Below the pieces are notes generated by a model. It saw nothing but the letters and a program-made list of their open reading frames with translations, was not told the origin of the DNA and ran no database searches. The translations under genes and the position numbers were made by a program. A stretch of 64,000 bases of DNA, from contig JAGGUZ010000005.1 of assembly GCA_021158225.1 (NCBI GenBank), forward strand, positions 18,882 through 82,881, written 5' to 3'. The stretch is from a bacterium. GTDB lineage: Bacteria > Patescibacteriota > Gracilibacteria > UBA1369 > PNNO01. This document shows, piece by piece, positions 1 through 64,000 of the stretch; position 1 is the first letter of the stretch, and each line of letters opens with the position of its first letter.

Positions 1-480
1 AGCAATTCCTTCCGTAGATGCGTGAGCTCTGTGAACTGTTCCGAAAGCATCACTTATGTATAAATCTGCATAACTTGCTAATTTTTTTGCAAATTCTTTA
101 TTGTTCTCTTTTTCTTCTTTATGAAAGCGAGTATTTTCAAGCATTAAGATATTCCCGAAACCAAGTGAAGATATAGCTTTATCAACATCTTTTCCTACAC
201 ATTTATCAACTTTTATAACAGGTTTGCCGATAAGTTCGGCAAGTCTTTTTGCAATAGGATCAAGCCTTAATTTCTCATCAATTTCACCCTTTGGTCTACC
301 TAGATGTGACATTAAAATTATTTTGGCTCCTTGCTCTATTAAATATTTTATTGTTGGGAGAGATTCTTTTATTCTTGTGTCATCTTTTATAATTCCATTG
401 TCCAGAGGGACATTGTAATCCATACGCACAATTGCTGTTTTCCCTTGCAAATTGGCTTGTGTAATCTTCTTAAGTTTCAT
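1..480 (-). CDS. pgk: phosphoglycerate kinase, N-terminal ~160 aa (gene runs off the window start)
   Basis: My own minus-strand translation from the ATG at 480-478 gives [65 protein letters not shown]...[10 protein letters not shown]...[14 protein letters not shown]. This is the canonical PGK N-domain. It is absent from the ORF track because it is open at position 1. Confidence 0.9.
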
Positions 481-490
481 TGTTGTTGAA

Positions 491-943
491 TTAGAATGAT
501 GATAAAGTTTGTATAATCGAAAGTGCACTTTGAGCGTATTCCTTACCGAGAATTATTCTTTTTTCAGCTTGTGTCTTTGTTAATGTCGTTAGAATTCCTT
601 GTATAATCGGAACACCTGTTTTTAGTGAAACTTTCATTAATCCATTAATACTCTCTCGTGATACATGCTCGTAATGGCTGGTTTCTCCTTTTATAACAAC
701 TCCAAGTGCGACAACCGCATCCGGAGATTTTTTCTCGATGATTTTTTGCGCGGTTAAAGGGATTTCCAGAGCTCCGGGTACTCGAATTGTTTTTAAGTTT
801 TCTACTCCGTGTTTTTTAAGCTCTCTAACCGTGGTTTTTAGCAGTTCTTCTCCAATTTGACTATTGAACTCGGAGAATATTATAACGATTTTACATTTTT
901 CACCATTTAAATCTTGCCTATCTCTAATATTGTGAATAGCCAT
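491..943 (-). CDS. ribH: 6,7-dimethyl-8-ribityllumazine synthase
   Basis: 150-aa ORF with the lumazine synthase pattern ([46 protein letters not shown]). It lies 2 nt downstream of ribE. Confidence 0.9.
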
Positions 944-945
944 AA

Positions 946-1581
946 TTAAATAAATCCGCGATCTTTAAGAAATTCATAATTGGTTTGGTTGTCTCGTTCG
1001 TCAAAGAGTTGCTTTAAATAGCGAGAAAGTGTATCTATTTCGATATTAACAAGCGAATCCACGGTTTTTTCTCCAAGGGTGGTGTGTTTTAATGTATATG
1101 GGATAACAGAAACTATAAAACTGCCCGATTCCAACATGGAAATTGTAAGACTTATACCGTCTATGCTAATGGATCCTTTTAATGCCATGAATTTTCTTAA
1201 GTTTTTCGGATAAGCGATTTCTATATCTTTTGTATCTCCAGCGATTTTAACGGATTTTATCTTTCCAGTTGAATCGATGTGACCCATAACAAAATGTCCG
1301 TTTAAGGCATCGTGCATTGTTAAAGACGGCTCAATATTCACTTTTGTATTTATTCCCCATGAAGAAACGGAAGTCCTTTTGATTGTCTCCGACATGTATT
1401 GAAATTTAAGTTTGTTTCCTTCCTTCTCAACAATGGTTGAACAAATGCCGTCTACGTTTATGGAATCTCCTTTGTTTAAATGCTCAGAGTCAAGATCTGT
1501 TGCAATTAAAACTTCAAACAGATCGTCATTCTTTTTTATACTCGTAATTGTACCGATTGATTTAATTATTCCAGTGAACAT
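946..1581 (-). CDS. ribE: riboflavin synthase (alpha chain)
   Basis: 211 aa starting MFTGII. It has two internal lumazine-binding repeats (GDSINVDGICSTI and GSISIDGISLTI). Confidence 0.9.
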   Translation of the reverse strand: MFTGIIKSIGTITSIKKNDDLFEVLIATDLDSEHLNKGDSINVDGICSTIVEKEGNKLKFQYMSETIKRTSVSSWGINTKVNIEPSLTMHDALNGHFVMGHIDSTGKIKSVKIAGDTKDIEIAYPKNLRKFMALKGSISIDGISLTISMLESGSFIVSVIPYTLKHTTLGEKTVDSLVNIEIDTLSRYLKQLFDERDNQTNYEFLKDRGFI

Positions 1582-1713
1582 AAAAAGATGTTATTCGTGC
1601 ATTATTATTATTTATCTTGTGGAATAGAACAAGTAAAAAAGTTTTAATAATATTTTTAATATTTTTTAATACATGTCTTGTAAGTTTTAAATATCTATTA
1701 TTTAACCCTTACG

Positions 1714-2115
1714 ATGATGAAAAGTCTCAATCGGGTATCACTTCTCGGAAATCTTGTTGCGGATCCGGAAGTTAGAGAAACGCAAAATGGCAATAGTGTG
1801 GCCAATTTTGCAATTGCAACAAATCGGAGATGGAAAAATACCGATGGTGAGTTAAAAGGTAAAACTGATTTCCATAGAGTTGTCGCATGGAGAAAACTCG
1901 GACAACTTTGCGGAGAGTATCTTAAAAAAGGTTCAAGTGTTTATTTGGAAGGGCAACTTCAAAATAGAACTTACGATACCGATAAAGGAGAAAAACGTTT
2001 CATTACCGAAATAGTTGCTAAAGATATAAATATACTTACTTGGAAAAAAGGTAAAGAAGGTGCGGTGGATGCAGAAGTTGTTTCGCTCGAGGAAGACAAA
2101 AACGTTGAAGAATAA
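1714..2115 (+). CDS. ssb: single-stranded DNA-binding protein
   Basis: 133 aa with the OB-fold SSB pattern NRVSLLGNLVADPEVRETQNGNSVANFAIATNRRW...FHRVVAWRKLG and an acidic C-terminal tail. Confidence 0.9.
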   Translation: MMKSLNRVSLLGNLVADPEVRETQNGNSVANFAIATNRRWKNTDGELKGKTDFHRVVAWRKLGQLCGEYLKKGSSVYLEGQLQNRTYDTDKGEKRFITEIVAKDINILTWKKGKEGAVDAEVVSLEEDKNVEE

Positions 2116-2174
2116 ATGCTATTTGTTTGAATTTTTGTTAAACTGAGTATGCGTTCTGCAGATTTAAAGAGCGC

Positions 2175-3092
2175 ATGCTCATGCAACTATCGATAATTAT
2201 CCCAACATACAACAGGGCGGAAATTTTAAAAGATTGTCTTAGAAGATTAAATAATCAAGATTTTATAAAGAATGAATTTGAAGTTATTGTTGTTGATGAT
2301 GGAAGTACCGATAATACCAAGGAAGTCGTTAAGAATGCACAAAAAAAGTCTTCCGTTGAAATAAATTATCTTTATCAAAAGAATCAAGGGCAGGGAGTAG
2401 CTCGTAATTATGCGCTTCGATATGCAAAAGGGAGAATAATTGTATTTATTGGTGATGATATTTTGGTTTTGCCTGATTTTGTAAAGCAACATTTAAATTA
2501 TCATCGTAGGTATCGTCGTGAAAATGAGGCTGTTCTTGGTTTTATAGGTTGGGATCCTCGGCTTGAAGTTACGCCGTTTATGGAATGGCTTACAAATGGA
2601 TCGTCCGTATTTGGCAGATTTGGTGGACATCAATTTGCTTTTGAGAAACTTCAAGGCAAGAAGAAGGCTGATTTTAATTTCTTCTATACATCAAATATTT
2701 CGCTTAAAAAGTCGTTATTAAAAAGACATCCGTTTGATTCCAAATTCAGTTCTTACGGATGGGAAGATATAGAGCTGGGTTACCGTCTTACCAAAAAAGA
2801 GAATTTAATTCTTTACTACAATCCTATGGCGATAGGATATCATTTTCATGAAATGGATGAATCCGGGTTTGAAAAAAGAATGTATGCAATAGGTAAATCT
2901 GCACACTTATTCCATAAAAAATATCCGGAACTTAAAAAAGTTCCGCAAAAATGGAAGCAAATTATTTTTTCCGTTATTTCAAGCAAGATAGTGCTTGGTA
3001 TTTTAAAAAAATTCGGTAAAAACACGCTTTATTATTACGCTCTTTCAAAGAAATATTACCTGGAAGGTATAAGAAATGGAGCAAAAGCTTAA
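2175..3092 (+). CDS. family 2 (GT-A) glycosyltransferase
   Basis: The N-terminus IIIPTYNRAEIL...VIVVDDGSTDNT is typical of GT2. The start could be the ATG at 2175 or at 2181. Confidence 0.8.
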   Translation: MLMQLSIIIPTYNRAEILKDCLRRLNNQDFIKNEFEVIVVDDGSTDNTKEVVKNAQKKSSVEINYLYQKNQGQGVARNYALRYAKGRIIVFIGDDILVLPDFVKQHLNYHRRYRRENEAVLGFIGWDPRLEVTPFMEWLTNGSSVFGRFGGHQFAFEKLQGKKKADFNFFYTSNISLKKSLLKRHPFDSKFSSYGWEDIELGYRLTKKENLILYYNPMAIGYHFHEMDESGFEKRMYAIGKSAHLFHKKYPELKKVPQKWKQIIFSVISSKIVLGILKKFGKNTLYYYALSKKYYLEGIRNGAKA

Positions 3093-3418
3093 TTATTGCC
3101 GTTAGCGCCATCTTCAACAATGTCCGGAAGCGTATTTTGATATCTGTTATTCATCTCGGTTCTGATATCGTCCGGGTTTTGCTCGGGTATTTCATGAGAC
3201 ATTTCATCAATGGCACTCATTTGTTTTATTAAAATTGTGCATGATCCGTCTTCCCTTTGAAATACTCGATATTCGTTATCTATCATTTTTATCATCTGAG
3301 AAGCTTCATCCTCGTTAAGCCCGTCGGCATCTAATTGCCAACCTTGATTTAGAAGATTTTGTACTTCGTTCTCATCGTAATATTCAAATGTTTCACCTTC
3401 TATTGTTTCGGTATCCAT
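3089..3418 (-). CDS. hypothetical, strongly acidic 109-aa protein
   Basis: The ORF fills the gap and its stop overlaps the GT2 stop by 4 nt. About 30 D/E residues and very few K/R. I recognise no family. Confidence 0.5.
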   Translation of the reverse strand: MDTETIEGETFEYYDENEVQNLLNQGWQLDADGLNEDEASQMIKMIDNEYRVFQREDGSCTILIKQMSAIDEMSHEIPEQNPDDIRTEMNNRYQNTLPDIVEDGANGNN

Positions 3419-3558
3419 TGTTAATTGTCGTTAATTTAATATTATCTTATAATTATACTATATAATTAAAAATAAATCAAATTACAGATATGTCAACAAA
3501 CGGCTTATTTAAGGCTCGAGTAGTTGTTTAGATGTAGAAAGAATGGTATAATTAGAAT

Positions 3559-5034
3559 ATGAACAAAAGAATGTTAATTATTGTCGGTGGAGGAACGCTT
3601 GCGGTTCTATTTGTAGGGCTTATTGCGTTTGCCGGAGGATGTTTTAGAAAAAAGGAATACAAAGTTGCTACGAGTAATAAAATAGTAGAATTGACTTACT
3701 ATAAATTATTTGATGATTCCGATGTGATTGAGCCGATAATTCAAGAATATAGAGCTATTCATCCAAATGTAAAAATAAATTACCGTCAGTTTACAGATTC
3801 GGATGAGTATTACGACTTAATTTTAAACGAACTTGCGGAAGGGGAGGGACCTGATATTTTTTCTGTTCCGAATACTTGGTTTGTTAAAAATTATAAAAAG
3901 GTTTATCCGGCTCCTGCAAATATGCTCCCTCCAAAAATATTTGAAGATACTTTTGTATCTGTAACCACCGATGATCTTGTTAAGCAAAATCCGGATACAG
4001 GAGAAATTCTTGTTTACGGAATTCCAATGACAGTTGATACTTTGGCTCTTTATTACAATAAAGATCAATTTGATGATGCGCTTCCCGCTCAAGGAAAGCC
4101 TTCTGTAACATGGGATGGGATTAAAGAGGATGTGTTTAAATTAACCAAAAAAGATAATAGTTTTGAACGATTTGAGGTTTCCGGAATGGCTATGGGATTT
4201 GCGAATAATATTTCGAGGGCTGTTGATATACTTTATTTGTTAATGCTTCAAGATGGTGGGCGTATATATGACCAGAATTATGCAGAAGCTATCTTTGCTC
4301 AACAACAGGGGGTTGATAGCGATGGATCCATTATAAAACCTGGACCTAATGCGCTTAAGCTTTATACAAGTTTCGCGGATCCGGTAAATAAGAACTACTC
4401 TTGGAACGCTTATCTTTCGGATGCATCTTCGGCGGAAAAAGAAATTGCAACTTTCGCACGCGGAAAAGTATCTATGATTATCGGATATTCTTATATGTAT
4501 AATCAGATTCTAAACGAAATTAAACAATTACAGGCAAAAGGACTTTCAACAATAAATCCGGATGTTATAAGAATCGCTATGATTCCACAGAAGAAAGATC
4601 CTGCTCAGTCAACAGAAAAACGTATTGCATATGCCCATTATTTTGCCGAAACGGTTGCCAGAACTTCCGAAAACCCAAGATGGGCTTGGGATTTCCTAAT
4701 GTTTGAAACTTCAAAGGAATCTCTTCAACATTATAATGAGAAAACTCACAAGCCGACAAGTAGGAGGGATCTGATAGAAGAACAAAAAGCAGATCCTATT
4801 TACGGGGTATTTGCCGATCAAATAGGTATTGCGGAAAGTTTTCCAATATATAACGATAAAGCATACGAGAAGATTTTTCTAAAAGCTATAGAGTCTGTAC
4901 TTGCCACAAAAAGTCCGGCGGACGCAATGAAGATTGCACAGGACGAAATAAATGCTATGCTACCCAGCGGAGGATTAATTCCTCAAGTAACGGCTACAGA
5001 TGAAGAAAAAGCAAATTCTAAAAAAAGCACTTAA
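3559..5034 (+). CDS. extracellular solute-binding protein (ABC-type SBP family 1-like), membrane-anchored or lipoprotein
   Basis: 491 aa with an N-terminal hydrophobic anchor ending AFAGGC. The SBP-like pattern is ELTYYKLFDDSDVIEPIIQEYRAIHPNVKINY...GEGPDIFSVPNTW. No permease or ATPase gene lies nearby. Confidence 0.65.
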   Translation: MNKRMLIIVGGGTLAVLFVGLIAFAGGCFRKKEYKVATSNKIVELTYYKLFDDSDVIEPIIQEYRAIHPNVKINYRQFTDSDEYYDLILNELAEGEGPDIFSVPNTWFVKNYKKVYPAPANMLPPKIFEDTFVSVTTDDLVKQNPDTGEILVYGIPMTVDTLALYYNKDQFDDALPAQGKPSVTWDGIKEDVFKLTKKDNSFERFEVSGMAMGFANNISRAVDILYLLMLQDGGRIYDQNYAEAIFAQQQGVDSDGSIIKPGPNALKLYTSFADPVNKNYSWNAYLSDASSAEKEIATFARGKVSMIIGYSYMYNQILNEIKQLQAKGLSTINPDVIRIAMIPQKKDPAQSTEKRIAYAHYFAETVARTSENPRWAWDFLMFETSKESLQHYNEKTHKPTSRRDLIEEQKADPIYGVFADQIGIAESFPIYNDKAYEKIFLKAIESVLATKSPADAMKIAQDEINAMLPSGGLIPQVTATDEEKANSKKST

Positions 5035-6322
5035 AAGTTTAAAGAATATAACCTTCTTAAAGGCAAGCGCATTTACTTTTTATGCGTTTGTTTTTTTAAT
5101 TCCGTTTCAAATTGATGCTCTGGTTTATGCTTCACCTGTTTTTGAGAGTGGGGGTTTTAATCCGTATACATCCGTTTTTTACTATCTTACGGATATTGTT
5201 TTTTTGTTGTCGTTGATTTTCTGGGGAATTGCCCTTGTTAAGGGTGAATATAAAAAGAATTTTACATATGGTAAGTGGATGATATTTATATTACTTATTC
5301 TTTTTGTTGTAGCTGGAGAGGTTTCTGTATTGTTTGCTGATGACAGGTTCCTTTCTTTGATGCTGGTTATAAGATTAGTTGAGATGATTCTTTTGTATCT
5401 TTATATGGTGAATGATGTTGTTAAATTTGATGTTATTATTAATGTTTTTATAGCCTCCGTAAGTTTTCAGGCTGTTATTGCAATTATACAATATATTAAT
5501 CAGGGGCCGATTGGTTTCCATGCTTTGGGTGAACCGTTAATTACTCCAAATACACCTGGAATTGCAAAAATGGACATAGATGGATCAAAAATAATTAGAG
5601 CTTACGGGACATTCTCTCATCCGAACATTTTGGCTGGATATTTAGTAACGGGATTATTTCTAACGCTTCGAAGAATTATACAAAAAGAACATATAGCCTA
5701 CGCAATTATGGCACTACTAATAGTAGCACTTGTTTTAACATTTAGTCGTAGTGCTATCTTGGCCTTAGTTGTTGCAGGTCTCGTGCTTATCTCAATAAGA
5801 GATATAAAAATGTCATTTAAATATATATTACTAGTAATAAGTTTATTTATATTGTTCGTAGTTATTTTTAATCTGGAACAAACGATTTTTAGTAAATTCT
5901 TATTTACCGATAGTGCAAGTTTTACAGAACGTGTTTTTTACTTCTCAATAGCAAAGAAAATGATATATGCACATCCTTTTGGTGTCGGGCTTGGGAATTT
6001 TACTCTTTTAATGCCCAATTTCACGTCGTTAAAGTTGGCTCCGTGGGATTTTCAGCCGGTTCATAACATTTACATGTTAATTGCAAATGAAATCGGATTT
6101 GCAGGATTCGTAGTATTTGTATTGCTTCTGGCGTCTTTTTTTGTTTACCTCTTTATAGGTCAGAAAAAATCGATTGCCGGAATTTTTTTGATGGCCAGCT
6201 TGGTTGCGCTTGCTGTTATAGGTTTGTTTGATCATTATTTATTCTCTCTTTATCAAGGACAAATTCTATTGTTTTTTATATTTGGACTTTCAGGAAAATA
6301 CTTTATGACAAAAAGCCATTAA
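5000..6322 (+). CDS. O-antigen ligase / Wzy-like polytopic membrane protein
   Basis: 440 aa with about 10-12 hydrophobic helices and the Wzy_C-like segment TFSRSAILALVVAGLVLI. It overlaps the SBP gene by 35 nt. Confidence 0.65.
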   Translation: MKKKQILKKALKSLKNITFLKASAFTFYAFVFLIPFQIDALVYASPVFESGGFNPYTSVFYYLTDIVFLLSLIFWGIALVKGEYKKNFTYGKWMIFILLILFVVAGEVSVLFADDRFLSLMLVIRLVEMILLYLYMVNDVVKFDVIINVFIASVSFQAVIAIIQYINQGPIGFHALGEPLITPNTPGIAKMDIDGSKIIRAYGTFSHPNILAGYLVTGLFLTLRRIIQKEHIAYAIMALLIVALVLTFSRSAILALVVAGLVLISIRDIKMSFKYILLVISLFILFVVIFNLEQTIFSKFLFTDSASFTERVFYFSIAKKMIYAHPFGVGLGNFTLLMPNFTSLKLAPWDFQPVHNIYMLIANEIGFAGFVVFVLLLASFFVYLFIGQKKSIAGIFLMASLVALAVIGLFDHYLFSLYQGQILLFFIFGLSGKYFMTKSH

Positions 6323-7217
6323 TGAATTCTTTTGCCGATAGAGGTCTTTTCCCTTCCGGTTGAAGTTTTGTAATTTCTAAAGTTCCGTCTTTCGTTCCAA
6401 GCAATATCTTCCCATCGCTATTTTTTAACATACCGGCGTTAATTTTTTCCCTTCCGTTATGAATATTCATTTCAAGTAGCTTTAATCGTTTATTTTTGAA
6501 GATCATATAAATCCCGGGCCATGGTGTAAATGCTCTTAGCTTATTATATATGTCATTTGTTTTTTCTTCTTTTGGATTAACCAAAGCGTCTGTTTTTGAG
6601 ATTTTATGACAATAAGTTGCCAATGATTCATCTTGAGGAATAGGGGTAAAAATTCCGTCTTTAATGTCATGCAGAATATACGGTAACATAACGGCTCCGA
6701 AATTAGATAATTTTTCAGAAAGAGATTTCGAAGTATCTGTCTTCCCAATATTAAATTTCTTAAGCAAATATATGTCGCCGGTATCAAGATTTTCATCAAG
6801 GCTCATAAAACTAAGGCCAGTTTTGTTATCTCCATTAAGTAGTGCGGATTGGATAGGAGATGCTCCTCTGTATTTCGGCAGTAAAGAAGCATGAATATTT
6901 ATGCAATCGTATTTTGGAATATCCAAAATTTCGCGCGGGAGAATTGCTCCATAGGCGATAACAACTATAAAATCCGGATTTAAGCCTTTTAAGAGATTAA
7001 TAAATTCCGGATTGTCTTTGATTTTTTCAGGTTGCAATACTGTTATCCCGGCTTCTTTAGCAAACTTTTTAACAGGTGGCTCAGCGATTTCCATTTTTCT
7101 TCCCACAGGTTTATCGGGTTGAGTCACAATGGCTTCTATTTCAATTTCATCATTTTCCTCCAAATGATCCAAGAATGGAACAGCAAATTGAGGGGTTCCA
7201 AAGAATATAACTTTCAT
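6303..7217 (-). CDS. fmt: methionyl-tRNA formyltransferase
   Basis: 304 aa. MKVIFFGTPQFAVPFL..., HASLLPKYRGASPIQ and the C-terminal domain are typical of Fmt. Confidence 0.9.
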   Translation of the reverse strand: MKVIFFGTPQFAVPFLDHLEENDEIEIEAIVTQPDKPVGRKMEIAEPPVKKFAKEAGITVLQPEKIKDNPEFINLLKGLNPDFIVVIAYGAILPREILDIPKYDCINIHASLLPKYRGASPIQSALLNGDNKTGLSFMSLDENLDTGDIYLLKKFNIGKTDTSKSLSEKLSNFGAVMLPYILHDIKDGIFTPIPQDESLATYCHKISKTDALVNPKEEKTNDIYNKLRAFTPWPGIYMIFKNKRLKLLEMNIHNGREKINAGMLKNSDGKILLGTKDGTLEITKLQPEGKRPLSAKEFINGFLS

Positions 7218-7312
7218 GATATTGATTTAATGTACGGCTCGATTGTACGTTATTGGCTTTTTCTTAGCAAACAAACTATGGTATTATTACGATCGTATAA
7301 TAAATAAGAATT

Positions 7313-7936
7313 ATGTCAGCTTTACATCAATATTTGTTTTCGGATTATCTTGATGACGAAGAAGAAGTTGTCTTTGTTGCTCATCGTCATTTTTTTGTGT
7401 TTGTGCCGGATATCTTACGTATACTTGTTTTTCACTTACTTATTCCGTTTGGATTTTGGTTTTTATTCCCACAACTTTTATGGATTTATATAATTTGGTT
7501 TGTTATTGGTATTTTTAGAACTCTTTTTGTTATACAAGATTGGTATTATGATTGTTGGCTTATAACAAATATGGGTGTTATTGGTGTTGAATGGACCGGC
7601 TATTTTGAAAGAACTTCTTCTCGCGTGGAATATCAATCTATTGAGGGAATGGGATATACGATTAAAGGTGTGCTTGCAACTATGTTTAATTATGGAAATG
7701 TAAAACTTGCTAAACTTGGTGGATCTACATTCGTTACATTAAAAGATGCATATAATCCAAAAAAAATCGAGCGCAAACTTGTATCTTTCCAAGAAAAATT
7801 TATGAAGGAAAAAAACTTTACGGATCAGGAAGTTTTAAAGCAACTTTTATCCGATCTTGTTATTGAACATGTAAAAAAACACGGTTTGCCGAACAGCGAG
7901 GAAGAGGATAGTCAAGTTAAGAATATATCAAAATAA
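7313..7936 (+). CDS. membrane protein with bacterial PH (YdbS/YdbT-like) domain
   Basis: 207 aa. Two TM helices are followed by a segment resembling bPH_2 (CWLITNMGVIGVEWTGYFERTSSRVEYQSIEGM...FNYGNVKL). The family call is tentative. Confidence 0.45.
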   Translation: MSALHQYLFSDYLDDEEEVVFVAHRHFFVFVPDILRILVFHLLIPFGFWFLFPQLLWIYIIWFVIGIFRTLFVIQDWYYDCWLITNMGVIGVEWTGYFERTSSRVEYQSIEGMGYTIKGVLATMFNYGNVKLAKLGGSTFVTLKDAYNPKKIERKLVSFQEKFMKEKNFTDQEVLKQLLSDLVIEHVKKHGLPNSEEEDSQVKNISK

Positions 7937-7945
7937 TCATTACGT

Positions 7946-8359
7946 ATGGAGACAATTGTTTTTTTTGTTATAGCGACGATTATATTGTTGGCTTTTATCC
8001 TGGCGTTTTATGTCTTTATTAAAGCAGGATCAGGAAAATTAAGCAGGGGAGACAAGCAGTTCATAAAGAAACAATGGAGAAATATTGTAAAAGAAGTTCC
8101 CGATAATGTTCATACGGCAATTTTGAATGCCGATAAATTACTTGGATATACCCTTAAATTACGTGGGTATATTGGCTCTGTCGGCGAACAACTAAAAAAG
8201 AGTGGAAATCTTTTTAGTTCTGTTAATGATGTTTGGTTCGCTCATAAAACAAGGAATAGGATTGCACATGAGATGAATGTAAAAATAACAAGTCAAGAAG
8301 GCAAAAAAGTAATTGCTATTTTCAAGAAAGCACTTGGTGAACTTGGCATAAAATTATAA
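7946..8359 (+). CDS. small membrane-anchored protein with a HEPN-like Rx4H motif
   Basis: 137 aa. One N-terminal TM helix, then a helical domain containing HKTRNRIAHE (R-x4-H). Gaps are 9 nt after the previous gene and 3 nt before coaE. Confidence 0.45.
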   Translation: METIVFFVIATIILLAFILAFYVFIKAGSGKLSRGDKQFIKKQWRNIVKEVPDNVHTAILNADKLLGYTLKLRGYIGSVGEQLKKSGNLFSSVNDVWFAHKTRNRIAHEMNVKITSQEGKKVIAIFKKALGELGIKL

Positions 8360-8362
8360 ATC

Positions 8363-8953
8363 ATGATTAAATCAGATCGTTACATAATGGGGGTTTCCGG
8401 ATATCTCGGTTCCGGAAAAACCACAGCTCTTTCTTTTCTTGAAAAACGAGGTTTTTCTTGTATCGATGCTGATGAAATTGTTCATGATTTGTATGAACCG
8501 GGTGAAGATGGATGGCGTAAGATTAAAGATTTTTTCGGGGAGGAGTTTCTTGTGGGTAAAGACGAGAAAGTTAACAGGTCAAAGCTTAGAAAAGTAGTAT
8601 TTAATAATGTTCCAAAACTAAAAATTCTTGAAAAAATAATTCATCCGCTTGTGTTTAACGAAATGCGCAAAAGGATTCATCGTGCTGATTCCAATAAAAT
8701 AGCTATTGAATCAATTAAATTTGATGAAAAAAGAATGGGAACAAATCTTGATAAGATTATCTGGATAGATGCTCCTCGCAAGATGGCTTACGAACGTATG
8801 GTAAAAAATATGAATATTTCCATAGAAGAATATAATACAATAAGGCAGTTGCAAGAAAAACCTGTTAAAATAGATTTTGTAATAAAAAATAATAAAGGTT
8901 TAGACGAATTTTCAAAAAAAGTTGATGAAGTTATACAAAGCCTAGTAAAATAA
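8363..8953 (+). CDS. coaE: dephospho-CoA kinase
   Basis: 196 aa with the P-loop GVSGYLGSGKTT followed by IDADEIVHDLY, the typical CoaE layout. Confidence 0.85.
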   Translation: MIKSDRYIMGVSGYLGSGKTTALSFLEKRGFSCIDADEIVHDLYEPGEDGWRKIKDFFGEEFLVGKDEKVNRSKLRKVVFNNVPKLKILEKIIHPLVFNEMRKRIHRADSNKIAIESIKFDEKRMGTNLDKIIWIDAPRKMAYERMVKNMNISIEEYNTIRQLQEKPVKIDFVIKNNKGLDEFSKKVDEVIQSLVK

Positions 8954-8977
8954 ACTTAGCCTAGTAAAATAAACTTA
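8939..8977. repeat. perfect tandem duplication, period 19 nt (2.05 copies), spanning the coaE stop and gatB start
   Basis: Read directly: gcctagtaaaataaactta occurs at 8940-8958 and again at 8959-8977. The last base of copy 2 is the A of the gatB ATG. Confidence 0.9.
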
Positions 8978-10407
8978 TGACAGAATTTGAAACCGTTATC
9001 GGTATAGAAATCCATGCCCAAATAGCTACAAAAACAAAGATGTTTTGTAGATGTGACAATGATTCTTTTGATAAAGAGCCAAACAGTAATGTTTGTGAGA
9101 TTTGCATGGGCTTTCCAGGGCAACTCCCGGTAGTTAACGATGAAGCTGTACAAAAAGGTATAAAAGCTTCCCTTGCGCTTAACTGCAATATTCCTGAATA
9201 TAGCAAATTTGATAGGAAAAATTATTTTTATCCGGATTTACCAAAAGGATTTCAAATTTCGCAATTCGATAAACCCTTGGCGGAGAAAGGATGGATTGAA
9301 ATTGATGTGGATGGGAAAATTAAAAGAATAAATATAACTCGTCTTCATTTGGAAGATGATGCTGGGAAATTAACACATGTTCCAGGCGGTACATTAATTG
9401 ATTACAATAGAGCTGGGACACCTTTAATGGAAATAGTTTCTGAGCCTGATATGCGAAGTTCTCAGGAAGCAATGGCTTACGCAAAAGAAATTCAAAATAT
9501 TCTGCGTTTTTGCGGATCTTCTGATGCCGATATGGAAAAAGGAATGATGCGCTTTGATGCCAGTGTCTCTATAAGGACGAAAGGGGAGAGTAAGCTCTAC
9601 AATAGAGCTGAAATTAAAAATTTGAATTCGTTTAGAAGTTTGGGGGCCGCTATTGAATATGAATCTGAAAGGCAAATGAATCTTTGGCAGGATGGGAATC
9701 CTCTTACTAAAGATATTACCGTCGGATGGGCTGATGATACTCAGAAAACATATTTCTTACGTGATAAAGAAGGGTTTGATGATTACAGGTTTTTTCCTGA
9801 GCCGGATATTCCACCATTACTTGTTAACAAAGAAGATCTCGAGGTAATTGCGGCATCTGTCCCGGAAATGCCTGCGCAAAAAAGAAAAAGATACAAAAAA
9901 GATTTTCAATTACTTCCGGATGATATAAGAATTTTAACTTCCGATTTATATACAGCTCAATATTTTGAAAAAATCGTTTCCATGATAGAAGATCCGAAAA
10001 AAGCTGTTTCTTTTATGAATACCATCTTACTTAAACGACTGAAAGAAGAGCAAATTAGTTTAAAAGAAAGCCCGATTAGCGCCGAAGATCTTGGCAGATT
10101 AATTCAGCTTGTTGAAAGCGGAGATATATCGAATAATCAAGCTAAAGGTGAAGTTTTTGATGTGATGTACGAAGAAAGGAAGAATGCTGATGATATTGTG
10201 AGAGATAGAGGACTGCAGGTTGTGAGTAATAAAGATGTAATAGAGGATATTTGCAAAAAAGTTATAGAAGGTAATCCCGGACCGGTTGAAGATTTTAGAT
10301 CTGGTAAAGGCAAGGCATTCGGGTTTCTTGTCGGGCAAGTGATGAAAGAGAGCAAGGGGCAGGCAAATCCAAAGATTGTGAATGAAATATTAAAAAGAAT
10401 TATTTAA
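8977..10407 (+). CDS. gatB: Asp-tRNA(Asn)/Glu-tRNA(Gln) amidotransferase subunit B
   Basis: 476 aa. VIGIEIHAQI, CEICMGFPGQLPV, FDRKNYFYPDLPKGFQISQ and the C-terminal GatB/YqeY domain are present. Confidence 0.95.
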   Translation: MTEFETVIGIEIHAQIATKTKMFCRCDNDSFDKEPNSNVCEICMGFPGQLPVVNDEAVQKGIKASLALNCNIPEYSKFDRKNYFYPDLPKGFQISQFDKPLAEKGWIEIDVDGKIKRINITRLHLEDDAGKLTHVPGGTLIDYNRAGTPLMEIVSEPDMRSSQEAMAYAKEIQNILRFCGSSDADMEKGMMRFDASVSIRTKGESKLYNRAEIKNLNSFRSLGAAIEYESERQMNLWQDGNPLTKDITVGWADDTQKTYFLRDKEGFDDYRFFPEPDIPPLLVNKEDLEVIAASVPEMPAQKRKRYKKDFQLLPDDIRILTSDLYTAQYFEKIVSMIEDPKKAVSFMNTILLKRLKEEQISLKESPISAEDLGRLIQLVESGDISNNQAKGEVFDVMYEERKNADDIVRDRGLQVVSNKDVIEDICKKVIEGNPGPVEDFRSGKGKAFGFLVGQVMKESKGQANPKIVNEILKRII

Positions 10408-10465
10408 CATTGCCGAGTTAGGGATATTGATTTAAAATATATTAAGCATTCTTACCATCAAAATT

Positions 10466-10774
10466 ATGATTAATACGTCTCTTGATATTCTCTACATAGT
10501 CCTTGCGGCGGTTATTTTGCTTGTCGGGATTTTACTTGCAATTGCGATTATATATTTAATTTTTATATTAAGAGATGCTAGTAAAGCTACATATTTCGTA
10601 AAAGATACAGCTCAGAAGTTAAATGATTTTGTGTATAAGCCACTTTTAGTTGCACAATCTATAATGGATAAGATCAGTCCGATTTTGGAATCGATGAGAG
10701 AAAAGGGTGGAGATGCTGTTGAAAATGTTACCAAAAATAAAGTTAAGAAGAGGGAGCGTCCAAAGAAGAAATAA
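10466..10774 (+). CDS. small single-pass membrane protein (DUF948-like)
   Basis: 102 aa with an N-terminal TM helix, a helical region and a basic tail. The family assignment is tentative. Confidence 0.45.
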   Translation: MINTSLDILYIVLAAVILLVGILLAIAIIYLIFILRDASKATYFVKDTAQKLNDFVYKPLLVAQSIMDKISPILESMREKGGDAVENVTKNKVKKRERPKKK

Positions 10775-11564
10775 TTCTTATTGGAAATTTGATTGTCGCA
10801 TTATAAATACGTCTCCATCTTGATGGTTCTTGAATTAATCTATAAAGCCACTCGAGTCCGATTTTTTGCATCCATTTTGGAGAACGAACTTTTGTTCCTG
10901 ATATAAAATCGAGCGTCCCGCCTATTCCAATTGCAATCTTTACTGTTTTTAGTCTGTTAATCACTTTCGAAATCCATAATTCTTGAGCTGGAGCTCCATA
11001 TGCCACAAAAAGAATGTCCGCTTCAGATTTATCTATCATATTAATAATTTCATCCATTTCTTTATCATCGGGTGATCCCGAATGGGTTCCGTTAATGGCA
11101 AGCCCGGGATATTTTTTTTCCAAAATATCAGCTGCTTTTTTAGCAACTCCGGGTGCCGCTCCAAGGAAAAAACAGTTTATACTTTCTTTTGCTATTTTCT
11201 TGCATATTGTCTGCATTAAATCGGCGCCTGTAACTCTTTCTTGTAGTACTTTCTTAAAATAAGCTGGGTAAAGTATTACCAGTGGCAATGTTAAAAAAGC
11301 TTTAATTTTACCGCTTTTATTATAAATGTGTGTAGCCGCCCAAAGTATTCCAATTCCATCGGGTACATTTAGTAGCGAGTGTTTTAATACATTTTTAAAT
11401 GTTGAGTTTCTCTGTGATTCAAGTAGCATTTCCGGATTAGGTGTACATATATATCCCTTTTTTCCGTTTTTAACGCTATCTACAACAAATGACGAAGCTT
11501 TTTCAAGAGTTGTATTTTTAAACGGGATTCCCAGTACCGTTATTTCTTTTGGCATATCAAGCAA
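10743..11564 (-). CDS. WecB/TagA/CpsF-family glycosyltransferase (cell-wall polymer linkage-unit type)
   Basis: Motifs VPDGIGILWA, FLGAAPGVA and LEWLYRLIQEPSRWRRI are typical of the TagA/WecG family. The track start at 11564 is TTG; an ATG at 11555 is the more likely start. Confidence 0.8.
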   Translation of the reverse strand: MLDMPKEITVLGIPFKNTTLEKASSFVVDSVKNGKKGYICTPNPEMLLESQRNSTFKNVLKHSLLNVPDGIGILWAATHIYNKSGKIKAFLTLPLVILYPAYFKKVLQERVTGADLMQTICKKIAKESINCFFLGAAPGVAKKAADILEKKYPGLAINGTHSGSPDDKEMDEIINMIDKSEADILFVAYGAPAQELWISKVINRLKTVKIAIGIGGTLDFISGTKVRSPKWMQKIGLEWLYRLIQEPSRWRRIYNATIKFPIRIISSLDAPSS

Positions 11565-12223
11565 ATATTATGATTGTTCTTAGTATAGAACATTTTGACT
11601 ATATTAAAACCATTCTTCTTGAATAATTTTCTAAGTTCATTTGGTGTAAAAGCATGATAGTACCTCTTAATATTCGTCTTTCCCCATGGAATAAATGTGT
11701 CGTTCCAATCGTATTCTCCAAAATGAACAATAAAGTTGAACAATGATTTGATTATGTGTCTTCTATAGCGTTTTTGAAAGAGATTCCACACGGTGAATAT
11801 TGCATATCCGTTTTTTTTAAGAACTCTATTCGTTTCCTGAATACTTTTATTACGCAAGTCGGAGGAGGGGATATGATGTAAGCTAGCTATAGAAAACAAT
11901 ATATCTGCTTCATCATGAAATGGAATTTGCAGTAAATTTCCGACTACAAAATTAGTACTTGGATAATTTTTTTGTGCATAGGTAATCAGTGTTTCATTAT
12001 TATCGATGCCGGTATATGAAATATTTTTTATATCTTTCAAGAATGTATAAAGTCTTCCGTTCCCGCATCCAAGGTCTAAAATTCTATCTCCTTCTTTTAT
12101 ATATTTTTTAAACGAACTGAACTCATGCCAAGGATGATTTCTTGTCTTGGAGAAACTGTCGGCAATTTCTAAATAATCGTCGTGAACTTTTTTTAATAAT
12201 TTTTTTGCAGTGTCTTGTTTCAT
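11540..12223 (-). CDS. class I SAM-dependent methyltransferase
   Basis: 227 aa with motif I ILDLGCGNGRL and a Methyltransf_11-like layout. Confidence 0.8.
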   Translation of the reverse strand: MKQDTAKKLLKKVHDDYLEIADSFSKTRNHPWHEFSSFKKYIKEGDRILDLGCGNGRLYTFLKDIKNISYTGIDNNETLITYAQKNYPSTNFVVGNLLQIPFHDEADILFSIASLHHIPSSDLRNKSIQETNRVLKKNGYAIFTVWNLFQKRYRRHIIKSLFNFIVHFGEYDWNDTFIPWGKTNIKRYYHAFTPNELRKLFKKNGFNIVKMFYTKNNHNICLICQKK

Positions 12224-12293
12224 GCTTTACAATCAGAGGCGAACATTAGTGAGACTCATTATTCCGCACAAATTTACCTTACTAAAAAGATTT

Positions 12294-13883
12294 ATGAATC
12301 GCAAGCAGGCAGATATTCTGGAAAGTTTAATCAAAGATGGTATTAACTTTAAAGTGTCTTCTCAAAAAGAATTACAGTCGTTAAAAAACACTTATAGCCT
12401 TAAATATAAGGTGAGTTCTCCCACCAATGTTTCTCTGATAAAAACATATAGAGACTTGGTTAAAAATGGAGAAATAAAAGAAAATCAGTTTTTTTTCGAA
12501 CTTCTTAAAAAAAGGAAAATAAGATCAAGGTCTGGTATTGCCAATGTTACAGTGCTAACAAAGGCGTATGCGTGTCCTGGAAATTGTATTTTTTGTCCAT
12601 CGGAACCAGATATGCCCAAGAGTTATCTCTCAAATGAACCCGCAATGATGCGCGCCATACTTAACGATTTTAGTGGTTTTCGACAAGTTAAAAATAGATT
12701 AAAAGGACTTGAACGAACGGGTCATCCAACGGAAAAAATCGAAATTATTGTTGCCGGGGGAACTTTTTCTTATTATCCAAAAGCATATCAGACTTCATTT
12801 ATTAGAAGTGTTTTTAATGCTCTTAATGAAAAGAAATTTAGGTCTTTAAAAGATGCCCAGAAGTATAATGAGACGGCCAAGCATAGATGTGTGGGGTTAT
12901 CATTGGAAACTCGCCCTGACTGGATAAATATTGAGGAAATAAAGCGTATGAGGATTCTTGGGGCGACAAAAGTCGAGATAGGTATTCAAACGCTTGATGA
13001 CGAAATATTAATCGCAAACAGACGTGGACATAAAGTGGATGCGGTACGCAAGGCTATGAAAATGCTAAAAGATGCTGGATTTAAAATAAATGCTCATATG
13101 ATGCCGAACTTGTATAAAAGTACTATAGAAAAAGACAAAGAAGTTTTTCAAGAGCTGTTTGAGGATGAGGATTTTAAGCCGGATTGGTTAAAGATTTATC
13201 CATGTGTTGTAACTCCGTATTCGCAACTTGAAAAATTATTTAAAGAAGGGAAGCATAAGCCTTATACGGACAGCGAATTGATTGATCTTATTATTGATCT
13301 TAAAAAAATGGTCCCTTACTATACTCGTATTGCTCGTTTATATAGAGATATTCCCGCTGAAAGTATTTTAGGCGGATCAAAATTATCCAATTTAAGGCAA
13401 ATTGTTCAGGAGGAAATGAAAAAAAGAGGGGAGAGTTGTCAATGTATCAGATGTAGGGAAATTAAAGATAATATACCAAAAAAAGAAAATATAAAGCTGG
13501 TTGTTCGTGAATATGATTCGTCGGGAGGAAAAGAATTTTTTCTGAGTTTTGAAGATATAAAAGAAAATAAGTTAATTTCTTTTTTACGATTAAGATTTCC
13601 GTCACAATTGTTTGCCGGTGAAAAACATTTCATAAAAGAGTTGCAAGATAGCGCTATAATAAGAGAATTACATACATACGGAACGCACCTTGCCATATCG
13701 GAAAAGAAAAGGGGAGCGTCTCAGCATAAAGGGTATGGGAAGAGACTTCTTGAAAAGGCTGAGGAGATTACCAAAAAATATAAAATCAAAAATTTGGCTG
13801 TAATAAGCGGAATAGGAGTCCGAGAATATTATAGGAAACGAGGTTTTAGATTAAAAGGGACCTATATGAGTAAGCAAGTTTAA
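12294..13883 (+). CDS. Elp3-like radical SAM / GNAT enzyme (tRNA U34 modification family)
   Basis: Radical-SAM Cys cluster YACPGNCIFCPSEPDMPKSYLSNEPAMMRA, an Elp3 central region, and a C-terminal GNAT (ELHTYG...HKGYGKRLLEKAEEI). The track start at 12210 overlaps a divergent gene. The ATG at 12294 (MNRKQADILE) is the likely start. Confidence 0.85.
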   Translation: MNRKQADILESLIKDGINFKVSSQKELQSLKNTYSLKYKVSSPTNVSLIKTYRDLVKNGEIKENQFFFELLKKRKIRSRSGIANVTVLTKAYACPGNCIFCPSEPDMPKSYLSNEPAMMRAILNDFSGFRQVKNRLKGLERTGHPTEKIEIIVAGGTFSYYPKAYQTSFIRSVFNALNEKKFRSLKDAQKYNETAKHRCVGLSLETRPDWINIEEIKRMRILGATKVEIGIQTLDDEILIANRRGHKVDAVRKAMKMLKDAGFKINAHMMPNLYKSTIEKDKEVFQELFEDEDFKPDWLKIYPCVVTPYSQLEKLFKEGKHKPYTDSELIDLIIDLKKMVPYYTRIARLYRDIPAESILGGSKLSNLRQIVQEEMKKRGESCQCIRCREIKDNIPKKENIKLVVREYDSSGGKEFFLSFEDIKENKLISFLRLRFPSQLFAGEKHFIKELQDSAIIRELHTYGTHLAISEKKRGASQHKGYGKRLLEKAEEITKKYKIKNLAVISGIGVREYYRKRGFRLKGTYMSKQV

Positions 13884-14012
13884 GACATAATTTCTTGAAC
13901 ATCTGCGGACACATCTACTTGGGTTCTTTCCGGGTTCTTACCTTCGTTTGTATATAATCCGAGTAGTGTTTCGAGATACTGCGTGAATAGGTGACAAGTC
14001 AACCCATATAAT

Positions 14013-14036
14013 TTTGCACAATATATCTTGTGCAAA
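14013..14036. repeat. perfect inverted repeat (8-bp arms, 8-nt spacer) inside a 400-bp non-coding gap
   Basis: TTTGCACA at 14013-14020 and TGTGCAAA at 14029-14036, read directly. Function unknown. The confidence value refers to presence only. Confidence 0.85.
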
Positions 14037-14284
14037 CAAATAGCTAAATTTTGGATTGTATAGTTGTTCTAATATAGAAATATACATCAGTTAGATATGT
14101 TTCTCTATTTTCAATAATCCGTTTATGGCTTGTACAAACTCATAATTCAGAACTTTCGATTTAAGGCGCTTTAATAAAAAAGATGATATCGTAGTACCTT
14201 TTTTATTAAAATCAGAACGATTATTTGCTTCTTCTATTCGTTTTTCTTTGTTATAGTATGTTTCCTGTCTAATTCTAAATTTTA

Positions 14285-14857
14285 ATGAAAAAAATTTTAC
14301 TTATTGATAATTATGATTCATTTACATATAACTTGTATCAACAAATTAAAAAACAGAAAAATTTTTTTGTAGATGTTATACGTCATGATATTGAAAATTT
14401 TACAAAACTTGACATTGCACGAAATTATGATGGTATTGTAATTTCGCCGGGACCCGGATGTCCGGATGATACTGGTATTACCAATTTTATTATAGAAAAA
14501 TATTATACTAAAATGCCGATTTTTGGTGTTTGCTTGGGGATGCAGTGTATTAACGAAGTCTTTGGGGGAGTTACAATTACCGCTCCCCTTCCCATTCATG
14601 GGAAAAAGTCTCCTATTCTACATATTGGAAAAGGACTCTTTGAAAATGTACCTCAAAATATTGAAGTTGCACGCTATCATTCGCTTATTATAGATCAAAT
14701 CCCTGACTCTCTAAATGTGGTCGCTCAGACAGAAGAAGGGCTTCCGATGGCAATTGAGCATAAGGAGTATCCTGTTTTTGGAGTTCAATTTCATCCGGAA
14801 TCTTTTATGACTCAAAACGGTGATACGATTATTAGGAATTTTATAGAAATTTTATGA
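14285..14857 (+). CDS. pabA: glutamine amidotransferase component II of aminodeoxychorismate/anthranilate synthase
   Basis: 190 aa. ILLIDNYDSFTYNL, GVCLGMQ (catalytic Cys) and FGVQFHPES match the TrpG/PabA pattern. Confidence 0.8.
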   Translation: MKKILLIDNYDSFTYNLYQQIKKQKNFFVDVIRHDIENFTKLDIARNYDGIVISPGPGCPDDTGITNFIIEKYYTKMPIFGVCLGMQCINEVFGGVTITAPLPIHGKKSPILHIGKGLFENVPQNIEVARYHSLIIDQIPDSLNVVAQTEEGLPMAIEHKEYPVFGVQFHPESFMTQNGDTIIRNFIEIL

Positions 14858-16143
14858 AATTAAAATTAACCGAAGTTAAATTAAGTAAAACACCCGAGCA
14901 ATTCTATGCACCATTTGCAAAAGAGCCGTATAGTGCACTTTTAACTGGAAATGGCATGAAAGACAACAGTAGATACTCATTTGTCGGTCTAAATCCTTTT
15001 TATATTCATATAAGCCAAGAAGATCCATTTAATGATCTTAATGAGCTTTTAGAAAAATATTCCGTAAAAAATTACGAGTATCCTTTGAATTTATGGAGTT
15101 GTATTGGATTTGTGTCTTATGATAGCTCACATATAATAGAAAATCTTCCAAAAACAACTAAAGATTCGTATTGTATTCCAAAAGCGATGATTGTTTTTTA
15201 TAAAGATTTTATTGTTTTTGATCATCATAAGAACAAACAGTTTCTAATTCAGGCTTTGATTAACAATGATTATACAGATCTGTCGAATATTTTTGATATT
15301 AAAAGTAAACCATATCAATTTTTTACAACCAATAAAATAAGCTGTAGTAGCAAAGAAGATTATTGCGAAAGAGTGGAAAGAATAATCGACTATATTAAAG
15401 GAGGAGATGTTTATGAAGTTAATCTTTCCCACCAATGTTCAACAACTTTTAAAGGTGATCCTTATGCCATTTTCCAGAAGTTATATGCTTTAAACCCTGC
15501 TCCGTTTTCAGCATATTTATCATTTGGAGATTATGCTATTATTTCAAATTCTCCCGAACGATTTCTGTATGCCAACGGAAGGGACATAGAAACTCGACCT
15601 ATTAAAGGGACTATCTCTCGCGGTACAAACGAAGAAGAGGATTCTAAAAATAAAACTAATCTTTTGACTTCTGAAAAAGATTCGGCCGAACTTGCAATGA
15701 TAGTTGACTTGCTTCGAAATGATCTTGGAAAGGTAAGTGAAATTGGAAGTATTATTGTGAAAGATCACAAGAGACTCGAATCTTTTAAAAATGTTTGGCA
15801 TTTAATCTCGATTATAAAAAGTCGGCTTAAAAAAGATATAAAATATGGTGATTTGTTAAGAGCAACTTTTCCCGGAGGGTCAATTACCGGATGCCCAAAA
15901 ATAAGGAGTATGAAGATTATTGATGAACTTGAAAAATATACCAGACATTTGTACACAGGATCTATTTTTGTTGCAAACAATACTCGTTTTGATTCAAATA
16001 TAGTTATTAGAACGGTAGTAGCTCACAAAAACAATTTATATTTTAATGTTGGAGGCGCGGTTGTTTACGATTCAATTCCAAAAAAAGAGTATGAAGAAAC
16101 TTTAATTAAGGCTAAAAGTATAATAAAAATTCTTAATCCTTAA
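14854..16143 (+). CDS. pabB: aminodeoxychorismate synthase component I (chorismate-binding enzyme)
   Basis: 429 aa with SPERFL, RPIKGT, DLLRND and ATFPGGSITGCPK motifs. It shares an ATGA overlap with pabA. No trpD/C/B/A genes are nearby, so PabB is favoured over TrpE (inference). Confidence 0.75.
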   Translation: MKLKLTEVKLSKTPEQFYAPFAKEPYSALLTGNGMKDNSRYSFVGLNPFYIHISQEDPFNDLNELLEKYSVKNYEYPLNLWSCIGFVSYDSSHIIENLPKTTKDSYCIPKAMIVFYKDFIVFDHHKNKQFLIQALINNDYTDLSNIFDIKSKPYQFFTTNKISCSSKEDYCERVERIIDYIKGGDVYEVNLSHQCSTTFKGDPYAIFQKLYALNPAPFSAYLSFGDYAIISNSPERFLYANGRDIETRPIKGTISRGTNEEEDSKNKTNLLTSEKDSAELAMIVDLLRNDLGKVSEIGSIIVKDHKRLESFKNVWHLISIIKSRLKKDIKYGDLLRATFPGGSITGCPKIRSMKIIDELEKYTRHLYTGSIFVANNTRFDSNIVIRTVVAHKNNLYFNVGGAVVYDSIPKKEYEETLIKAKSIIKILNP

Positions 16144-18172
16144 CATAAACATCTTCAAGCCTGTTTATTTTCTCTTTTAATCGTGGATAGTTTTTGAGCT
16201 CCGGATCTTTTTCGATTATTGCTTGTGCTTCTAGTCGAGCTTTTTCAATATTTACGGAATCCGTTAAGGAAGCAAGTTTTAAATCCGGTATTCCGCTTTG
16301 TTTGACTCCGTAAATTTCTCCTGGACCTCTTAAAGCTAAATCAATTTCCGCTAATTTAAATCCGGATGAATATTTAACCATAGAAGAAAGTCTTTGACCG
16401 GATTCTTGTGATTTGTTTTCTGTAAACAAGAAACAATACGATTGGTGCTCTCCCCTTCCAACTCGTCCTCTAAACTGATGAAGTTGAGAAAGCCCAAACC
16501 TCTCTGCTCCTTCAATAAGCATAATTGTGGCGTTCGGGACATCTATCCCCACTTCCACAACCGATGTTGAAACCAGAATGTTAATTTTATTTTTCGCGAA
16601 ATCTTCCATTATTTCGTTTTTCTCCGCAGATTTAAGTTTTCCATGAAGTAGTCCTATTTCATGTTGAGGGAAAATGTGTTCTTTAAGATGTGCATATTCT
16701 TGAGTAACAGATTTAACTCCAAGAATGTCCGACTCGTCAATTAAAGGGCAAATTACAAACACTTGTCTTCCCTTGTTTACTTGGTCTTCAATCCATCTGT
16801 ATGCGTCGATTCGTTTGTTCTCCGGGATTAAGCGGGTTATTATTTCTTGCCTTCCTTTTGGCATTTCATCGATAATCGAGAGATCCTGATCTCCGTATAA
16901 AGTTATGGCAAGCGTTCTTGGAATTGGAGTGGCCGATAAACTTAACAAATGGGGGCTTCCAAAACTTTTAAGTACGCTTCTTTGTTTAACTCCAAATCTA
17001 TGCTGTTCGTCCACAACGGCAAGTCCCAATTTTTTAAACCCGATTTTATCTTGGATTAACGCATGTGTGCCGATAACAATATCTACCGTCCCTCTTTTCA
17101 TTTGAGAAATTAATTCCAGCTTTTGCTTTCCAGTACTGCTTCCGGAAATAAACTGAATATTTAATCCGTATGGGAGAAGAAATTTATATATACTTTGATA
17201 ATGTTGTTTTGCAAGTATTTCTGTCGGAGCCATTATGGCGCATTGGAAACCGGCTTTTACGGCATTTAGAATAGCTGCAATAGCAACGATTGTTTTCCCG
17301 GATCCAACATCTCCTTGTACAAGTCTACTCATTGGATATGGCTTTTCCATATCTTGCAAGATTTCATATAAAGTTTTTTTCTGCGCTCTCGTTAGCTCAA
17401 AAGGAAGATTTTTAATAAAATCTTTTATTAATTCTATATTCTGCGGAATTGAGACTTTATCTTGACTTGCAACTTGTTGCCATTGCCATTTCTTTTGAAG
17501 TGCGCGAAGTTGCAGGACAAAGAGCTCATCAAAGCCAAGTCTTTCGCGAGCTTTGTTCAACATCGCTTTGTTTTCAGGGAAGTGTATATTCTTAATTGCC
17601 TCGTTTAGGTGTAAGAAACCTTGTTTATCAATAATTTCCTCCGGCATATAATCCTTAAAGTACTTTGTCCAGTCATCTATTAAAGGCTTTATTTTTTCCC
17701 GCAACCATTTTGAACTAATTCCTTCTGTCTCATGATAAACAGGAACAATTCTTTCACTGTGAATTTGTTCTTCTTTTCGCAATTCAAATGTTGGACTTTG
17801 TAAAGTTGTTTGCCCGAATGCGAATTTCGCTTTTCCCGTCATAACAACTTCGCTTCCGTTAAAAAGCATCCTTTTTATATGAGGTTGATGAAACCAAACT
17901 ACTCCAATAGTCCCGGTGTCATCTGTTAATTTTGCCATAGTCATGAGTTTTCCGGTTTTCGTTTTTCGATTAAAAATGTGTGTAATAATTCCCCTAATGG
18001 TATTAACTTCATTAAGCTTAATATTCCCGATAGATGTCACCTCGCTACGATCGTTATAAGTACGCGGGAAATTAATGAGTAAATCCCCTGCCGTAACAAT
18101 CCCCATATTTTTTAATTTATTTAGATGTCTCGATGTAGTCCTAAGAACATCCTCAAGTTGTGTGTCTAGCAT
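16133..18172 (-). CDS. recG: ATP-dependent DNA helicase RecG
   Basis: 679 aa with an N-terminal wedge/OB region, Walker A GDVGSGKT, DEQHRFG and QLHQFRGRVGRG. Confidence 0.95.
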   Translation of the reverse strand: MLDTQLEDVLRTTSRHLNKLKNMGIVTAGDLLINFPRTYNDRSEVTSIGNIKLNEVNTIRGIITHIFNRKTKTGKLMTMAKLTDDTGTIGVVWFHQPHIKRMLFNGSEVVMTGKAKFAFGQTTLQSPTFELRKEEQIHSERIVPVYHETEGISSKWLREKIKPLIDDWTKYFKDYMPEEIIDKQGFLHLNEAIKNIHFPENKAMLNKARERLGFDELFVLQLRALQKKWQWQQVASQDKVSIPQNIELIKDFIKNLPFELTRAQKKTLYEILQDMEKPYPMSRLVQGDVGSGKTIVAIAAILNAVKAGFQCAIMAPTEILAKQHYQSIYKFLLPYGLNIQFISGSSTGKQKLELISQMKRGTVDIVIGTHALIQDKIGFKKLGLAVVDEQHRFGVKQRSVLKSFGSPHLLSLSATPIPRTLAITLYGDQDLSIIDEMPKGRQEIITRLIPENKRIDAYRWIEDQVNKGRQVFVICPLIDESDILGVKSVTQEYAHLKEHIFPQHEIGLLHGKLKSAEKNEIMEDFAKNKINILVSTSVVEVGIDVPNATIMLIEGAERFGLSQLHQFRGRVGRGEHQSYCFLFTENKSQESGQRLSSMVKYSSGFKLAEIDLALRGPGEIYGVKQSGIPDLKLASLTDSVNIEKARLEAQAIIEKDPELKNYPRLKEKINRLEDVYVKD

Positions 18173-18229
18173 TAAGTAACTCTATTATTGAGAGTTTATA
18201 TTATCATACAAGTAATCCCGAGATGAAAT

Positions 18230-19429
18230 TTATGAACCGATTACCTTAAGAAATCTTCTTTTTCCGACCTGAATAACAGTTTCTTTATCTGATGAGATTG
18301 TTATTGTTTCATCAGTTATTTTGTCTCCGTTTATCTTAACAGCACCTTGGGAAAGTAATCTTCGAGCCTCGCTATTTGAAGAGGCTAATCCATTATTCAC
18401 AATTACATTTATCAGTTTTATTTCGTTAGTACCAAGTTTTATCAGCTTAATATCGTTTGGCAATTGATGTTGGCTAAAGACATTCATAAATTCCTGTTCC
18501 ACCTTTTCTCCGTCATCTTTTGAGTGATAAATCGCTACAATTTCCTTCCCAAGTCTTTTCTTAAATGTCATTGGATTTTCTCCTTGGCTTATTGCTTTTT
18601 TAATTTTATCTATTTCTGATAATGGCACATCGGTTGCAAGTTCAAAATACTTTGTAATCAGTTCATCTGGTATGCGCATAACTTTCCCGAACATATCTTT
18701 TGGATTGTCATCAACTGCAATATAATTATCTTCAGATTTCCCCATTTTTTTTACGCCATCTGTTCCTTCCAGAATAGGTACGGTTAAAATATCTTGAGGG
18801 ACTTGGTTGTAAGCTTTTTGTATTGTTCTTCCTGCTAACAAATTAAATGTTTGATCTGTCCCTCCAAGCTCGAGATCCGCTTTTAGTGCTACAGAATCGT
18901 ACCCTTGCATTAAAGGATATAGGAATTCGTGCATAGAGATAGGAAGATTTTTACTTGCTCTGTCCTGAAACATGTCACGTTCCATCATTTGAGCAACGGT
19001 AAAACAAGATGCAAGCTGAACAACATCAGTCAAAGAAAGTTTTTCGAGCCAATCCGCATTCCAACGTACTTCAACTTTGCTTATATCAAGTAAAATACTA
19101 ACTTGATCTATATACTTTCGTGCATTTTTATCAAGTTGTTCTTTAGTTTTTGCTTTTCTTGCCTCCATTTTTCCTGTGGGGTCTCCTATTTGTCCCGTAA
19201 AATTTCCGAATAGAAATATAATTTGGTGACCCATATCCTGAAATTCTTTCAATTTTTTAATAACAACCATGTGACCTATATGAAGATCTGCTCCTGATGG
19301 ATCTATTCCGAATTTAATCTTTAGTTGCTTGCCGGACATCAATTTCTTTTTTAATTCTTCCTTTTGAATAACATCAACAGTTCCTCGAGAAAGAACTTCA
19401 TCAATTTTTTCAGCTGAAATATCAACCAT
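18230..19429 (-). CDS. tyrS: tyrosine--tRNA ligase
   Basis: 399 aa with the HIGH motif (DLHIGH), a KMSKS-type motif (KMGKS) and a C-terminal S4 domain. Confidence 0.95.
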   Translation of the reverse strand: MVDISAEKIDEVLSRGTVDVIQKEELKKKLMSGKQLKIKFGIDPSGADLHIGHMVVIKKLKEFQDMGHQIIFLFGNFTGQIGDPTGKMEARKAKTKEQLDKNARKYIDQVSILLDISKVEVRWNADWLEKLSLTDVVQLASCFTVAQMMERDMFQDRASKNLPISMHEFLYPLMQGYDSVALKADLELGGTDQTFNLLAGRTIQKAYNQVPQDILTVPILEGTDGVKKMGKSEDNYIAVDDNPKDMFGKVMRIPDELITKYFELATDVPLSEIDKIKKAISQGENPMTFKKRLGKEIVAIYHSKDDGEKVEQEFMNVFSQHQLPNDIKLIKLGTNEIKLINVIVNNGLASSNSEARRLLSQGAVKINGDKITDETITISSDKETVIQVGKRRFLKVIGS

Positions 19430-19562
19430 AATATAATTAGTTTAAATTATAACCTTACTTGTAAATAATATGGCTTTTTCAGGCTTTTGTAAATTATATT
19501 TTTACGCAAACAAAAAAGCAGAAGCGCGCTCCTCTTCCACTTTTTTGGCTTCTACTCTTTTG

Positions 19563-19610
19563 GTGTAGCTAGTTTGTTAGTGCTCTATGACTCCAACTAA
19601 CTAGCTGCAC
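19563..19610. other. long imperfect hairpin (18 paired positions, 12-nt loop) in the tyrS / TrmB-like divergent intergenic region
   Basis: Positions 19563-19580 pair with 19593-19610 (15 Watson-Crick pairs, one T-G, two mismatches). The T-G pair is a wobble only in a plus-strand RNA. A perfect palindrome TATTGT-T-ACAATA follows at 19625-19637. Confidence 0.6.
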
Positions 19611-19740
19611 TTACTATAGTAGAGTATTGTTACAATATTATCAAGGTTTTATGACACTCTCCAACAATCACTTGATTTATTGGTGTATTACTGCAATAAT
19701 ACAAGTGTTGGCGATTGCAAACAACATGATCTCATTTTAT

Positions 19741-20529
19741 ATGCTTACCGGAATTTTAAAAAAAATAGGACTTAATGAAAAAGAGTCACAGGTATATCTT
19801 TCACTTCTTGAACTTGGTGCCCAGCCTGCCAGCATTATAGGTAGGAAAGCCAATATAAACAGATCTACGACATATCTTGTTTTGGAGTCTCTTATTAAAA
19901 GGGGCTATGTAAATGAACATGTGCGTGCAGATGTAAAATATTTTGCGGCTGCAGATCCTCAAATAATTGTTCAAAATCTTGAACAACAGGAGCATAAAAT
20001 TGATGCAAATAGAGAAGAATTTATAGAACTCTTACCTGAATTTTATGCTTTAACGAATCCTCTTAGTATTAAACCGAGAATAAGATTTTACGAAGGGGAG
20101 GAAGGTGTTAAAAGAGCGATGAATGATACATTAAACGCAAGTGAGAGTCTTTATGCTTGGAGTGCTTTTGATTCCTGGTTTAAGGCTCCTCAAAGCTTAC
20201 AAAAATATATCAAAGAATATGCAAAATTGCGTGCTGAAAAATATAAAATCCCGGTAAAAGTTATTGTACGTGATACTCCGGAAGTCAGAAAATACCTTCT
20301 TAAGCAATATCCTACATTGGAAGACGATAAGGACCCTCTAATGGAAATAAGATGGGTCCCGAAGGGAATTCCGGCGTTTAATAACGAAACAAATATTTAT
20401 GATGATAAAGTATCTATTGTGTCTCTTGCAAGAAACGAATTACTCGGAATTATTATAGAGAGCCACGAGATTGCACAACTTCACAAAGCCATTTTCCAAA
20501 TGTCATGGAACTCTGCTAAAAAAAGCTAA
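19741..20529 (+). CDS. TrmB-family winged-helix transcriptional regulator
   Basis: The N-terminus LKKIGLNEKESQVYLSLLELGAQPASIIGRKANINRSTTYLVLESLIKRGYV is a typical TrmB HTH. The track start at 19627 is TTG and adds an implausible extension, so the ATG at 19741 was chosen. Confidence 0.7.
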   Translation: MLTGILKKIGLNEKESQVYLSLLELGAQPASIIGRKANINRSTTYLVLESLIKRGYVNEHVRADVKYFAAADPQIIVQNLEQQEHKIDANREEFIELLPEFYALTNPLSIKPRIRFYEGEEGVKRAMNDTLNASESLYAWSAFDSWFKAPQSLQKYIKEYAKLRAEKYKIPVKVIVRDTPEVRKYLLKQYPTLEDDKDPLMEIRWVPKGIPAFNNETNIYDDKVSIVSLARNELLGIIIESHEIAQLHKAIFQMSWNSAKKS

Positions 20530-20533
20530 ATAT

Positions 20534-21475
20534 ATGAAGAAAGATCAAATTAAGATTGATGATTCAAATAATAATAAGAGAATCGATAAGTTTCTATCTG
20601 AATATTTTCCGGATTATTCGAGAGCTTCTATTCAAAAATCTATTAAAAACGGGATGATAACCGTTAATGAGGTTAAAGTGAAACCACATTATGATCTTAA
20701 AAAAAACGATATTGTTAATGTTTTTTTAAGTGATAATCAAGTCTATTTTCCAAAGCCGGAAGATATCAAGCTTACTATTGTTTTTGAAAATCCCGACCTT
20801 GCCATAGTGGAAAAACCTTTCGGTATGGTTGTTCATCCCACTCAAGAGGGTAAGCATCTTTCAGGAACACTTGTTAATGCGCTTTTAAAGCATTTTGGTG
20901 CAAAACACTTAAGTTCTATAGGTGGTATGTTGCGTCCGGGCATTATTCACAGGCTTGATAAAGATACTTCGGGATTGCTCATTATTGCCAAAAATAACGA
21001 AATTCATAAATATCTGGTTGGATTAATGAAAAAAAGAGATATTACAAAAAAATATTTAACGCTTGTTCGAGGACATCTTAAACATGAAACGGGACGCATA
21101 GAAGCTCCTTTAACTCGAGCAAAGCGTGATAGAAAAAAAATAGGTCTAGCTATGCCAAAAGAAGGACGTGAAGCTATTACAGAATATAAAACAATCGGTT
21201 TTTACGGACCTTATACTTTAGTTGAAGCAACGATTTTAACTGGAAGAACACACCAAATTCGAGTACATTTTGCTTCAATAGGACATCCTGTTGTTGGGGA
21301 TGAACTTTATGGAGATAAGAAAGTAAATAAAGATCTTAGAAAGTTGGGATTAAAAAGACAATTTCTCCATGCCACCAAACTTTCTTTTAAAATGCCGAAT
21401 GGAGAAAAAATAAATATAAAAAACAAACTGCCTTCAGATTTGAAAGCAGTTATTAAATCTTTGGAAAAAGAATAA
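20534..21475 (+). CDS. rluD: RluA/RluD-family 23S rRNA pseudouridine synthase
   Basis: An S4 domain followed by the catalytic motif HRLDKDTSGLLIIAK, plus GRTHQIRVH. The ATG at 20534 follows the previous stop at 20527-20529. Confidence 0.9.
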   Translation: MKKDQIKIDDSNNNKRIDKFLSEYFPDYSRASIQKSIKNGMITVNEVKVKPHYDLKKNDIVNVFLSDNQVYFPKPEDIKLTIVFENPDLAIVEKPFGMVVHPTQEGKHLSGTLVNALLKHFGAKHLSSIGGMLRPGIIHRLDKDTSGLLIIAKNNEIHKYLVGLMKKRDITKKYLTLVRGHLKHETGRIEAPLTRAKRDRKKIGLAMPKEGREAITEYKTIGFYGPYTLVEATILTGRTHQIRVHFASIGHPVVGDELYGDKKVNKDLRKLGLKRQFLHATKLSFKMPNGEKINIKNKLPSDLKAVIKSLEKE

Positions 21476-21477
21476 CT

Positions 21478-21894
21478 TTATTTTTTGTCTTCCGTTTTCT
21501 TTGTAGCCGGTTTTTCAGTTGTAGTTTCCTTCTTTACCGATTCTTCTTTGGGTTTAGCGGTTGTTTCTTTCTTGGTAGTGATACCGATTTTAATATCTTT
21601 GATTTCAAGAACACTTAAATCTCTTCTATGGCCAATTGTTTTTTGATATCTTTTTTTCGGTTTCATTTTAAAAACTCTAATTTTATCCCCTCTTTTATGT
21701 TCAATAACTTCAGCTTCAACTTTAGCACCTGCAACATAAGGATTACCGACCTTAATACTTTTTTCATTCTCTGCATAGAGTAAAACTGTATCAAATATAA
21801 CTTTACCTTTTTCCGTATCAAGCTTGTCGACTTCGATTTTGTCGTTTTTAGCTACTTTATATTGTTTTCCAGCTATTTCTACTATTGCGTACAT
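21478..21894 (-). CDS. rplU: 50S ribosomal protein L21 with a K/T/E-rich C-terminal extension
   Basis: MYAIVEIAGKQYKV...KMKPKKRYQKTIGHRR is the L21 core. About 35 extra low-complexity residues follow. Confidence 0.9.
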   Translation of the reverse strand: MYAIVEIAGKQYKVAKNDKIEVDKLDTEKGKVIFDTVLLYAENEKSIKVGNPYVAGAKVEAEVIEHKRGDKIRVFKMKPKKRYQKTIGHRRDLSVLEIKDIKIGITTKKETTAKPKEESVKKETTTEKPATKKTEDKK

Positions 21895-21952
21895 GATGTT
21901 TTCGTTAAATTGCTCAGTAACTTTAATGAAAAGCCTCTAAAAAATCAAGTTT

Positions 21953-23859
<1,907 letters not shown>

Positions 23860-23915
23860 TTAATCCATGCACCTTGCATTCTATCAGGATCTGGCTATAG
23901 TTAATATAGATAAAT

Positions 23916-24000
23916 GCCGAAGTGGCGGAATTGGTAGACGCGCACGACTCAAAATCGTGTTCCGCAAGGAGTGAGGGTTCGATTCCCTCCTTCGGCACCA
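23916..24000 (+). tRNA. tRNA-Leu (anticodon CAA), CCA encoded
   Basis: Hand-folded. Acceptor GCCGAAG/CTTCGGC, anticodon arm CACGA-cuCAAaa-TCGTG, long variable arm, T-arm GAGGG-TTCGATT-CCCTC, 85 nt. Confidence 0.9.
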
Positions 24001-24005
24001 GCTTC

Positions 24006-26039
24006 CTATTTAAACATGTTTTTTAATCTTAGTTTTCTATTGTACTGTATAGCGAATCTATGAGCTTCGTCTCGGATTTGTTGTAATAAGTAAAGACCTT
24101 CGGAGTTTTTATTCATAATGACAGGCAGTTTTTTGCCGGGAACAAATATATGTTCAAACTTTTTTGCAATCGCAATAACAGGTATATCCAAATTCAGTTC
24201 TTTTAAAACTTTCACCCCTTGTGTCAGTTGACCTTTTCCCCCATCTATAAGAATCAAATCGGGCTTAAGTGAAAAGCCTTTATCGTCTTTGTATTTGGAT
24301 TTATTCAAGAGTAAATAGTCAAATCCCCTTTTCTTTTTAAGGCTTTCTGGAAGTTTTTTTAAATGTTGAAATCCAAGCTGTTCACATATACGAGTCATAT
24401 TTTTTCTACTTTCAATATAAACGCGATTTCTTTTTGTTTTGATTGTAAGTGCTTTAACAAATTCTTTACATACAATCTCTTTTTTTGAAATGAATTTTAT
24501 CGATTTAATAACCGATAAATCTTCTTTGTTAATTATTTCCGCAGTTCCAATTTGTTTATCGTCTAATACTCCTTTTGCGATGTTTTTACGCACTTTTACA
24601 ACGATATTTGTTTGAGATTTTGTTAGATAAAGACTTCGTCTTTTTATAACTTCAAGAATTGCCGCAAAATCATCCGGCTTTCCATCTTCAACCGTTTTAA
24701 TTTTAAATTTTTTATAATCTTTTTTAAACGGAGCTCCATCTTCAAATACAATCATGGAAGCCACTTGACTAGTTCCTCCAAGATGTGAAATATCAAAGCA
24801 CTCTATTCTCTTTGGTTTTTTCTTTAAATTTAAAGCTTTCATAATTTCTATAAGAGCTTTTTTCTTGCGAGCGCTATCCGATTGCCACCTTGCTTGATTT
24901 TGTTTTACAAAATTTTTAACGTTATTTAGCGTGAGATCCAAAATTTTCTTTTTTTCACCTTGTCTCGGAGAAATAATTTTAATCTTTTTTTCGGCGATTT
25001 CAGAAATCCATTCTTCCATGTATTTACTTAAATCTAGCTGAGTTATAAGAATTTCTCTCGGGAAATCGGTTGTTTTTTCGTAATATTGCGTAAGAAATGC
25101 CTCCAAAATTTCTTGATTGTCGGAATCTTTTTCTTCTATGTCAATTGCATTCAAAACAAAATTTTCCTGATTAATCAGTTTCCCATCCCTTATCATAAAC
25201 AGAGTAAAAAAAACCTTTCCCATTTGGCTAATAAAAGCTATGGCATCTGTATCTTCTTTACGCGGAGATGTAATTACCTGCTTTTCGCTAATTTCTTGAA
25301 TTGCATTAAGTTTATCTCTAAGCTTAGCAGCTTTTTCAAATTTTTTTTCTAAAGCTGATTCTTGCATTTGCTTTGTTAAATAAAAAATTATTTCTTCAGT
25401 ATTGCCCTTTAAAAAACGTATTATTTGGTTGATTATTTCCGCATATTCATCTTTTGTGCAATTCCCGATACATGGACCCAGACAGCGTTTAATATGATAA
25501 TCCAAACATGGATATTTTATCGTCTTATTGGTGACCTCCACTTTTCCACGAACTTCTTTAAGGGAAAGATTGCAATGTCTGTACGGAAAAATTTTTTTGA
25601 GTACATCAAGCGTTTTTCTCACTTTTGTCGCAGATGTTTTTGGTCCAAAGTAAAGGGCTCCGTCGTTTAATACTTTTCTAACAATATTTATTCGAGGGAA
25701 ATCCTCATTCCGTGTTACTTTTATATAAACAAAATTTTTATCATCTTTCATTAAGATGTTATATTTCGGTCTAAATTCTTTTATTAGATTTGTTTCAAGC
25801 AAAATCGCTTCAAGTTCGTTGTCGACAACAGTAGTTTTTATATCATCAATTTGCTCTACCAGCTTACGTATTCGAATAGAATGTTTGTGAATTTGTTGAT
25901 AATAGCTTTTAACTCTTTTTTGTAAATTAATAGCTTTCCCTATATATAAAACAGTTCCGGTTTTATCGATAAACCGATAAACTCCCGGACTTTTGGAGAT
26001 ACTGTCTATTAATTTTTTAATTTTAGTTGACGGTTTCAT
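24006..26039 (-). CDS. uvrC: excinuclease ABC subunit C (atypical: large internal insertion, no C-terminal HhH)
   Basis: GIY-YIG domain (PGVYRFIDKTGTVLYIGKAINLQKRVKSYY), a Cys cluster, a UVR domain and an RNase H-like endonuclease domain (DISHLGG..., LILIDGGKGQL, RDEAHRFAI). The track GTG start at 26054 lies inside a terminator stem. The ATG at 26039 (MKPSTK) is preferred. Confidence 0.9.
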   Translation of the reverse strand: MKPSTKIKKLIDSISKSPGVYRFIDKTGTVLYIGKAINLQKRVKSYYQQIHKHSIRIRKLVEQIDDIKTTVVDNELEAILLETNLIKEFRPKYNILMKDDKNFVYIKVTRNEDFPRINIVRKVLNDGALYFGPKTSATKVRKTLDVLKKIFPYRHCNLSLKEVRGKVEVTNKTIKYPCLDYHIKRCLGPCIGNCTKDEYAEIINQIIRFLKGNTEEIIFYLTKQMQESALEKKFEKAAKLRDKLNAIQEISEKQVITSPRKEDTDAIAFISQMGKVFFTLFMIRDGKLINQENFVLNAIDIEEKDSDNQEILEAFLTQYYEKTTDFPREILITQLDLSKYMEEWISEIAEKKIKIISPRQGEKKKILDLTLNNVKNFVKQNQARWQSDSARKKKALIEIMKALNLKKKPKRIECFDISHLGGTSQVASMIVFEDGAPFKKDYKKFKIKTVEDGKPDDFAAILEVIKRRSLYLTKSQTNIVVKVRKNIAKGVLDDKQIGTAEIINKEDLSVIKSIKFISKKEIVCKEFVKALTIKTKRNRVYIESRKNMTRICEQLGFQHLKKLPESLKKKRGFDYLLLNKSKYKDDKGFSLKPDLILIDGGKGQLTQGVKVLKELNLDIPVIAIAKKFEHIFVPGKKLPVIMNKNSEGLYLLQQIRDEAHRFAIQYNRKLRLKNMFK

Positions 26040-26040
26040 A

Positions 26041-26090
26041 AAAAAAATCCTCACATCGCAATTTTAGTATATCACGATGTGAGGATTTTA
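26041..26090 (-). terminator. intrinsic terminator downstream of the SLH surface-protein gene (symmetric A/T tracts, potentially bidirectional)
   Basis: A perfect 12-bp stem, ATCCTCACATCG (26047-26058) with CGATGTGAGGAT (26075-26086), and a 16-nt loop. It is flanked by A7 and T4, so the minus-strand RNA ends in a U7-8 run. Confidence 0.55.
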
Positions 26091-26111
26091 TGTCGGATTT
26101 AATTTAAATTG

Positions 26112-28205
26112 TTAAAGCCCGGCTTGATGAAATCTATAGAAAAGTTCAGCTACATTTCCACGTTTCATTCCTTCTCCAGGATAAAAGTTTCCATCTTGAG
26201 CGGTATCTACTAAAGCATGATCTTTTGAGACTTGTACATATTTAGCATACCAAGCATCATTTGGAGTATCCGGATATAAAGTATACGGAGGTACTATCGT
26301 AGAAAGGTCTATAGTTGAAGTCTCAAGGAAAATCTTAAGCATTTCAACCTTGTTAACTTGTTGGCCAGGTTTAAAAGTTCCATCTGGGTAACCTGCAATA
26401 ATTCCTTCGTGTTGGCCTGTTCTTAAGTATGTCATATACCAAGAATTAACTGTTACATCACTAAAACCAAGATCTGTCCCATCATCCGGCAATAGAGAGG
26501 TGTTAAATCCAAGTAGAACTACTTTTGTAGTTTCAGCACGATTAATTACATCGTTTGGTCTAAAAGTTCCGTCAGGATAACCTGCGAAAATTCCTTGATC
26601 TTTTACATATTGAATTGCAGGACAAATAGGATCGCTAATAGGTACATCCGGGAATCCTGCGCAACCTGTTTGGTTAGCTGATAAGTCAACTTTTACATCA
26701 CCTGTTTGAGCGGCATAACCTTCTGAATTTTCCGCATAAACTTTAAATTGGTAAGTTTTTTCAGCAACAACATTACTTGAATCATCTCTTCCATCCCAGA
26801 CTGTTGTGTGAGTTCCTGAACCCTCCACCTCAGATGAAACAGTTCTAATTAAAGTTGAACCATCATAAATTTCAACTTTAACATTAGAAGTTAAATTTAA
26901 GTCGTAAGATATTGTTGTCGTGTCGTTTACTCCATCAGCGTCCGGAGAGAATATATTTGGACTGGCAGTTGCGCTCTGTACTTGAGGCATAGCGGCAAGA
27001 TCACCATCAGCTTCGATTGCTCCAGGATCCGTAGCGTAAGTTGCATCCGCATTTCCATCTCTTGGCCTTTCTGTTCCAAAGTAATCATTTGTAACTTGAG
27101 CTATTTCGGCTCCTTTATCTATACACATAGAACCTGTTCCAAGAGCATAATCGTTTTCGTTCGGTGAATTAATATTTGCAAGAACTGGGTCACAGTCGGA
27201 TTCATGGCTTGCCATAGTTAATCCTAATGAACCGTTTGCATAATAAACATTGTAATCATGACCGGCACCTCCTTGTAGGTCGACGGCATGATTAGAATTG
27301 TTTGCTATAACATTATTTTTAAATTCAGCACCACTAATCCCGGTAGGGACAACTATTCCATCTTTATTATTTACAATAGTATTATTATAAACCTTTGAAT
27401 TATTCCTAAGGTAAATTCCGGCTTTACCCCCTTTGGTTATTATATTATTGTAGATAACGGAATTTTCACCAGATATATTACAAAAACCAGCATTGTTACC
27501 AGCATTGTTATATAAGAAGTTGTTGTGAATTTCACCTGTTGAAATTGCTCCTATAATGTAGATTCCAGCTCCGTAAGTGTCTACGTCATGAATGAAATTA
27601 TCATAAACCTTAATACTATCTCCATTTTCAGCGTTTACAAGAACTCCTCCAGCCATGGTTACACAATTTTCAATTTCAACTTCAGATACAGATACGAATC
27701 TCTTAGTTGTGAAATTTCCATCTGTGGTATTTACCACTATAACTCCGCTTCCTGAGAATTGATCATGAATTTTTAATCCGGAAATTGTTGAACTAATATC
27801 CGTAATTTCTATCGTATTTGAAGATCCACCTTTAATAGAAGTTTGATGATTCGAAATATCTCTATCGGCAAAGTGATTGTAGTATCCACCATATATAGAG
27901 ATGGTTTTTCCTGAAAGATCGAGTGGGAATGTCTCGGAATTGTAATCACCTTCTTCAACATAAATTACATATGAAAGATCGGCTCCGGCTTTAGCTATCT
28001 CAACAGCTTTACTAATTGTCTTTACCGGATTGCTCTTTTCCCCAGTACCTGTATTAGACCCCGCTGTTGAAACATATAACGGTGTTCCTATTACATATAT
28101 AGGGGTAATTGGGGAAATGGGGAAGTATGCCCCTGCAGGCAAAGCCATTGTTACAAACATGGCAATCCCTACAATCATTGTGACTGTTCTCCTTACAATG
28201 TTCAT
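26112..28205 (-). CDS. secreted surface protein: right-handed beta-helix repeats, FlgD-Ig-like domain and three C-terminal SLH domains
   Basis: Signal peptide MNIVRRTVTMIVGIAMFVTMALPAGA. PbH1-type repeats (NNFLYNN..., VIYNNII..., KVYNNTIVNN..., FKNNVIANN). A FlgD-Ig-like segment (IFSPDADGVNDTT...WDGRDD). Three SLH units (FPDV...GYPDGTFRPN..RAE, FSDV...GYPDGTFKPG, YPDT...DGNFYPG). Confidence 0.8.
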   Translation of the reverse strand: MNIVRRTVTMIVGIAMFVTMALPAGAYFPISPITPIYVIGTPLYVSTAGSNTGTGEKSNPVKTISKAVEIAKAGADLSYVIYVEEGDYNSETFPLDLSGKTISIYGGYYNHFADRDISNHQTSIKGGSSNTIEITDISSTISGLKIHDQFSGSGVIVVNTTDGNFTTKRFVSVSEVEIENCVTMAGGVLVNAENGDSIKVYDNFIHDVDTYGAGIYIIGAISTGEIHNNFLYNNAGNNAGFCNISGENSVIYNNIITKGGKAGIYLRNNSKVYNNTIVNNKDGIVVPTGISGAEFKNNVIANNSNHAVDLQGGAGHDYNVYYANGSLGLTMASHESDCDPVLANINSPNENDYALGTGSMCIDKGAEIAQVTNDYFGTERPRDGNADATYATDPGAIEADGDLAAMPQVQSATASPNIFSPDADGVNDTTTISYDLNLTSNVKVEIYDGSTLIRTVSSEVEGSGTHTTVWDGRDDSSNVVAEKTYQFKVYAENSEGYAAQTGDVKVDLSANQTGCAGFPDVPISDPICPAIQYVKDQGIFAGYPDGTFRPNDVINRAETTKVVLLGFNTSLLPDDGTDLGFSDVTVNSWYMTYLRTGQHEGIIAGYPDGTFKPGQQVNKVEMLKIFLETSTIDLSTIVPPYTLYPDTPNDAWYAKYVQVSKDHALVDTAQDGNFYPGEGMKRGNVAELFYRFHQAGL

Positions 28206-28225
28206 GGAGAGTTGGGTTAAGAATG

Positions 28226-28254
28226 TTGACTGAACACAATCTCGAGTATATATA
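28226..28254 (+). promoter_or_regulatory. candidate sigma70-type promoter (TTGACT - 17 nt - TATATA) facing the 28397 gene
   Basis: TTGACT at 28226-28231 and TATATA at 28249-28254, read directly. -10-like strings are frequent in this AT-rich DNA, so support is weak. Confidence 0.3.
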
Positions 28255-28396
28255 AATTAAACTAATTTGTCACTATATATAAATAATCAAGATATACTCA
28301 ATCATACTTAATAACGACGCGGTGAATAATATATTACAGATTATATGGTAAAATTTACAAAACAGTATATAATATAAGTCCTTATAAAAGCTTTTT

Positions 28397-29473
28397 ATGG
28401 AAGATTTGGAGCTAGCCAGAAGGAAAATCGCATTGCTTGAAACAATAACATTTTTTGATATTTTCGATTTTGCTCTTACTAGTGAGGAATTATGCGATTA
28501 CATCCTCTATAAAAAATGGACTTTGACGGAATTAAGAGAGTTTACGAACCATGAACAATTTATAGTCAATCTTCATAGATATGTGTATCTTAGGGGGCGT
28601 TCTCTAATTGTTAAAGCCAGAAAACACAAGGAACATCAGGCTCGTCAATTAATTAAAAAAGCAAAAAAATATGTGAAATTTATGCAAATGCTTCCGTTCG
28701 TAAGGATGGTATCTATATGCAACAATCTGTCCTTCTACAGTGCGGAGCGAGAAAGCGACATAGATCTGTTTATTATAACTGAGAAAAAAAGATTATTCTT
28801 CGCAAGAAGTATGGTTTGGTTGTATACTCAGCTACTTGGCGTTAGAAGACATGGAAGAAAAACAAAAGGAAGATTCTGCTTGACGTTTTTTGTGTCTGAA
28901 GATTCTATGAATTTGGAAAATATTAAGCATGAAAAAGATATCTATTTTGTCTTTTGGCTACGACTTATGAGACCGCTTATAGGGCAAAAAATATATAGAA
29001 AGTTCATATCAAAAAACAAATGGATTAATAAGTATTTTGATTACGAAATTGATCAAAAAAAACATCTTTTACCTGAATCAAAATCTTTAAAAAAAGTACA
29101 AGCCGGACTTGAATTTATTTTTAAAGGTTATTTTGGAGATATAATTGAATACATATTGAAAAAATGGCAAATAAAAAGAAGCAAAAAGAAAGCTACAAAA
29201 CTTAAAAACCAAGATGGGATTATTATTACGGATACGGTTTTAAAATTTCATAATGATGATATGCGTGATAGGTATCAGCTATTATGGGAACATAGACTTA
29301 AGCAATTTGAACAATTTATCGTTTCCCCTCTTCCTTTCGATTACGATAAACAATTTTTACCGCCGTACCATCAAAGCCGAACTCTTTTCGGAGTTCGTTC
29401 TCCACATAACGACGATAAGAAAAATGAAACGATCTCGCCGAATTTACAAAAAGAACAAACTCCGGCGGATTAA
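28397..29473 (+). CDS. hypothetical protein, possible nucleotidyltransferase-fold core
   Basis: 358-aa ORF. The segment SICNNLSFYSAERESDIDLFII resembles a pol-beta-type NTase motif (weak). Its last 158 nt overlap the der 3' end, so the true C-terminus is uncertain. Confidence 0.45.
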   Translation: MEDLELARRKIALLETITFFDIFDFALTSEELCDYILYKKWTLTELREFTNHEQFIVNLHRYVYLRGRSLIVKARKHKEHQARQLIKKAKKYVKFMQMLPFVRMVSICNNLSFYSAERESDIDLFIITEKKRLFFARSMVWLYTQLLGVRRHGRKTKGRFCLTFFVSEDSMNLENIKHEKDIYFVFWLRLMRPLIGQKIYRKFISKNKWINKYFDYEIDQKKHLLPESKSLKKVQAGLEFIFKGYFGDIIEYILKKWQIKRSKKKATKLKNQDGIIITDTVLKFHNDDMRDRYQLLWEHRLKQFEQFIVSPLPFDYDKQFLPPYHQSRTLFGVRSPHNDDKKNETISPNLQKEQTPAD

Positions 29474-30662
29474 TGCCGGACTGCGTAACATACAGTATCT
29501 TCGGTTTTATTTGTTTTGTTCCTGACGGAACATGCTTGTAGATGATTTTTTTTATAAACGAGTTAAGTCTGCCTGTTGAAATTCTTTTTCTTCTTTCATC
29601 TATTATTTTCTTTGAAAGATCAAATATTTTACGAATATTTTTTCGCTTGAGTGCAGAAACAACAACAAGAGGTGCCCAAGGAAGAAATACGAATTTTCTC
29701 TGAATCATTGAAATATATCTGTCTCTTTGACTTTCGTCTTCGGCAAGATCAATTTTATTGATTACAAGAATAACACCTTTTTTAGCTTCTAAAATGAATT
29801 CAGCAATATGCATATCTTGTTTAGACAGTTTTTCACCGAAGTCTATTATTAAAAGAGCAATATCACTTTGATCCAGTGCGTGAAAGCATCTTAAACTGCT
29901 GAATTTTTCTATTCCTCTCTCAATTTTGCCTCTTTTTCGCAATCCGGCAGTATCGATTAAAGAAAACTTTGTATCTTCATAAACAATATGAGTGTGAGTT
30001 GCATCTCTTGTTGTTCCCGGAATGTCCGATACAATTACTCTATTTTGCCCAAGAAGTGCATTTACCAAAGAAGATTTCCCAACATTAGGTTTCCCGAGGA
30101 AACAAATTTTAATCTCATCGGATTTTTCAGCTTCTTCTTCCTCTTTTTCCCCTTCTTTGAATCCAAGAGATTTTAAAGATTTAGCTGTTGATTGAAACAA
30201 GTTATCTATACCGGAATTATGAATTGCGGAAACTTCCAAAGGTTTTCCAAATCCAAGTTTGTACAGCTCAACAATTCCTTCTTCAGATTCTTTACTGTCG
30301 CATTTATTTGCAATTAGAATAAGTGTTTTTTTTGATTTTCTTAAAATATCAGCAGCATTGTAATCGTCAACGGTTAAAGGTTGGCTTGCATCCAGTACAA
30401 AATAAATAATGTCAGCTTCTTGGATTGCAAGCTCGGCTTGAGCTTGGATATCGGCTTCTATACTTTCCTTTTTCCCATATTCAAGTCCTCCTGTATCAAC
30501 CAGTGTAACATTGTAGTCTTCCATTAATACATCTTGATAAATCCTATCGCGAGTTGTTCCGGCCTTTGTTGCTATAACAGCAAGACGTTTTTTTATCAAA
30601 CGATTGAACAATGTTGATTTACCGACATTCGGTCTTCCTATTATGGCTATAAGTGGCGTCAT
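29316..30662 (-). CDS. der: ribosome-associated GTPase Der/EngA
   Basis: Tandem GTPase domains (GRPNVGKST and GKPNVGKSS G1 motifs) plus a KH-like C-terminal domain. Confidence 0.95.
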   Translation of the reverse strand: MTPLIAIIGRPNVGKSTLFNRLIKKRLAVIATKAGTTRDRIYQDVLMEDYNVTLVDTGGLEYGKKESIEADIQAQAELAIQEADIIYFVLDASQPLTVDDYNAADILRKSKKTLILIANKCDSKESEEGIVELYKLGFGKPLEVSAIHNSGIDNLFQSTAKSLKSLGFKEGEKEEEEAEKSDEIKICFLGKPNVGKSSLVNALLGQNRVIVSDIPGTTRDATHTHIVYEDTKFSLIDTAGLRKRGKIERGIEKFSSLRCFHALDQSDIALLIIDFGEKLSKQDMHIAEFILEAKKGVILVINKIDLAEDESQRDRYISMIQRKFVFLPWAPLVVVSALKRKNIRKIFDLSKKIIDERRKRISTGRLNSFIKKIIYKHVPSGTKQIKPKILYVTQSGINPPEFVLFVNSARSFHFSYRRYVENELRKEFGFDGTAVKIVYRNRKEEGKR

Positions 30663-30784
30663 GTGATTTGCTTAAGCTTAAAGTATTCTAAAGTAAAAGC
30701 TTGATAATTGAAACAAATATTTTTTATGTGATGGTCTATAATTCATGATATAATTATTTATGTCATGAAATTAATTGCGTTTAA

Positions 30785-31294
30785 ATGAAAAAATTATTAG
30801 CCATTTTTACAGTTTTTATTGTTATTGGCAGTATCTTTAGCTTGTCTGTTATGGAAACTGTAAATGCACAGGATCCTCCCAGTAAAAGAAGTATTGGTAC
30901 GACTATACTTCCCGAGGGAGACAAGATATCAAAGGAAGAATGCACAAAAAAACTTCTTGATTTAGATAAACAGGAAGATCCGGTAAAAGCGTTTAAAAAG
31001 GAAGAACCTTCAGAGCGCGATACAATACTGGCTTGCTCCATAAAAACAGGCAGAATTCATTTTTGGATGATTCCCTATTTTATTGTTTATATAATAGAAT
31101 TTCTAACAGGTATAGCAGGATTAATTGCAATTCTATTTATTGTGATTGGAGGATATCAACTTGTAATTTCCGGAGCCAATGACAGTCTAAAAGATTCCGC
31201 TAAAAACACAATTAAAAATGCATTAACGGGGCTTGTCCTTACACTTATTGCCTGGACAGTTGTAAATTTGATTCAATATATAGTAACGATTTAA
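30785..31294 (+). CDS. VirB2/TrbC-like type IV secretion pilin-like protein
   Basis: 169 aa. Signal peptide, ~60-aa charged region, then two TM helices joined by a short polar loop (IPYFIVYIIEFLTGIAGLIAILFIVIGGYQLVISGAND...NALTGLVLTLIAWTVVNLIQYI). This is the layout of the T4SS-pilin family common in CPR genomes. Confidence 0.6.
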   Translation: MKKLLAIFTVFIVIGSIFSLSVMETVNAQDPPSKRSIGTTILPEGDKISKEECTKKLLDLDKQEDPVKAFKKEEPSERDTILACSIKTGRIHFWMIPYFIVYIIEFLTGIAGLIAILFIVIGGYQLVISGANDSLKDSAKNTIKNALTGLVLTLIAWTVVNLIQYIVTI

Positions 31295-31474
31295 AAAATA
31301 GTATCACTATTTCTATCTAAGTTGATTACATTTACTCCAGAGTCTGTTTCCTTTTGGAATTCATAAAAACCTATATCGTACGCCGACCACTGAGCTCAAA
31401 AAAGCTGTTACTCCTTCACCAATTAGAAGTTTTTTCTTCATTTTGTTTCTATTTTTAAAGTTTTCTTCTTAAAA

Positions 31475-32593
31475 CTAGCTTAGTTTCTTATTCCACTCCA
31501 AATATTTATCTTCTATATACTTATATAATTTTTCTTCAAAAATCTCGCTACTGAATTTTTTAGCATGATTCCTTATTTTCTTACTATCCCAATCCGTCTT
31601 TTCGCATTTCTCAATGGCTGCTTTTAAGTGTGGGATATTTTGCTCTTCAAAAAAGATTCCAGTTTTCTTCTCCACAACTGTTTCAAGTGCACCTCCTTTA
31701 TTAAAAGCAACAACAGGTCTTCCACTTGACATGGATTCCAAAGGAGTAATACCAAAATCTTCGATTTGCGGAAAAATAAATCCTTTAGCATTCGCATATA
31801 GATCTTTTAACTTTTCTTCGGACACAAAACCGAGAAATTCTATATTTGATTTTGCTTTAGCTTTTAGCTCTTTTTCCTGCACACCTGTTCCAACAATTTT
31901 TATTTTGTATGGAAGTTCGTTAAATGTATCAACGATTAAATCGAATTTTTTATAAGGAGTAAATCTTCCAACCGCAAGATAATAATCTTTTTTACCTTTA
32001 GAAATGTAAAAATCTTGCACATTTACCATTGGATAAATAACATCGGCTTCTCGTTTATAGTATTTTTTTATGCGTTTTTTAACATAATTTGAATTCGTCA
32101 AAAAATAATCCACTCTATCCGCCGCCAATCTATCCCACATCCTTATTTTATGAATAAGTTTTGGAATAAAACTTCTCGCTATCCATGGCATTTTATAATT
32201 TCTTATATATTCATGTGAATTATCCCATGCATATCTCATTGGAGAATGGCAATAAGATATATGCAATGTCTCCGGTTTGGTAATAACTCCTTTGGCCGCA
32301 GAATGTGCACTTGAAAGCACTATGTCGTAACCGCTTAAATCGAATTGTTCAAATGCAATTGGATAAAAACTCAAATACCATTGATGTTTGTTTTTTGCTC
32401 TTGGAAAATGCTGAATAAACGAAGTATGTACAACAGCATTTTCAAACGCCTTCATTTTCTCCGAATTGAAAATTGAAGTATAAATCGGCGCATCAGGAAA
32501 CATCTTATGCATTTTATAAATAACTCGCTCCGCACCTGCAAAATTAGTTAACCAATCGCATACTATTGCCACTTTTAATTTTTTCACATCCAT
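31475..32593 (-). CDS. family 4 (GT-B) glycosyltransferase
   Basis: 372 aa with the C-terminal GT4 signature (FIFPQIEDFGITPLESMSSGRPVVAFNKGGALETV). Confidence 0.85.
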   Translation of the reverse strand: MDVKKLKVAIVCDWLTNFAGAERVIYKMHKMFPDAPIYTSIFNSEKMKAFENAVVHTSFIQHFPRAKNKHQWYLSFYPIAFEQFDLSGYDIVLSSAHSAAKGVITKPETLHISYCHSPMRYAWDNSHEYIRNYKMPWIARSFIPKLIHKIRMWDRLAADRVDYFLTNSNYVKKRIKKYYKREADVIYPMVNVQDFYISKGKKDYYLAVGRFTPYKKFDLIVDTFNELPYKIKIVGTGVQEKELKAKAKSNIEFLGFVSEEKLKDLYANAKGFIFPQIEDFGITPLESMSSGRPVVAFNKGGALETVVEKKTGIFFEEQNIPHLKAAIEKCEKTDWDSKKIRNHAKKFSSEIFEEKLYKYIEDKYLEWNKKLS

Positions 32594-32661
32594 ATCGAAT
32601 ACTTAAAAACGCCTTCTTATAATAAGAAGAAATTGTATTAGAGTAAAGTAAATACTAAAAG

Positions 32662-33855
32662 TTAAACATTTATTTTAAATGTTTCTTCGTCTTCCTTCTT
32701 TTTATCTTCAATAAATCTAAACAATTTTTCTTTCTTTTCTTTCGTTAGTTTTTTTTGTTCAACTTCTTTTTTCCTTCTATAATAATCAATTGTATTTTTT
32801 TCTTGTTCTCCTCTCTTTTTAGAGAAGATTGTAGTTAGAATCTTTCTGTAAGGATTGTTCGGATCAAGTTTATCCATTGCTTTTGCTTTGAAAAGTTTAA
32901 CAACATTGTTATCCGGATCTCTTTCCAGAAGTCTTTCACAAATATGCATTACGTCAACATATTTTTTTTGCTCAAACCACATACCTACAAGTTGCAAAAC
33001 CACATCGGTATCTTTTTTAGCCATACTGGAAGATTTCTTTTTCGATATATCCGTTAACAATATTAAATTCCCCGCTTTCCTGTTAAGCAAGTATTTAAGA
33101 TAAGCATAACCTAGAATTACAAGTAAAATAACCGGAAGAATTTGATTCATTTGGAGCATGTAATCAAATGTTGCGTGAAGAATAATCGCGATTAAAAGTC
33201 CTTCAAGTATTTTGTACTCTTTAAATGCTTGTGCATAAGGTATCTTAAATGTGTTCCTTATCAAATGAACCCATAAGTATACTTTCCCTTCCCAGTGCCT
33301 GTCTTTGCTTATATCGAGTGAAAACTTTGCTATACCAAAGAAATATCCGAAAATTCCGGAAAACAACATATGCGCACAAGCAGTGAAAATCGATCTGAAT
33401 AAAAATGTTACAACAACTTCTTGAATCGGAGCTACGATAATTACAGTTTTGAAATAAATTATATTTTCCGCAAAAGCAAAACCCAAAGCTGCTACCAAAC
33501 TAAATTTAATAGAATCATTTATTGTTTGAATAAGAACTGTTTTGGAATCTATATAGCGAAGCATCATTTGTTTAACAAGCTCTTCCATTATTCCAACCAT
33601 TATAAACAGCCCTGCATAATAATATGTTGGATCTGAAATATTATTTTTTATCCACAAAAATGGGTCTATTCCCGGAACAATCAACCATATATATTGAATT
33701 ATAAATACTGTTATTACAGCCAAAATGCCCCCGGAGAATATAAGCGCAAGCATTTTTTTATCACTTTTTTTACCGCTAAAAATAATATACAGCCATATAA
33801 CGGCTGGTATAACTGCAAGAACCCCGCTAATTACCCACAACATTATAATATTCAT
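32662..33855 (-). CDS. PrsW-family intramembrane metalloprotease with a C-terminal TPR-like / K-E-rich cytoplasmic extension
   Basis: Polytopic protein with PrsW hallmarks MEELVKQ (EExxK) and LHATFDY (HxxxD). The tail contains CERLLERDPDNNVVKLFKAKAMDKLDPNNPY. Confidence 0.7.
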   Translation of the reverse strand: MNIIMLWVISGVLAVIPAVIWLYIIFSGKKSDKKMLALIFSGGILAVITVFIIQYIWLIVPGIDPFLWIKNNISDPTYYYAGLFIMVGIMEELVKQMMLRYIDSKTVLIQTINDSIKFSLVAALGFAFAENIIYFKTVIIVAPIQEVVVTFLFRSIFTACAHMLFSGIFGYFFGIAKFSLDISKDRHWEGKVYLWVHLIRNTFKIPYAQAFKEYKILEGLLIAIILHATFDYMLQMNQILPVILLVILGYAYLKYLLNRKAGNLILLTDISKKKSSSMAKKDTDVVLQLVGMWFEQKKYVDVMHICERLLERDPDNNVVKLFKAKAMDKLDPNNPYRKILTTIFSKKRGEQEKNTIDYYRRKKEVEQKKLTKEKKEKLFRFIEDKKKEDEETFKINV

Positions 33856-33861
33856 ATTATT

Positions 33862-34245
33862 TTAAGAGGCTGGATGAGAAATAGCAAATTTAGCCTCATC
33901 AATTGTGGGAAATGTCTTAATCAATTGAGTAAGACCTACCACCTGAAGTATATCCAAAATATTCGGTCTTGTTTGCGCAATAACAATTTTTCCACCGTTT
34001 TCATAAACTTTTCCGTACCAATCTGTAAGATATCCAATTGATTTACTGTTCATATATTCGAGTTCCGAAAAATCAAAAATCAAATTCAGATTTCTTGGCA
34101 CTTTCTCAATAAGGTCATAAATTGCCTGAGCTTTTTCGTCAACATTACTTTCATCTAGCTGACCAGTAAACTTAACGATTTTTACAGTCATATCGGGTGA
34201 TGATGACTCAATGTCTTCTATAGTTACAGTAGCTGGTGTTGCCAT
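33862..34245 (-). CDS. STAS-domain anti-sigma-factor antagonist (SpoIIAA/RsbV-like)
   Basis: 127 aa with FDFSELEYMNSKSIGYLTD, carrying the conserved phospho-acceptor Ser context (NSxxIG). Confidence 0.8.
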   Translation of the reverse strand: MATPATVTIEDIESSSPDMTVKIVKFTGQLDESNVDEKAQAIYDLIEKVPRNLNLIFDFSELEYMNSKSIGYLTDWYGKVYENGGKIVIAQTRPNILDILQVVGLTQLIKTFPTIDEAKFAISHPAS

Positions 34246-34271
34246 GATATTTGATTTGTTATTTATATAAA

Positions 34272-34841
34272 TTAGATTACTATGTGTGTTTGATCGCCGG
34301 CAAGAGATAGCCCCTGTTTAAGCTCTTGCGTCTTAACATCGTCCAGATATTTTTTCACTCTAACCATTATTCCTCCTCCTGGTTTATCTGTAAAGGTTAA
34401 TTCGTCAGTCCACTCTTTTACGATTTTAGGCAAACCTCTTCCTCTTATTTCATGTATAACCGCACCTTCTTTAGATCTTTCATCTACTAATTTTTGAATT
34501 TCCGTAGCTTTCATTTGTTTCTCCCCTGTCCCAGAATCTTCAACAATTATTTCTATACTATCTTGCGGATGATTAATAAATGTAATTTTTATTTCTTCTC
34601 CAGGTTTTGATCCGTGTTCAATTGCATTATTACAAAGTTCATCTACAACCGATTGGAATCTGTATGCCCATTGTTCCGAAAAATTAGAACTGTTTCTTAT
34701 TAGAGAAAGTGTAAAATCACGAATACCGGACATAAAATATGCGTGAGTTGGAAGAGTGATAGTAATTTTTATCGGCTCTTTTTTGTTATCTTTTAGTGCT
34801 GTTGCGATGTCGTTCATAACATTGTTAGCATGTAAAAACAC
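34272..34841 (-). CDS. RsbW/SpoIIAB-like serine kinase (HATPase_c anti-sigma type)
   Basis: N-box ELCNNAIEHG, G1 VEDSGTG and G2 RGRGLP. The track start is GTG at 34841; an alternative ATG lies at 34817. Confidence 0.8.
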   Translation of the reverse strand: MFLHANNVMNDIATALKDNKKEPIKITITLPTHAYFMSGIRDFTLSLIRNSSNFSEQWAYRFQSVVDELCNNAIEHGSKPGEEIKITFINHPQDSIEIIVEDSGTGEKQMKATEIQKLVDERSKEGAVIHEIRGRGLPKIVKEWTDELTFTDKPGGGIMVRVKKYLDDVKTQELKQGLSLAGDQTHIVI

Positions 34842-34904
34842 TTTTATCGTATAATTTTACCAGTTTATCGCCGAAATGTAAACCATATTAACGGTACTAA
34901 AACA

Positions 34905-35168
34905 TTAAGATATGGATTTCTGTATACTTTTCGAACTATCGTGAACTGCGAACATGATATTTCGTATATATTTTTCTTGGGTATCATTTAAAGATAAATT
35001 TGCAGTTATTCCCTCTATAATTTCATTTTCTCTCTCCTTATCTTCGATACGAATTTTGTTTTTTCGTTTTATAACAGCAATTTCCACGATGACTTCGTAT
35101 CTTTCTAGTAGAAGTTTAACCAAATCTTTATCAATTTGATCTATCTGATTACGCAGTGATGTTAGCAT
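34905..35168 (-). CDS. AroQ-class chorismate mutase (monofunctional, 87 aa)
   Basis: LRNQIDQIDKDLVKLLLERYEVIVEIAVIKRKN...IEDKERENEI matches the CM_2 helical-bundle pattern. Confidence 0.75.
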   Translation of the reverse strand: MLTSLRNQIDQIDKDLVKLLLERYEVIVEIAVIKRKNKIRIEDKERENEIIEGITANLSLNDTQEKYIRNIMFAVHDSSKSIQKSIS

Positions 35169-35315
35169 AGACTAAAGGGTTTTTCGCTTGCAATTGCTTT
35201 GGCGTTATATTACAGTAGCGGTGCATTTAATTCCAGTCCAACTTTTAATTGTTATATCCTCCCTTGTTTGGGCCAAGTAACGAGTTTAAAAAAGCTGGAC
35301 GATAACCCTAAGGAT

Positions 35316-36008
35316 ATGTCACAGGCAGAACTAAAAGAAATGCTTGCAGCAGCAGTGCATTTTGGGCATCAAACCTACAAATGGAATCCCAAGATGAAAC
35401 GTTATTTATATGGCGTTCGTGATGGAATCCATATTTTTGATTTACAAAAAACGTTTAGCATGCAACAAAATGCATTGACTTTTCTTCAAAAAACAGTGGA
35501 AGAAGGGAAAACAATATTGTTTGTAAGTACAAAACAACAGGCTGCTTCTCTTGTAGAAGATGTAGCGAAAAAATGTAATATGCCTTATGTAACACATAAA
35601 TGGATTGGCGGGCTTCTTACCAATTTTTCTACAGTAAAAAAAAGAATTAAACATTTTCTTAATTTAATCGAAAAAGAAAATAATGGTGAATTTGAAAAAT
35701 ACACAAAGAAAGAAGCGAGTAAACTTAAGAAAGATTTAGAGAAACTGCAAATCGCATTTGGAGGGCTTAAAGAAATGAAAAAGAAACCTCACGTATTATT
35801 TGTCGTAGATTGCGTTAGAGATAACATAGCTGTAAAAGAAGCTAGAAAGCTTAAAATTCCCGTTGTAGCTATTACGGATTCCAATGCTAATCCGGACGAA
35901 ATCGATTATCCTATTCCTGGTAATGATGATGCCGTAAAGTCACTTAGATATTTTATGTCAAAAATTGAAGATGCGATTTTAAATGTTAAAAGTAAAAAAA
36001 CATCTTAA
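35316..36008 (+). CDS. rpsB: 30S ribosomal protein S2
   Basis: LKEMLAAAVHFGHQTYKWNPKMKRYLYG is the S2 N-terminus. The ATG at 35316 is preceded by AAGGA. The track start at 35199 adds a non-homologous extension. Confidence 0.95.
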   Translation: MSQAELKEMLAAAVHFGHQTYKWNPKMKRYLYGVRDGIHIFDLQKTFSMQQNALTFLQKTVEEGKTILFVSTKQQAASLVEDVAKKCNMPYVTHKWIGGLLTNFSTVKKRIKHFLNLIEKENNGEFEKYTKKEASKLKKDLEKLQIAFGGLKEMKKKPHVLFVVDCVRDNIAVKEARKLKIPVVAITDSNANPDEIDYPIPGNDDAVKSLRYFMSKIEDAILNVKSKKTS

Positions 36009-36042
36009 ATAGCAATTTTTATTTGCCTCTTAACAAGATAAT

Positions 36043-36780
36043 ATGTTTCAAGATAATCAACCACAACAACCTGTAACACCTCAATCTCAGGAACCGGAAG
36101 TCACTCAAACACCAACTACTCCAGAACCACCTCAAGCTCCTGAGAAACAAGTACCTGTAACTCCACAAAAACCTGCTACGCCTGTAGTTTCTCCTGAGAA
36201 AACAACTCAAGAGGAAAGAATGTGGGCAGCTATTGGATACATTGCTTTTTTAGGCGTTGTTTCCTTGGCTATTAAGCCAAAGAGTGCTTTTTGTAAGCAC
36301 CATGCAACCCGTGGACTTGTGATCTTTGCGTTCTGGTTTGTTAGCCTAATCCTTCTTGCAATGCCATCCTTCATAGGTGTAGTTGGTGGATTATTACTAC
36401 TTGGTTTAACAGGGCTATCTATATTTGGAATTATTAAATCTATTCAAAGTTATAAATTGGATCTTCCAGTTTTATCTTCTTTAGCTGACAAGGTGCCCGT
36501 ATCTGCTATTATTGGTTCTGTTACAGGGAAAACCCCTGAAGTTACAAAACCAAGCGAAGCGAAACCAATTGAAGCAGAAACTCAACCAACTAAAACCGAG
36601 AACACACAAGAAAATGTAGAACAAGTTGTTCCAACCACTGAGCAGATATCTCAAACTCCGAAACAATCGGAAGTTGAATCAACTCCTACAGAACAACCGG
36701 AAATTGTACAACCGAAACCTGTACAATCAGATAAACCAGCTGAAAAACAAGATCCTCCTTTAACTCCACCTCAAGTTTAA
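36043..36780 (+). CDS. membrane protein with a DUF4870-like core and P/T/Q/E-rich low-complexity tails
   Basis: 245 aa. The core is EERMWAAIGYIAFLGVV...KHHATRGLVIFAFWF plus further TM helices. Both termini are proline/threonine/glutamine repeats. It sits between rpsB and tsf. Confidence 0.6.
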   Translation: MFQDNQPQQPVTPQSQEPEVTQTPTTPEPPQAPEKQVPVTPQKPATPVVSPEKTTQEERMWAAIGYIAFLGVVSLAIKPKSAFCKHHATRGLVIFAFWFVSLILLAMPSFIGVVGGLLLLGLTGLSIFGIIKSIQSYKLDLPVLSSLADKVPVSAIIGSVTGKTPEVTKPSEAKPIEAETQPTKTENTQENVEQVVPTTEQISQTPKQSEVESTPTEQPEIVQPKPVQSDKPAEKQDPPLTPPQV

Positions 36781-36816
36781 TCATTTATATTTAGTAAAAG
36801 TTAATAATTAAAAACC

Positions 36817-37404
36817 ATGACTGTTACTGTTGAACAAATCAAACAATTACGTACTAGCACTGGCGCATCTATGATGGCTTGCAAAAAAGCTCTTGAAGAA
36901 GCTGATAGTGATACCGACAAGGCAATTGACATCCTAAGAAAAAACGGCGAAGCAAAGGCTGCCAAGAGAGCTGAAAGGGCTACCGGGCAAGGTGTGATTT
37001 CCTCTTATATACATTCGAACAATAAGCTTGGAGTACTTGTGCATTTAGGTTGTGAAACCGATTTTGTGGCAAAAAACGACGATTTTCAAGCTCTCGCCAA
37101 AGATATAGCAATGCATATCGCCGCATCTGCTCCCCTATATTTATCTCCTGACGAAGTCTCTGCTGACTTAATCGAGAAGGAAAAAGAAATATGGAAAGAA
37201 CAACTTAAGAATGAGGGCAAACCAGAAAATATATGGGATAAAATCATGGAGGGAAAAGAGAGAAAATTCAGAGAAGAATTGGCTCTACTTACTCAACCGT
37301 TTGTTAAAAACCCAGATTTGACCGTTGAAGATCTATTGAAAGAAGCTATTAATAAAATTGGTGAGAATATAAAATTAGAAAAATTTGTGAGATATTCTAT
37401 TTAA
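36817..37404 (+). CDS. tsf: translation elongation factor Ts (short form)
   Basis: UBA-like N-terminus [22 protein letters not shown], then the [12 protein letters not shown] core. Confidence 0.9.
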
Positions 37405-37405
37405 C

Positions 37406-38611
37406 ATGACATCCCTTCATACTATTGAGGAAGCGGTTAATGCCGTATCAAATGGCGAATTTATTATCGTCATTGACAGTGAAGATCGTGAAAACGAGGG
37501 TGATTTGGTTTGCGCGGCCGAGTTTATTACTCCTGAGAAAGTTAATTTTATGGCTAAAGAAGCTCGCGGGCTTATTTGCGCACCAATAAGTCAAAAGATT
37601 GCGGATAAATTAGATTTACCCTTAATGGTTACAAATAATGAAGAATTTACCAAATGCAATTTTACTCTAACTATTGATGCAAAAGAAAATATTACTACAG
37701 GTATTTCTACAAAAGATAGAGCTAGAACATTAAAAATGCTTAGTGATTCTTCGACGAAAGCAACTGATTTTGTAAAACCCGGACACATATTTCCAATTAG
37801 AGCAAAAGATGGGGGGGTTCTTGTAAGAGCTGGCCATACAGAAGCTTGTATAGATCTCCTTAAATTAGCTGGATTAAAACAAGTTGGTGTTATATGTGAA
37901 ATAGCGAAAGAAAATGGGGATATGGCCAAATTTGACGATCTGATTAAATTTGCAAAGAAACATAATTTAAAAATAATTTCCATAGCTGATTTGATTAGAT
38001 ATAGAAGACAAAATGAGCAGCTTGTTGAAAAGAAAGCTTCGGCCAAACTTCCAACTGAATATGGAGAATTTGATATAACAATTTATGAAGATCGAATAAA
38101 CAAAAAGGAGCATGTGGTTTTGAGCATGGGAGACTTAAATCTAGATGATCCGATACTAGTTAGGGTCCATTCGGAATGTATAACCGGTGATGTTTTTCAT
38201 TCAATAAAATGCGATTGCCAAAAACAGCTGGATTTTGCTATGAATGCTATTCAAAAAGAAAAACGTGGAATACTTTTATATTTAAGAGACGAGGGAAGAG
38301 GTATTGGGCTTACAAATAAAATAAAAGCTTATAACCTCCAAGATAATGGATATGATACTGTTGAAGCGAATGAAAAACTCGGTTTTGACGATGATTTACG
38401 CGAATATGGAATTGGAGCACAGATACTTGCGGATCTTGGAGTAAAAAAGATAAGATTACTTACTAATAATCCGAAAAAAGTTATAGGACTTAAAGGTTAT
38501 GGAATGGATATAGTTAAGCGTGTGCCAATCGAAATCGGACTTAATGATAAAAATAAGACCTATCTGCGTACGAAAAAAAACAAACTTGGACATATACTTA
38601 AAAACATATAA
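37406..38611 (+). CDS. ribBA: bifunctional 3,4-dihydroxy-2-butanone-4-phosphate synthase / GTP cyclohydrolase II
   Basis: RibB motif [11 protein letters not shown] plus the RibA Zn site [18 protein letters not shown] and EGRGIGL. Confidence 0.95.
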
Positions 38612-38617
38612 TTATTT

Positions 38618-39370
38618 ATGACTTTTTTTGAACTTGTTAAATATTGTCTACGTTTAATATTTTTACCAAGGTCTCTTCGAACAATGGAATGGAAGATGCT
38701 ACGTTTGGTGAACAAAGATAGAAAGCAAAATGGGCTGAAAAAGTTGAGAATGCAAGAAGATTTAAGAGTTGTTGCGCGAAAACATAGTAAGGATATGGCG
38801 CAAAAAGATTATTTTGAGCATAAAAACTTATTGGGAGAGACACCTTTTGACAGATTGGATAAAGCTCGTATTACTGATATTGTTGCCGGCGAGAATTTAG
38901 CTAAGATAAAAGGATATCAAATTCCAGTAAGAAGAGCTGAAATAGGCTTAATGAACAGCCCTGGGCATAGAGCTAATATACTAAAATCGGATTATAATTG
39001 TGTTGGAATAGGAATTGTTAAAAGTCAGGATCAATCGTTTTATTTCACGCAAAATTTTGCCGAACGCGAACTTGTATTTACAAAAAAAATAAAAAAAGTT
39101 GTAAGACTCAAAACAGGTTTAAATATAAAAGGATATTTTTTAAAAAATCCTAAAAATATTATTTATCAGGTAAAAAATCATATTAACGACAAAGATCCTC
39201 TTTATGAAAAACTAATAAAAGTAAAAGATCGAAAATTCAATTTTGTAATCCCCTTCTCCAATACCGGAATTTATCAGACTCTAATATTTGTCGAAACGGA
39301 AAATGGAAGTGAAAAATTTAACGTGGTTAACAAATTCGAGATAAAAGTTCGAAAAGGATTCGTGTTCTAA
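38618..39370 (+). CDS. CAP/SCP (YkwD-like) domain protein with an extra C-terminal domain
   Basis: LVNKDRKQNGLKKL...VARKHSKDMAQKDYFEH...MNSPGHRANIL...VGIGI is the CAP-domain pattern. I see no obvious signal peptide. Confidence 0.7.
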   Translation: MTFFELVKYCLRLIFLPRSLRTMEWKMLRLVNKDRKQNGLKKLRMQEDLRVVARKHSKDMAQKDYFEHKNLLGETPFDRLDKARITDIVAGENLAKIKGYQIPVRRAEIGLMNSPGHRANILKSDYNCVGIGIVKSQDQSFYFTQNFAERELVFTKKIKKVVRLKTGLNIKGYFLKNPKNIIYQVKNHINDKDPLYEKLIKVKDRKFNFVIPFSNTGIYQTLIFVETENGSEKFNVVNKFEIKVRKGFVF

Positions 39371-39468
39371 ATATCTGTGTACTATACAAGATTGCTCTAC
39401 CAGAATATAGACGCTTGTCTATTTTTATTGTATAATAATAAAGACTATGATAAATATAAAAACAAAAA

Positions 39469-41880
39469 ATGCCTCAACGACAAGAGAAAAATTCATGGTT
39501 ATCTCGTACAATCCTGAATAAGCTCATGAACATCACGAGTGATGAATGGCCACGTATAGCTATTTCTTGGAGTTTACAGTTTTTGTACAGAGCCGGTTTT
39601 ATTATAGGATGGACTGTTTTGTTATCAATTTTCGCCACTCGTTTTGGTATAATGGCACTTCCATATTTCTTTATTCTATACGCATTACTCGATATTCTTG
39701 GAGCGATCGGATATTCGTTTATTTTGGAAAGATTTTCCAAGGATATGATGATTATTATAACTGCACTCGGAGGAGCGTTATTGTTTCTTTTAGTGGGATT
39801 GCTGTCTTTCTATAGTGAAACGCTTTTTATATTTATAGCTATTGCAGGTTTGTCAGTTGTATTTACACAATTGTACATACTTAATTCCGGCTTTATTGAA
39901 GATTTATTCTCTCCATTGGAAAGTGAAAGAACATTTCCTTTAATAGAATCTGCCGAGACTATAGGAGGCATTGTTGGAGGCTTATTGATAACAGGTTATG
40001 TCGGAGTTTTGTCAGCGGGATATCTCTTGAATTTTTTGGTTGTGATTTTGATTATGTTCGTTCCGATTATGATTTTTCACAGGCAATTACTTAAAAAGTT
40101 GCCGTTTATCCACTTTAAAAAAAGACATAAAAAAACAGGAATTAATTTTGCGAAGATAAAAGAAAATTTAGGGCATATCAAGCGAATACCGTTTTTAAAA
40201 TTACTTCTTGTAGTTGTTATTTGCCAATGGGTTTTTTCCAATCTTCTTGAATTTCAATTCATAGAAGCACTATTTGGTCATCTACCCGAAGGTGCACACA
40301 TGGAAAAAGAACTAACATACGGACTTGGATCGTTACAAATACTCTTCCACTCGGTTGCTTTATTAATGCAACTTTTAGTTGCAAGCAGGATTATTTCATC
40401 TTTGGGAATTGTTTCATCTTTATTGTTACATCCTCTTGTAACGCTATTAAGCCTTGGGACTATGCTAATACGATTTGGTATGCCATCCGCAATTTTAACA
40501 AAACTGAATTACGAGATGACATTTACGATTTATAAGAATGCATATCATTCCTCGTATTATGCAATAGAATCTAAAATTCGAGAACAGGTACGCGAACTTC
40601 TGGAAGGATTCGCCCATCCCCTTGGAACTCTAGTTGGAATGGGAACGTTACTACTTCTTGAGCAATTTTTTCATGGAACAACATTTAATCAAAGCGTAAC
40701 CGTATTAATGATTGCAATTATGGGGATAATGCTGTTTGTAATCGTTAAAAATGACAGGAAGTATACTCAGATCTCAATTAAAAATTTACTTTATTCAAAA
40801 GATACGGCGGTACAATTAAATGCTGTGGAGATATTAGGACAAAAAGGTCATAAAAATGCTACCGAAATACTAACAAGAATGCTTAACGAAACGGAAATTG
40901 CCGACAAAGTTAAAATTAGGATCTTAAACACTTTGGGACATATGAAAGATCCAGAATCTCTTAGCGAAATTATCGATGCTTTGGAACATAAAAATCCCGA
41001 AATAAGAAAGGCTTCTCTTATAGCTTTGGAAAAATTTAATACATTTACGAAAAAAGAAACAAAACATCCGTTTTCGACACACAGGACAAATAATATTCTT
41101 AAAAAGATGTTTCTTGAAGAAAACGATTATGCAATTAAATCGTTGGTAATGGGAGTTTTGGCAAAACATAGTAGCAATAAAATAGTTCCATATTTATTGT
41201 CTCTTCTTAAGAGTGCAAAAGGATATCAAAAAGCGGACGCTATTCGCGTATGCGGTAATTTCCATGATATTTCACTTGTTCATTATCTTATGCCATTTTT
41301 AGAATCTGATGATCCGATTATAAAATCAAGGACGATTGTAGCTCTATGGCAATTTAAAAAACATCGAATGAAACTACTTCAAGAAATTAAGAATATGTTA
41401 TTTAGTAAAAATAAAGCTGATAGACTAGCAGCCTATTATATCCTTGGAGAAATAAATGCTTTACAAGAAAAAAATCGTCTACTTGATTTGTTGAAATCCG
41501 AAGATGAAGACGAAAAACTCGCCGTAGCCATAGCACTTGTTAAAATGAATATCCGTGAAGGAGTTCCTATAATTATAGAAAGGATCGTATACGACGAATC
41601 TTCTCGTAAGAATTTATTATATCTTCTTCAACTTACTCTTGGAAAACGTATGAAAAACTATATGCTTAGAGTGCTTAATCAAACAGTTTCTCTTTATATC
41701 AATCATATATTGTCGGAAAGTAATAAAAAAGTATTAGAAGAACTTGACACAAACACATTAATGAAGCTTCGAAGTGCATATGAACTTGTAAATGAACACG
41801 AAGAAGTGGAAAATGTAGATAAAGTATTAAGAGCTTCTACCAAACAATACAATCAGGAATTACAACTTAATCCAATTTAA
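39469..41880 (+). CDS. fusion of a ~12-TM transporter-like domain (ATP/ADP-translocase/MFS-like) with a C-terminal HEAT-repeat domain
   Basis: 803 aa. Residues ~30-430 hold ~11-12 hydrophobic helices. Residues ~440-800 hold repeated HEAT/PBS-lyase-like units (AVQLNAVEILGQKGHKNATEILTRML, VKIRILNTLGHMKDPESLSEIIDALEHKNPEIRKASLIALEKF, IKSRTIVALWQF...). The transporter subfamily is tentative. Confidence 0.6.
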   Translation: MPQRQEKNSWLSRTILNKLMNITSDEWPRIAISWSLQFLYRAGFIIGWTVLLSIFATRFGIMALPYFFILYALLDILGAIGYSFILERFSKDMMIIITALGGALLFLLVGLLSFYSETLFIFIAIAGLSVVFTQLYILNSGFIEDLFSPLESERTFPLIESAETIGGIVGGLLITGYVGVLSAGYLLNFLVVILIMFVPIMIFHRQLLKKLPFIHFKKRHKKTGINFAKIKENLGHIKRIPFLKLLLVVVICQWVFSNLLEFQFIEALFGHLPEGAHMEKELTYGLGSLQILFHSVALLMQLLVASRIISSLGIVSSLLLHPLVTLLSLGTMLIRFGMPSAILTKLNYEMTFTIYKNAYHSSYYAIESKIREQVRELLEGFAHPLGTLVGMGTLLLLEQFFHGTTFNQSVTVLMIAIMGIMLFVIVKNDRKYTQISIKNLLYSKDTAVQLNAVEILGQKGHKNATEILTRMLNETEIADKVKIRILNTLGHMKDPESLSEIIDALEHKNPEIRKASLIALEKFNTFTKKETKHPFSTHRTNNILKKMFLEENDYAIKSLVMGVLAKHSSNKIVPYLLSLLKSAKGYQKADAIRVCGNFHDISLVHYLMPFLESDDPIIKSRTIVALWQFKKHRMKLLQEIKNMLFSKNKADRLAAYYILGEINALQEKNRLLDLLKSEDEDEKLAVAIALVKMNIREGVPIIIERIVYDESSRKNLLYLLQLTLGKRMKNYMLRVLNQTVSLYINHILSESNKKVLEELDTNTLMKLRSAYELVNEHEEVENVDKVLRASTKQYNQELQLNPI

Positions 41881-41881
41881 T

Positions 41882-42241
41882 ATGGCAACAATAGAAGTAA
41901 TAAAAAATGCACCCGATACAAAAAAGAATTCTCAAACGGTTTTTCTTAAAGGAGAAATTGATAGAGATACAATAGCTAAATTAAGAGAGGCTATGGAGAC
42001 GATTTTGCCGACACTAGAAACGAAAACGTTAATTATAGATCTTGAGAATCTCAAATTCATCAATAGCGAAGGAATTGGATATTTAACCGATATTCATAAC
42101 AGATTAAATACTCTCGGAAAAAATGTTGTTATTCTAAAAGCGTCAGCTCGCATAATGGATATTTTTCAGCTTGTCGGACTTAATCAGATTGTTTCATGCT
42201 ATGCAACTGAAGAAGAAATGAATTCGGACATAAAATCTTAA
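41882..42241 (+). CDS. STAS-domain anti-sigma-factor antagonist (second RsbV-like paralogue)
   Basis: 119 aa with IDLENLKFINSEGIGYLTD, carrying the conserved Ser context. It starts 1 nt after the stop of the transporter-HEAT gene. Confidence 0.8.
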   Translation: MATIEVIKNAPDTKKNSQTVFLKGEIDRDTIAKLREAMETILPTLETKTLIIDLENLKFINSEGIGYLTDIHNRLNTLGKNVVILKASARIMDIFQLVGLNQIVSCYATEEEMNSDIKS

Positions 42242-42263
42242 TCAACTAAACTAAAACAAACAT

Positions 42264-43394
42264 ATGATTACATGGATTAGAAAAAGCGTAACGAGGAGAA
42301 TAGGATTATTACTTGTTTTGATAAGTGCCGGATTCGGATATATGACTTATTATTTTTGGAACAGTCCCCTTTCATCCCCAATTTACTATTCGTTTGCCAT
42401 AATCGGCGGATTTGTTCTTGTTGTATTTATTATTGTTTACAGCTTGATAAACAAACCTCTGAAAAAATTAACTAAACAAATGAAACTGCTTTTAACGGGC
42501 AGATCTTATAAAAGAATTACAACAAACAGAATTGATGAAATAGGAATAATCGCACAATTCTTTAATGAAATAACCGAAAATCTGGAGAATATCTCGAAAA
42601 AATTAAAAGAAGAGCAAAGGATGTCATCGGAACTTGAAATAGCAAGCTCTATTCAAAAGGCAATATTGCCAAATAAAAGTCCGGATATACCAAATTTAGA
42701 GGTTGTCGCCAAATCACGTTCGGCGGTTGAAGTTGGCGGAGACAGTTTTGATTTTATCCAGAGAAAAGATGCCACATATTTTTATATCGGTGATGTTACC
42801 GGGCATGGAAGTCCCGCAGCTCTTGTTATGATGATGGTCAACACTCTTCTGCATACATATTCGGAAATGTATTCAAGTGTTTACGATATAGTTGTGAATA
42901 CAAACAGAATTTTAAAACCCCGTATTAAGGCTGCTATGTTTATGACTATGGTTATACTTAAATGGGATCATCTAAATAAAAAAATGACATATGTCGGAGC
43001 AGGCCATGAATATATTTTAATTTACAGAAATAAAACCGGAGAAATTGAGGCAAAACCGGCAGGTGGAGTTGCTCTTGGAATGGTTCCGGATAACAGTAAA
43101 CTTGTAAAAGAACAAGAAATTAAGCTCGAAGATGGAGATATGATTATTTTATATACAGACGGAATTACCGAAGCAAGAAACGATAAAGGCGAAATGTACG
43201 GAATTGATAGATTTAAAGAAGCCATTAAAAACTACGCAACTCAATATGGTCCCGAGGGAGTTACCCATCATGTAGCACTTGATTTCTCTCAATATGTTGG
43301 AAACGCCGAACAAGAAGACGATATAACCCTTATGGTACTAAAATATACCGAGAAAAAAGAAGTTCAAACGGATAAAAGTACTAACTGGAAATAA
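42264..43394 (+). CDS. membrane-bound HAMP + PP2C (SpoIIE/RsbU-type) serine phosphatase
   Basis: Two TM helices and a HAMP-like linker (RIDEIGIIAQFFNEITENL). SpoIIE-domain motifs are ELEIASSIQKAILP, GGDSFDF, GDVTGHG, LYTDGITEA and DDITL. Confidence 0.85.
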   Translation: MITWIRKSVTRRIGLLLVLISAGFGYMTYYFWNSPLSSPIYYSFAIIGGFVLVVFIIVYSLINKPLKKLTKQMKLLLTGRSYKRITTNRIDEIGIIAQFFNEITENLENISKKLKEEQRMSSELEIASSIQKAILPNKSPDIPNLEVVAKSRSAVEVGGDSFDFIQRKDATYFYIGDVTGHGSPAALVMMMVNTLLHTYSEMYSSVYDIVVNTNRILKPRIKAAMFMTMVILKWDHLNKKMTYVGAGHEYILIYRNKTGEIEAKPAGGVALGMVPDNSKLVKEQEIKLEDGDMIILYTDGITEARNDKGEMYGIDRFKEAIKNYATQYGPEGVTHHVALDFSQYVGNAEQEDDITLMVLKYTEKKEVQTDKSTNWK

Positions 43395-43399
43395 TTTCG

Positions 43400-44422
43400 A
43401 TGAAAACAAAAGACTTCTATTTTGATTTGCCTAAAGATTTAATTGCACAAAATCCGGTATCTCCCAGAGATAGCTCTAAATTGATGGTTCTAAACAGGTC
43501 TAACAAAAGTATAGAGCATCATTTTTTTTATGAACTTCCAAAACTTCTTCCACGTAATTCGATTTTAGTACTAAACGATACAAAAGTTTATGCGGGAAGG
43601 CTTTACGTTACAATTGACAATAAAAAGGGTGAGCTCCTTGTTTTAAAAAAAAGATCAAATGATGTCTGGAAGTGTATGGTTAAGCCTGGTAAAAGATTCT
43701 CGGTCGGGAAAGATTTTATTATTGAAGGAAAAGAAGAAGAGTTAAATGCAAGTGTTCAAAATATAAACGAAGATGGTACGCGTGAAATTAAGTTTAATTT
43801 GAATACGGAATTACTTGATTGGATTGAAAATAACGGCTATCCCCCATTTCCACCCTATATTAAACATACACAAGCTTCATTCCAAGATTATCAAACAACA
43901 TACGCAAAAGATATTGGAAGTATTGCCGCGCCCACGGCCGGGCTTCATTTTACAGATAGAGTTTTCAATGAGCTTAAAAAGAAAAACATAGAAATTCTAA
44001 CCTTAACGCTTCATGTTGGGCGCGGAACTTTTCTTCCAGTAAAAGTTGATAACATAGAAGATCACAAAATGCATAGTGAATGGTATATGCTAAGCAAAGA
44101 AAATGCGGAGAAATTAAATATGGCAAAACGCCAAAACAAAGAAATAATTGCAGTTGGCACAACATCGGTTAGAACACTTGAGTCCAATTTTAAAAACGGA
44201 CTGTTCCATCCTGAAACAACCAATACAAACATATTCATATATCCAGGATATAATTATAAAGCAATTGATGGAATAATTACTAATTTTCATCTGCCGGAAA
44301 GCACGCTTATTATGCTTATAAGTGCGTTTGCTGAAAAAAAATTCATATTTAAAGCTTACGACGAAGCAATTAAAAACAAATACAGGTTTTATAGTTTTGG
44401 AGATTCAATGATGATTCTTTAA
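43400..44422 (+). CDS. queA: S-adenosylmethionine:tRNA ribosyltransferase-isomerase
   Basis: FYFDLPKDLIAQNPVSPRDSSKLMV, APTAGLHFT and AVGTTSVRTLES motifs. Confidence 0.95.
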   Translation: MKTKDFYFDLPKDLIAQNPVSPRDSSKLMVLNRSNKSIEHHFFYELPKLLPRNSILVLNDTKVYAGRLYVTIDNKKGELLVLKKRSNDVWKCMVKPGKRFSVGKDFIIEGKEEELNASVQNINEDGTREIKFNLNTELLDWIENNGYPPFPPYIKHTQASFQDYQTTYAKDIGSIAAPTAGLHFTDRVFNELKKKNIEILTLTLHVGRGTFLPVKVDNIEDHKMHSEWYMLSKENAEKLNMAKRQNKEIIAVGTTSVRTLESNFKNGLFHPETTNTNIFIYPGYNYKAIDGIITNFHLPESTLIMLISAFAEKKFIFKAYDEAIKNKYRFYSFGDSMMIL

Positions 44423-46830
44423 AGCCAATCGGGAACATATTTAGCCTCTTTAATTCCTGGTATTGAAAGTATTAAATCTATATCATCGCTGTTAAACTTA
44501 CCTCGATATAAATCCTTTATTTCCCCTCCCCCAGCAACAAAATGTTTAATTTGATTGTAACCTTTGTAGTAAAGCAAATCTTTTGTAAATCCACCTGCCT
44601 CGGATGTATCTTCAAGACCTCTTTTTACTTTAATTGTGTTTCTCCATGCTCTTTCCGGTGGAATTTTATAATCCAACATCTTTTCAAATACTTCCACAAA
44701 TGAATATTTCAATGCCAAATGAACTGCAAGTACTAAGGAGATTGATAAATAAAGATTTTTTTCTTCATCTCCTTTTTGAGTAATTATATTGTACATCGCA
44801 AGCCCCTCTTGCGTTTCCAAATAATTCGGTAATCCTCGATTAAATATTTCATACTCCTGAGATTTTCCATTTTCTGCTGTTAGAATATGAGTTTCAATTT
44901 CATGTATTATAAGGTTATCAATTCTTTTTTCAGTAAACAAAGCTCCTTTTCTTAAAAAAAGCCTGTTGTTTTTTCCGGCAATCGCATCGGAAACCATTTC
45001 TTCCTTAATTTTTACCTTCCATTTTAACAAACCGTATTTTTCGAATACTTTATCCATAATAACTTTCGCTTCTTCTGCAGTAATATTTCCTTTTTTACTA
45101 GAATAAGTAACAGAAGTTTCTTTTAACCAATTTTTTGAATTTTCAACAAGTTCTTCACTCGGCTTCCCATAAAGATCTATGGATGCATTAGTAAATTCTT
45201 CAGCGAAACCTCTAAATTCAAGCAACGCAATTTTTTTGGCAATTTCAAGTTTTTTCTTTTCAAAAAGCTTACCGAGATTTGTTGTGTCGGTTTGAATTTG
45301 ATTAAGATCTTTCCTTAAATCATAAAGATTGAATTTAAGTTCAGGATAAACAAATTGAGGATTTTTCTTAAAATTTTGAAAGAACTTTATACGTTCTTCT
45401 CCAAGATTAACAGGTCTTAAGTGATAAAGAAGCTTTAATTTTTCATCTATTTTGATAAGTTGCTGATCAATTTCGTTGTAATTTATCTTTCTCTTTTCAT
45501 CCAAAGTTTTTTTAAGTAACTTTTTATCTTGCTTTTCTTCTTTAGTTACATTTACATCCGGAAGCAGTTTCTTCTGAATTTTCTTAGACGGATCAATAAA
45601 AAAATTCTTTAAATCTCTACATCCAACTATAAGACTATAATTGTTCTTTGTTATTTTCTCTATATCTGCAACCGTTTGAATTCTTTTCCCGGCAATCGAT
45701 AATTTTAATTTTACGGTAGATTTTTCATCGTCATATTCATATTCATCTTTAAGCAAACTGGCCTCAATAGCGAATTGTTCATCAATAATTGTTCTTTGAT
45801 TACCCGGGTCAATCTCTGCCAAAACTCTTCTTGTCCCATCTTTAAGGTAAATATCAACCATTTCCTCGATTCCAACAACATTTTTACCGGAAACTTGATG
45901 AATATTCTTTTCTACAATATTCCCGAACATATCTTTTGCGATTCTAACCCCTTTTACCGGATTATTGACCTTCACTCCTTCAATCCTCTGAAGACGTTTT
46001 TTTAATGGAGCCAAATTGGCTATTTGCACTCCTAATCCAGCCCTGGCGTTAATCTCTAAAAGCACCGGACCAGAAGACTTATCTATAGATATATCCGTTG
46101 CCATATAACCAAGATTCGTAATAAGCTGACATTTAGATGCAATCATTAAAATATCATCCCAATAAGGGATTTTAAGTCCTTTAATCGGTCCGACCTCCGG
46201 GATTTCATCAATAATTTTATTTTTATACGAGATATAAGTTGTTTCCCCTTTTGCTATATCAATTCCAACACCAACAGCACCAAGATGTAAATTAGCCTTA
46301 CCTGCGGATTCTTTCGTAGGGAGCCTAAGCATTGCCATTACAGGGATAAGATTATGCACGACCACTCTAATATCCGGCAAACCTCTGTAAGAATAATTTC
46401 CGAGTGTATCATGAGAAATAATAAGCTGTTCAAAAAACGCACTGTCTCCAACATTTGAAATTGAATATCTTCCATCAAGAATATCCGATATATGATCTAT
46501 AATAATTTTTTTATCTAATTTCTTGCCGGAAGCGGTTATCCATACATCTTCACGCTTATTTGTTATAGGTATGATCCCCTCTCCTCCAAACCCATGATTT
46601 GGCTTTAATATAAAAGAATTTGGAAGCGACCCGGAATCGAATTTATCCAATTCTTCTTTTGATCTAATAGCAGTATATAATTTGGGGACAGGAATCCCTC
46701 TCGCAGAAAGGAATTTTTTTGTTTTAAGCTTATCATCCGCAAGCTTAATAGTCTTCTTTTTGTTATAGGGACGAATATATTGTAAATTTCGCGCATTTAG
46801 CCCTAAAATTCCTTTATCGTTGAAAATCAT
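44419..46830 (-). CDS. three-domain fusion: RimK-related ATP-grasp ligase + retropepsin-like (RimB/Zn_protease-like) domain + DUF1704 QEGLA-motif (MATCAP-like) metallopeptidase
   Basis: Residues 1-285: GILGLNARNLQYIRPYN, DDKLKTKKFL, FILKPNHGFGGEGI, LLEINARAGLG. Residues ~315-415: VVGIEEMVDIYL...LAEIDPGNQRTIID...LIVGCRDLKNFFIDPS. Residues ~560-803: HEIETH (643-648) and ETQEGLA (672-678). Confidence 0.8.
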   Translation of the reverse strand: MIFNDKGILGLNARNLQYIRPYNKKKTIKLADDKLKTKKFLSARGIPVPKLYTAIRSKEELDKFDSGSLPNSFILKPNHGFGGEGIIPITNKREDVWITASGKKLDKKIIIDHISDILDGRYSISNVGDSAFFEQLIISHDTLGNYSYRGLPDIRVVVHNLIPVMAMLRLPTKESAGKANLHLGAVGVGIDIAKGETTYISYKNKIIDEIPEVGPIKGLKIPYWDDILMIASKCQLITNLGYMATDISIDKSSGPVLLEINARAGLGVQIANLAPLKKRLQRIEGVKVNNPVKGVRIAKDMFGNIVEKNIHQVSGKNVVGIEEMVDIYLKDGTRRVLAEIDPGNQRTIIDEQFAIEASLLKDEYEYDDEKSTVKLKLSIAGKRIQTVADIEKITKNNYSLIVGCRDLKNFFIDPSKKIQKKLLPDVNVTKEEKQDKKLLKKTLDEKRKINYNEIDQQLIKIDEKLKLLYHLRPVNLGEERIKFFQNFKKNPQFVYPELKFNLYDLRKDLNQIQTDTTNLGKLFEKKKLEIAKKIALLEFRGFAEEFTNASIDLYGKPSEELVENSKNWLKETSVTYSSKKGNITAEEAKVIMDKVFEKYGLLKWKVKIKEEMVSDAIAGKNNRLFLRKGALFTEKRIDNLIIHEIETHILTAENGKSQEYEIFNRGLPNYLETQEGLAMYNIITQKGDEEKNLYLSISLVLAVHLALKYSFVEVFEKMLDYKIPPERAWRNTIKVKRGLEDTSEAGGFTKDLLYYKGYNQIKHFVAGGGEIKDLYRGKFNSDDIDLILSIPGIKEAKYVPDWL

Positions 46831-46848
46831 ATAATTAAGATAAAAATA

Positions 46849-48402
46849 TTATTCCTCTTCGACATGACGAAGAACTTCTCTAAATCTTGCATATTCAAGC
46901 AATTTTAATCCCGGCCATCTACCAAGAAACACATTAAAGAAAATAATTAAAATAATCACTTCCGGATATGCGAGCATAAATCCTTGAAGTTGATTGATTT
47001 TAAATCCAAATACATCACCTCCAATTACAATATAAGCGATTATAGCAACCAGAACAGTTTGCAATGTTGCAATCATAGTTTGCTTAAAGCTTTTCCCTCC
47101 TTGAGCGCTAACAAATTTTTCGGTTAATGTACTTAAAATAAGCATAGGGAAAACTGAGAGCGAATAAAATTGCGAATCAAACAAATTAAATCTGATCGAT
47201 AAAATCAACATAAACAAAATGGCAACAGCGACGGATGTAAGAACAATCGCCATTCTTGGAACATAAAGTAGCCTATACCTCTTTAAAGCAATTCTGGTTC
47301 CCGTTCCTACCAAAAATATCACAAGAAGAGTCAAAAGTCCGAATTTTAGACCAAGAATCCAAAAAGTAAGTGTGATAATGGTTGGAGTATAAACTCCAAA
47401 AGTAGTTACTCCAACAACCTGTTTCATAATAGAAACAACAGTCGCAATAACAGGTAACATTAAAATTAAAATAACCGTATTTGCCGGTATTCCACTGTCT
47501 ATTAAGTAATTAACGAAATAGGACATAAAATTCCACAATTGAAGTTGCCCGGTTTGCGCATTTGTAAGCTCGTAATCATATCCGTTTTTTTCCATTCTGT
47601 TAATAAATTCATTTGTTGTCGCGCTCTCTATAAAGGCATATATTGCGGGCTCTTTTGCAGAAACTATATTTTTCGGTTTTAAGAGTTCATATTGACGCGC
47701 CAATTGTGTAGGAGTGTCATCGTTGTTAATTACAAGAATTGTTTTGTTTTCAAAAGTTAAAGTGTCATCTTGATTTGCCTGATTTTGCTTAACCCGAGAT
47801 AAGGCGTTAAGTCCGGAATTTCCTTCCGTCCATACAATTATTTCATCTATTTTTTTAAGATTATCCGTAGCTTCACGAAGCTTTCTTTCTAGAATTTCCT
47901 CTGTAATAAATTCAGTAGCACTGTCGTAGCTCTCGTAAACAACAATATCCGTATCTCTATCCCGAGCATAATTTTTAAAACCTTCAACTCTATCTTTAAT
48001 TTCAGCTTTATCGGTAATGAAAATTATGATTTTTTTATAAACAAATATATCTTTTGTTACCGTTTTTGTTTCTTTCCCATCATTAGCCGTGAGAGTAAGT
48101 GTTTTTTGACCAAGCGTAGTATAGCTATACACGACTTCTCGTCCTTCCTTTTTATTACCATCACCAAAATCCCATGTATAAGTTATATTTGCATTTTCAT
48201 CCGGATGCTTCGTTCCCGAAGCATCAAAAATTATATTCTTGTTTATTTGGACAGAACTACTCGCTGTTATAGCCGGCGTAAATGTTACCTCTTCCGGTTT
48301 TATACTTTCCACAGCAGGTTGATCTTGAGCAAAAACGCTAAATGGAGCAAGGTAAAAGAATAATGCTGATATGGCGACTAATTTTTTGATAGTTTGATGC
48401 AT
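46849..48402 (-). CDS. secreted PKD-domain protein fused to a 7TM module of the 7TM-transglutaminase-associated type
   Basis: Signal peptide LAPFSVFAQD and the PKD hallmark ITYTWDFGDGNKKEG...LTLTANDG. A ~170-aa unknown domain follows, then 7 TM helices starting LMLPVIATVVSIMKQVVGVTTFGVYTPTII and ...LKRYRLLYVPRMAIVLT. It ends 18 nt upstream of the ATP-grasp fusion gene. Confidence 0.7.
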   Translation of the reverse strand: MHQTIKKLVAISALFFYLAPFSVFAQDQPAVESIKPEEVTFTPAITASSSVQINKNIIFDASGTKHPDENANITYTWDFGDGNKKEGREVVYSYTTLGQKTLTLTANDGKETKTVTKDIFVYKKIIIFITDKAEIKDRVEGFKNYARDRDTDIVVYESYDSATEFITEEILERKLREATDNLKKIDEIIVWTEGNSGLNALSRVKQNQANQDDTLTFENKTILVINNDDTPTQLARQYELLKPKNIVSAKEPAIYAFIESATTNEFINRMEKNGYDYELTNAQTGQLQLWNFMSYFVNYLIDSGIPANTVILILMLPVIATVVSIMKQVVGVTTFGVYTPTIITLTFWILGLKFGLLTLLVIFLVGTGTRIALKRYRLLYVPRMAIVLTSVAVAILFMLILSIRFNLFDSQFYSLSVFPMLILSTLTEKFVSAQGGKSFKQTMIATLQTVLVAIIAYIVIGGDVFGFKINQLQGFMLAYPEVIILIIFFNVFLGRWPGLKLLEYARFREVLRHVEEE

Positions 48403-48554
48403 AATTTAAGCCATTTATATTGATGTACAAGAAGGATTCTATCAAAAGTGCCTAAAAAACTCAATAATCACCTTTGTTCAATTGCAATTTCGCCTTGTTT
48501 TTGCTATAATATTACGAAGTATAGATTCATTTTAGAATTTATTAAACTATAAAA

Positions 48555-50738
48555 ATGAAAAAAAGAATAAAAAGTATTTTTGCAACTATCGCCACTTTCG
48601 CTTTAGTGCTATCTCAAAGTAGCATGGCATTCGCAACTAACAGCAGTTTATTTAAGGTTGAAGCTTTCGGAGCCGATACGATCGCAGGATATACAACAAG
48701 AATTTACTCATCAAAAACACTTCCAAACAAAATTGTTGAATTCACTGTAAAAAAACCAAATGGAAACAGTTTAAATATTCCAATAAAATCAGATGACAAT
48801 GGAATAGCAGAATTCGAGTTATATGATTACCATACTAAAAAAGCGGGGACATATTCGATCTCTGCAAAATTAGAAAACGGATCTGAAGGGAAAATAAATA
48901 CATTCTATGTATTCCCTGATGAAGTATCAAAAGTATCTTCAGAAATAGAGGCTTCAAAACTCCTTGGAACAGCCGACGGTATAGATAAAATCTATTTCAC
49001 AATCACACTGAAAGATAAACTTGGCAATCCGATTAAGGGACATGAAATTAGCGTAATTTCAAGTAGAACAAAAGATAAGATTCAACTTATCTCGGAAACT
49101 CAATTCACGGATGCAAAGGGAGAAACTCTTTTCTCCGTAGCTTCTCCGGAAGAAGGAGTTTCCATCTACTCGTTTTTAGATGCAACATCAAATAAAGTCT
49201 TAGATAAAAGAGTGGAAATTGCTTACAGTACAATGCAAAATGCCGGAGGAGATATTAAAACCGCTTATGCAGCCGCAGGAGAAGTCGATAAATTTGTTTT
49301 CGAGAATTTACCAGCATCCATTACCGCAAATGCAGATACACCTTTTACTTTAACCGCAGTTGATTCCGATGGGAACACAGTTCCAAACTATTCCGGAACA
49401 GTTCATTTTTCTTCCGAAGGAGCAAACGGAGTCTATGCATCCTTACCTAAAGATTATAGCTTTGATGTCGATCTTGATACTGGAAGTCATGATTTTAGTG
49501 GACTCCAAACGTTTAATTTTGCTCAAGAAGGAATATATTCGATAGTAGCAACAGATTTGGATAATTTTACAATAAGAGGAGATACTGAAATTACGGTCGG
49601 CGCGTCCTCTACGCAACATTCGGCCGATAACACAACACAACCAAACACTTCAAGTAACGATTTGCAAATTACAAACCCATTGTCTGGAACATACAGCAGT
49701 AACGAACTTGTAATTAACGGAATAGCTCCTCTTGTTAGCGCTACAATTCAAATTTTCGATAATGGTAGTAATATCGGCTCTACAGAAGTACAATCGGATA
49801 ATACATTTTCATATACACCTTCTTCCATAGTGGATGGTCCTCATAAATTTTATGTTGTAATGGAAGATAGCGATGGAACAACTTTGGCTACTTCGGATGA
49901 AGTAAATATTACAGTTGATACAAGTGCTCCAACTGTTGAAGATGTTAAATTTTCCCCTTCTGCAGATATTAAAACCGGAGATGTTATAACGGTTACCGTA
50001 ACTTCAGAAGAAAATGTTTTTCAAGGGGCGGTAGTCTTTAATGTAGATATTGCAGAACTTAAAAAAGATGATAATGATCCTACAAAATATACAGCCTCAA
50101 TACAAGCACCGGACAAACCCGGAAGCTATCCGATTGATGTTGTCTTGGTCGATGAACTTGGCAATGAGGGGTCTTATGAAGATGTTGCAACTTTGGAAAT
50201 AGGTACAAATGGAAAAACGAATTTATTGAAAAATGGAGACAGCATAAATCCACTAGCTACCAAGGGAAATGAGCCCCCTGTACAAGAGAATCAAGCTCCG
50301 TCGGATGTATTTGGAGTAACCACAATATCTTCCGACTCCAAGGTAACGCTTTCTTGGCAAGCTTCAACCGATGACTCAAAAGTTGTTAATTATAAAATTT
50401 CTTACGGTTTAACCCCAACAAACCTTAATCAAACCGTAGAAACTTTTGATAACAAAACGACTTGGTATCTTCCCAACTTAACAAACGGAAACGAATATTT
50501 TTTCTCTTTGGTTGCCATCGATGACGAAGGAATTGAAAGCAAGAACCCAAGTAGCATAGTAAGTTCTATTCCATTTAGTCCAGCTCCTGTGTTTGTTAAA
50601 CCGGAGCCTAAAGTTGAACCTATTGTTAATCCTGTCGCTCCGAAAATGCAATCAACCGGACCAGAAGAATTGTGGTTTATATTACTTTCGCTCGGGCTAA
50701 CTCAGCTTTACTTTAAGTTTAAGAAAAAAATGTGCTAA
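48555..50738 (+). CDS. large cell-surface protein with Ig-like (Big) domains, an FN3 domain and a C-terminal membrane anchor / sorting-like signal
   Basis: Signal peptide ...SQSSMAFA, several Ig-like repeats and an FN3 segment (APSDVFGVTTISSDSKVTLSWQASTDDSKVVNYKISYG). The C-terminus is QSTGPEE + hydrophobic helix + KFKKKMC. Confidence 0.7.
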   Translation: MKKRIKSIFATIATFALVLSQSSMAFATNSSLFKVEAFGADTIAGYTTRIYSSKTLPNKIVEFTVKKPNGNSLNIPIKSDDNGIAEFELYDYHTKKAGTYSISAKLENGSEGKINTFYVFPDEVSKVSSEIEASKLLGTADGIDKIYFTITLKDKLGNPIKGHEISVISSRTKDKIQLISETQFTDAKGETLFSVASPEEGVSIYSFLDATSNKVLDKRVEIAYSTMQNAGGDIKTAYAAAGEVDKFVFENLPASITANADTPFTLTAVDSDGNTVPNYSGTVHFSSEGANGVYASLPKDYSFDVDLDTGSHDFSGLQTFNFAQEGIYSIVATDLDNFTIRGDTEITVGASSTQHSADNTTQPNTSSNDLQITNPLSGTYSSNELVINGIAPLVSATIQIFDNGSNIGSTEVQSDNTFSYTPSSIVDGPHKFYVVMEDSDGTTLATSDEVNITVDTSAPTVEDVKFSPSADIKTGDVITVTVTSEENVFQGAVVFNVDIAELKKDDNDPTKYTASIQAPDKPGSYPIDVVLVDELGNEGSYEDVATLEIGTNGKTNLLKNGDSINPLATKGNEPPVQENQAPSDVFGVTTISSDSKVTLSWQASTDDSKVVNYKISYGLTPTNLNQTVETFDNKTTWYLPNLTNGNEYFFSLVAIDDEGIESKNPSSIVSSIPFSPAPVFVKPEPKVEPIVNPVAPKMQSTGPEELWFILLSLGLTQLYFKFKKKMC

Positions 50739-50781
50739 AATCCCTGTTGGTATTTGACGATATTTTAAAACAACCGACAAG

Positions 50782-51042
50782 ATGAAAGAATATTTAGCAC
50801 TTTTTATCGATATATTCGGAGAGATAATTATTCTGGCTATTTTAATCAGAGTTATTATGTCGTGGATAAGACCTATGGGAAACAAAGGAGGTCTTGGAAG
50901 TTTCGTTTTTGAAATTACGGAACCTTTGCTCTCGTTTTTCAGAAAAATCATACCCAGAATGGGAATGTTTGATCTATCCCCGATTATTGCTCTATTTGCA
51001 ATTGAAATCGTAAGATCTTTTCTTCTTAGTCTGCTTATGTAA
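50782..51042 (+). CDS. YggT-family membrane protein
   Basis: 86 aa with ILIRVIMSWI...ITEPLLSFFRKIIPRMGMFDLSPIIA, the YggT signature. Confidence 0.75.
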   Translation: MKEYLALFIDIFGEIIILAILIRVIMSWIRPMGNKGGLGSFVFEITEPLLSFFRKIIPRMGMFDLSPIIALFAIEIVRSFLLSLLM

Positions 51043-51051
51043 ATAAAAAAC

Positions 51052-52437
51052 ATGATTTCTATCTACAACACTCTCACAAGACGAAAAAACGAGTTTAAAC
51101 CGATAACTCCAAAGAAAGTTACCATGTATCTATGCGGACCAACCGTTTACGACAGTGCTCATCTGGGACATGGTAGAAGTGCCACTGCATTTGATGTCGT
51201 TAGGAGATATTTAATGTACAAAGGCTTTGATGTTAATTTTGTATCAAACTACACCGATATCGACGATAAGATGATTAATCGTGCCAATGAGAAAAAAATG
51301 ACGGTTAAAGAACTATCCGAGAAAGTTATACCTATGTACAAAAGAGATTACGGAGATTTAAACATTTTACCTGCGACAGCACATCCACGTGCAACCGCTT
51401 ACATAAAACAAATAATTGATTTAATCAAAAAATTGGAAAAAAAGGGAGCAACTTACAAGTTGGAAGATGGTATTTATTTCGATGTATCTGCTTTTCCCGA
51501 ATACGGCAAACTATCGGGACAAAAAATTGAAGATCTTAAAATGGGAGCTCGCATACAAGTAAACGAAAACAAGAAAAATCCACAAGATTTCGCATTATGG
51601 AAAAATGAAAAACCCGGGGAGCCTTCGTGGGATAGCCCTTGGGGGAAAGGTCGTCCCGGATGGCATATAGAATGTAGCGCAATGAGCACCAACCTTCTTG
51701 GAGATACTCTTGATATTCATGCGGGCGGTGCCGATTTAATTTTTCCACACCACGAATGCGAGATAGCACAAAGTGAATGTGCAACTGGAAAACAATTTGT
51801 AAACTATTGGATGCACAACGGATTTATAAACATCAATAAAGAAAAAATGTCTAAGTCTTTGGGGAATTTTATTACACTTCAAGACTTGATTAAGAAATAC
51901 TCCGGGAATGTGATTAGATTTTTATATCTTCAAACACACTACAGATCCCCGATTAATTTCTCTGAAGACTTAATTACACAATCGATAAACACACTTGAAA
52001 GAATTCATGATTTTGTTAGAAAAATAGAACAAATTGATAATACCGGAGAAACTCATAAAGAAGTAAAAACTTGCATAGAATATGCCAAGCAAAAATTTGA
52101 AGAAAATATGAATGATGATTTTGAAACACCTGGTGCACTAGCCTCTCTATTCGAATTTATAAAGACAATCAATAAATTTAATGAGGAAGTCTCGTTAACA
52201 ACCGGAGATAAGAAAGAAATTATAGACTTTCTTAAAAAGATAGATCAAGTATTTGCTGTTATTTTCACCAAGGGAAATGACCTGCCAAAAGAATTAGAAG
52301 CTATAATAAAGAAGCGCGAAAAAGCCAGAGCGAACAAGGATTGGCAGAAATCGGATCAATTGCGCAACGAACTTAAAGAAAAAGGGATATTCGTTGAAGA
52401 CACATCAAACGGAACTATTTGGAAGCGGATGAATTAA
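51052..52437 (+). CDS. cysS: cysteine--tRNA ligase
   Basis: HLGHGRSA (HIGH), the Zn-site region WHIECS and KMSKSLGN. Confidence 0.95.
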   Translation: MISIYNTLTRRKNEFKPITPKKVTMYLCGPTVYDSAHLGHGRSATAFDVVRRYLMYKGFDVNFVSNYTDIDDKMINRANEKKMTVKELSEKVIPMYKRDYGDLNILPATAHPRATAYIKQIIDLIKKLEKKGATYKLEDGIYFDVSAFPEYGKLSGQKIEDLKMGARIQVNENKKNPQDFALWKNEKPGEPSWDSPWGKGRPGWHIECSAMSTNLLGDTLDIHAGGADLIFPHHECEIAQSECATGKQFVNYWMHNGFININKEKMSKSLGNFITLQDLIKKYSGNVIRFLYLQTHYRSPINFSEDLITQSINTLERIHDFVRKIEQIDNTGETHKEVKTCIEYAKQKFEENMNDDFETPGALASLFEFIKTINKFNEEVSLTTGDKKEIIDFLKKIDQVFAVIFTKGNDLPKELEAIIKKREKARANKDWQKSDQLRNELKEKGIFVEDTSNGTIWKRMN

Positions 52438-53769
52438 ATAATCTCCAAGCTCCCATATATCCCCTGCTCCCATTATAATTGCGATATCAATATTATCCGG
52501 ATTCTCTTTTAAATAATCTTTTATTTTATCATATGTTTCCAAATGATATGTCTTTACGCCATTTTTATTTATAGCGTCGATTAAATCGTTTTCCGAAACG
52601 GAATGTATATCCTCTTTTGTATCGCGAACTTTATAAATATTCGGAATAATTACTACATCGGCATTTTTAAACGAATCTGCAAATTCGGGCAAAAATTTCT
52701 TCGTTCTGTTGTATTGATGCGGTTGAAAAATACAGCAAAGTTTTTTATTCGGATATTTTTCTTTTGTAGCTTTTATTGTGCTGAATATAGCAGTCGGATG
52801 ATGAGCATAATCACTTATTAACATAATACCGTTAAAGTCTCCTATTAACTCAAATCTTCTCCAAGCACCTGTAAACTTATTAAGAGTTTGAATGATTAAA
52901 TCTCTTTTAATATATAAAAGTTGACCAAGAGCAAGTGCCGCAAGAGCGTTTATCATATTAAATGTTCCCGGAATAAGCAGATTAAATTCTCCTACAAATT
53001 CACCTGCTTTTTCTATTTTATTTCCTTGAAGCGTCCAATCGGCATTATTACCGTCAGCGCTAAATGTTATTAAATTACCACTATAATCATTTAAAACATC
53101 TTTTACATTCTCATCTCCTGTGTTGGCTATTAAATAACCATCCTCCGGCAACTTTGCTATAAATTGTTTAAACGCACTTTTATAATCATCTAAATCCTTG
53201 TAATAATCGAGATGCTCAGCTTCAATATTCGTTAAAATTATTATATTCGGATTATAATTTAGGAAATTACGCTTATATTCACATGCTTCCACTAAGAAAT
53301 AATCACTTCGCCCAAGTCTGTAATTGTTATCGTTAAACTCCTTAAGACTTGCTCCAACCACAACCATGGGATCTTTATCTCCAGCTATTAAAGAAAGTGC
53401 AGACATAGATGTAACCGTGGTTTTCCCATGAGTCCCGCATACGGCAATAGTAAACATTTTATTTGTAAAATCCCCTATCGCCTGTGCAAAGTTAACGGTT
53501 GAAATCCCCATTTCCCTTGCCTTTACAAGTTCAGGATTAGACGCAGGAACAGCCGAAGAATAAATCACTTTTGTAATCGAGTTCGTTATATTCAACTCGT
53601 TATGCCCAATATATATTTTAATACCCTTTTTCTGCATTCTTTCGGTGAGATGGGAGGCATACATGTCCGACCCGGAAACTGTGTATCCTTGTTCATTAAA
53701 AATTTGCGCAAGACCGCTTAAGCCTATTCCTCCAATACCTATAAAATGAATCCGTTCGCCTTTGTTCAT
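52405..53769 (-). CDS. murC: UDP-N-acetylmuramate--L-alanine ligase
   Basis: IHFIGIGGIGLSGLA and GTHGKTT, with Mur ligase middle and C-terminal domains. Its 3' end overlaps cysS by 33 nt. Confidence 0.9.
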   Translation of the reverse strand: MNKGERIHFIGIGGIGLSGLAQIFNEQGYTVSGSDMYASHLTERMQKKGIKIYIGHNELNITNSITKVIYSSAVPASNPELVKAREMGISTVNFAQAIGDFTNKMFTIAVCGTHGKTTVTSMSALSLIAGDKDPMVVVGASLKEFNDNNYRLGRSDYFLVEACEYKRNFLNYNPNIIILTNIEAEHLDYYKDLDDYKSAFKQFIAKLPEDGYLIANTGDENVKDVLNDYSGNLITFSADGNNADWTLQGNKIEKAGEFVGEFNLLIPGTFNMINALAALALGQLLYIKRDLIIQTLNKFTGAWRRFELIGDFNGIMLISDYAHHPTAIFSTIKATKEKYPNKKLCCIFQPHQYNRTKKFLPEFADSFKNADVVIIPNIYKVRDTKEDIHSVSENDLIDAINKNGVKTYHLETYDKIKDYLKENPDNIDIAIIMGAGDIWELGDYLIHPLPNSSV

Positions 53770-53829
53770 GATTGCAGCTTTAAAGAGTCTGTGCTAATAT
53801 TTTTTAGCTTTCCTAACTAGATTAATACC

Positions 53830-54240
53830 ATGGAGGGTAAAAACGATCAACCATCAAATCTTACAAATTTTATTATTATAGGACTTATTATTTTAAGCAC
53901 ATATTTGTTATACTCACTAACTTTAGCATTTTACAAAAGTCATCAAATCGATATTTATATAGAAGATTTCGAAAAAGAAAATGAGCGTATAAGCCAAGAA
54001 AATAAAAAGTTAGCCGGTGAGTTTGATTATGTAACTTCGGATGCATACATCGATAAAATTCTTAAACAAGACAAAGGACTTATTAATCCCGGAGAAGATA
54101 TGATCGTAATATCTTCAGACCCTCTTTTGGGCGAAAAAACCAACACCGACAACGAAACATCTTCAAAAAGAGATTTAAATAATTTATCTAATATCGATAA
54201 GTGGAAAATATTTATTTTTGAGGATAACGCTTTGAAGTAA
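53830..54240 (+). CDS. FtsB/DivIC-like septum formation initiator
   Basis: 136 aa with one TM helix, a coiled coil (IEDFEKENERISQENKKL) and YIDKILKQDKGLINPGEDMIVI. Confidence 0.6.
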   Translation: MEGKNDQPSNLTNFIIIGLIILSTYLLYSLTLAFYKSHQIDIYIEDFEKENERISQENKKLAGEFDYVTSDAYIDKILKQDKGLINPGEDMIVISSDPLLGEKTNTDNETSSKRDLNNLSNIDKWKIFIFEDNALK

Positions 54241-54283
54241 AATCTTGACATCAAAGTTTTGTCTAGTATTATACAAATACTTA

Positions 54284-54358
54284 CGCGGGGTAGAGCAGTG
54301 GCAGCTCGTCGGGCTCATAACCCGGAGGTCGCAGGTTCGAATCCTGCCCCCGCAACCA
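54284..54358 (+). tRNA. initiator tRNA-fMet (anticodon CAT), CCA encoded
   Basis: Hand-folded. C1-A72 mismatch (CGCGGGG / CCCCGCA) and three G-C pairs closing the anticodon stem (GGG-cuCAUaa-CCC). T-arm GCAGG-TTCGAAT-CCTGC. Confidence 0.9.
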
Positions 54359-54369
54359 AAAATGTCGCA

Positions 54370-55011
54370 TTAATTTAAAAAGCGCATTTTTTTTATTGAT
54401 AAAATCTTTAATATCCCAACAACAATCTCAATCAACATAACAATGTTAGCTATTAAAATAGTAACAGATGTTATTTGTTGAGAGAAGAAAATATCAATTG
54501 TTATGGCAACATAGAAATAAAACCTAGGTCTAATTACGAATTTATAACTACTATGATTCTTTAATAAATATAAAATTATCGACATTAACACTGAATACAT
54601 AAAGACAAAAAGCGATATATCTATTAAATCAACCATCATAAACAAATAAGCAAAAATACTCGCCGATATAACACCAGCGTGATCGCAAAAAACATCTATA
54701 AAAGCTCCTTTACTCGAATTCGAGTGTTGATACCTCGCCAAAGTTCCATCTGCGCAATCAAGAAGCAGGTGTATCCAAATACCTACTGCAAAATACACTA
54801 CATCTTTTGTAAGATAAGAAAGAGCAAGACCAACGACAGCTACTACAGCTGAAAAGATGCTAACCATGTTTGCACTAATTCCAACTTTATCTAGAAATTT
54901 CACAACCGGATTTAGAAAAAATATTTTAATTTTATTTGCTTTTCTGATAAATCCCATTTCAAAAGTCGAATAGATTGTATCCTCCTGATTTGTTTTAGCG
55001 TATTTATGCAT
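54370..55011 (-). CDS. CDP-alcohol phosphatidyltransferase family protein
   Basis: A full D-x2-D-G-x2-A-R-x8-G-x3-D-x3-D motif is visible (LDCADGTLARYQHSNSSKGAFIDVFCDH). Polytopic. Confidence 0.8.
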   Translation of the reverse strand: MHKYAKTNQEDTIYSTFEMGFIRKANKIKIFFLNPVVKFLDKVGISANMVSIFSAVVAVVGLALSYLTKDVVYFAVGIWIHLLLDCADGTLARYQHSNSSKGAFIDVFCDHAGVISASIFAYLFMMVDLIDISLFVFMYSVLMSIILYLLKNHSSYKFVIRPRFYFYVAITIDIFFSQQITSVTILIANIVMLIEIVVGILKILSIKKMRFLN

Positions 55012-55215
55012 TTATTCTAAAATATGATCTCAACTGAATATTATTATATTTTTCACAAAAATACAAAAAGCACCTATCTCTACAATGAGTGGTACTTTTT
55101 GTGAAGCCTCTCTCTTCTCTTTCGAGATTCTCTAAAACCACGGTAAATTTAACAAATGATTCAGCTTATGTAAAGTTCTTCCTTTTCACTTTACAATATT
55201 TAAGCCTGTGTTAAT

Positions 55216-55243
55216 ATGTAGTTCACATAATGTAAACCTACAT
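55216..55243. promoter_or_regulatory. nested imperfect palindrome immediately upstream of the XRE regulator start (candidate operator)
   Basis: ATGTAGTTCACAT-A-ATGTAAACCTACAT. The outer arms ATGTAG/CTACAT and inner arms ACAT/ATGT are complementary. It ends 3 nt before the ATG at 55247. Confidence 0.25.
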
Positions 55244-55246
55244 GAT

Positions 55247-55996
55247 ATGAATAGCAATTTCAATAAGATAATTTCGGGGAGAATTAAAAATGCCCTAAGA
55301 CAAGCCGGTATTTCGCAATCAGAGCTTGCCCAAATGATTGAAAAATCCAGAGCTTATGTATCCAATATAACAAAAGGACGATATGTTCCTAAAATTTCCG
55401 AACTCGTAAAGATAGCTGAATATTCAAAAAAACCAATCGGATATTTTTTAGGGGAAGATAAACCCGGGTTAATGCACTATGTTGATAAAGCAAAAAAATG
55501 GGATAAACTTGTCACTTTAATAGAACCAGATATAAGAAAAGATCTTTCCGATGATATTTTGGCAATTCCAATGCTTGAACATTCCAATCTTAGAAATAAA
55601 ACTGTTCAAGAAATACTTAATCAAAGAAAAAGTCTTAAAAATTTTGTTTATTTATCTAAACGAAATTTAAGAAAATATTATAAATACACAAAAACAGTCG
55701 ACAATTTACTTGGTCTTAGAATCTTTATACGTGATTACCCTGAGTTTGGGATATATCTTGGAGATATCACAATCTACGAACCTGTTTTAAATAATAATAT
55801 AGGTGACGACAGCGGTAAATTATTCGGAATAATTTATAAAGGAGATCTTTGCATAAAAAGAGTATATAAAGACGGTAAAAAATATTATTTTGAACCTTTG
55901 CACAGCACTCCACAATTAAGAAAAATGACAGAAAGCAACAAAGATCTTGTTATAGCCGGCAAGATAATAATGTCTATTAGTAAAAAATTGTTTTAG
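55247..55996 (+). CDS. XRE-family HTH regulator with a C-terminal S24/LexA-like fold lacking the catalytic Ser
   Basis: HTH is LRQAGISQSELAQMIEKSRAYVSNITKGRYVPKISELVKIAEY. The C-terminal pattern GDITIYEP...LCIKRVY...VIAGKII resembles the cI/LexA peptidase fold, but no GDSM-type Ser is visible. The track GTG start at 55208 was replaced by the ATG at 55247. Confidence 0.7.
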   Translation: MNSNFNKIISGRIKNALRQAGISQSELAQMIEKSRAYVSNITKGRYVPKISELVKIAEYSKKPIGYFLGEDKPGLMHYVDKAKKWDKLVTLIEPDIRKDLSDDILAIPMLEHSNLRNKTVQEILNQRKSLKNFVYLSKRNLRKYYKYTKTVDNLLGLRIFIRDYPEFGIYLGDITIYEPVLNNNIGDDSGKLFGIIYKGDLCIKRVYKDGKKYYFEPLHSTPQLRKMTESNKDLVIAGKIIMSISKKLF

Positions 55997-56288
55997 CATT
56001 CAAGTGAGCTTGATAAATTTCCAATAGTTGGTGTAGGCTCACTTCGTTAATTGCATATACGCTTTGAAAATACTTGACGACGGTTTTTTCTGAGAATTTT
56101 GAAGGAAATACTTGGAAAACAACGGGCGACTGCAAAACAATTGCCTGTAAAACAGACCACGACATCAAATATGTCATGAACAGCGCGAATACCCTCGGAG
56201 CTGTCCATGCGCAATTATAAGGGGCGATGTAGGCTCTCAAAGCCCACATCGCCCTCTTTCTTAAATCCACTTGCAGGATAGAGCTCAA
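55977..56288 (-). CDS. doubtful ORF in a locally GC-richer segment (hypothetical, or non-coding)
   Basis: 103-aa ORF whose composition (W, A, Q, V rich, few K/E/N) is unlike the other proteins here. It overlaps the XRE 3' end by 20 nt and contains a strong hairpin. Confidence 0.25.
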   Translation of the reverse strand: MSSILQVDLRKRAMWALRAYIAPYNCAWTAPRVFALFMTYLMSWSVLQAIVLQSPVVFQVFPSKFSEKTVVKYFQSVYAINEVSLHQLLEIYQAHLNAKTIFY

Positions 56289-56314
56289 CCCAGTAATATA
56301 TTTTTGCCCTGTAT

Positions 56315-56391
56315 GGCAGGGTAGCTCAGTCGGTTAGAGCGCGGGACTCATAAGCCCGAGGTCGTGGGTTCGATCCCCACCCCTGCCACCA
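56315..56391 (+). tRNA. tRNA with CAT anticodon (elongator Met; tRNA-Ile2/lysidine type not excluded), CCA encoded
   Basis: Hand-folded, 77 nt. Acceptor GGCAGGG/CCCTGCC, D-arm GCTC-AGTCGGTTA-GAGC, anticodon loop cuCAUaa, T-arm GTGGG-TTCGATC-CCCAC. Confidence 0.9.
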
Positions 56392-56428
56392 AAAGTGGTA
56401 CATATAAACCACATATCTTTTAATCTTC

Positions 56429-56941
56429 ATGCCAAATATTATGGGATTTTTAGAACTTGTCTTTTATTCAATTGTTTTTTTTCTTCCGGCTTACGTTGCA
56501 AACGCAATGCCGGTAATCATAAGCGGACTAAAAATTTTCCCTTCTTTAGCAAAGCCAATTAATAAAAAGCTTTTTGGCAAAAATAAAACATATAGAGGCT
56601 TTATAACCGGAATTACAGGAGCAATGCTAATTTCTCCAATACAAAACTTACTTGGCTTCTCTTATGATAATTTGATTTTACTTGCTTTTTTACTTGGACT
56701 TGGAGCCTTACTTGGAGATTTAATAAAAAGCTTTATAAAAAGAAAAATCGGCAAAAAAAGCGGGCGGTCATGGCCAGTATTTGATCAAATTGATTATGTA
56801 ATAGGAGCTTTACTGTTTTCATCAATAATTTTTCCTCAAAGCCTTTCTGTAATTATTGTTTTGATAGTAATTTCTCCGCTATTTTCTATCCTCGCAAATA
56901 TTATCGCTTACAATCTGAAAATTAAAAAAGTTTGGTGGTGA
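56429..56941 (+). CDS. CDP-archaeol synthase (CarS)-like cytidylyltransferase membrane protein
   Basis: 170 aa. LPAYVANAMPVI, GKNKTYRGF and GDLIKSFIKRKIGKKSGRSWPVFDQIDYV match the motifs I recall from archaeal CarS (PAYVANG.., GDGKTWRG, GDLxxSFIKRR...P.lDQ). Confidence 0.7.
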   Translation: MPNIMGFLELVFYSIVFFLPAYVANAMPVIISGLKIFPSLAKPINKKLFGKNKTYRGFITGITGAMLISPIQNLLGFSYDNLILLAFLLGLGALLGDLIKSFIKRKIGKKSGRSWPVFDQIDYVIGALLFSSIIFPQSLSVIIVLIVISPLFSILANIIAYNLKIKKVWW

Positions 56942-57541
56942 TTATTTTTTAAGTTCTGTTTCAATTATTTTCTTTAAATTTTCATATGGCTGAACTCCAA
57001 GTAGTTTCACATCATTAATAAAGATTGTTGGAGTTGCTGTAACACCTTTTTCTTTTCCTTTCTTTCTGTTGCGAAGAATTAAATTTTTATATTTATCGCT
57101 ATCCATACACGCATCAAAAGTTTTAACATTCAAACCATAACCTTCCACCAATTTACTAAAATATTCTCTGGAAATTTTATCTTGATTTGAAAACAAATCC
57201 ACATGCATCTTCCAAAACGCATTCTCATCTTGATCACCGGCACAATATGTCGCTTCACTGGCTTTCTGAGCAAATTGATGATTTGAAATAGGAAAATCTT
57301 TAAACACCAATTGAACCTTCCCGGTTTCTATATAATCATTTTGCAATAAAGGTAAAGTTTGCAGTGTAAACATTGCAGAAAAAGGACATTGGTAATCGCT
57401 ATACTCCGTTATTACCACTTTTGCGTTGGCATTACCCTTCGAGTAAGTAACATCTGTATCTGGAGAAACATTGACATTTGCATCTGAACACCCAACCAAT
57501 ACAAAAAATATCACCGCAAATAGTGGAAATAATCTTTTCAT
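56942..57541 (-). CDS. DsbA-family thioredoxin-fold lipoprotein with a CPFS (CxxS) active site
   Basis: Lipobox LVGCSD and VVITEYSDYQCPFSAMF. The codon at the second active-site position is TCT (Ser), read directly. Confidence 0.8.
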   Translation of the reverse strand: MKRLFPLFAVIFFVLVGCSDANVNVSPDTDVTYSKGNANAKVVITEYSDYQCPFSAMFTLQTLPLLQNDYIETGKVQLVFKDFPISNHQFAQKASEATYCAGDQDENAFWKMHVDLFSNQDKISREYFSKLVEGYGLNVKTFDACMDSDKYKNLILRNRKKGKEKGVTATPTIFINDVKLLGVQPYENLKKIIETELKK

Positions 57542-57583
57542 ATTAAGAATGTTAATATTAACATTTTGTATTATGCTCTAAAA

Positions 57584-58732
57584 TCACTCTCTTATCAATG
57601 TTGATATTGATTGCTTGATATTCAAATAATCACCTGCTTTCGGAAGCAGTATATATTGACCTCTGGAATTTTTAGTAGAATAAAGAAAATTACTCGTACT
57701 AATAACATTCCCGCTTTCTATAGCGTAGTTTTGATAGTTCTTCAAATAAGAAAGGGCTTCAAAAACATCTATATTCGTCTTAACATCTCTTGCTATTGTT
57801 TTATATATTTCAATCGCTTTATCTATGGAAGAAAGCAAATCGAGCATTTTAACTTTAACTCGCACCGCCTGAATAACTTGATGCTGACGTTTACTCCTGT
57901 CAAAATCATTCGTGGTTTTTCTACTTCGCACATACATTAACGCATCATTCCCATTCATATGATGAGATCCTTTTTTAATTGAATATTCTTTATATCCGTT
58001 CTCAGCAGTCGGAAAATACGGATCAACAATATTTTTATAAACATAGAGATCTATCCCACCAAGAATATCAATAACCTTTTTAAAAGATTCCAAACTAATA
58101 ATTATATATTTATCAATTCGAACTCCGGATATTCTTGTAATATCTTGCTTGAATTTTCTTATTCCATAAGCGCTATATATTTCATTTATTTTTCTTCCAT
58201 TAACATAAAGATCTCTTGGAATGCTCACAAGCGTAATCGTTTTTTTTGAAGGATTCACAACTGCAAGAACAATCGTATCCGTAAGATTTTGATTTGTACC
58301 CAAGATCAAAATTGTAAATATGTCCTCTGGATAATTTTGTAAACCAATCTCTTTTGCTAATCTGTCATTTTTTATGACAGCAGCTTTTAAATCATCTTTT
58401 GCCTTAGCAAAACGATCTGATAAAACAGCTATTTCTTTCTCACCTTTGCTTGAGAACTCTTCAAACGAATTATGAAGAATTTTAAAACTTTCCGTTACAG
58501 CATTCCTGTTTAAAAGTAAATTTTGATATAGATATTGATTTTCTTGTTTAATTTGTCCGATCTCATCTATCATTGAGTTTATTTGCATATCCTTCATTAA
58601 AATATCGCGATTAATACCTTTCATTCCAAGTGCAAATCCAATAGTCCCGATTACAACAGAAACAATAATCCCAAATAGAAGAATTCTATTATTCCTTATT
58701 TTTTCATCATGTTTTTCCGATAGATTATTCAT
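57584..58732 (-). CDS. LytR-CpsA-Psr (LCP) family cell-wall polymer ligase
   Basis: TM helix and coiled coil, then ILILGTNQNLTDTIVLAVVNPSKKTITLVSIPRDLYV. Its start overlaps the upstream ATPase gene by 8 nt. Confidence 0.85.
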   Translation of the reverse strand: MNNLSEKHDEKIRNNRILLFGIIVSVVIGTIGFALGMKGINRDILMKDMQINSMIDEIGQIKQENQYLYQNLLLNRNAVTESFKILHNSFEEFSSKGEKEIAVLSDRFAKAKDDLKAAVIKNDRLAKEIGLQNYPEDIFTILILGTNQNLTDTIVLAVVNPSKKTITLVSIPRDLYVNGRKINEIYSAYGIRKFKQDITRISGVRIDKYIIISLESFKKVIDILGGIDLYVYKNIVDPYFPTAENGYKEYSIKKGSHHMNGNDALMYVRSRKTTNDFDRSKRQHQVIQAVRVKVKMLDLLSSIDKAIEIYKTIARDVKTNIDVFEALSYLKNYQNYAIESGNVISTSNFLYSTKNSRGQYILLPKAGDYLNIKQSISTLIRE

Positions 58733-61250
58733 CTGAATTTAAATCAATACCAATACGAGTAGCTATTTCTTGATCTACAAACTCCTTTTTTCTCCCGTAT
58801 TTCATTCGTGAATATTCTTTAACAATTTCAGCTACTTTCTTATTTGATTTTGAAGTATCCCAGATTGTTTCAAGAGAAAAAGGTCTGGAAGTTGTATTAT
58901 TAATGTTTAGCTTAATATAAGCTTTGTAATTTGCTATACCAAGAACATCCGCCCGGGTTAGTACGGGAGCATACTCCTTTGACATATATTCAGCATCATC
59001 CGCACCAACTTTAAATGACATCATTGTTCCCACATTACCAAATACGGCATCGCGAACTGAAGTATCTTGCTTTTTTTCAAGCTGCTTTATGTATTGATGC
59101 GCCATAATGAGTGCAAGGCGATACTTACGAGCTTCTGACAATATGGAACAAAAACTGTCAGTAGCAAAATTTTGGAACTCATCCACATAAAGATAAAAAT
59201 CTTTACGCTGATCCTCGGGCATATCCGCCCTACTCATAGCTGCCATTTGTATACGAGCAACAACTATAAGCCCAAGAAGCTGTGTATTTAAATCCCCGAT
59301 TTTACCTTTTGAAAGATTAATAAGAAGTATTTTTTGACTATCCATGACTTCCCTAAAATTAAACGCGGATTTGGTTTGTCCGATAGTATTACGCATAATC
59401 GAATTTGTAATAAACGGTCCGAATTTAGATGAGAAATATGGAATCATTTCTTGTCTTTCCCTCTCACCCGTATGCGCATATTCCTGTTCCCAAAATGCTT
59501 TTACAACAGGATTCCTAACTTTTGAGACTTTGTATTTCATGAAATCATCATCAACAAATATTCTTGGAACATCTATTAAAGTTGCTCCCTCCTCTTTATC
59601 TTCCATTAAAGTTAAGCAGGCATTTCTAAAATAATGTTGAATTCGAGGGCCGAAAATTTCATCACCAAATAATTTAATAAAAATTTCAGTAGCTTGACTT
59701 GAAGCAAGATCTTGCTCTTCCGGTGTTTTTACTTCCAAAATATTAAGTCCCATCGGCCTTTCTTGATCAGCCGGATTAAACACAATCACATCTTTAGCGC
59801 GTTCTTTTGGAACATAAGTTAAAAGATCCTCAATAAGATCCCCATGCGGATCAACCACGCAAACACCATCACCATTCCACATATCTTGTCTTACCATAAA
59901 ACTTATCAATGCTGATTTACCTGCACCCGATTTACCAATTATATATTGATGCCTTGTCCTATCTCCTCTCATTATTCTTACTTTACGCCTTACCCCACGA
60001 TACACATTGTCTCCAAGGTAAACACCTTCTTCCGGCAAATCCACCGGAGCCGGAACAATCTTGTATTTAAGCCATTTAATAATCGGAGTATAGTTGTATC
60101 TGCTATTTGGAAAGTGATATATACCGGAAAGCTCCTGTGGAACCAAAATAGATGATTTCTCATGTATAAGCGGAATAAGCCTAAAAGCTTGGAGCCTGTT
60201 CTTAAAAGTATGAAAAAGAAGTTTATCGTTAATAGAATCTATTATTATCATTCTTCTTGTCTGAAACCAGTTTGAAGCCGCGTTCTTAAACAAATTAAGA
60301 GCAAGAATCATATTCATAGCAATTTTAAAAGCCTGCGTCTCTGTTTTTGAGGTAGCCACTATACGAATAATTGTATCAAATCCAACCTGATTCGATTTTT
60401 CACCTATTCCTTTTGCAACTTCTTCTTTTGTTTGAAGCATACGAACATACTGACTTCCTTCCGGAGCTCCGGTATTCATATCTTTTTTAATTTTGTCATA
60501 TCCGAATAATAATCCTTGAAAAGCGGTAAAAATCCATCCGAGTATTGGAATTTTAATAAAACCGTTTTTCCCTCCTTTTCCAAGAAACAAATTTGTTCCG
60601 ACATGTTCGGCTTTTTTACGCCATTTATCTGAACGTGGACTTATAACAAGCTGAAAAACCGCTTTATCATCTTCTCCCAATTTGGAAAGCACATTTGTTA
60701 AATCGTTAAGAGGATCGTTTTCAATTTTTCTATATGTCTTAATCGGATATGCACTGTTTTTTGCCAAATATGCATAGTGACTTCTTAATTTATGACCTTT
60801 AGGTAATATGTCATAAGCTTGAGTATATTGAATATCCGCATCCGGATAATATGAAGTAATTTGTTTTTCGATAAGATCTTGAAAACGCTTGTATGTAACC
60901 ACATAAAACATAACCTCTTTATTCATTACTACAAGTTCAAAAGAAACCATGTCAAGATTTAAAATAAGATTCCTTATTCTATTCCCTATTGTTAGCTCAC
61001 GAATTTCACTTAGATTCCTGTAAAGCTGTTCCATTATCCCAATTTTTTCTTTAAAATCTTTCTCCGTAGCTTTTTCTTTATCTTGCTGAGTATCTGTCCG
61101 AGGAAGAGTAATTCTCATATAAACAAGGTGTTTTGCTTCTCTTAAAGCCATTAGGTATCTGAAAACAACAACAAAATACTTAAAACCAAAAATAACCGCC
61201 AAAATTAGAACAGTCCACCAGAAAATATTATTTATAATTTCACCCCACAT
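58725..61250 (-). CDS. VirD4/TraD/TraG-like (type IV coupling protein-like) membrane-anchored P-loop ATPase
   Basis: 841 aa with an N-terminal TM helix and a ~400-aa unknown domain. Walker A is IIGKSGAGKSALI followed by CVVDPHGDL. Walker B is FYLYVDEFQNF. ARKYRLALIMAHQYIKQL is also present. Confidence 0.7.
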   Translation of the reverse strand: MWGEIINNIFWWTVLILAVIFGFKYFVVVFRYLMALREAKHLVYMRITLPRTDTQQDKEKATEKDFKEKIGIMEQLYRNLSEIRELTIGNRIRNLILNLDMVSFELVVMNKEVMFYVVTYKRFQDLIEKQITSYYPDADIQYTQAYDILPKGHKLRSHYAYLAKNSAYPIKTYRKIENDPLNDLTNVLSKLGEDDKAVFQLVISPRSDKWRKKAEHVGTNLFLGKGGKNGFIKIPILGWIFTAFQGLLFGYDKIKKDMNTGAPEGSQYVRMLQTKEEVAKGIGEKSNQVGFDTIIRIVATSKTETQAFKIAMNMILALNLFKNAASNWFQTRRMIIIDSINDKLLFHTFKNRLQAFRLIPLIHEKSSILVPQELSGIYHFPNSRYNYTPIIKWLKYKIVPAPVDLPEEGVYLGDNVYRGVRRKVRIMRGDRTRHQYIIGKSGAGKSALISFMVRQDMWNGDGVCVVDPHGDLIEDLLTYVPKERAKDVIVFNPADQERPMGLNILEVKTPEEQDLASSQATEIFIKLFGDEIFGPRIQHYFRNACLTLMEDKEEGATLIDVPRIFVDDDFMKYKVSKVRNPVVKAFWEQEYAHTGERERQEMIPYFSSKFGPFITNSIMRNTIGQTKSAFNFREVMDSQKILLINLSKGKIGDLNTQLLGLIVVARIQMAAMSRADMPEDQRKDFYLYVDEFQNFATDSFCSILSEARKYRLALIMAHQYIKQLEKKQDTSVRDAVFGNVGTMMSFKVGADDAEYMSKEYAPVLTRADVLGIANYKAYIKLNINNTTSRPFSLETIWDTSKSNKKVAEIVKEYSRMKYGRKKEFVDQEIATRIGIDLNSDE

Positions 61251-61436
61251 ATGTATTTTTGTTTATTTTCTATATATTTTAGCACAAATAAGCCAAATTT
61301 ACAATACTAGAGCTTGCCAAAAATTGGAGTTTTGTTGTCGATAAACCTAAACCTAAAGTTCGTTAAGATACAACCTTAACTTATTTTTATATATTAGATA
61401 AACATTTTGCACTTCAAGAAGCCGTTTTTATTTAAA

Positions 61437-61456
61437 TTTCTACCCTGTGGCAGAAA
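61437..61456 (-). terminator. weak candidate terminator hairpin after glyQS
   Basis: The minus-strand RNA UUUCUGCC-acag-GGUAGAAA forms an 8-bp stem with one G-U pair. It is followed by UUUAAAUAAAAA, a poor U-tract. It lies 42 nt downstream of the glyQS stop. Confidence 0.3.
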
Positions 61457-61497
61457 CATGCTAAACACCCTCCCACTTAATTTTTCTATAGAAAAAT

Positions 61498-62901
61498 TTA
61501 CCTGATTATTTTTTCCATTAAATAATCCCCCAATTCATCAATCTTCACTCTTTCTTGTTTTGCCGAATCTCTATCACGCACTGTAACAGCATTATCCTCT
61601 AAAGAGTCATAGTCTATGGTAAGCGCAAAAGGAGTCCCTATCTCATCTTGCCGTCTATATCTTTTCCCAATACTTCCAGTTATATCAAAATCCAATGCGA
61701 AATCGTTTTTTAAGAGATCGAATATTTCCTCCGATTTTTTAAGCAATTCCGGTTTTTTCATAAGTGGCAATACAGCAACCTTAAACGGAGCAACATTTGG
61801 TTTCAATTTAAGCACTACTCTGGTTTCTTTGTTGCCTTTCGCATCTTCTATCTCCTCTTCGTTATAAGCGTTAAAAAGAACCATCAAAAGCGTTCTGCTA
61901 AGTCCAAATGTAGGTTCAATGACATGTGGAATAAATTTCTCTCCGCTTTCTTGATCAAAATATGTCATATCTTGCCCACTATTTTCCTGATGATTTTTTA
62001 GATCAAAATCTGTTCTGTAAGCAAGGCCGTAAAGCTCTTTCCATCCAAAAGGTGTGTTATATTCAATATCAACTGTTCTTTTTGAGTAATGAGAAAGCTC
62101 ATTTTTGGTATGCTCTCTAACACGAGTGTTCTCCTTATCTATCCCAACAATACCAAGCCATTTATGCATTTCTTCAAGCCAATAGTCGAATTTTTCTTTC
62201 CACATATCTTCCTTAATAAAATATTCAAATTCCATTAAATCAAATTCAAGTGTTCTAAAAATAAAATTCCCCGGAGTTATTTCGTTTCTAAAAGCTTTCC
62301 CGGCAGATGCAATTCCAAAAGGAAGCTTTTTTCTTGTTGTATTAAGTACATTTTTAAAATTTACAAACATTCCTTGCGCTATCTCCCCTCTTAAATATAC
62401 CGGCTCCGTATTCTCCGAAGTAGGACCTATATGTGTCTCGAACAAAAGATTAAAAGTTCTTACATCTGTAAAATCAGTTGCTCCGCAATTTGGACATTTA
62501 ATATTGTTTTCCTTTATTATTTTTGTTAAATCCTCCGGACTTAGCCCCTCAACTTTTACATTTTCAAGAGCATCTTCAATAAGATGATCCGCCCTATATC
62601 TTTTCTTACACGCTTTACAGTCAATTTGTGTGTCGTTAAAATTATCAACATGCCCAGAAGCTTGCCAGACTTTCGGATTCATAAATATTGCGGCATCAAT
62701 TCCAACTACATCCCTTCTACTATGAACAAAAAACTTCCACCAAGCTTGCAAAATATTATTTCTAAGCTCAACACCAAGAGGACCTAAATCCCAAGTATTG
62801 GCAAGTCCACCATAAATTTCCGATCCTTGAAACACAAAACCTCTCCTTTTACATAGAGAAACAACTTTTTCCATTAAATCAGGATTATTCTCATTATTCA
62901 T
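61498..62901 (-). CDS. glyQS: glycine--tRNA ligase (dimeric class II type)
   Basis: 467 aa with KRRGFVFQGSEIYGGLANTWDLGPLG and class II motifs. The anticodon-binding C-terminal domain is present. Confidence 0.95.
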   Translation of the reverse strand: MNNENNPDLMEKVVSLCKRRGFVFQGSEIYGGLANTWDLGPLGVELRNNILQAWWKFFVHSRRDVVGIDAAIFMNPKVWQASGHVDNFNDTQIDCKACKKRYRADHLIEDALENVKVEGLSPEDLTKIIKENNIKCPNCGATDFTDVRTFNLLFETHIGPTSENTEPVYLRGEIAQGMFVNFKNVLNTTRKKLPFGIASAGKAFRNEITPGNFIFRTLEFDLMEFEYFIKEDMWKEKFDYWLEEMHKWLGIVGIDKENTRVREHTKNELSHYSKRTVDIEYNTPFGWKELYGLAYRTDFDLKNHQENSGQDMTYFDQESGEKFIPHVIEPTFGLSRTLLMVLFNAYNEEEIEDAKGNKETRVVLKLKPNVAPFKVAVLPLMKKPELLKKSEEIFDLLKNDFALDFDITGSIGKRYRRQDEIGTPFALTIDYDSLEDNAVTVRDRDSAKQERVKIDELGDYLMEKIIR

Positions 62902-62913
62902 AAATAAAGTTTT

Positions 62914-63351
62914 TTAAGATTCAATCATAAAAGTAACCGGTCCGTCGTTAATCAATTTCACTTCCATCATGGCTCCGAATTTTCCCGTCTTAACTTCTTT
63001 TATTTTCTCTTTACACTTATCTATAAAATATTCATAAAATTTGTTTGCCTTCTCCGGAGAAGCACTATCACCAAAATCGGGACGTCTCCCATTTTTTGTA
63101 CTTCCACATAAAGTAAATTGTGAAATAATCAATATTTGCCCATTTATATCTTTTAAAGATAAATCCATCGGTTTACTTTCCGAAGCAAAAATTCTTAATT
63201 CGGTAATTTTATTTACCAAGAAATCAGCATCTTTATATTCATCATTTTTACATATACCAAGAAACACCAATAAACCATTGTTTATTTTACCGATTGTCTC
63301 ACCGTTAATCGCAACCGATGAACTTTTAACTCTTTGAATTAGTGCTTTCAT
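62914..63351 (-). CDS. dtd: D-aminoacyl-tRNA deacylase
   Basis: MKALIQRVKSSSV..., LIISQFTL and NDGPVTF motifs. Confidence 0.95.
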   Translation of the reverse strand: MKALIQRVKSSSVAINGETIGKINNGLLVFLGICKNDEYKDADFLVNKITELRIFASESKPMDLSLKDINGQILIISQFTLCGSTKNGRRPDFGDSASPEKANKFYEYFIDKCKEKIKEVKTGKFGAMMEVKLINDGPVTFMIES

Positions 63352-63595
63352 TCTTCTTGTTTTTTAAGTCTAGTACGGCATTTGAAAGAATTTTTAAAAA
63401 ACTTTCAGCCGTATCGTGGCTTACATTAACACGACTTGTAACTTTAATGGTAGTTGGTTTTACATTTGGAAGTATGTATCCAAAATCGAATACCATTTCA
63501 TTTTTATTTACATGAACAGAAACAGCATTACTGTAAACTCCGGTTTCTTGAGTTTGGTCAAACTTTACTTGAATTTTCTTCTTTTCTTCTTCCAT
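63326..63595 (-). CDS. DUF3467-family small protein
   Basis: 89 aa. GVYSNAVSVHVNKNEMVFDFGYILPN is typical of DUF3467. It overlaps the dtd start by 26 nt. Confidence 0.65.
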   Translation of the reverse strand: MEEEKKKIQVKFDQTQETGVYSNAVSVHVNKNEMVFDFGYILPNVKPTTIKVTSRVNVSHDTAESFLKILSNAVLDLKNKKNESTNSKS

Positions 63596-63648
63596 AATAA
63601 ATGATTGTTAAAATTAGTTAGTTAGTAAGTTAAATTGATTATAGCAAT

Positions 63649-64000
63649 TTATTTCTTTCCCGCCAATTGTCCGCACGCTGCATTTATATCTTGCCCCAAA
63701 CTTACTCTAACTGTCACTTGAATATGGTTAGAAAGTAAAACATTTTTAAATTTGTTTATCTTCTTTTTATCAGATCCTTTAATATTTTTAATAGATGTTT
63801 CGTTATACGGAATAATATTAACAAGGCAAAGCATTCCTCTAAGCAAAGATGCAAGTTCATAAGCATTTTTTTCACTATCGTTAATACCCGCCAACATCAC
63901 ATATTCAAAAGTTATTCTTCTATGAGTAGTTTGGATATAGTCTTCACAGGTTTTCATCAATTGATCCAGCGGATATTTTTTTGATATCGGCATAATTTCA
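63649..64000 (-). CDS. rlmN: 23S rRNA/tRNA adenine-C2 methyltransferase RlmN, C-terminal part (gene runs off the window end)
   Basis: RITFEYVMLAGINDS...NIIPYN...ACGQL is the RlmN C-terminus with the conserved Cys. The reading frame stays open to position 64000. Confidence 0.9.
   Translation of the reverse strand, partial: EIMPISKKYPLDQLMKTCEDYIQTTHRRITFEYVMLAGINDSEKNAYELASLLRGMLCLVNIIPYNETSIKNIKGSDKKKINKFKNVLLSNHIQVTVRVSLGQDINAACGQLAGKK

What the first reader, a model, noticed from the sequence alone, without database searches (positions are those of the whole stretch)
39469..43394. Transporter-HEAT fusion translationally coupled to a second STAS protein and a TM-HAMP-PP2C phosphatase: candidate transporter-directed partner switching
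The 803-aa protein joins a ~12-TM domain, whose N-terminus resembles ATP/ADP-translocase/MFS carriers, to ~370 aa of HEAT repeats. Its stop is 1 nt from the STAS start. The RsbU-like phosphatase follows after 22 nt. Together with the kinase and STAS at 33862-34841, the window holds exactly the RsbU/RsbV1/RsbV2/RsbW complement known from Chlamydia. Chlamydia is another reduced, host-dependent bacterium that lacks sigma B and imports nucleotides. Both STAS proteins keep the phospho-acceptor Ser (MNSKSIG, INSEGIG). The HEAT domain is a plausible docking target, so the switch could gate nutrient or nucleotide uptake.
Basis: partly seen in the sequence, partly recalled or inferred. Interest (0 to 1): 0.65.

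Follow-up and report, generated by a model that had tools for sequence, protein, structure and literature searches.

The report
Transporter-HEAT gene beside a phosphatase switch
A candidate-phylum (Peregrinibacteria) bacterium encodes a membrane transporter-like protein with a long HEAT-repeat tail directly ahead of a small STAS switch protein and a membrane phosphatase, an arrangement kept in most relatives; it hints, without proving, that this uncharacterised transporter family is wired to a phosphorylation switch.

Summary
All five ORFs, their domains and the 1-nt and 22-nt gaps are real.

- **Fusion protein.** The 803-aa protein has 12 TM helices and about 355 aa of HEAT solenoid. Pfam's TLC model does not hit it. 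Profile-profile comparison places its TM domain in the published but functionally uncharacterised NTT-HEAT family of Major et al. 2017 (99.6 %, E 9e-24). Canonical ATP/ADP translocases are more distant.
- **Linkage.** Across 71 informative species-level genomes, the phosphatase directly follows the fusion gene in 60. The STAS gene sits between them in only 25 of these. The kinase-STAS1 pair lies upstream in 36 of 40.
- **Caveats.** The whole region from rpsB to queA is collinear across the lineage. Three family members outside this block have no STAS or PP2C neighbour, and neither does a Myxococcales NTT-HEAT. So linkage cannot be separated from inherited synteny.
- **Phosphatase.** It has no extracytoplasmic sensor, only a 0-12-aa loop.
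- **Sigma factor.** None is in the window.

I favour a transporter-coupled partner switch with the transporter as co-sensor (0.4). STAS-HEAT gating of transport (0.2) and unrelated neighbours (0.35) remain open. I rate it a new variant of a known kind, of moderate interest.

The parts
39408..39436 (+). Promoter-like site (TAGACG-17-TATAAT) in the 98-nt gap upstream of the fusion gene
   Evidence: Consensus scan. The scan found fewer sites than shuffled sequence gives, so this is weak evidence. No Rfam RNA or riboswitch lies in the leader.
39469..40794 (+). TM domain of the fusion protein (aa 1-442): 12 helices, MFS/NTT fold, divergent member of the NTT-HEAT clade
   Evidence: AF2 model. Foldseek top TM matches are AtNTT1 9j3j/l/m and CpNTT1 9j3n/o. 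hhalign: 99.6 %, E 9e-24 to NTT-HEAT NTT domains; 93 %, E 3e-7 to canonical NTT1/2. MFS_1 is sub-threshold in 18 of 23 members and there is no PF03219 hit.
40804..41880 (+). Cytoplasmic HEAT-repeat solenoid of the fusion protein (aa 446-803, about 10 helical hairpins)
   Evidence: HEAT_2 5.5e-23. alphaRep/HEAT matches in PDB sequence and fold searches. Helix pattern. Cytoplasmic location is inferred from the even number of TM helices in an MFS fold.
41882..42241 (+). STAS2: single-domain SpoIIAA/RsbV-like protein with acceptor Ser62, starting 1 nt after the fusion stop
   Evidence: 'NS(E/Q)(G/S/A)IG' is kept in 25 of 25 PP2C-linked orthologs, and the PP2C-less L040 copy keeps the Ser as NSKVIG. 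The gene is present in 26 of 71 informative genomes.
42264..43394 (+). Membrane-anchored phosphatase: TM1, about 10-aa outer loop, TM2, HAMP, then PP2C/SpoIIE. No extracytoplasmic sensor domain.
   Evidence: SpoIIE 1.6e-46 and HAMP. Best NCBIfam hit is SiaA. The ortholog alignment shows a 0-12-aa loop and catalytic motifs kept in 57-58 of 58. It directly follows the fusion or STAS gene in 60 of 71 genomes, with median gaps of -4 and +2 nt.
34272..34841 (-). RsbW/SpoIIAB-type serine kinase (HATPase_c_2), 4.6 kb upstream on the opposite strand
   Evidence: N box (ELCNNAIEHG), G1 (EDSGTG) and G2 (GRGLPKI) were read directly from the sequence. Found within 10 kb upstream of the fusion gene in 36 of 40 genomes.
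33862..34245 (-). STAS1: SpoIIAA/RsbV-like partner of the kinase, 26 nt downstream of it
   Evidence: 'NSK(S/A)IG' is kept in 41 of 41 orthologs.
32662..33855 (-). PrsW-family intramembrane protease with a C-terminal soluble extension, 6 nt after STAS1. A possible alternative output of the kinase/STAS1 pair.
   Evidence: PrsW-protease 2.9e-24. Detected in 13 genomes of the STAS2-bearing clade and in two without STAS2 (L066, L067). In ten genomes of the other clade a glycosyltransferase or another gene follows STAS1.
43400..44422 (+). queA, co-oriented and 5 nt after the phosphatase. Probably the same transcription unit, with no obvious functional relation. It serves as a control for background synteny.
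   Evidence: Queuosine_synth 1.4e-121. Follows the PP2C in 33 of 51 genomes.

Best explanation
The locus is a lineage-specific operon of Peregrinibacteria. A divergent NTT-HEAT membrane protein is co-transcribed with a SpoIIAA-like STAS protein and a sensor-less, membrane-anchored HAMP-PP2C phosphatase. The NTT-HEAT protein has a 12-TM NTT/MFS-fold carrier domain and a cytoplasmic HEAT solenoid. An RsbW-like serine kinase and a second STAS protein 4.6 kb upstream complete a partner-switching set.

Proposed mechanism:
1. The phosphatase cannot sense anything outside the cell by itself. Its HAMP domain is driven by contact with the neighbouring carrier, through TM-TM contact and/or HEAT-PP2C contact.
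2. The carrier's transport or occupancy state therefore sets phosphatase activity. This would resemble known transporter co-sensors such as UhpC-UhpB, DctA-DcuS and BceAB-BceS (from general knowledge).
3. The phosphatase dephosphorylates STAS-P (STAS1 everywhere, STAS2 where present).
4. Unphosphorylated STAS captures the kinase and frees the kinase's other partner.
5. That partner is unknown. Candidates are the primary sigma factor, as reported for Chlamydia, the HEAT domain itself, or PrsW.

Shown: domain identities, catalytic and acceptor residues, family placement, tight gene spacing, and conservation of adjacency.

Inferred: co-transcription, any physical contact, the direction of signalling, the substrate and the output.
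For: - **Adjacency.** Fusion-then-PP2C on the same strand in 60 of 71 species-level genomes, down to 24 % fusion identity.
- **Spacing.** The median gap between the fusion stop and the PP2C start is -4 nt where STAS2 is absent. The STAS2-PP2C gap has a median of +2 nt.
- **Relative persistence.** This adjacency persists more than its neighbours do: PP2C-queA 33 of 51, CAP-fusion 7 of 68, and ribBA at a variable 0-5 kb.
- **Core pair.** 35 genomes keep fusion-PP2C without STAS2.
- **Phosphatase.** It has two TM helices joined by only 0-12 residues, then HAMP, in all orthologs examined. Its catalytic motifs are intact in 57-58 of 58.
- **Compartment.** The HEAT solenoid is a protein-binding scaffold in the same compartment as the PP2C, STAS and kinase.
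- **Precedent.** In other phyla NTT-HEAT genes are followed by, or fused to, a cyclic-nucleotide-binding domain. A cytoplasmic signalling module therefore also sits at the C-terminal side of this family elsewhere (PMC5381601).
- **Complete switch set.** It has conserved acceptor Ser residues and kinase boxes.
Against: - The whole region rpsB-tsf-(ribBA)-(CAP)-fusion-STAS-PP2C-queA-ATPgrasp is collinear across the lineage. The unrelated queA is retained next to the PP2C in 65 % of genomes, so background synteny is high.
- The NJ tree implies few independent events: one main STAS2 loss and about three PP2C losses.
- The fusion gene persists where the adjacent PP2C is gone, in 11 genomes.
- Family members in other genomic contexts have no STAS or PP2C nearby: P0245, P0257, P0259 and a Myxococcales NTT-HEAT.
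- No Rosetta-stone fusion of NTT-HEAT with STAS or PP2C appeared among the 120 listed relatives with Pfam annotation. The 150 listed family representatives, all at most 855 aa, leave no room for an extra domain.
- A mirror-tree test gave no specific co-evolution signal.
- No physical interaction was tested.
Confidence: 0.4

Rival explanations
1. Unrelated neighbours. The STAS/PP2C/kinase genes form an ordinary partner-switching system whose output is transcription (for example the primary sigma factor, as reported for Chlamydia RsbW) or the PrsW protease. The NTT-HEAT protein is an independent carrier that happens to lie in a strongly collinear, compact chromosomal block.
For: - Collinearity covers housekeeping genes (rpsB, tsf, ribBA, queA) down to 24 % fusion identity.
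- queA-PP2C adjacency is 65 % against 85 % for fusion-PP2C.
- There are few independent evolutionary events.
- Homologs outside the block lack STAS/PP2C neighbours.
- The fusion gene is retained after loss of the adjacent PP2C, while kinase-STAS1 stay upstream in L049, L060, L063 and L077.
- The mirror-tree test was uninformative.
- Chlamydial RsbW is reported to control sigma-66, which is not encoded next to it (PMC4552016, PMC11619594).
Against: - Fusion-PP2C is the most persistent immediate adjacency in the region, with overlapping or near-overlapping stop and start codons.
- The phosphatase has no sensor domain of its own, so some membrane partner is needed.
- No sigma-70-family ORF is present in the 64-kb window. 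In the 10-kb flanks of the 78 loci, only five carry such an ORF, none next to the kinase.
Confidence: 0.35
2. The switch acts on the carrier. Unphosphorylated STAS2 (or STAS1), or the kinase, docks on the HEAT solenoid and gates nucleotide or nutrient uptake. The phosphatase and kinase set the STAS phosphorylation state.
For: - STAS2 starts 1 nt after the fusion stop.
- Its acceptor Ser is invariant.
- In L040 a STAS gene stays next to the fusion gene although the PP2C and the upstream kinase are absent.
- STAS occupies the position that a cNMP-binding regulatory domain occupies in other NTT-HEAT loci (PMC5381601).
- STAS domains regulate SLC26/SulP carriers (PMC8256260). MlaB does so for the Mla ABC transporter (general knowledge).
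Against: - STAS2 is absent from 35 of the 60 genomes that keep fusion-PP2C.
- STAS2 scores as an ordinary anti-sigma-factor antagonist, not as MlaB (36.7 bits against a cut-off of 90).
- No docking evidence exists.
- The substrate is unknown. Two of the four charged residues I recall as essential in AtNTT1 have no counterpart in the hhalign alignment.
- Peribacteria make their own nucleotides (PMC4736985).
Confidence: 0.2
3. The fusion protein no longer transports anything. It is a membrane scaffold or receptor that merely anchors the partner-switching proteins at the membrane through its HEAT domain.
For: - No TLC HMM hit.
- Canonical NTT charged residues are only partly conserved in the alignment.
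- No member of the NTT-HEAT family has a demonstrated substrate (PMC5381601).
Against: - The TM domain is the best-conserved part of the protein, with many invariant polar and charged residues inside helices: E144, E151, E163, E261, Q263, R307, R371. That fits an active carrier.
- The full 12-TM MFS fold is predicted with high confidence.
Confidence: 0.05

Closest known systems
NTT-HEAT fusion proteins (Major, Embley & Williams 2017, PMC5381601): NTT (PF03219-type) carrier domain fused at its C-terminus to HEAT repeats. Widespread in Cyanobacteria, Proteobacteria, Bacteroidetes and Chlamydiaceae. Function unknown.
   Same: - Same two-domain order and size.
- The TM profile aligns over 406 columns with NTT domains of Nostoc, Pseudanabaena, Beggiatoa and C. 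trachomatis NTT-HEAT proteins (99.6 %, E 9e-24).
- Shared motifs: F-x-x-x-E-x-(K/E)-R-x-(F/Y)-P, (E/D)-F-Q-Y and S-S-R-(I/L)-I.
- HEAT_2, HEAT and HEAT_PBS hits.
- A regulatory gene lies immediately downstream.
   Different: - No PF03219 HMM hit.
- The lineage (Peregrinibacteria/CPR) is not in the published survey.
- The downstream partner is STAS plus HAMP-PP2C rather than a cyclic-nucleotide-binding domain.
- Placement inside the published monophyletic clade was not tested by phylogeny.
Canonical nucleotide transporters NTT/Tlc/Npt1 (AtNTT1, C. pneumoniae NTT1; PDB 9j3j-9j3o)
   Same: 12-TM MFS-type fold. These structures are among the best fold matches (E about 2e-6, TM-score 0.59-0.68 on the target). 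hhalign gives 93 % over 398 columns.
   Different: - Only 13-16 % identity.
- HMM scores are 5-20 bits, against 44-55 bits for NTT-HEAT domains.
- Other MFS carriers match the fold nearly as well.
- Canonical NTTs have no HEAT tail.
- ATP/ADP exchange is not implied.
Partner-switching systems RsbU/RsbV/RsbW and SpoIIE/SpoIIAA/SpoIIAB
   Same: - PP2C phosphatase.
- STAS substrate with Ser at the SpoIIAA Ser58 position.
- GHKL serine kinase with N, G1 and G2 boxes.
   Different: - No sigma factor gene in the cluster or window.
- Kinase-STAS1 and STAS2-PP2C are split into two divergent units 4.6 kb apart.
- The phosphatase is anchored by two TM helices and a HAMP domain, without a sensor domain.
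Chlamydia Rsb network (RsbU, RsbV1, RsbV2, RsbW; PMC4552016, PMC11619594)
   Same: One phosphatase, two STAS proteins and one kinase. No sigma-B. The organism has a reduced genome and also carries an NTT-HEAT gene (PMC5381601).
   Different: - Chlamydial RsbU has a large periplasmic sensor domain (general knowledge), whereas the loop here is about 10 aa.
- The chlamydial target is reported to be sigma-66.
- The genes are dispersed in Chlamydia.
- Two STAS genes are seen in only part of the Peregrinibacteria.
- No link between chlamydial NTT-HEAT and Rsb genes was found (upstream side only).
SiaA-type HAMP-PP2C phosphatases (SiaABCD of Pseudomonas) and transporter co-sensor pairs (UhpC-UhpB, DctA-DcuS, BceAB-BceS)
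   Same: SiaA is the best NCBIfam hit for the phosphatase (E 1.2e-21, well below the equivalog cut-off). The proposed logic matches these pairs: a signalling enzyme with a minimal outer loop takes its input from a neighbouring transporter.
   Different: The phosphatase is not a SiaA equivalog. The co-sensor analogy comes from general knowledge only, and no interaction has been shown here.

Membership tests
NTT-HEAT fusion family (Major et al. 2017) | N-terminal 12-TM domain homologous to the NTT/TLC carrier domain | tested here: met
   hhalign of TM profile A2 against four or five published NTT-HEAT NTT domains: 99.6 %, E 9e-24, 406 columns. Single-sequence comparisons give 97 %, E 1e-10. The AF2 model has 12 TM helices.
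NTT-HEAT fusion family (Major et al. 2017) | Detected by Pfam PF03219 (TLC), the criterion used in the paper | tested here: not met
   No PF03219 hit at E <= 1 for 23 members, nor for 10 distant members. Only sub-threshold MFS_1.
NTT-HEAT fusion family (Major et al. 2017) | C-terminal HEAT repeats (PF13646/PF02985) on the same polypeptide | tested here: met
   HEAT_2 5.5e-23, plus HEAT and HEAT_PBS, in 23 of 23 members.
NTT-HEAT fusion family (Major et al. 2017) | Branches inside the monophyletic NTT-HEAT clade in an NTT-domain phylogeny | not tested
   Only score ranking is available. NTT-HEAT domains score 44-55 bits against the A2 HMM, a single-domain Methylobacterium NTT 50 bits, and canonical NTTs 5-20 bits.
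NTT-HEAT fusion family (Major et al. 2017) | Frequent downstream or fused cyclic-nucleotide-binding domain (optional feature) | tested here: not met
   No PF00027 in the Pfam annotation of the 120 listed relatives. The 150 listed representatives are at most 855 aa, which leaves no room for an added domain. Downstream genes are STAS and PP2C.
Canonical ATP/ADP translocase (NTT/Tlc; PF03219, TIGR00769) | Family HMM hit above threshold | tested here: not met
   No hit in Pfam or NCBIfam.
Canonical ATP/ADP translocase (NTT/Tlc; PF03219, TIGR00769) | Conserved charged residues needed for nucleotide exchange (AtNTT1 K155, E245, E385, K527; recalled from memory) | tested here: inconclusive
   In the hhalign alignment with CtNTT1:
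- 'NLVEVTWK' aligns with 'NLLEFQF' (invariant E261).
- 'KGKAAID' aligns with 'REQVRELLEG' (invariant R371).
- 'RDTKD' and 'SELWGS' have no charged counterpart.
The alignment is at 13-16 % identity, so the mapping is uncertain.
Canonical ATP/ADP translocase (NTT/Tlc; PF03219, TIGR00769) | Nucleotide transport activity | not testable with these tools
   Needs uptake assays.
MFS superfamily fold | Two six-helix bundles with MFS topology | tested here: met
   AF2 helices 24-207 and 241-442. Foldseek matches NTT1, SV2A, SLC15A4, PiPT, MelB, NorA and VMAT2 with TM-score 0.55-0.74 on the target.
Partner-switching system (RsbU/V/W type) | PPM/PP2C phosphatase with intact metal-binding Asp motifs | tested here: met
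   SpoIIE 1.6e-46. The invariant residues of GDSFD, DVTGHG, TDG and DD motifs are kept in 57-58 of 58 orthologs.
Partner-switching system (RsbU/V/W type) | Single-domain STAS with phosphorylatable Ser at the SpoIIAA Ser58 position | tested here: met
   Alignment to SpoIIAA structures 1th8, 1tid and 1auz. Ser is kept in 25 of 25 PP2C-linked STAS2 orthologs and 41 of 41 STAS1 orthologs.
Partner-switching system (RsbU/V/W type) | GHKL serine kinase / anti-sigma factor of the RsbW/SpoIIAB type | tested here: met
   HATPase_c_2 2.4e-10. The best NCBIfam hits are RsbW and SpoIIAB, below the equivalog cut-offs. N, G1 and G2 boxes were read from the sequence. There is no PDB sequence hit.
Partner-switching system (RsbU/V/W type) | Cognate sigma factor (or other defined target) encoded with the kinase | tested here: not met
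In the flanks of the 78 loci only five carry a sigma-like ORF, none next to the kinase.
Partner-switching system (RsbU/V/W type) | Kinase phosphorylates STAS and PP2C dephosphorylates it | not testable with these tools
   Needs biochemistry.
Chlamydia-type Rsb network | RsbU with a periplasmic ligand-binding sensor domain | tested here: not met
   The loop between TM1 and TM2 is 0-12 aa in all orthologs.
Chlamydia-type Rsb network | Two RsbV paralogs with one RsbW and one RsbU | tested here: inconclusive
   True for this window and for 25 of 71 related genomes. Another 35 have only STAS1 in the region. Whole-genome counts were not available.
Transporter-associated STAS (MlaB; SLC26/SulP C-terminal STAS) | Family HMM above threshold, or STAS fused to the carrier | tested here: not met
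   mlaB_1 scores 36.7 bits against a cut-off of 90. No relative carries a fused STAS.

The most novel reading that the evidence does not exclude
The NTT-HEAT protein is a genuine component of the partner switch, either as its membrane input (the carrier state controls the sensor-less HAMP-PP2C) or as its direct non-sigma output (STAS or kinase docking on the HEAT solenoid). That would be the first partner-switching system wired to a nucleotide-transporter-family protein. It would also give the first functional handle on the uncharacterised NTT-HEAT family, which includes the orphan NTT-HEAT of Chlamydia trachomatis.
Probability: 0.55. Interest if true: 0.7.

Novelty: new variant of a known kind. 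Interest (0 to 1): 0.45.

Why it matters
NTT-HEAT proteins are widespread in cyanobacteria, proteobacteria, Chlamydiaceae and oomycetes. They were flagged in 2017 as interesting but have no known substrate, partner or role (PMC5381601). I found no later characterisation in the searchable literature.

A lineage in which this protein is persistently encoded with a STAS protein and a phosphatase that lacks its own sensor offers a concrete, testable hypothesis: the HEAT tail is an interface to a phosphorylation switch.

The finding also bears on two other questions:
- How CPR bacteria with few regulators couple uptake to regulation.
- What partner-switching systems control in genomes that have no alternative sigma factor next to the kinase.

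If the link is only synteny, what remains is routine: a new, divergent subfamily of a known architecture beside a standard Rsb-like module.

Tried and rejected
1. **Pfam/NCBIfam classification as TLC.** No hit. Family placement had to come from profile-profile comparison with sequences in the supplement of PMC5381601.

2. **Finding chlamydial, cyanobacterial and other NTT-HEAT loci with a profile (A3).** The word-indexed search returned only 11 proteins, mostly fragments. The C. psittaci contig ends inside the gene, so only the upstream side could be read, and it holds no Rsb genes.

3. **Mirror-tree / partial Mantel co-evolution test.** It compared the fusion protein against PP2C, kinase and STAS1, with queA and ribBA as controls. 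Fusion-PP2C partial r was 0.27-0.63, no higher than fusion-queA (0.62) or fusion-ribBA (0.73). The bona fide pair kinase-STAS1 gave about 0. The test has no discriminating power here and was discarded.

4. **Riboswitch or leader RNA that might reveal the substrate.** None found.

5. **Rosetta-stone fusions of NTT-HEAT with STAS, PP2C or cNBD.** None among the 120 listed relatives with Pfam annotation. The lengths of the 150 listed representatives leave no room for an extra domain.

6. **Complex prediction (HEAT with STAS or kinase).** Not attempted. The structure tool takes one chain and returns no inter-chain confidence or coordinates, so a linker-fused model could not be evaluated.

7. **PDB sequence search for the kinase.** No hit.

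8. **The cryo-EM paper on AtNTT1/CpNTT1.** Not in the searchable library. Substrate-site residues were therefore taken from memory and are marked as such.

Full report
**1. What is in the sequence**

The region reads, left to right:
- GT4 glycosyltransferase (-)
- PrsW-family protease 32662-33855 (-)
- STAS1 33862-34245 (-)
- RsbW-like kinase 34272-34841 (-)
- chorismate mutase (-)
- rpsB (+), then a 245-aa P/T/Q-rich membrane protein (+), then tsf (+)
- ribBA (+) and a CAP-domain protein (+)
- the 803-aa fusion gene 39469-41880 (+)
- STAS2 41882-42241 (+)
- TM-HAMP-PP2C 42264-43394 (+)
- queA 43400-44422 (+)
- an ATP-grasp/MATCAP fusion (-)

The junctions are TAA-t-ATG (a 1-nt gap) and a 22-nt gap, read. 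G+C is about 33 % throughout. Close homologs are annotated Candidatus Peregrinibacteria, Peribacteria or Patescibacteria, so the window comes from a CPR bacterium of that group.

**2. The fusion protein**

Pfam gives strong HEAT hits and only a sub-threshold MFS_1 hit. There is no TLC/PF03219 hit in the window protein, in 23 aligned relatives, or in 10 distant relatives.

An AlphaFold2 model built on a 23-sequence alignment is confident (pLDDT 82, pTM 0.72). It shows:
- 6+6 TM helices, with a disordered loop at 209-226.
- A solenoid of about ten helical hairpins at 446-800.

In the Foldseek search of the PDB, the best TM-domain matches are the recently solved Arabidopsis NTT1 and Chlamydia pneumoniae NTT1. 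Other MFS carriers score almost as well. The fold is therefore MFS, and fold alone does not decide the subfamily.

Major et al. 2017 (PMC5381601) described a monophyletic, widespread, functionally uncharacterised 'NTT-HEAT' fusion family, often followed by or fused to a cyclic-nucleotide-binding domain. I took NTT domains from that paper's supplementary FASTA and compared them with a profile of the Peregrinibacteria TM domain (A2):

| Comparison set | hhalign probability | E-value | Columns |
|---|---|---|---|
| NTT-HEAT set (Nostoc x2, Beggiatoa, Pseudanabaena, C. trachomatis) | 99.6 % | 9e-24 | 406 |
| Two single-domain non-canonical NTTs | 97.6 % | 4.1e-12 | 361 |
| Canonical NTT1/NTT2 | 93 % | 3e-7 | 398 |

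HMM scores from the same call rank the NTT-HEAT domains at 44-55 bits and canonical NTTs at 5-20 bits.

A full-length Myxococcales NTT-HEAT (P0269) matches the TM domain at 97 %. Its HEAT part is not aligned.

The window protein is therefore a divergent member, or close sister, of a known architecture, not a new kind of fusion. The family is large. A profile search of 1.84 billion representatives gave 296 hits at E < 1e-30 and 2292 at E < 1e-10.

The substrate is unknown. In the alignment with CtNTT1, only two of the four charged residues I recall as essential in AtNTT1 have counterparts (low-identity alignment, residues taken from memory). Peribacteria are reported to encode essentially complete nucleotide synthesis (PMC4736985). 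A freshwater CPR survey noted 'ATP/ADP translocase' annotations in Gracilibacteria (PMC9166423).

**3. The switch proteins**

- **STAS proteins.** Both pass the NCBIfam anti-sigma-factor-antagonist superfamily cut-off. STAS2 aligns with SpoIIAA so that Ser62 matches the phosphorylated Ser. The Ser is kept in 25 of 25 PP2C-linked STAS2 orthologs and 41 of 41 STAS1 orthologs.
- **Kinase.** It has the N, G1 and G2 boxes (read). RsbW and SpoIIAB are its best NCBIfam hits, below the equivalog cut-offs.
- **Phosphatase.** It has intact PP2C motifs in 57-58 of 58 orthologs. Its two TM helices are joined by only 0-12 residues before the HAMP domain. It has no extracytoplasmic sensor domain, unlike chlamydial RsbU.
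- **Sigma factor.** No sigma-70-family ORF is found in the window.
- **Other copies.** The window contains no further STAS, kinase or PP2C gene.

**4. Conservation of the arrangement**

A scan of one genome per GTDB species returned 78 loci encoding relatives, at 24-77 % identity. I searched stop-to-stop ORFs of those loci with the window proteins and classified them.

Of 71 loci with enough downstream sequence:
- 60 have the PP2C directly after the fusion gene. Of these, 25 have a STAS gene in between and 35 do not.
- 1 has STAS only.
- 10 have neither.

Further counts:
- Kinase-STAS1 lies within 10 kb upstream in 36 of 40.
- In the loci without STAS2, the PP2C start overlaps or abuts the fusion stop (median gap -4 nt). 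The STAS2-PP2C gap has a median of +2 nt.
- Other adjacencies are less persistent. PP2C-queA is 33 of 51 and CAP-fusion is 7 of 68. ribBA lies at 0-5 kb with varying inserts.

A neighbour-joining tree of the fusion protein puts the STAS-containing state in the outgroup (L075/L076) and in one major clade, which includes the window. The STAS-less state fills the other major clade. Three small clades have lost the adjacent PP2C. In one of them queA was lost with it, so the fusion gene now abuts the ATP-grasp gene.

**5. Why this is not proof of a functional link**

- **Collinearity.** The outgroup loci share the whole order rpsB-tsf-fusion-STAS-PP2C-queA-ATPgrasp. The block as a whole is inherited, and queA, an unrelated tRNA-modification gene, travels with it.
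- **Few events.** The number of independent evolutionary events is small.
- **Other contexts.** Three family members that lie in other genomic contexts (P0245, P0257, P0259) have no STAS or PP2C nearby. Neither does a Myxococcales NTT-HEAT, which sits beside a canonical TLC gene and a Ser/Thr kinase.
- **No fusions.** No NTT-HEAT relative carries a fused STAS, PP2C or cNMP domain. The 120 listed relatives show none in their Pfam annotation, and the 150 listed representatives are too short for an extra domain.
- **Mirror-tree test.** It was uninformative.

But the linkage is lineage-specific and confounded with synteny.

**6. Mechanism**

The persistent pair is carrier plus phosphatase, not carrier plus STAS2. 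Three facts make direct cooperation between the two membrane proteins the most economical reading:
- The phosphatase is membrane-anchored with a HAMP domain but no sensor.
- The carrier has a large cytoplasmic protein-binding solenoid with no known partner.
- In other phyla the same gene position or polypeptide end carries a cNMP-binding regulatory domain (PMC5381601).

I favour the carrier acting as input (co-sensor) for the phosphatase, by analogy with transporter-dependent sensor kinases (general knowledge). The phosphatase would then set the phosphorylation state of STAS1 and STAS2. Through them it would control the RsbW-like kinase and its unknown second partner.

It remains possible and is favoured by two observations. 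One is the 1-nt STAS2 junction. The other is the single genome that keeps fusion-STAS without the PP2C (L040). It is weakened by the absence of STAS2 from most genomes.

The null model is unrelated neighbours with a sigma or PrsW output. It is nearly as likely as my favoured model. My estimates are 0.40 (co-sensor), 0.20 (gating), 0.35 (unrelated) and 0.05 (non-transporting scaffold).

**7. Comparison with known systems and novelty**

- The fusion architecture is known (NTT-HEAT).
- The switch proteins are ordinary members of the RsbU/V/W kind.
- The Chlamydia parallel is partial. The counts match in this window. But chlamydial RsbU has a sensor domain, the reported target is sigma-66 (PMC4552016, PMC11619594), and I found no Rsb-NTT-HEAT linkage in Chlamydia (incomplete).
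- I found no paper linking NTT-HEAT proteins or Peregrinibacteria with partner switching.

What is new is the conserved pairing of an NTT-HEAT gene with STAS/HAMP-PP2C genes in one CPR lineage. I class this as a new variant of a known kind. Interest is moderate at 0.45. It offers a testable handle on an orphan family, but no evidence of interaction exists yet.

Noticed in passing
window 32662-33855 (-): A PrsW-family intramembrane protease with a roughly 200-aa C-terminal soluble extension lies 6 nt downstream of STAS1, in the kinase-STAS1 unit. It was detected in 13 genomes of the clade that also has STAS2 and in two without STAS2 (L066, L067). In ten sampled genomes of the other clade, a GT4 glycosyltransferase or another gene follows STAS1 instead. 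It could be an output of the kinase/STAS1 pair.
   Followed up: partly
window 44419-46830 (-): An 803-aa fusion of a sugar-transfer-associated ATP-grasp domain (4.8e-67) with a MATCAP-like tyrosine-carboxypeptidase domain (4.5e-57), convergent to queA. It is conserved at this position even in the distant locus L075 (10681-13032).
   Followed up: partly
window 36043-36780 (+): A 245-aa protein with Pro/Thr/Gln-rich low-complexity ends and a hydrophobic core is inserted between rpsB and tsf. It has no Pfam hit. L075 and L084 have rpsB directly followed by tsf.
   Followed up: no
window 38618-39370 (+): A CAP/SCP (cysteine-rich secretory protein family) domain protein with a possible Ig-like C-terminal part lies immediately upstream of the fusion gene. 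It is adjacent in only 7 of 68 related loci.
   Followed up: partly
L047:9027-9878: A sigma-70-like ORF (E 1e-72 to the E. coli RpoD C-terminal region) lies directly upstream of the fusion-gene homolog, in a genome that lacks the downstream PP2C and the upstream kinase.
   Followed up: no
L080:6519-10256 (Myxococcales MAG): A bona fide NTT-HEAT gene (P0269) is divergently paired with a canonical TLC-family carrier gene and preceded by a eukaryote-type Ser/Thr protein kinase gene. This is a different kind of possible phospho-regulation next to an NTT-HEAT gene.
   Followed up: no
L040:12462-12827: A STAS gene is retained right after the fusion gene although the PP2C is absent downstream and no kinase lies within 10 kb upstream. 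This is the only fusion-STAS-only case.
   Followed up: partly
window 23916-23997, 54284-54355, 56315-56388 (+): Three tRNA genes are the only Rfam matches in the window at gathering threshold. No riboswitch or other structured RNA was detected.
   Followed up: no

Follow-up and report, generated by a model that had tools for sequence, protein, structure and literature searches.

The window, i.e. the whole stretch of 64,000 nucleotides analysed here, contains a gene for a single protein combining an ATP-grasp ligase, a retropepsin-like domain and a MATCAP-like metallocarboxypeptidase (Table 1). It is the second gene of a strictly conserved two-gene operon. Since the first gene encodes a protein with signal peptide, PKD domain and 7TM_transglut domain, similar to RloB, we class the locus with the Rlo/Rim systems of ATP-grasp ligases and peptidases, as their variant in candidate phyla (Peregrinibacteria). 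We consider it an even bet that this membrane-associated peptide-tail module of two genes extends acidic C-termini with its ligase and shortens them again with its carboxypeptidase, the tail of the membrane partner itself being the most likely substrate. The sequence-only reading of this DNA had described the domains as separate, still uncharacterised genes in proteobacterial operons. They have now partly been characterised as the Rlo system of Pseudomonas, comprising the secreted retropepsin RloA, the inactive-transglutaminase 7TM protein RloB and the ATP-grasp protein RloC (Lormand et al., mBio 2025, PMC12239564).

Table 1. Features of the two-gene operon (positions in the window; residues refer to the respective protein).
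Feature	Position	Strand	Basis or remark
Fusion gene, 803 aa	44419..46830	-	RloC-type ATP-grasp, retropepsin-like domain, linker, MATCAP-like domain
ATP-grasp ligase domain, residues 1-303, RloC/TIGR02291 type	45922..46830	-	profile matches, motifs, Foldseek
Retropepsin-like domain (RimB/RloA, PF05618-related), residues 316-415	45586..45885	-	hhalign, Foldseek
Degenerate aspartic-protease triad D341-P342-G343	45802..45810	-	homologue alignment
Lys/Glu-rich linker, low confidence, residues 416-446	45493..45585	-	MATCAP gene of split relatives starts here
MATCAP/DUF1704-type metallocarboxypeptidase domain, residues 447-803	44422..45492	-	profiles, alignment, Foldseek
HEIETH 643-648 (H643, E644, H648), metal-binding/catalytic HExxxH	44887..44904	-	aligns with HEIGTH of human MATCAP
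Q674-E675-G676, E675 predicted third metal ligand	44803..44811	-	aligns with EEG (E316) of MATCAP/TMCP1
Upstream partner gene, 517 aa	46849..48402	-	signal peptide, PKD, extracellular region of ~180 aa, 7TM_transglut (RloB-like), cytoplasmic tail
PKD domain of partner, residues 45-119, predicted extracellular	48046..48270	-	profile match
7TM_transglut membrane domain of partner, residues ~308-495	46918..47481	-	N-out/C-in topology inferred
Partner C-terminal tail R-H-V-E-E-E (CGT CAT GTC GAA GAG GAA, then TAA)	46852..46869	-	candidate ligase acceptor
Divergent intergenic region, likely promoter of the operon	48403..48554	.	sigma-70-like matches at background level only

The open reading frame of the fusion starts with ATG and has the same bounds as reported before. 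Its product is predicted to be cytoplasmic, with neither signal peptide nor transmembrane segment. The proposed three-domain architecture was borne out by Pfam and NCBIfam models for the ATP-grasp and MATCAP parts and by hhalign and Foldseek for the retropepsin-like part. The catalytic residues of ligase and metallopeptidase were conserved across the 143 full-length homologues surveyed, which share 30-100% identity with the fusion. The AF2 model of the whole protein had a pLDDT of 85.5 and an unreliable inter-domain geometry (pTM 0.49), the latter counting against the tail cycle.

Some relatives carry the MATCAP part as a separate, overlapping downstream gene, which might point to an assembly chimera or to a gene-calling artefact joining two neighbours. 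Such an origin is practically out of the question and was refuted by the occurrence of the fusion elsewhere. The identical protein is located on a 151-kb contig, its reading frame runs unbroken through the conserved linker, and over 120 homologues align with it across 100% of its length. A clustered library of 1.84 billion proteins contained full-length matches with as little as 30% identity, and at least 80 species-level genomes of Peregrinibacteria/Gracilibacteria, closed chromosomes of 1.3-1.5 Mb among them, encode the complete fusion. It is thus real, widespread and conserved across the clade. Given the E-values below and the number of full-length homologues, all of these assignments are far beyond chance.

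Residues 1-285 had been assigned to the RimK-related, alpha-L-glutamate-ligase-like ATP-grasp family, and this assignment held for residues 1-303. PF14397 (Pfam ATPgrasp_ST) matched residues 14-284 (E 4.8e-67, 226.5 bits, gathering score 31.4) and TIGR02291 (NCBIfam, "alpha-L-glutamate ligase-like") residues 4-303 (E 1.4e-85, 307 of 317 model positions aligned). With 287.1 bits the latter narrowly missed the equivalog cut-off of 314.2; that both enzymatic domains miss their NCBIfam equivalog cut-offs counts against the tail cycle. The motifs K34, K76 with a GFGGEG loop, D153-I-R155, N180-L-H182-x-G184, D246 and E259-x-N261 were present, and those of E. coli RimK align one-to-one with this catalytic set. 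Each of K34, K76, E134, D153, R155, R169, N180, D246, E259 and N261 was shared by at least 137 of the 143 homologues, and most by 140-142. Using the AF2 model, Foldseek matched the domain to RimK (5zct, E 1.6e-8). TIGR00768, the model for RimK proper, reached only 46.3 bits compared to a cut-off of 143.4 and covered residues 6-100 only; the N-terminal domain of RimK (residues 1 to about 90) has no counterpart.

The retropepsin-like domain and its DPG were found where the sequence-only reading had placed them, but the match to the RimB family is not provided by Pfam or NCBIfam: none of their models, PF05618 included, detected the domain directly at E<=10, and there were no precomputed PF05618 matches among 120 close homologues. 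An hhalign comparison of the domain's family alignment with PF05618-positive domains of related ATP-grasp fusions gave a probability of 99.5% (E 2.4e-23). The best Foldseek matches of the domain model (pLDDT 83) were RloA (9g58, E 2e-6, TM 0.65), RloA2 (9g59) and Lpg0085 (2pma), followed by Ddi1 and HIV protease. An insert of about 40 residues typical of canonical PF05618 domains is missing. The triad, for which the close family has the consensus D-T/S-G, reads APG in the closest relative. Among the 143 homologues the Asp position is occupied by Asp in 79, Asn in 43 and Ser in 10, and D[TS]G is kept in only about 22. Judged by these residues, the domain is probably a pseudo-protease and no working protease, which leaves the MATCAP domain as the presumable eraser. 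It would be a natural example of a retropepsin domain decayed to a non-catalytic module.

MATCAP has reportedly been known as a tubulin tail-trimming enzyme only since 2022-2023, and we know of no function for its bacterial relatives. PF08014 (Pfam MATCAP/DUF1704) matched residues 485-802 (E 4.5e-57, 194.1 bits, gathering score 27) and TIGR02421 (QEGLA) residues 455-802, the latter with 191.9 bits compared to an equivalog cut-off of 338.65. The family, HEIETH and ETQEGLA (residues 672-678) had been recognised correctly before, but the domain begins near residues 447-455 and not at about 560. A profile of the fusion family aligned with human MATCAP (7z5g) at E 1e-19, with HEIETH opposite HEIGTH and TQEGLA opposite TEEGLA. 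Foldseek detected the same structure (E 3.5e-13, target TM 0.65, 346 aligned columns, about 22% identity over the fold). HExxxH together with the downstream Glu was found in 142 of the 143 homologues. E281 and E316 of MATCAP/TMCP1 are the residues mutated in the study of the MATCAP/TMCP enzymes, which shorten the Glu-rich tails of tubulin and reverse polyglutamylation (PMC10499314).

In all 76 loci having upstream DNA, an rloB-like 7TM gene lies directly upstream of the fusion gene on the same strand. The 7TM part of the partner in the window matched PF14402 (E 8e-29) and was also the only part matching NF052267 (79 bits, 900-bit cut-off). The periplasmic inactive transglutaminase domain of RloB, PF14400, was not found in the partner; its N-terminal part consists of the PKD domain and a region of about 180 residues without family match. 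No separate gene for an RloA-like protein, i.e. a secreted one with signal peptide, lies beside the operon in the window. In other candidate-phyla lineages with split or rearranged versions, the 7TM, ATP-grasp-retropepsin and MATCAP parts stay together, and some of these relatives possess one or two additional ATP-grasp genes.

While the substrate had previously been called unknown, the upstream partner, missed at that time, provides a concrete candidate. In the orthologous loci it ends with ...RFRExxxHxEE(E), the final residues being EE, EEE or EEEE in 76/76. Even in a UGA-recoded relative, whose fusion is just 31% identical, the partner ends with EEE. The Glu codons of the tail vary synonymously (138 GAA and 44 GAG in 22 patterns), and the tail is kept where the intergenic gap amounts to 80-1700 nt; a ribosome-binding-site artefact is therefore ruled out as its source. 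Other open reading frames of at least 200 codons in these loci end with EE in only about 2 of about 430 cases. A simple hydropathy and positive-inside analysis, together with the family name, tentatively places the tail in the cytoplasm. [quoted passage not shown] The EE terminus is absent from RloB of proteobacteria, where the protease is secreted. Relatives with a separate MATCAP gene or a canonical retropepsin domain have 7TM tails ending with ...LKE, ...DAD, ...IFG or ...TEK instead of EE, so the idea of the tail as substrate may be limited to the triple-fusion clade.

A writer and eraser of a C-terminal tail, as suggested in the sequence-only reading, is still the most economical explanation, except that the retropepsin with its degenerate triad would not act as the protease and the MATCAP domain would be the eraser. 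The first gene product would be receptor-like, with PKD outside the cell, a 7TM domain of RloB type in the membrane and, on the cytoplasmic side, a short tail ending with Glu-Glu(-Glu). The second one would be a cytoplasmic enzyme of three parts. Its RloC/RimK-type ATP-grasp domain would activate a C-terminal carboxylate as acyl-phosphate and add alpha-linked amino acids, most likely glutamate. The MATCAP-type HExxxH metallocarboxypeptidase would trim residues back from the C-terminus, while the degenerate RimB/RloA-like retropepsin domain may serve as a module for dimerisation, for binding acidic tails or for regulating the ligase. With the partner's own EE tail as the most likely acceptor, ligase and carboxypeptidase of one polypeptide would work against each other and so determine how long a poly-Glu tail the 7TM protein carries. 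Amino-acid specificity, substrate identity, tail topology and physiological role are what we infer; by analogy with Rlo, the role might lie in envelope or osmotic stress.

Alternatively, it might be that the ATP-grasp domain synthesises free poly-alpha-glutamate or another short peptide, which the 7TM protein exports or senses and of which the MATCAP domain (plus the retropepsin domain where active) degrades the cytoplasmic excess, the EE tail being a docking or priming element. We regard this homeostasis of a free polymer as a possibility worth keeping, though a less probable one than the tail cycle. RimK makes poly-alpha-Glu in vitro and RimB stimulates this synthesis. In Pseudomonas, loss of the RloA proteases, which are periplasmic, is suppressed by rloB and rloC mutations (PMC12239564), fitting a product that crosses the membrane; these genetics are equally compatible with RloB exporting the RloC product to the periplasm and count to that extent against the tail cycle. 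The non-acidic 7TM tails of several related candidate-phyla modules point in the same direction, and the extra ATP-grasp genes of some relatives suggest a longer or mixed peptide. A free polymer, however, leaves the invariant EE of the triple-fusion loci, absent from proteobacterial RloB, unexplained. Moreover, the 7TM_transglut domain has no established transporter-like feature, and tethering a carboxypeptidase to the synthase in the cytoplasm would result in a futile cycle unless the peptidase serves length control.

A RimK/RimB-like modification of a soluble protein with acidic end, e.g. ribosomal protein S6 or SSB, with the 7TM protein only anchoring or regulating the enzyme, appears unlikely. 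It would agree with the motifs shared with RimK, with the EE terminus of S6 in E. coli, and with the product of the SSB gene in the window (1714-2115), likewise ending with ...NVEE. But the ligase domain is of RloC and not of RimK type, as seen from its TIGR00768 score and the missing N-terminal domain, and the fusion gene is strictly linked to the 7TM gene and not to rpsF or ssb; rpsF was found neither in the window nor in the related loci.

Returning to the tail cycle, its fullest version would be a prokaryotic "tail code", in which the single ligase/MATCAP enzyme adds poly-Glu reversibly to the cytoplasmic EE tail of the 7TM protein and extracellular sensing by PKD is coupled to a tunable acidic tail. 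It would also be the ancestral setting out of which the eukaryotic tubulin cycle of ATP-grasp ligases and MATCAP was recruited. We put this forward tentatively, considering it rather doubtful as a whole; if true, it would give a hint at the job of the Rlo system in pathogens. In this operon, a bacterial MATCAP shares one polypeptide with an ATP-grasp ligase, and both are tied to a single membrane protein whose terminal Glu-Glu does not vary. This suggests that the pairing of the two enzymes is older than the eukaryotes. Ligase, eraser and candidate substrate make up a three-component system whose reconstitution in vitro requires only two genes. The Rlo system, reported in 2025 to be essentially proteobacterial with 96% of the RloB matches from proteobacteria (PMC12239564), is extended to candidate-phyla bacteria, where its substrate may be readable from sequence.

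Compared to the Rlo system, the fusion has an ATP-grasp domain of the same subfamily (about 40% identity to RloC of Legionella and Aeromonas over the whole domain, with the TIGR02291 match at full length), a 7TM_transglut partner encoded immediately upstream of the ligase and a retropepsin fold of the RimB/RloA family. In contrast, its partner carries PKD and a further extracellular region in place of the inactive transglutaminase of proteobacterial RloB, and ends with EE. Its retropepsin domain is internal, cytoplasmic, degenerate and fused to the ligase, whereas Rlo has its retropepsin as an active enzyme that is secreted; the MATCAP carboxypeptidase is an addition, and the host is a candidate-phyla bacterium. 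Two proteobacterial rlo operons inspected had no MATCAP gene. Proteobacterial MATCAP homologues adjoin an FGase and a glutathione-synthetase-type ATP-grasp instead. Such TIGR02421 loci ("flavohemoglobin expression-modulating QEGLA motif protein") share the MATCAP/DUF1704 family and, in an Aminobacter plasmid, the adjoining ATP-grasp gene. They differ in carrying N-formylglutamate amidohydrolase-like domains as fusion partners or neighbours and in having neither 7TM partner nor retropepsin domain, and the protein in the window stays below the TIGR02421 cut-off.

RimK/RimB and the RimBK hybrid (Little et al., JBC 2025, PMC11957791) resemble the fusion in its ligase motifs and predicted ligase chemistry, in the Glu-Glu end of its candidate acceptor and in a retropepsin-like partner: RimB recognises poly-Glu tails, and it binds RimK and stimulates it (PMC11957791). 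RimBK is, moreover, a natural ligase-protease fusion. Its protease domain, however, is N-terminal and active, whereas that of the fusion is degenerate and C-terminal to the ligase; RimK has an extra N-terminal domain, the fusion falling below the TIGR00768 cut-off, and RimK/RimB have neither membrane partner nor MATCAP. In eukaryotes, MATCAP/TMCP1-2 (KIAA0895L/KIAA0895) together with TTL/TTLL, the enzymes of the tubulin tyrosination/glutamylation cycle, come close in another respect. The metallopeptidase fold is homologous, with HExxxH and an E(E/Q)G site, and the peptidase, TMCPs being deglutamylases as well, counteracts an ATP-grasp ligase at a C-terminal tail that is acidic and rich in Glu. 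Unlike this pair, the fusion lacks a tubulin or microtubule-binding context, has a ligase similar to RloC/RimK and not to TTL, and is predicted to hold both activities in one polypeptide.

The boundaries that the sequence-only reading had given for the fusion gene proved exact (see table), and both outer domains it had named were recovered directly by model searches. The N-terminal part matches ATPgrasp_ST in Pfam (PF14397, residues 14-284, E 4.8e-67) and TIGR02291, 'alpha-L-glutamate ligase-like protein', in NCBIfam (residues 4-303, E 1.4e-85). The C-terminal part matches MATCAP/DUF1704 (PF08014, residues 485-802, E 4.5e-57) and TIGR02421, 'QEGLA' (residues 455-802); this domain starts near residue 447-455 and not at about 560, as had been assumed. 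With 287 bits for TIGR02291 (curated equivalog cut-off 314 bits) and 192 bits for TIGR02421 (339 bits) the protein stays below both cut-offs, indicating that both enzymatic domains are divergent family members rather than equivalogs. A full-length AF2 model (pLDDT 85.5) matched MATCAP (7z5g, E 3.5e-13, TM 0.65) and RimK (5zct, E 1.6e-8) in Foldseek. A whole-protein profile searched against PDB sequences recovered MATCAP, and gave no match to RimK or RloA. The protein has no signal peptide and no TM segment.

Coordinates of the features in the window and in related loci (L handles, extracted loci)
Feature	Sequence	Coordinates	Strand	Remarks
SSB gene	window	1714-2115	(+)	C-terminus ...EEDKNVEE
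Second 803-aa ORF	window	39469-41880	(+)	weak MFS transporter match and HEAT repeats; unusual architecture
STAS-domain protein, then membrane HAMP-SpoIIE/PP2C phosphatase	window	41882-43394	(+)	partner-switching pair
Fusion ORF	window	44419-46830	(-)	803 aa, ATG start
7TM partner gene	window	46849-48402	(-)	517 aa; 18 nt upstream of fusion gene
Surface protein	window	48555-50738	(+)	727 aa; Big_1, Big_13, fn3, C-terminal hydrophobic anchor; divergent from operon
rloB-like gene, frameshifted	L080 (CP064978.1)	4028-5516		labelled complete genome
Fusion gene with in-frame TGA codons	L088	809-3136
Fusion gene with in-frame TGA codons	L089	1224-3623
Short 7TM_transglut gene, ATPgrasp_ST+RimB-like fusion, 1-2 extra ATP-grasp genes	L090	4255-10842		no separate MATCAP gene called
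Same arrangement	L091	4267-10848		separate MATCAP gene after the extra ATP-grasps
Proteobacterial MATCAP/QEGLA fused to or beside N-formylglutamate amidohydrolase-like (FGase-like) domain	L092	5113-7104
Same association	L093	4169-7913

Catalytic residues were compared in 143 full-length fusions (30-100% identity). The ATP-grasp residues K34, K76, E134, D153, R155, R169, N180, D246, E259 and N261 were each kept in at least 137 sequences, most of them in 140-142, and pair one-to-one with the E. coli RimK motifs DKL, VVKxxxGxxGxGV, DIR, SNLHRGG, GVD and EVNxxPG. The MATCAP site H643-E644-x3-H648 plus E675 was present in 142 of the 143 and is aligned with the HEIGTH and EEG motifs of human MATCAP, whose E281 and E316 are required, as judged by mutation (PMC10499314). 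Both sets of residues thus align as the earlier reading had anticipated.

The middle domain matched no Pfam or NCBIfam model, even when the segment was searched alone in Pfam at E<=10, and a precomputed PF05618 (Zn_protease/RimB-like) match was found for none of 120 close homologues. In a representative library of 1.84 billion proteins we detected distant relatives in which the same ATP-grasp is followed by a domain above the PF05618 threshold. Four of these (P0172, P0174, P0178 and P0197) reach 34.7-38.1 bits compared to a cut-off of 27 bits, and P0174 is itself a triple fusion of ATP-grasp, PF05618 and MATCAP. In hhalign, the middle-domain alignment of the query family matched that of the PF05618-positive domains with 99.5% probability (E 2.4e-23). 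The PF05618-side stretch AKIDTGA...IDxxLA is paired with AEIDPGNQRTIIDEQFA of the query and IIGRxxLxxFLVDPSK with LIVGCRDLKNFFIDPSKK; about 40 residues found in canonical PF05618 domains are missing from the query. The PF05618-positive alignment also matches the solved structures 9g58, 9g59 and 2pma. An AF2 model of the middle domain alone (pLDDT 83.4) had RloA (9g58, E 2e-6, TM 0.65) as its best Foldseek match, with RloA2 (9g59) and Lpg0085 (2pma) among the other best ones; Ddi1 retroviral-protease-like domains and HIV protease ranked next. A middle-domain profile searched against PDB sequences gave only sub-threshold matches to Ddi1. The relatives passing the PF05618 threshold, hhalign and Foldseek all agree on the retropepsin-like identity proposed before.

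The aspartic triad of this domain is poorly kept. The 120 closest homologues give D-T/S-G as their consensus (D 105; T 75, S 30, P 15; G 76); the triad reads DPG in the query and APG in the relative closest to it (87% identity). Across the 143 fusions the Asp position reads D in 79, N in 43 and S in 10, and D[TS]G is retained in about 22. Outside the triad, E323, D350, K374, K376, R383, T386, G403, R405, D406, L407 and F410 are invariant in 60 close homologues; in the set of 143 each is the majority residue and none is strictly invariant. Conservation of the ligase and metallopeptidase residues, but not of the triad, points to two domains that are predicted active enzymes and to a retropepsin domain that is probably a pseudo-protease, in the fusion protein and in most of its relatives.

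The fusion is not an assembly chimera, a possibility raised earlier: an identical protein is present on a 151-kb contig, more than 120 homologues span 100% of its length, and a survey of one genome per GTDB species yielded at least 80 loci, every one full-length and some on closed 1.3-1.5 Mb chromosomes. These are labelled Peregrinibacteria, Peribacteria, Gracilibacteria or Patescibacteria, except for a few 'bacterium' and one Nitrospirota. In the representative protein library, full-length fusions go down to 30% identity. In about 10 of the 143 homologues, Trp stands where Gly is otherwise invariant (query G80, G83, G85, G184, G403, G676, G738 and G757), and at two loci (L088 and L089) the fusion gene contains 31-35 in-frame TGA codons. 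These homologues come from Gracilibacteria relatives with UGA recoded to Gly (code 25-type), which databases mistranslate; the Trp at invariant Gly columns gives independent support for UGA=Gly.

The 7TM partner, encoded by the first gene of the operon, starts with a signal peptide and a PKD domain and, after a further stretch of about 180 residues, carries a 7TM_transglut domain (PF14402, E 8e-29). In NCBIfam the best model is that of 'osmotic stress tolerance membrane protein RloB', which covers the 7TM part only. By tblastn, all 76 related loci having upstream DNA have an rloB-like gene as the immediate upstream neighbour on the same strand, which indicates that the locus is a relative of the Pseudomonas Rlo system. 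In L080 this gene is frameshifted, either by assembly error or as a pseudogene. The extracellular residues ~120-300 between PKD and 7TM match nothing in Pfam or NCBIfam; proteobacterial RloB has an inactive transglutaminase domain at this place, and the region may have diverged from it or be another module. Promoter and terminator scans stayed at background level, and PADLOC gave no defence-system match for the fusion or its partner. The Big_1/Big_13/fn3 surface protein was found by tblastn in 49 of 80 related loci, a co-occurrence that probably reflects general synteny. Just downstream of the STAS/HAMP-SpoIIE pair lies queA, convergent with the fusion gene and overlapping its end by 4 nt.

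The partner ends in ...RFREVLRHVEEE. Its orthologues end in EE (45), EEE (28) or EEEE (2) in 75 intact genes, and the C-terminal segment of the frameshifted L080 gene ends in ...KHAEE, so that an EE-type terminus occurs in 76 of 76 loci. A terminus of this type, ...FQEEE, is present even in the 7TM protein beside a recoded fusion whose identity is just 31%. Of the other ORFs in these loci that reach 200 aa (~430), only about 2 have a terminal EE. The tail codons vary (GAA 138, GAG 44; 22 patterns), and the tail is kept even with a gap of 80-1700 nt to the next gene, which excludes a ribosome-binding site for that gene and argues for conservation at the protein level and not for a Shine-Dalgarno function. 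Hydropathy and the positive-inside rule predict the N-terminal domains of the partner outside and its 24-residue tail inside. The EE tail is not a general property of RloB: the proteobacterial examples of RloB, whose systems have a periplasmic protease, end in ...AKARS and ...GKDK. The 7TM proteins of the candidate-phyla variants with split genes or a canonical retropepsin domain end in ...LKE, ...DAD, ...IFG and ...TEK. The EE terminus follows the triple-fusion clade in particular.

Most likely, as we infer, a tail-extending ligase and a trimming MATCAP domain act on an acidic C-terminus. The ATP-grasp domain would lengthen the tail by alpha-linked Glu, the most plausible acceptor being that of its own 7TM partner, and the MATCAP domain would shorten it again. 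E. coli ribosomal protein S6, the natural RimK acceptor, ends in ...SEE, and MATCAP/TMCP enzymes have Glu-rich tubulin tails as substrates and remove polyglutamylation (PMC10499314). The degenerate retropepsin domain might dimerise the enzyme, bind the acidic tail or regulate the ligase; RimK is regulated by RimB (PMC11957791).

The main rival is a free polymer, made and turned over by the fusion protein and exported or sensed by the 7TM protein. This agrees with the genetics of Pseudomonas, where mutations in rloB or rloC rescue the defects of mutants without RloA proteases (PMC12239564), but leaves the invariant EE terminus without explanation. Alternatively, S6 or SSB might be the modified protein. 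SSB is a possible acceptor for a Glu ligase: of the window's ORFs with 120 aa or more, it and the 7TM partner alone end in EE. No rpsF adjoins the SSB gene, and a search with E. coli S6 found no rpsF in the window or the related loci. An S6 or SSB target is less probable, since the fusion gene is linked to that of the 7TM protein and the ligase does not belong to the RimK type: RimK has an N-terminal domain that the fusion protein lacks. This domain is likewise absent from the RloC proteins of Legionella and Aeromonas, both about 40% identical to the ATP-grasp of the fusion.

In Pseudomonas, RloA is a secreted retropepsin cleaving poly-Glu, RloB an inactive-transglutaminase 7TM protein and RloC a cytoplasmic ATP-grasp; 96% of RloB matches were reported as proteobacterial (PMC12239564). 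This was the only paper on RloB/RloC in the literature searched, and it names neither MATCAP nor carboxypeptidase. No MATCAP gene is present in the two proteobacterial rlo operons inspected. Other candidate-phyla loci encode a PKD-7TM protein, an ATP-grasp-retropepsin and MATCAP as a separate overlapping gene, or a short 7TM protein followed by a triple fusion whose PF05618 domain is canonical. L090 and L091, flanked by yebC-ruvC-galT on one side and ruvA-ruvB on the other, contain extra ATP-grasp ligases, suggesting a longer or mixed peptide product. In Aminobacter, a glutathione-synthetase-type ATP-grasp gene comes after the MATCAP/QEGLA gene, so that ATP-grasp and MATCAP are associated here in a second, different way. 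The fused, split and proteobacterial arrangements show that MATCAP-family genes partner ATP-grasp ligases repeatedly and in several forms.

Iyer et al. 2009 may already have treated these gene neighbourhoods. Public automatic names of the fusion homologues are 'tyrosine/phenylalanine carboxypeptidase domain-containing protein', 'DUF1704 domain-containing protein' and 'alpha-L-glutamate ligase-like protein/TIGR02421 family'. Our literature search found no publication treating MATCAP or DUF1704 together with ATP-grasp, and PMC3495828 traces the idea of prokaryotic ATP-grasp peptide-tagging with opposing peptidases to Iyer et al. 2009. Compared to the known systems, the locus is a candidate Rlo/Rim-type ligase-peptidase module with a fused-in MATCAP eraser, a decayed retropepsin and a RimK-style acceptor tail on its membrane partner.
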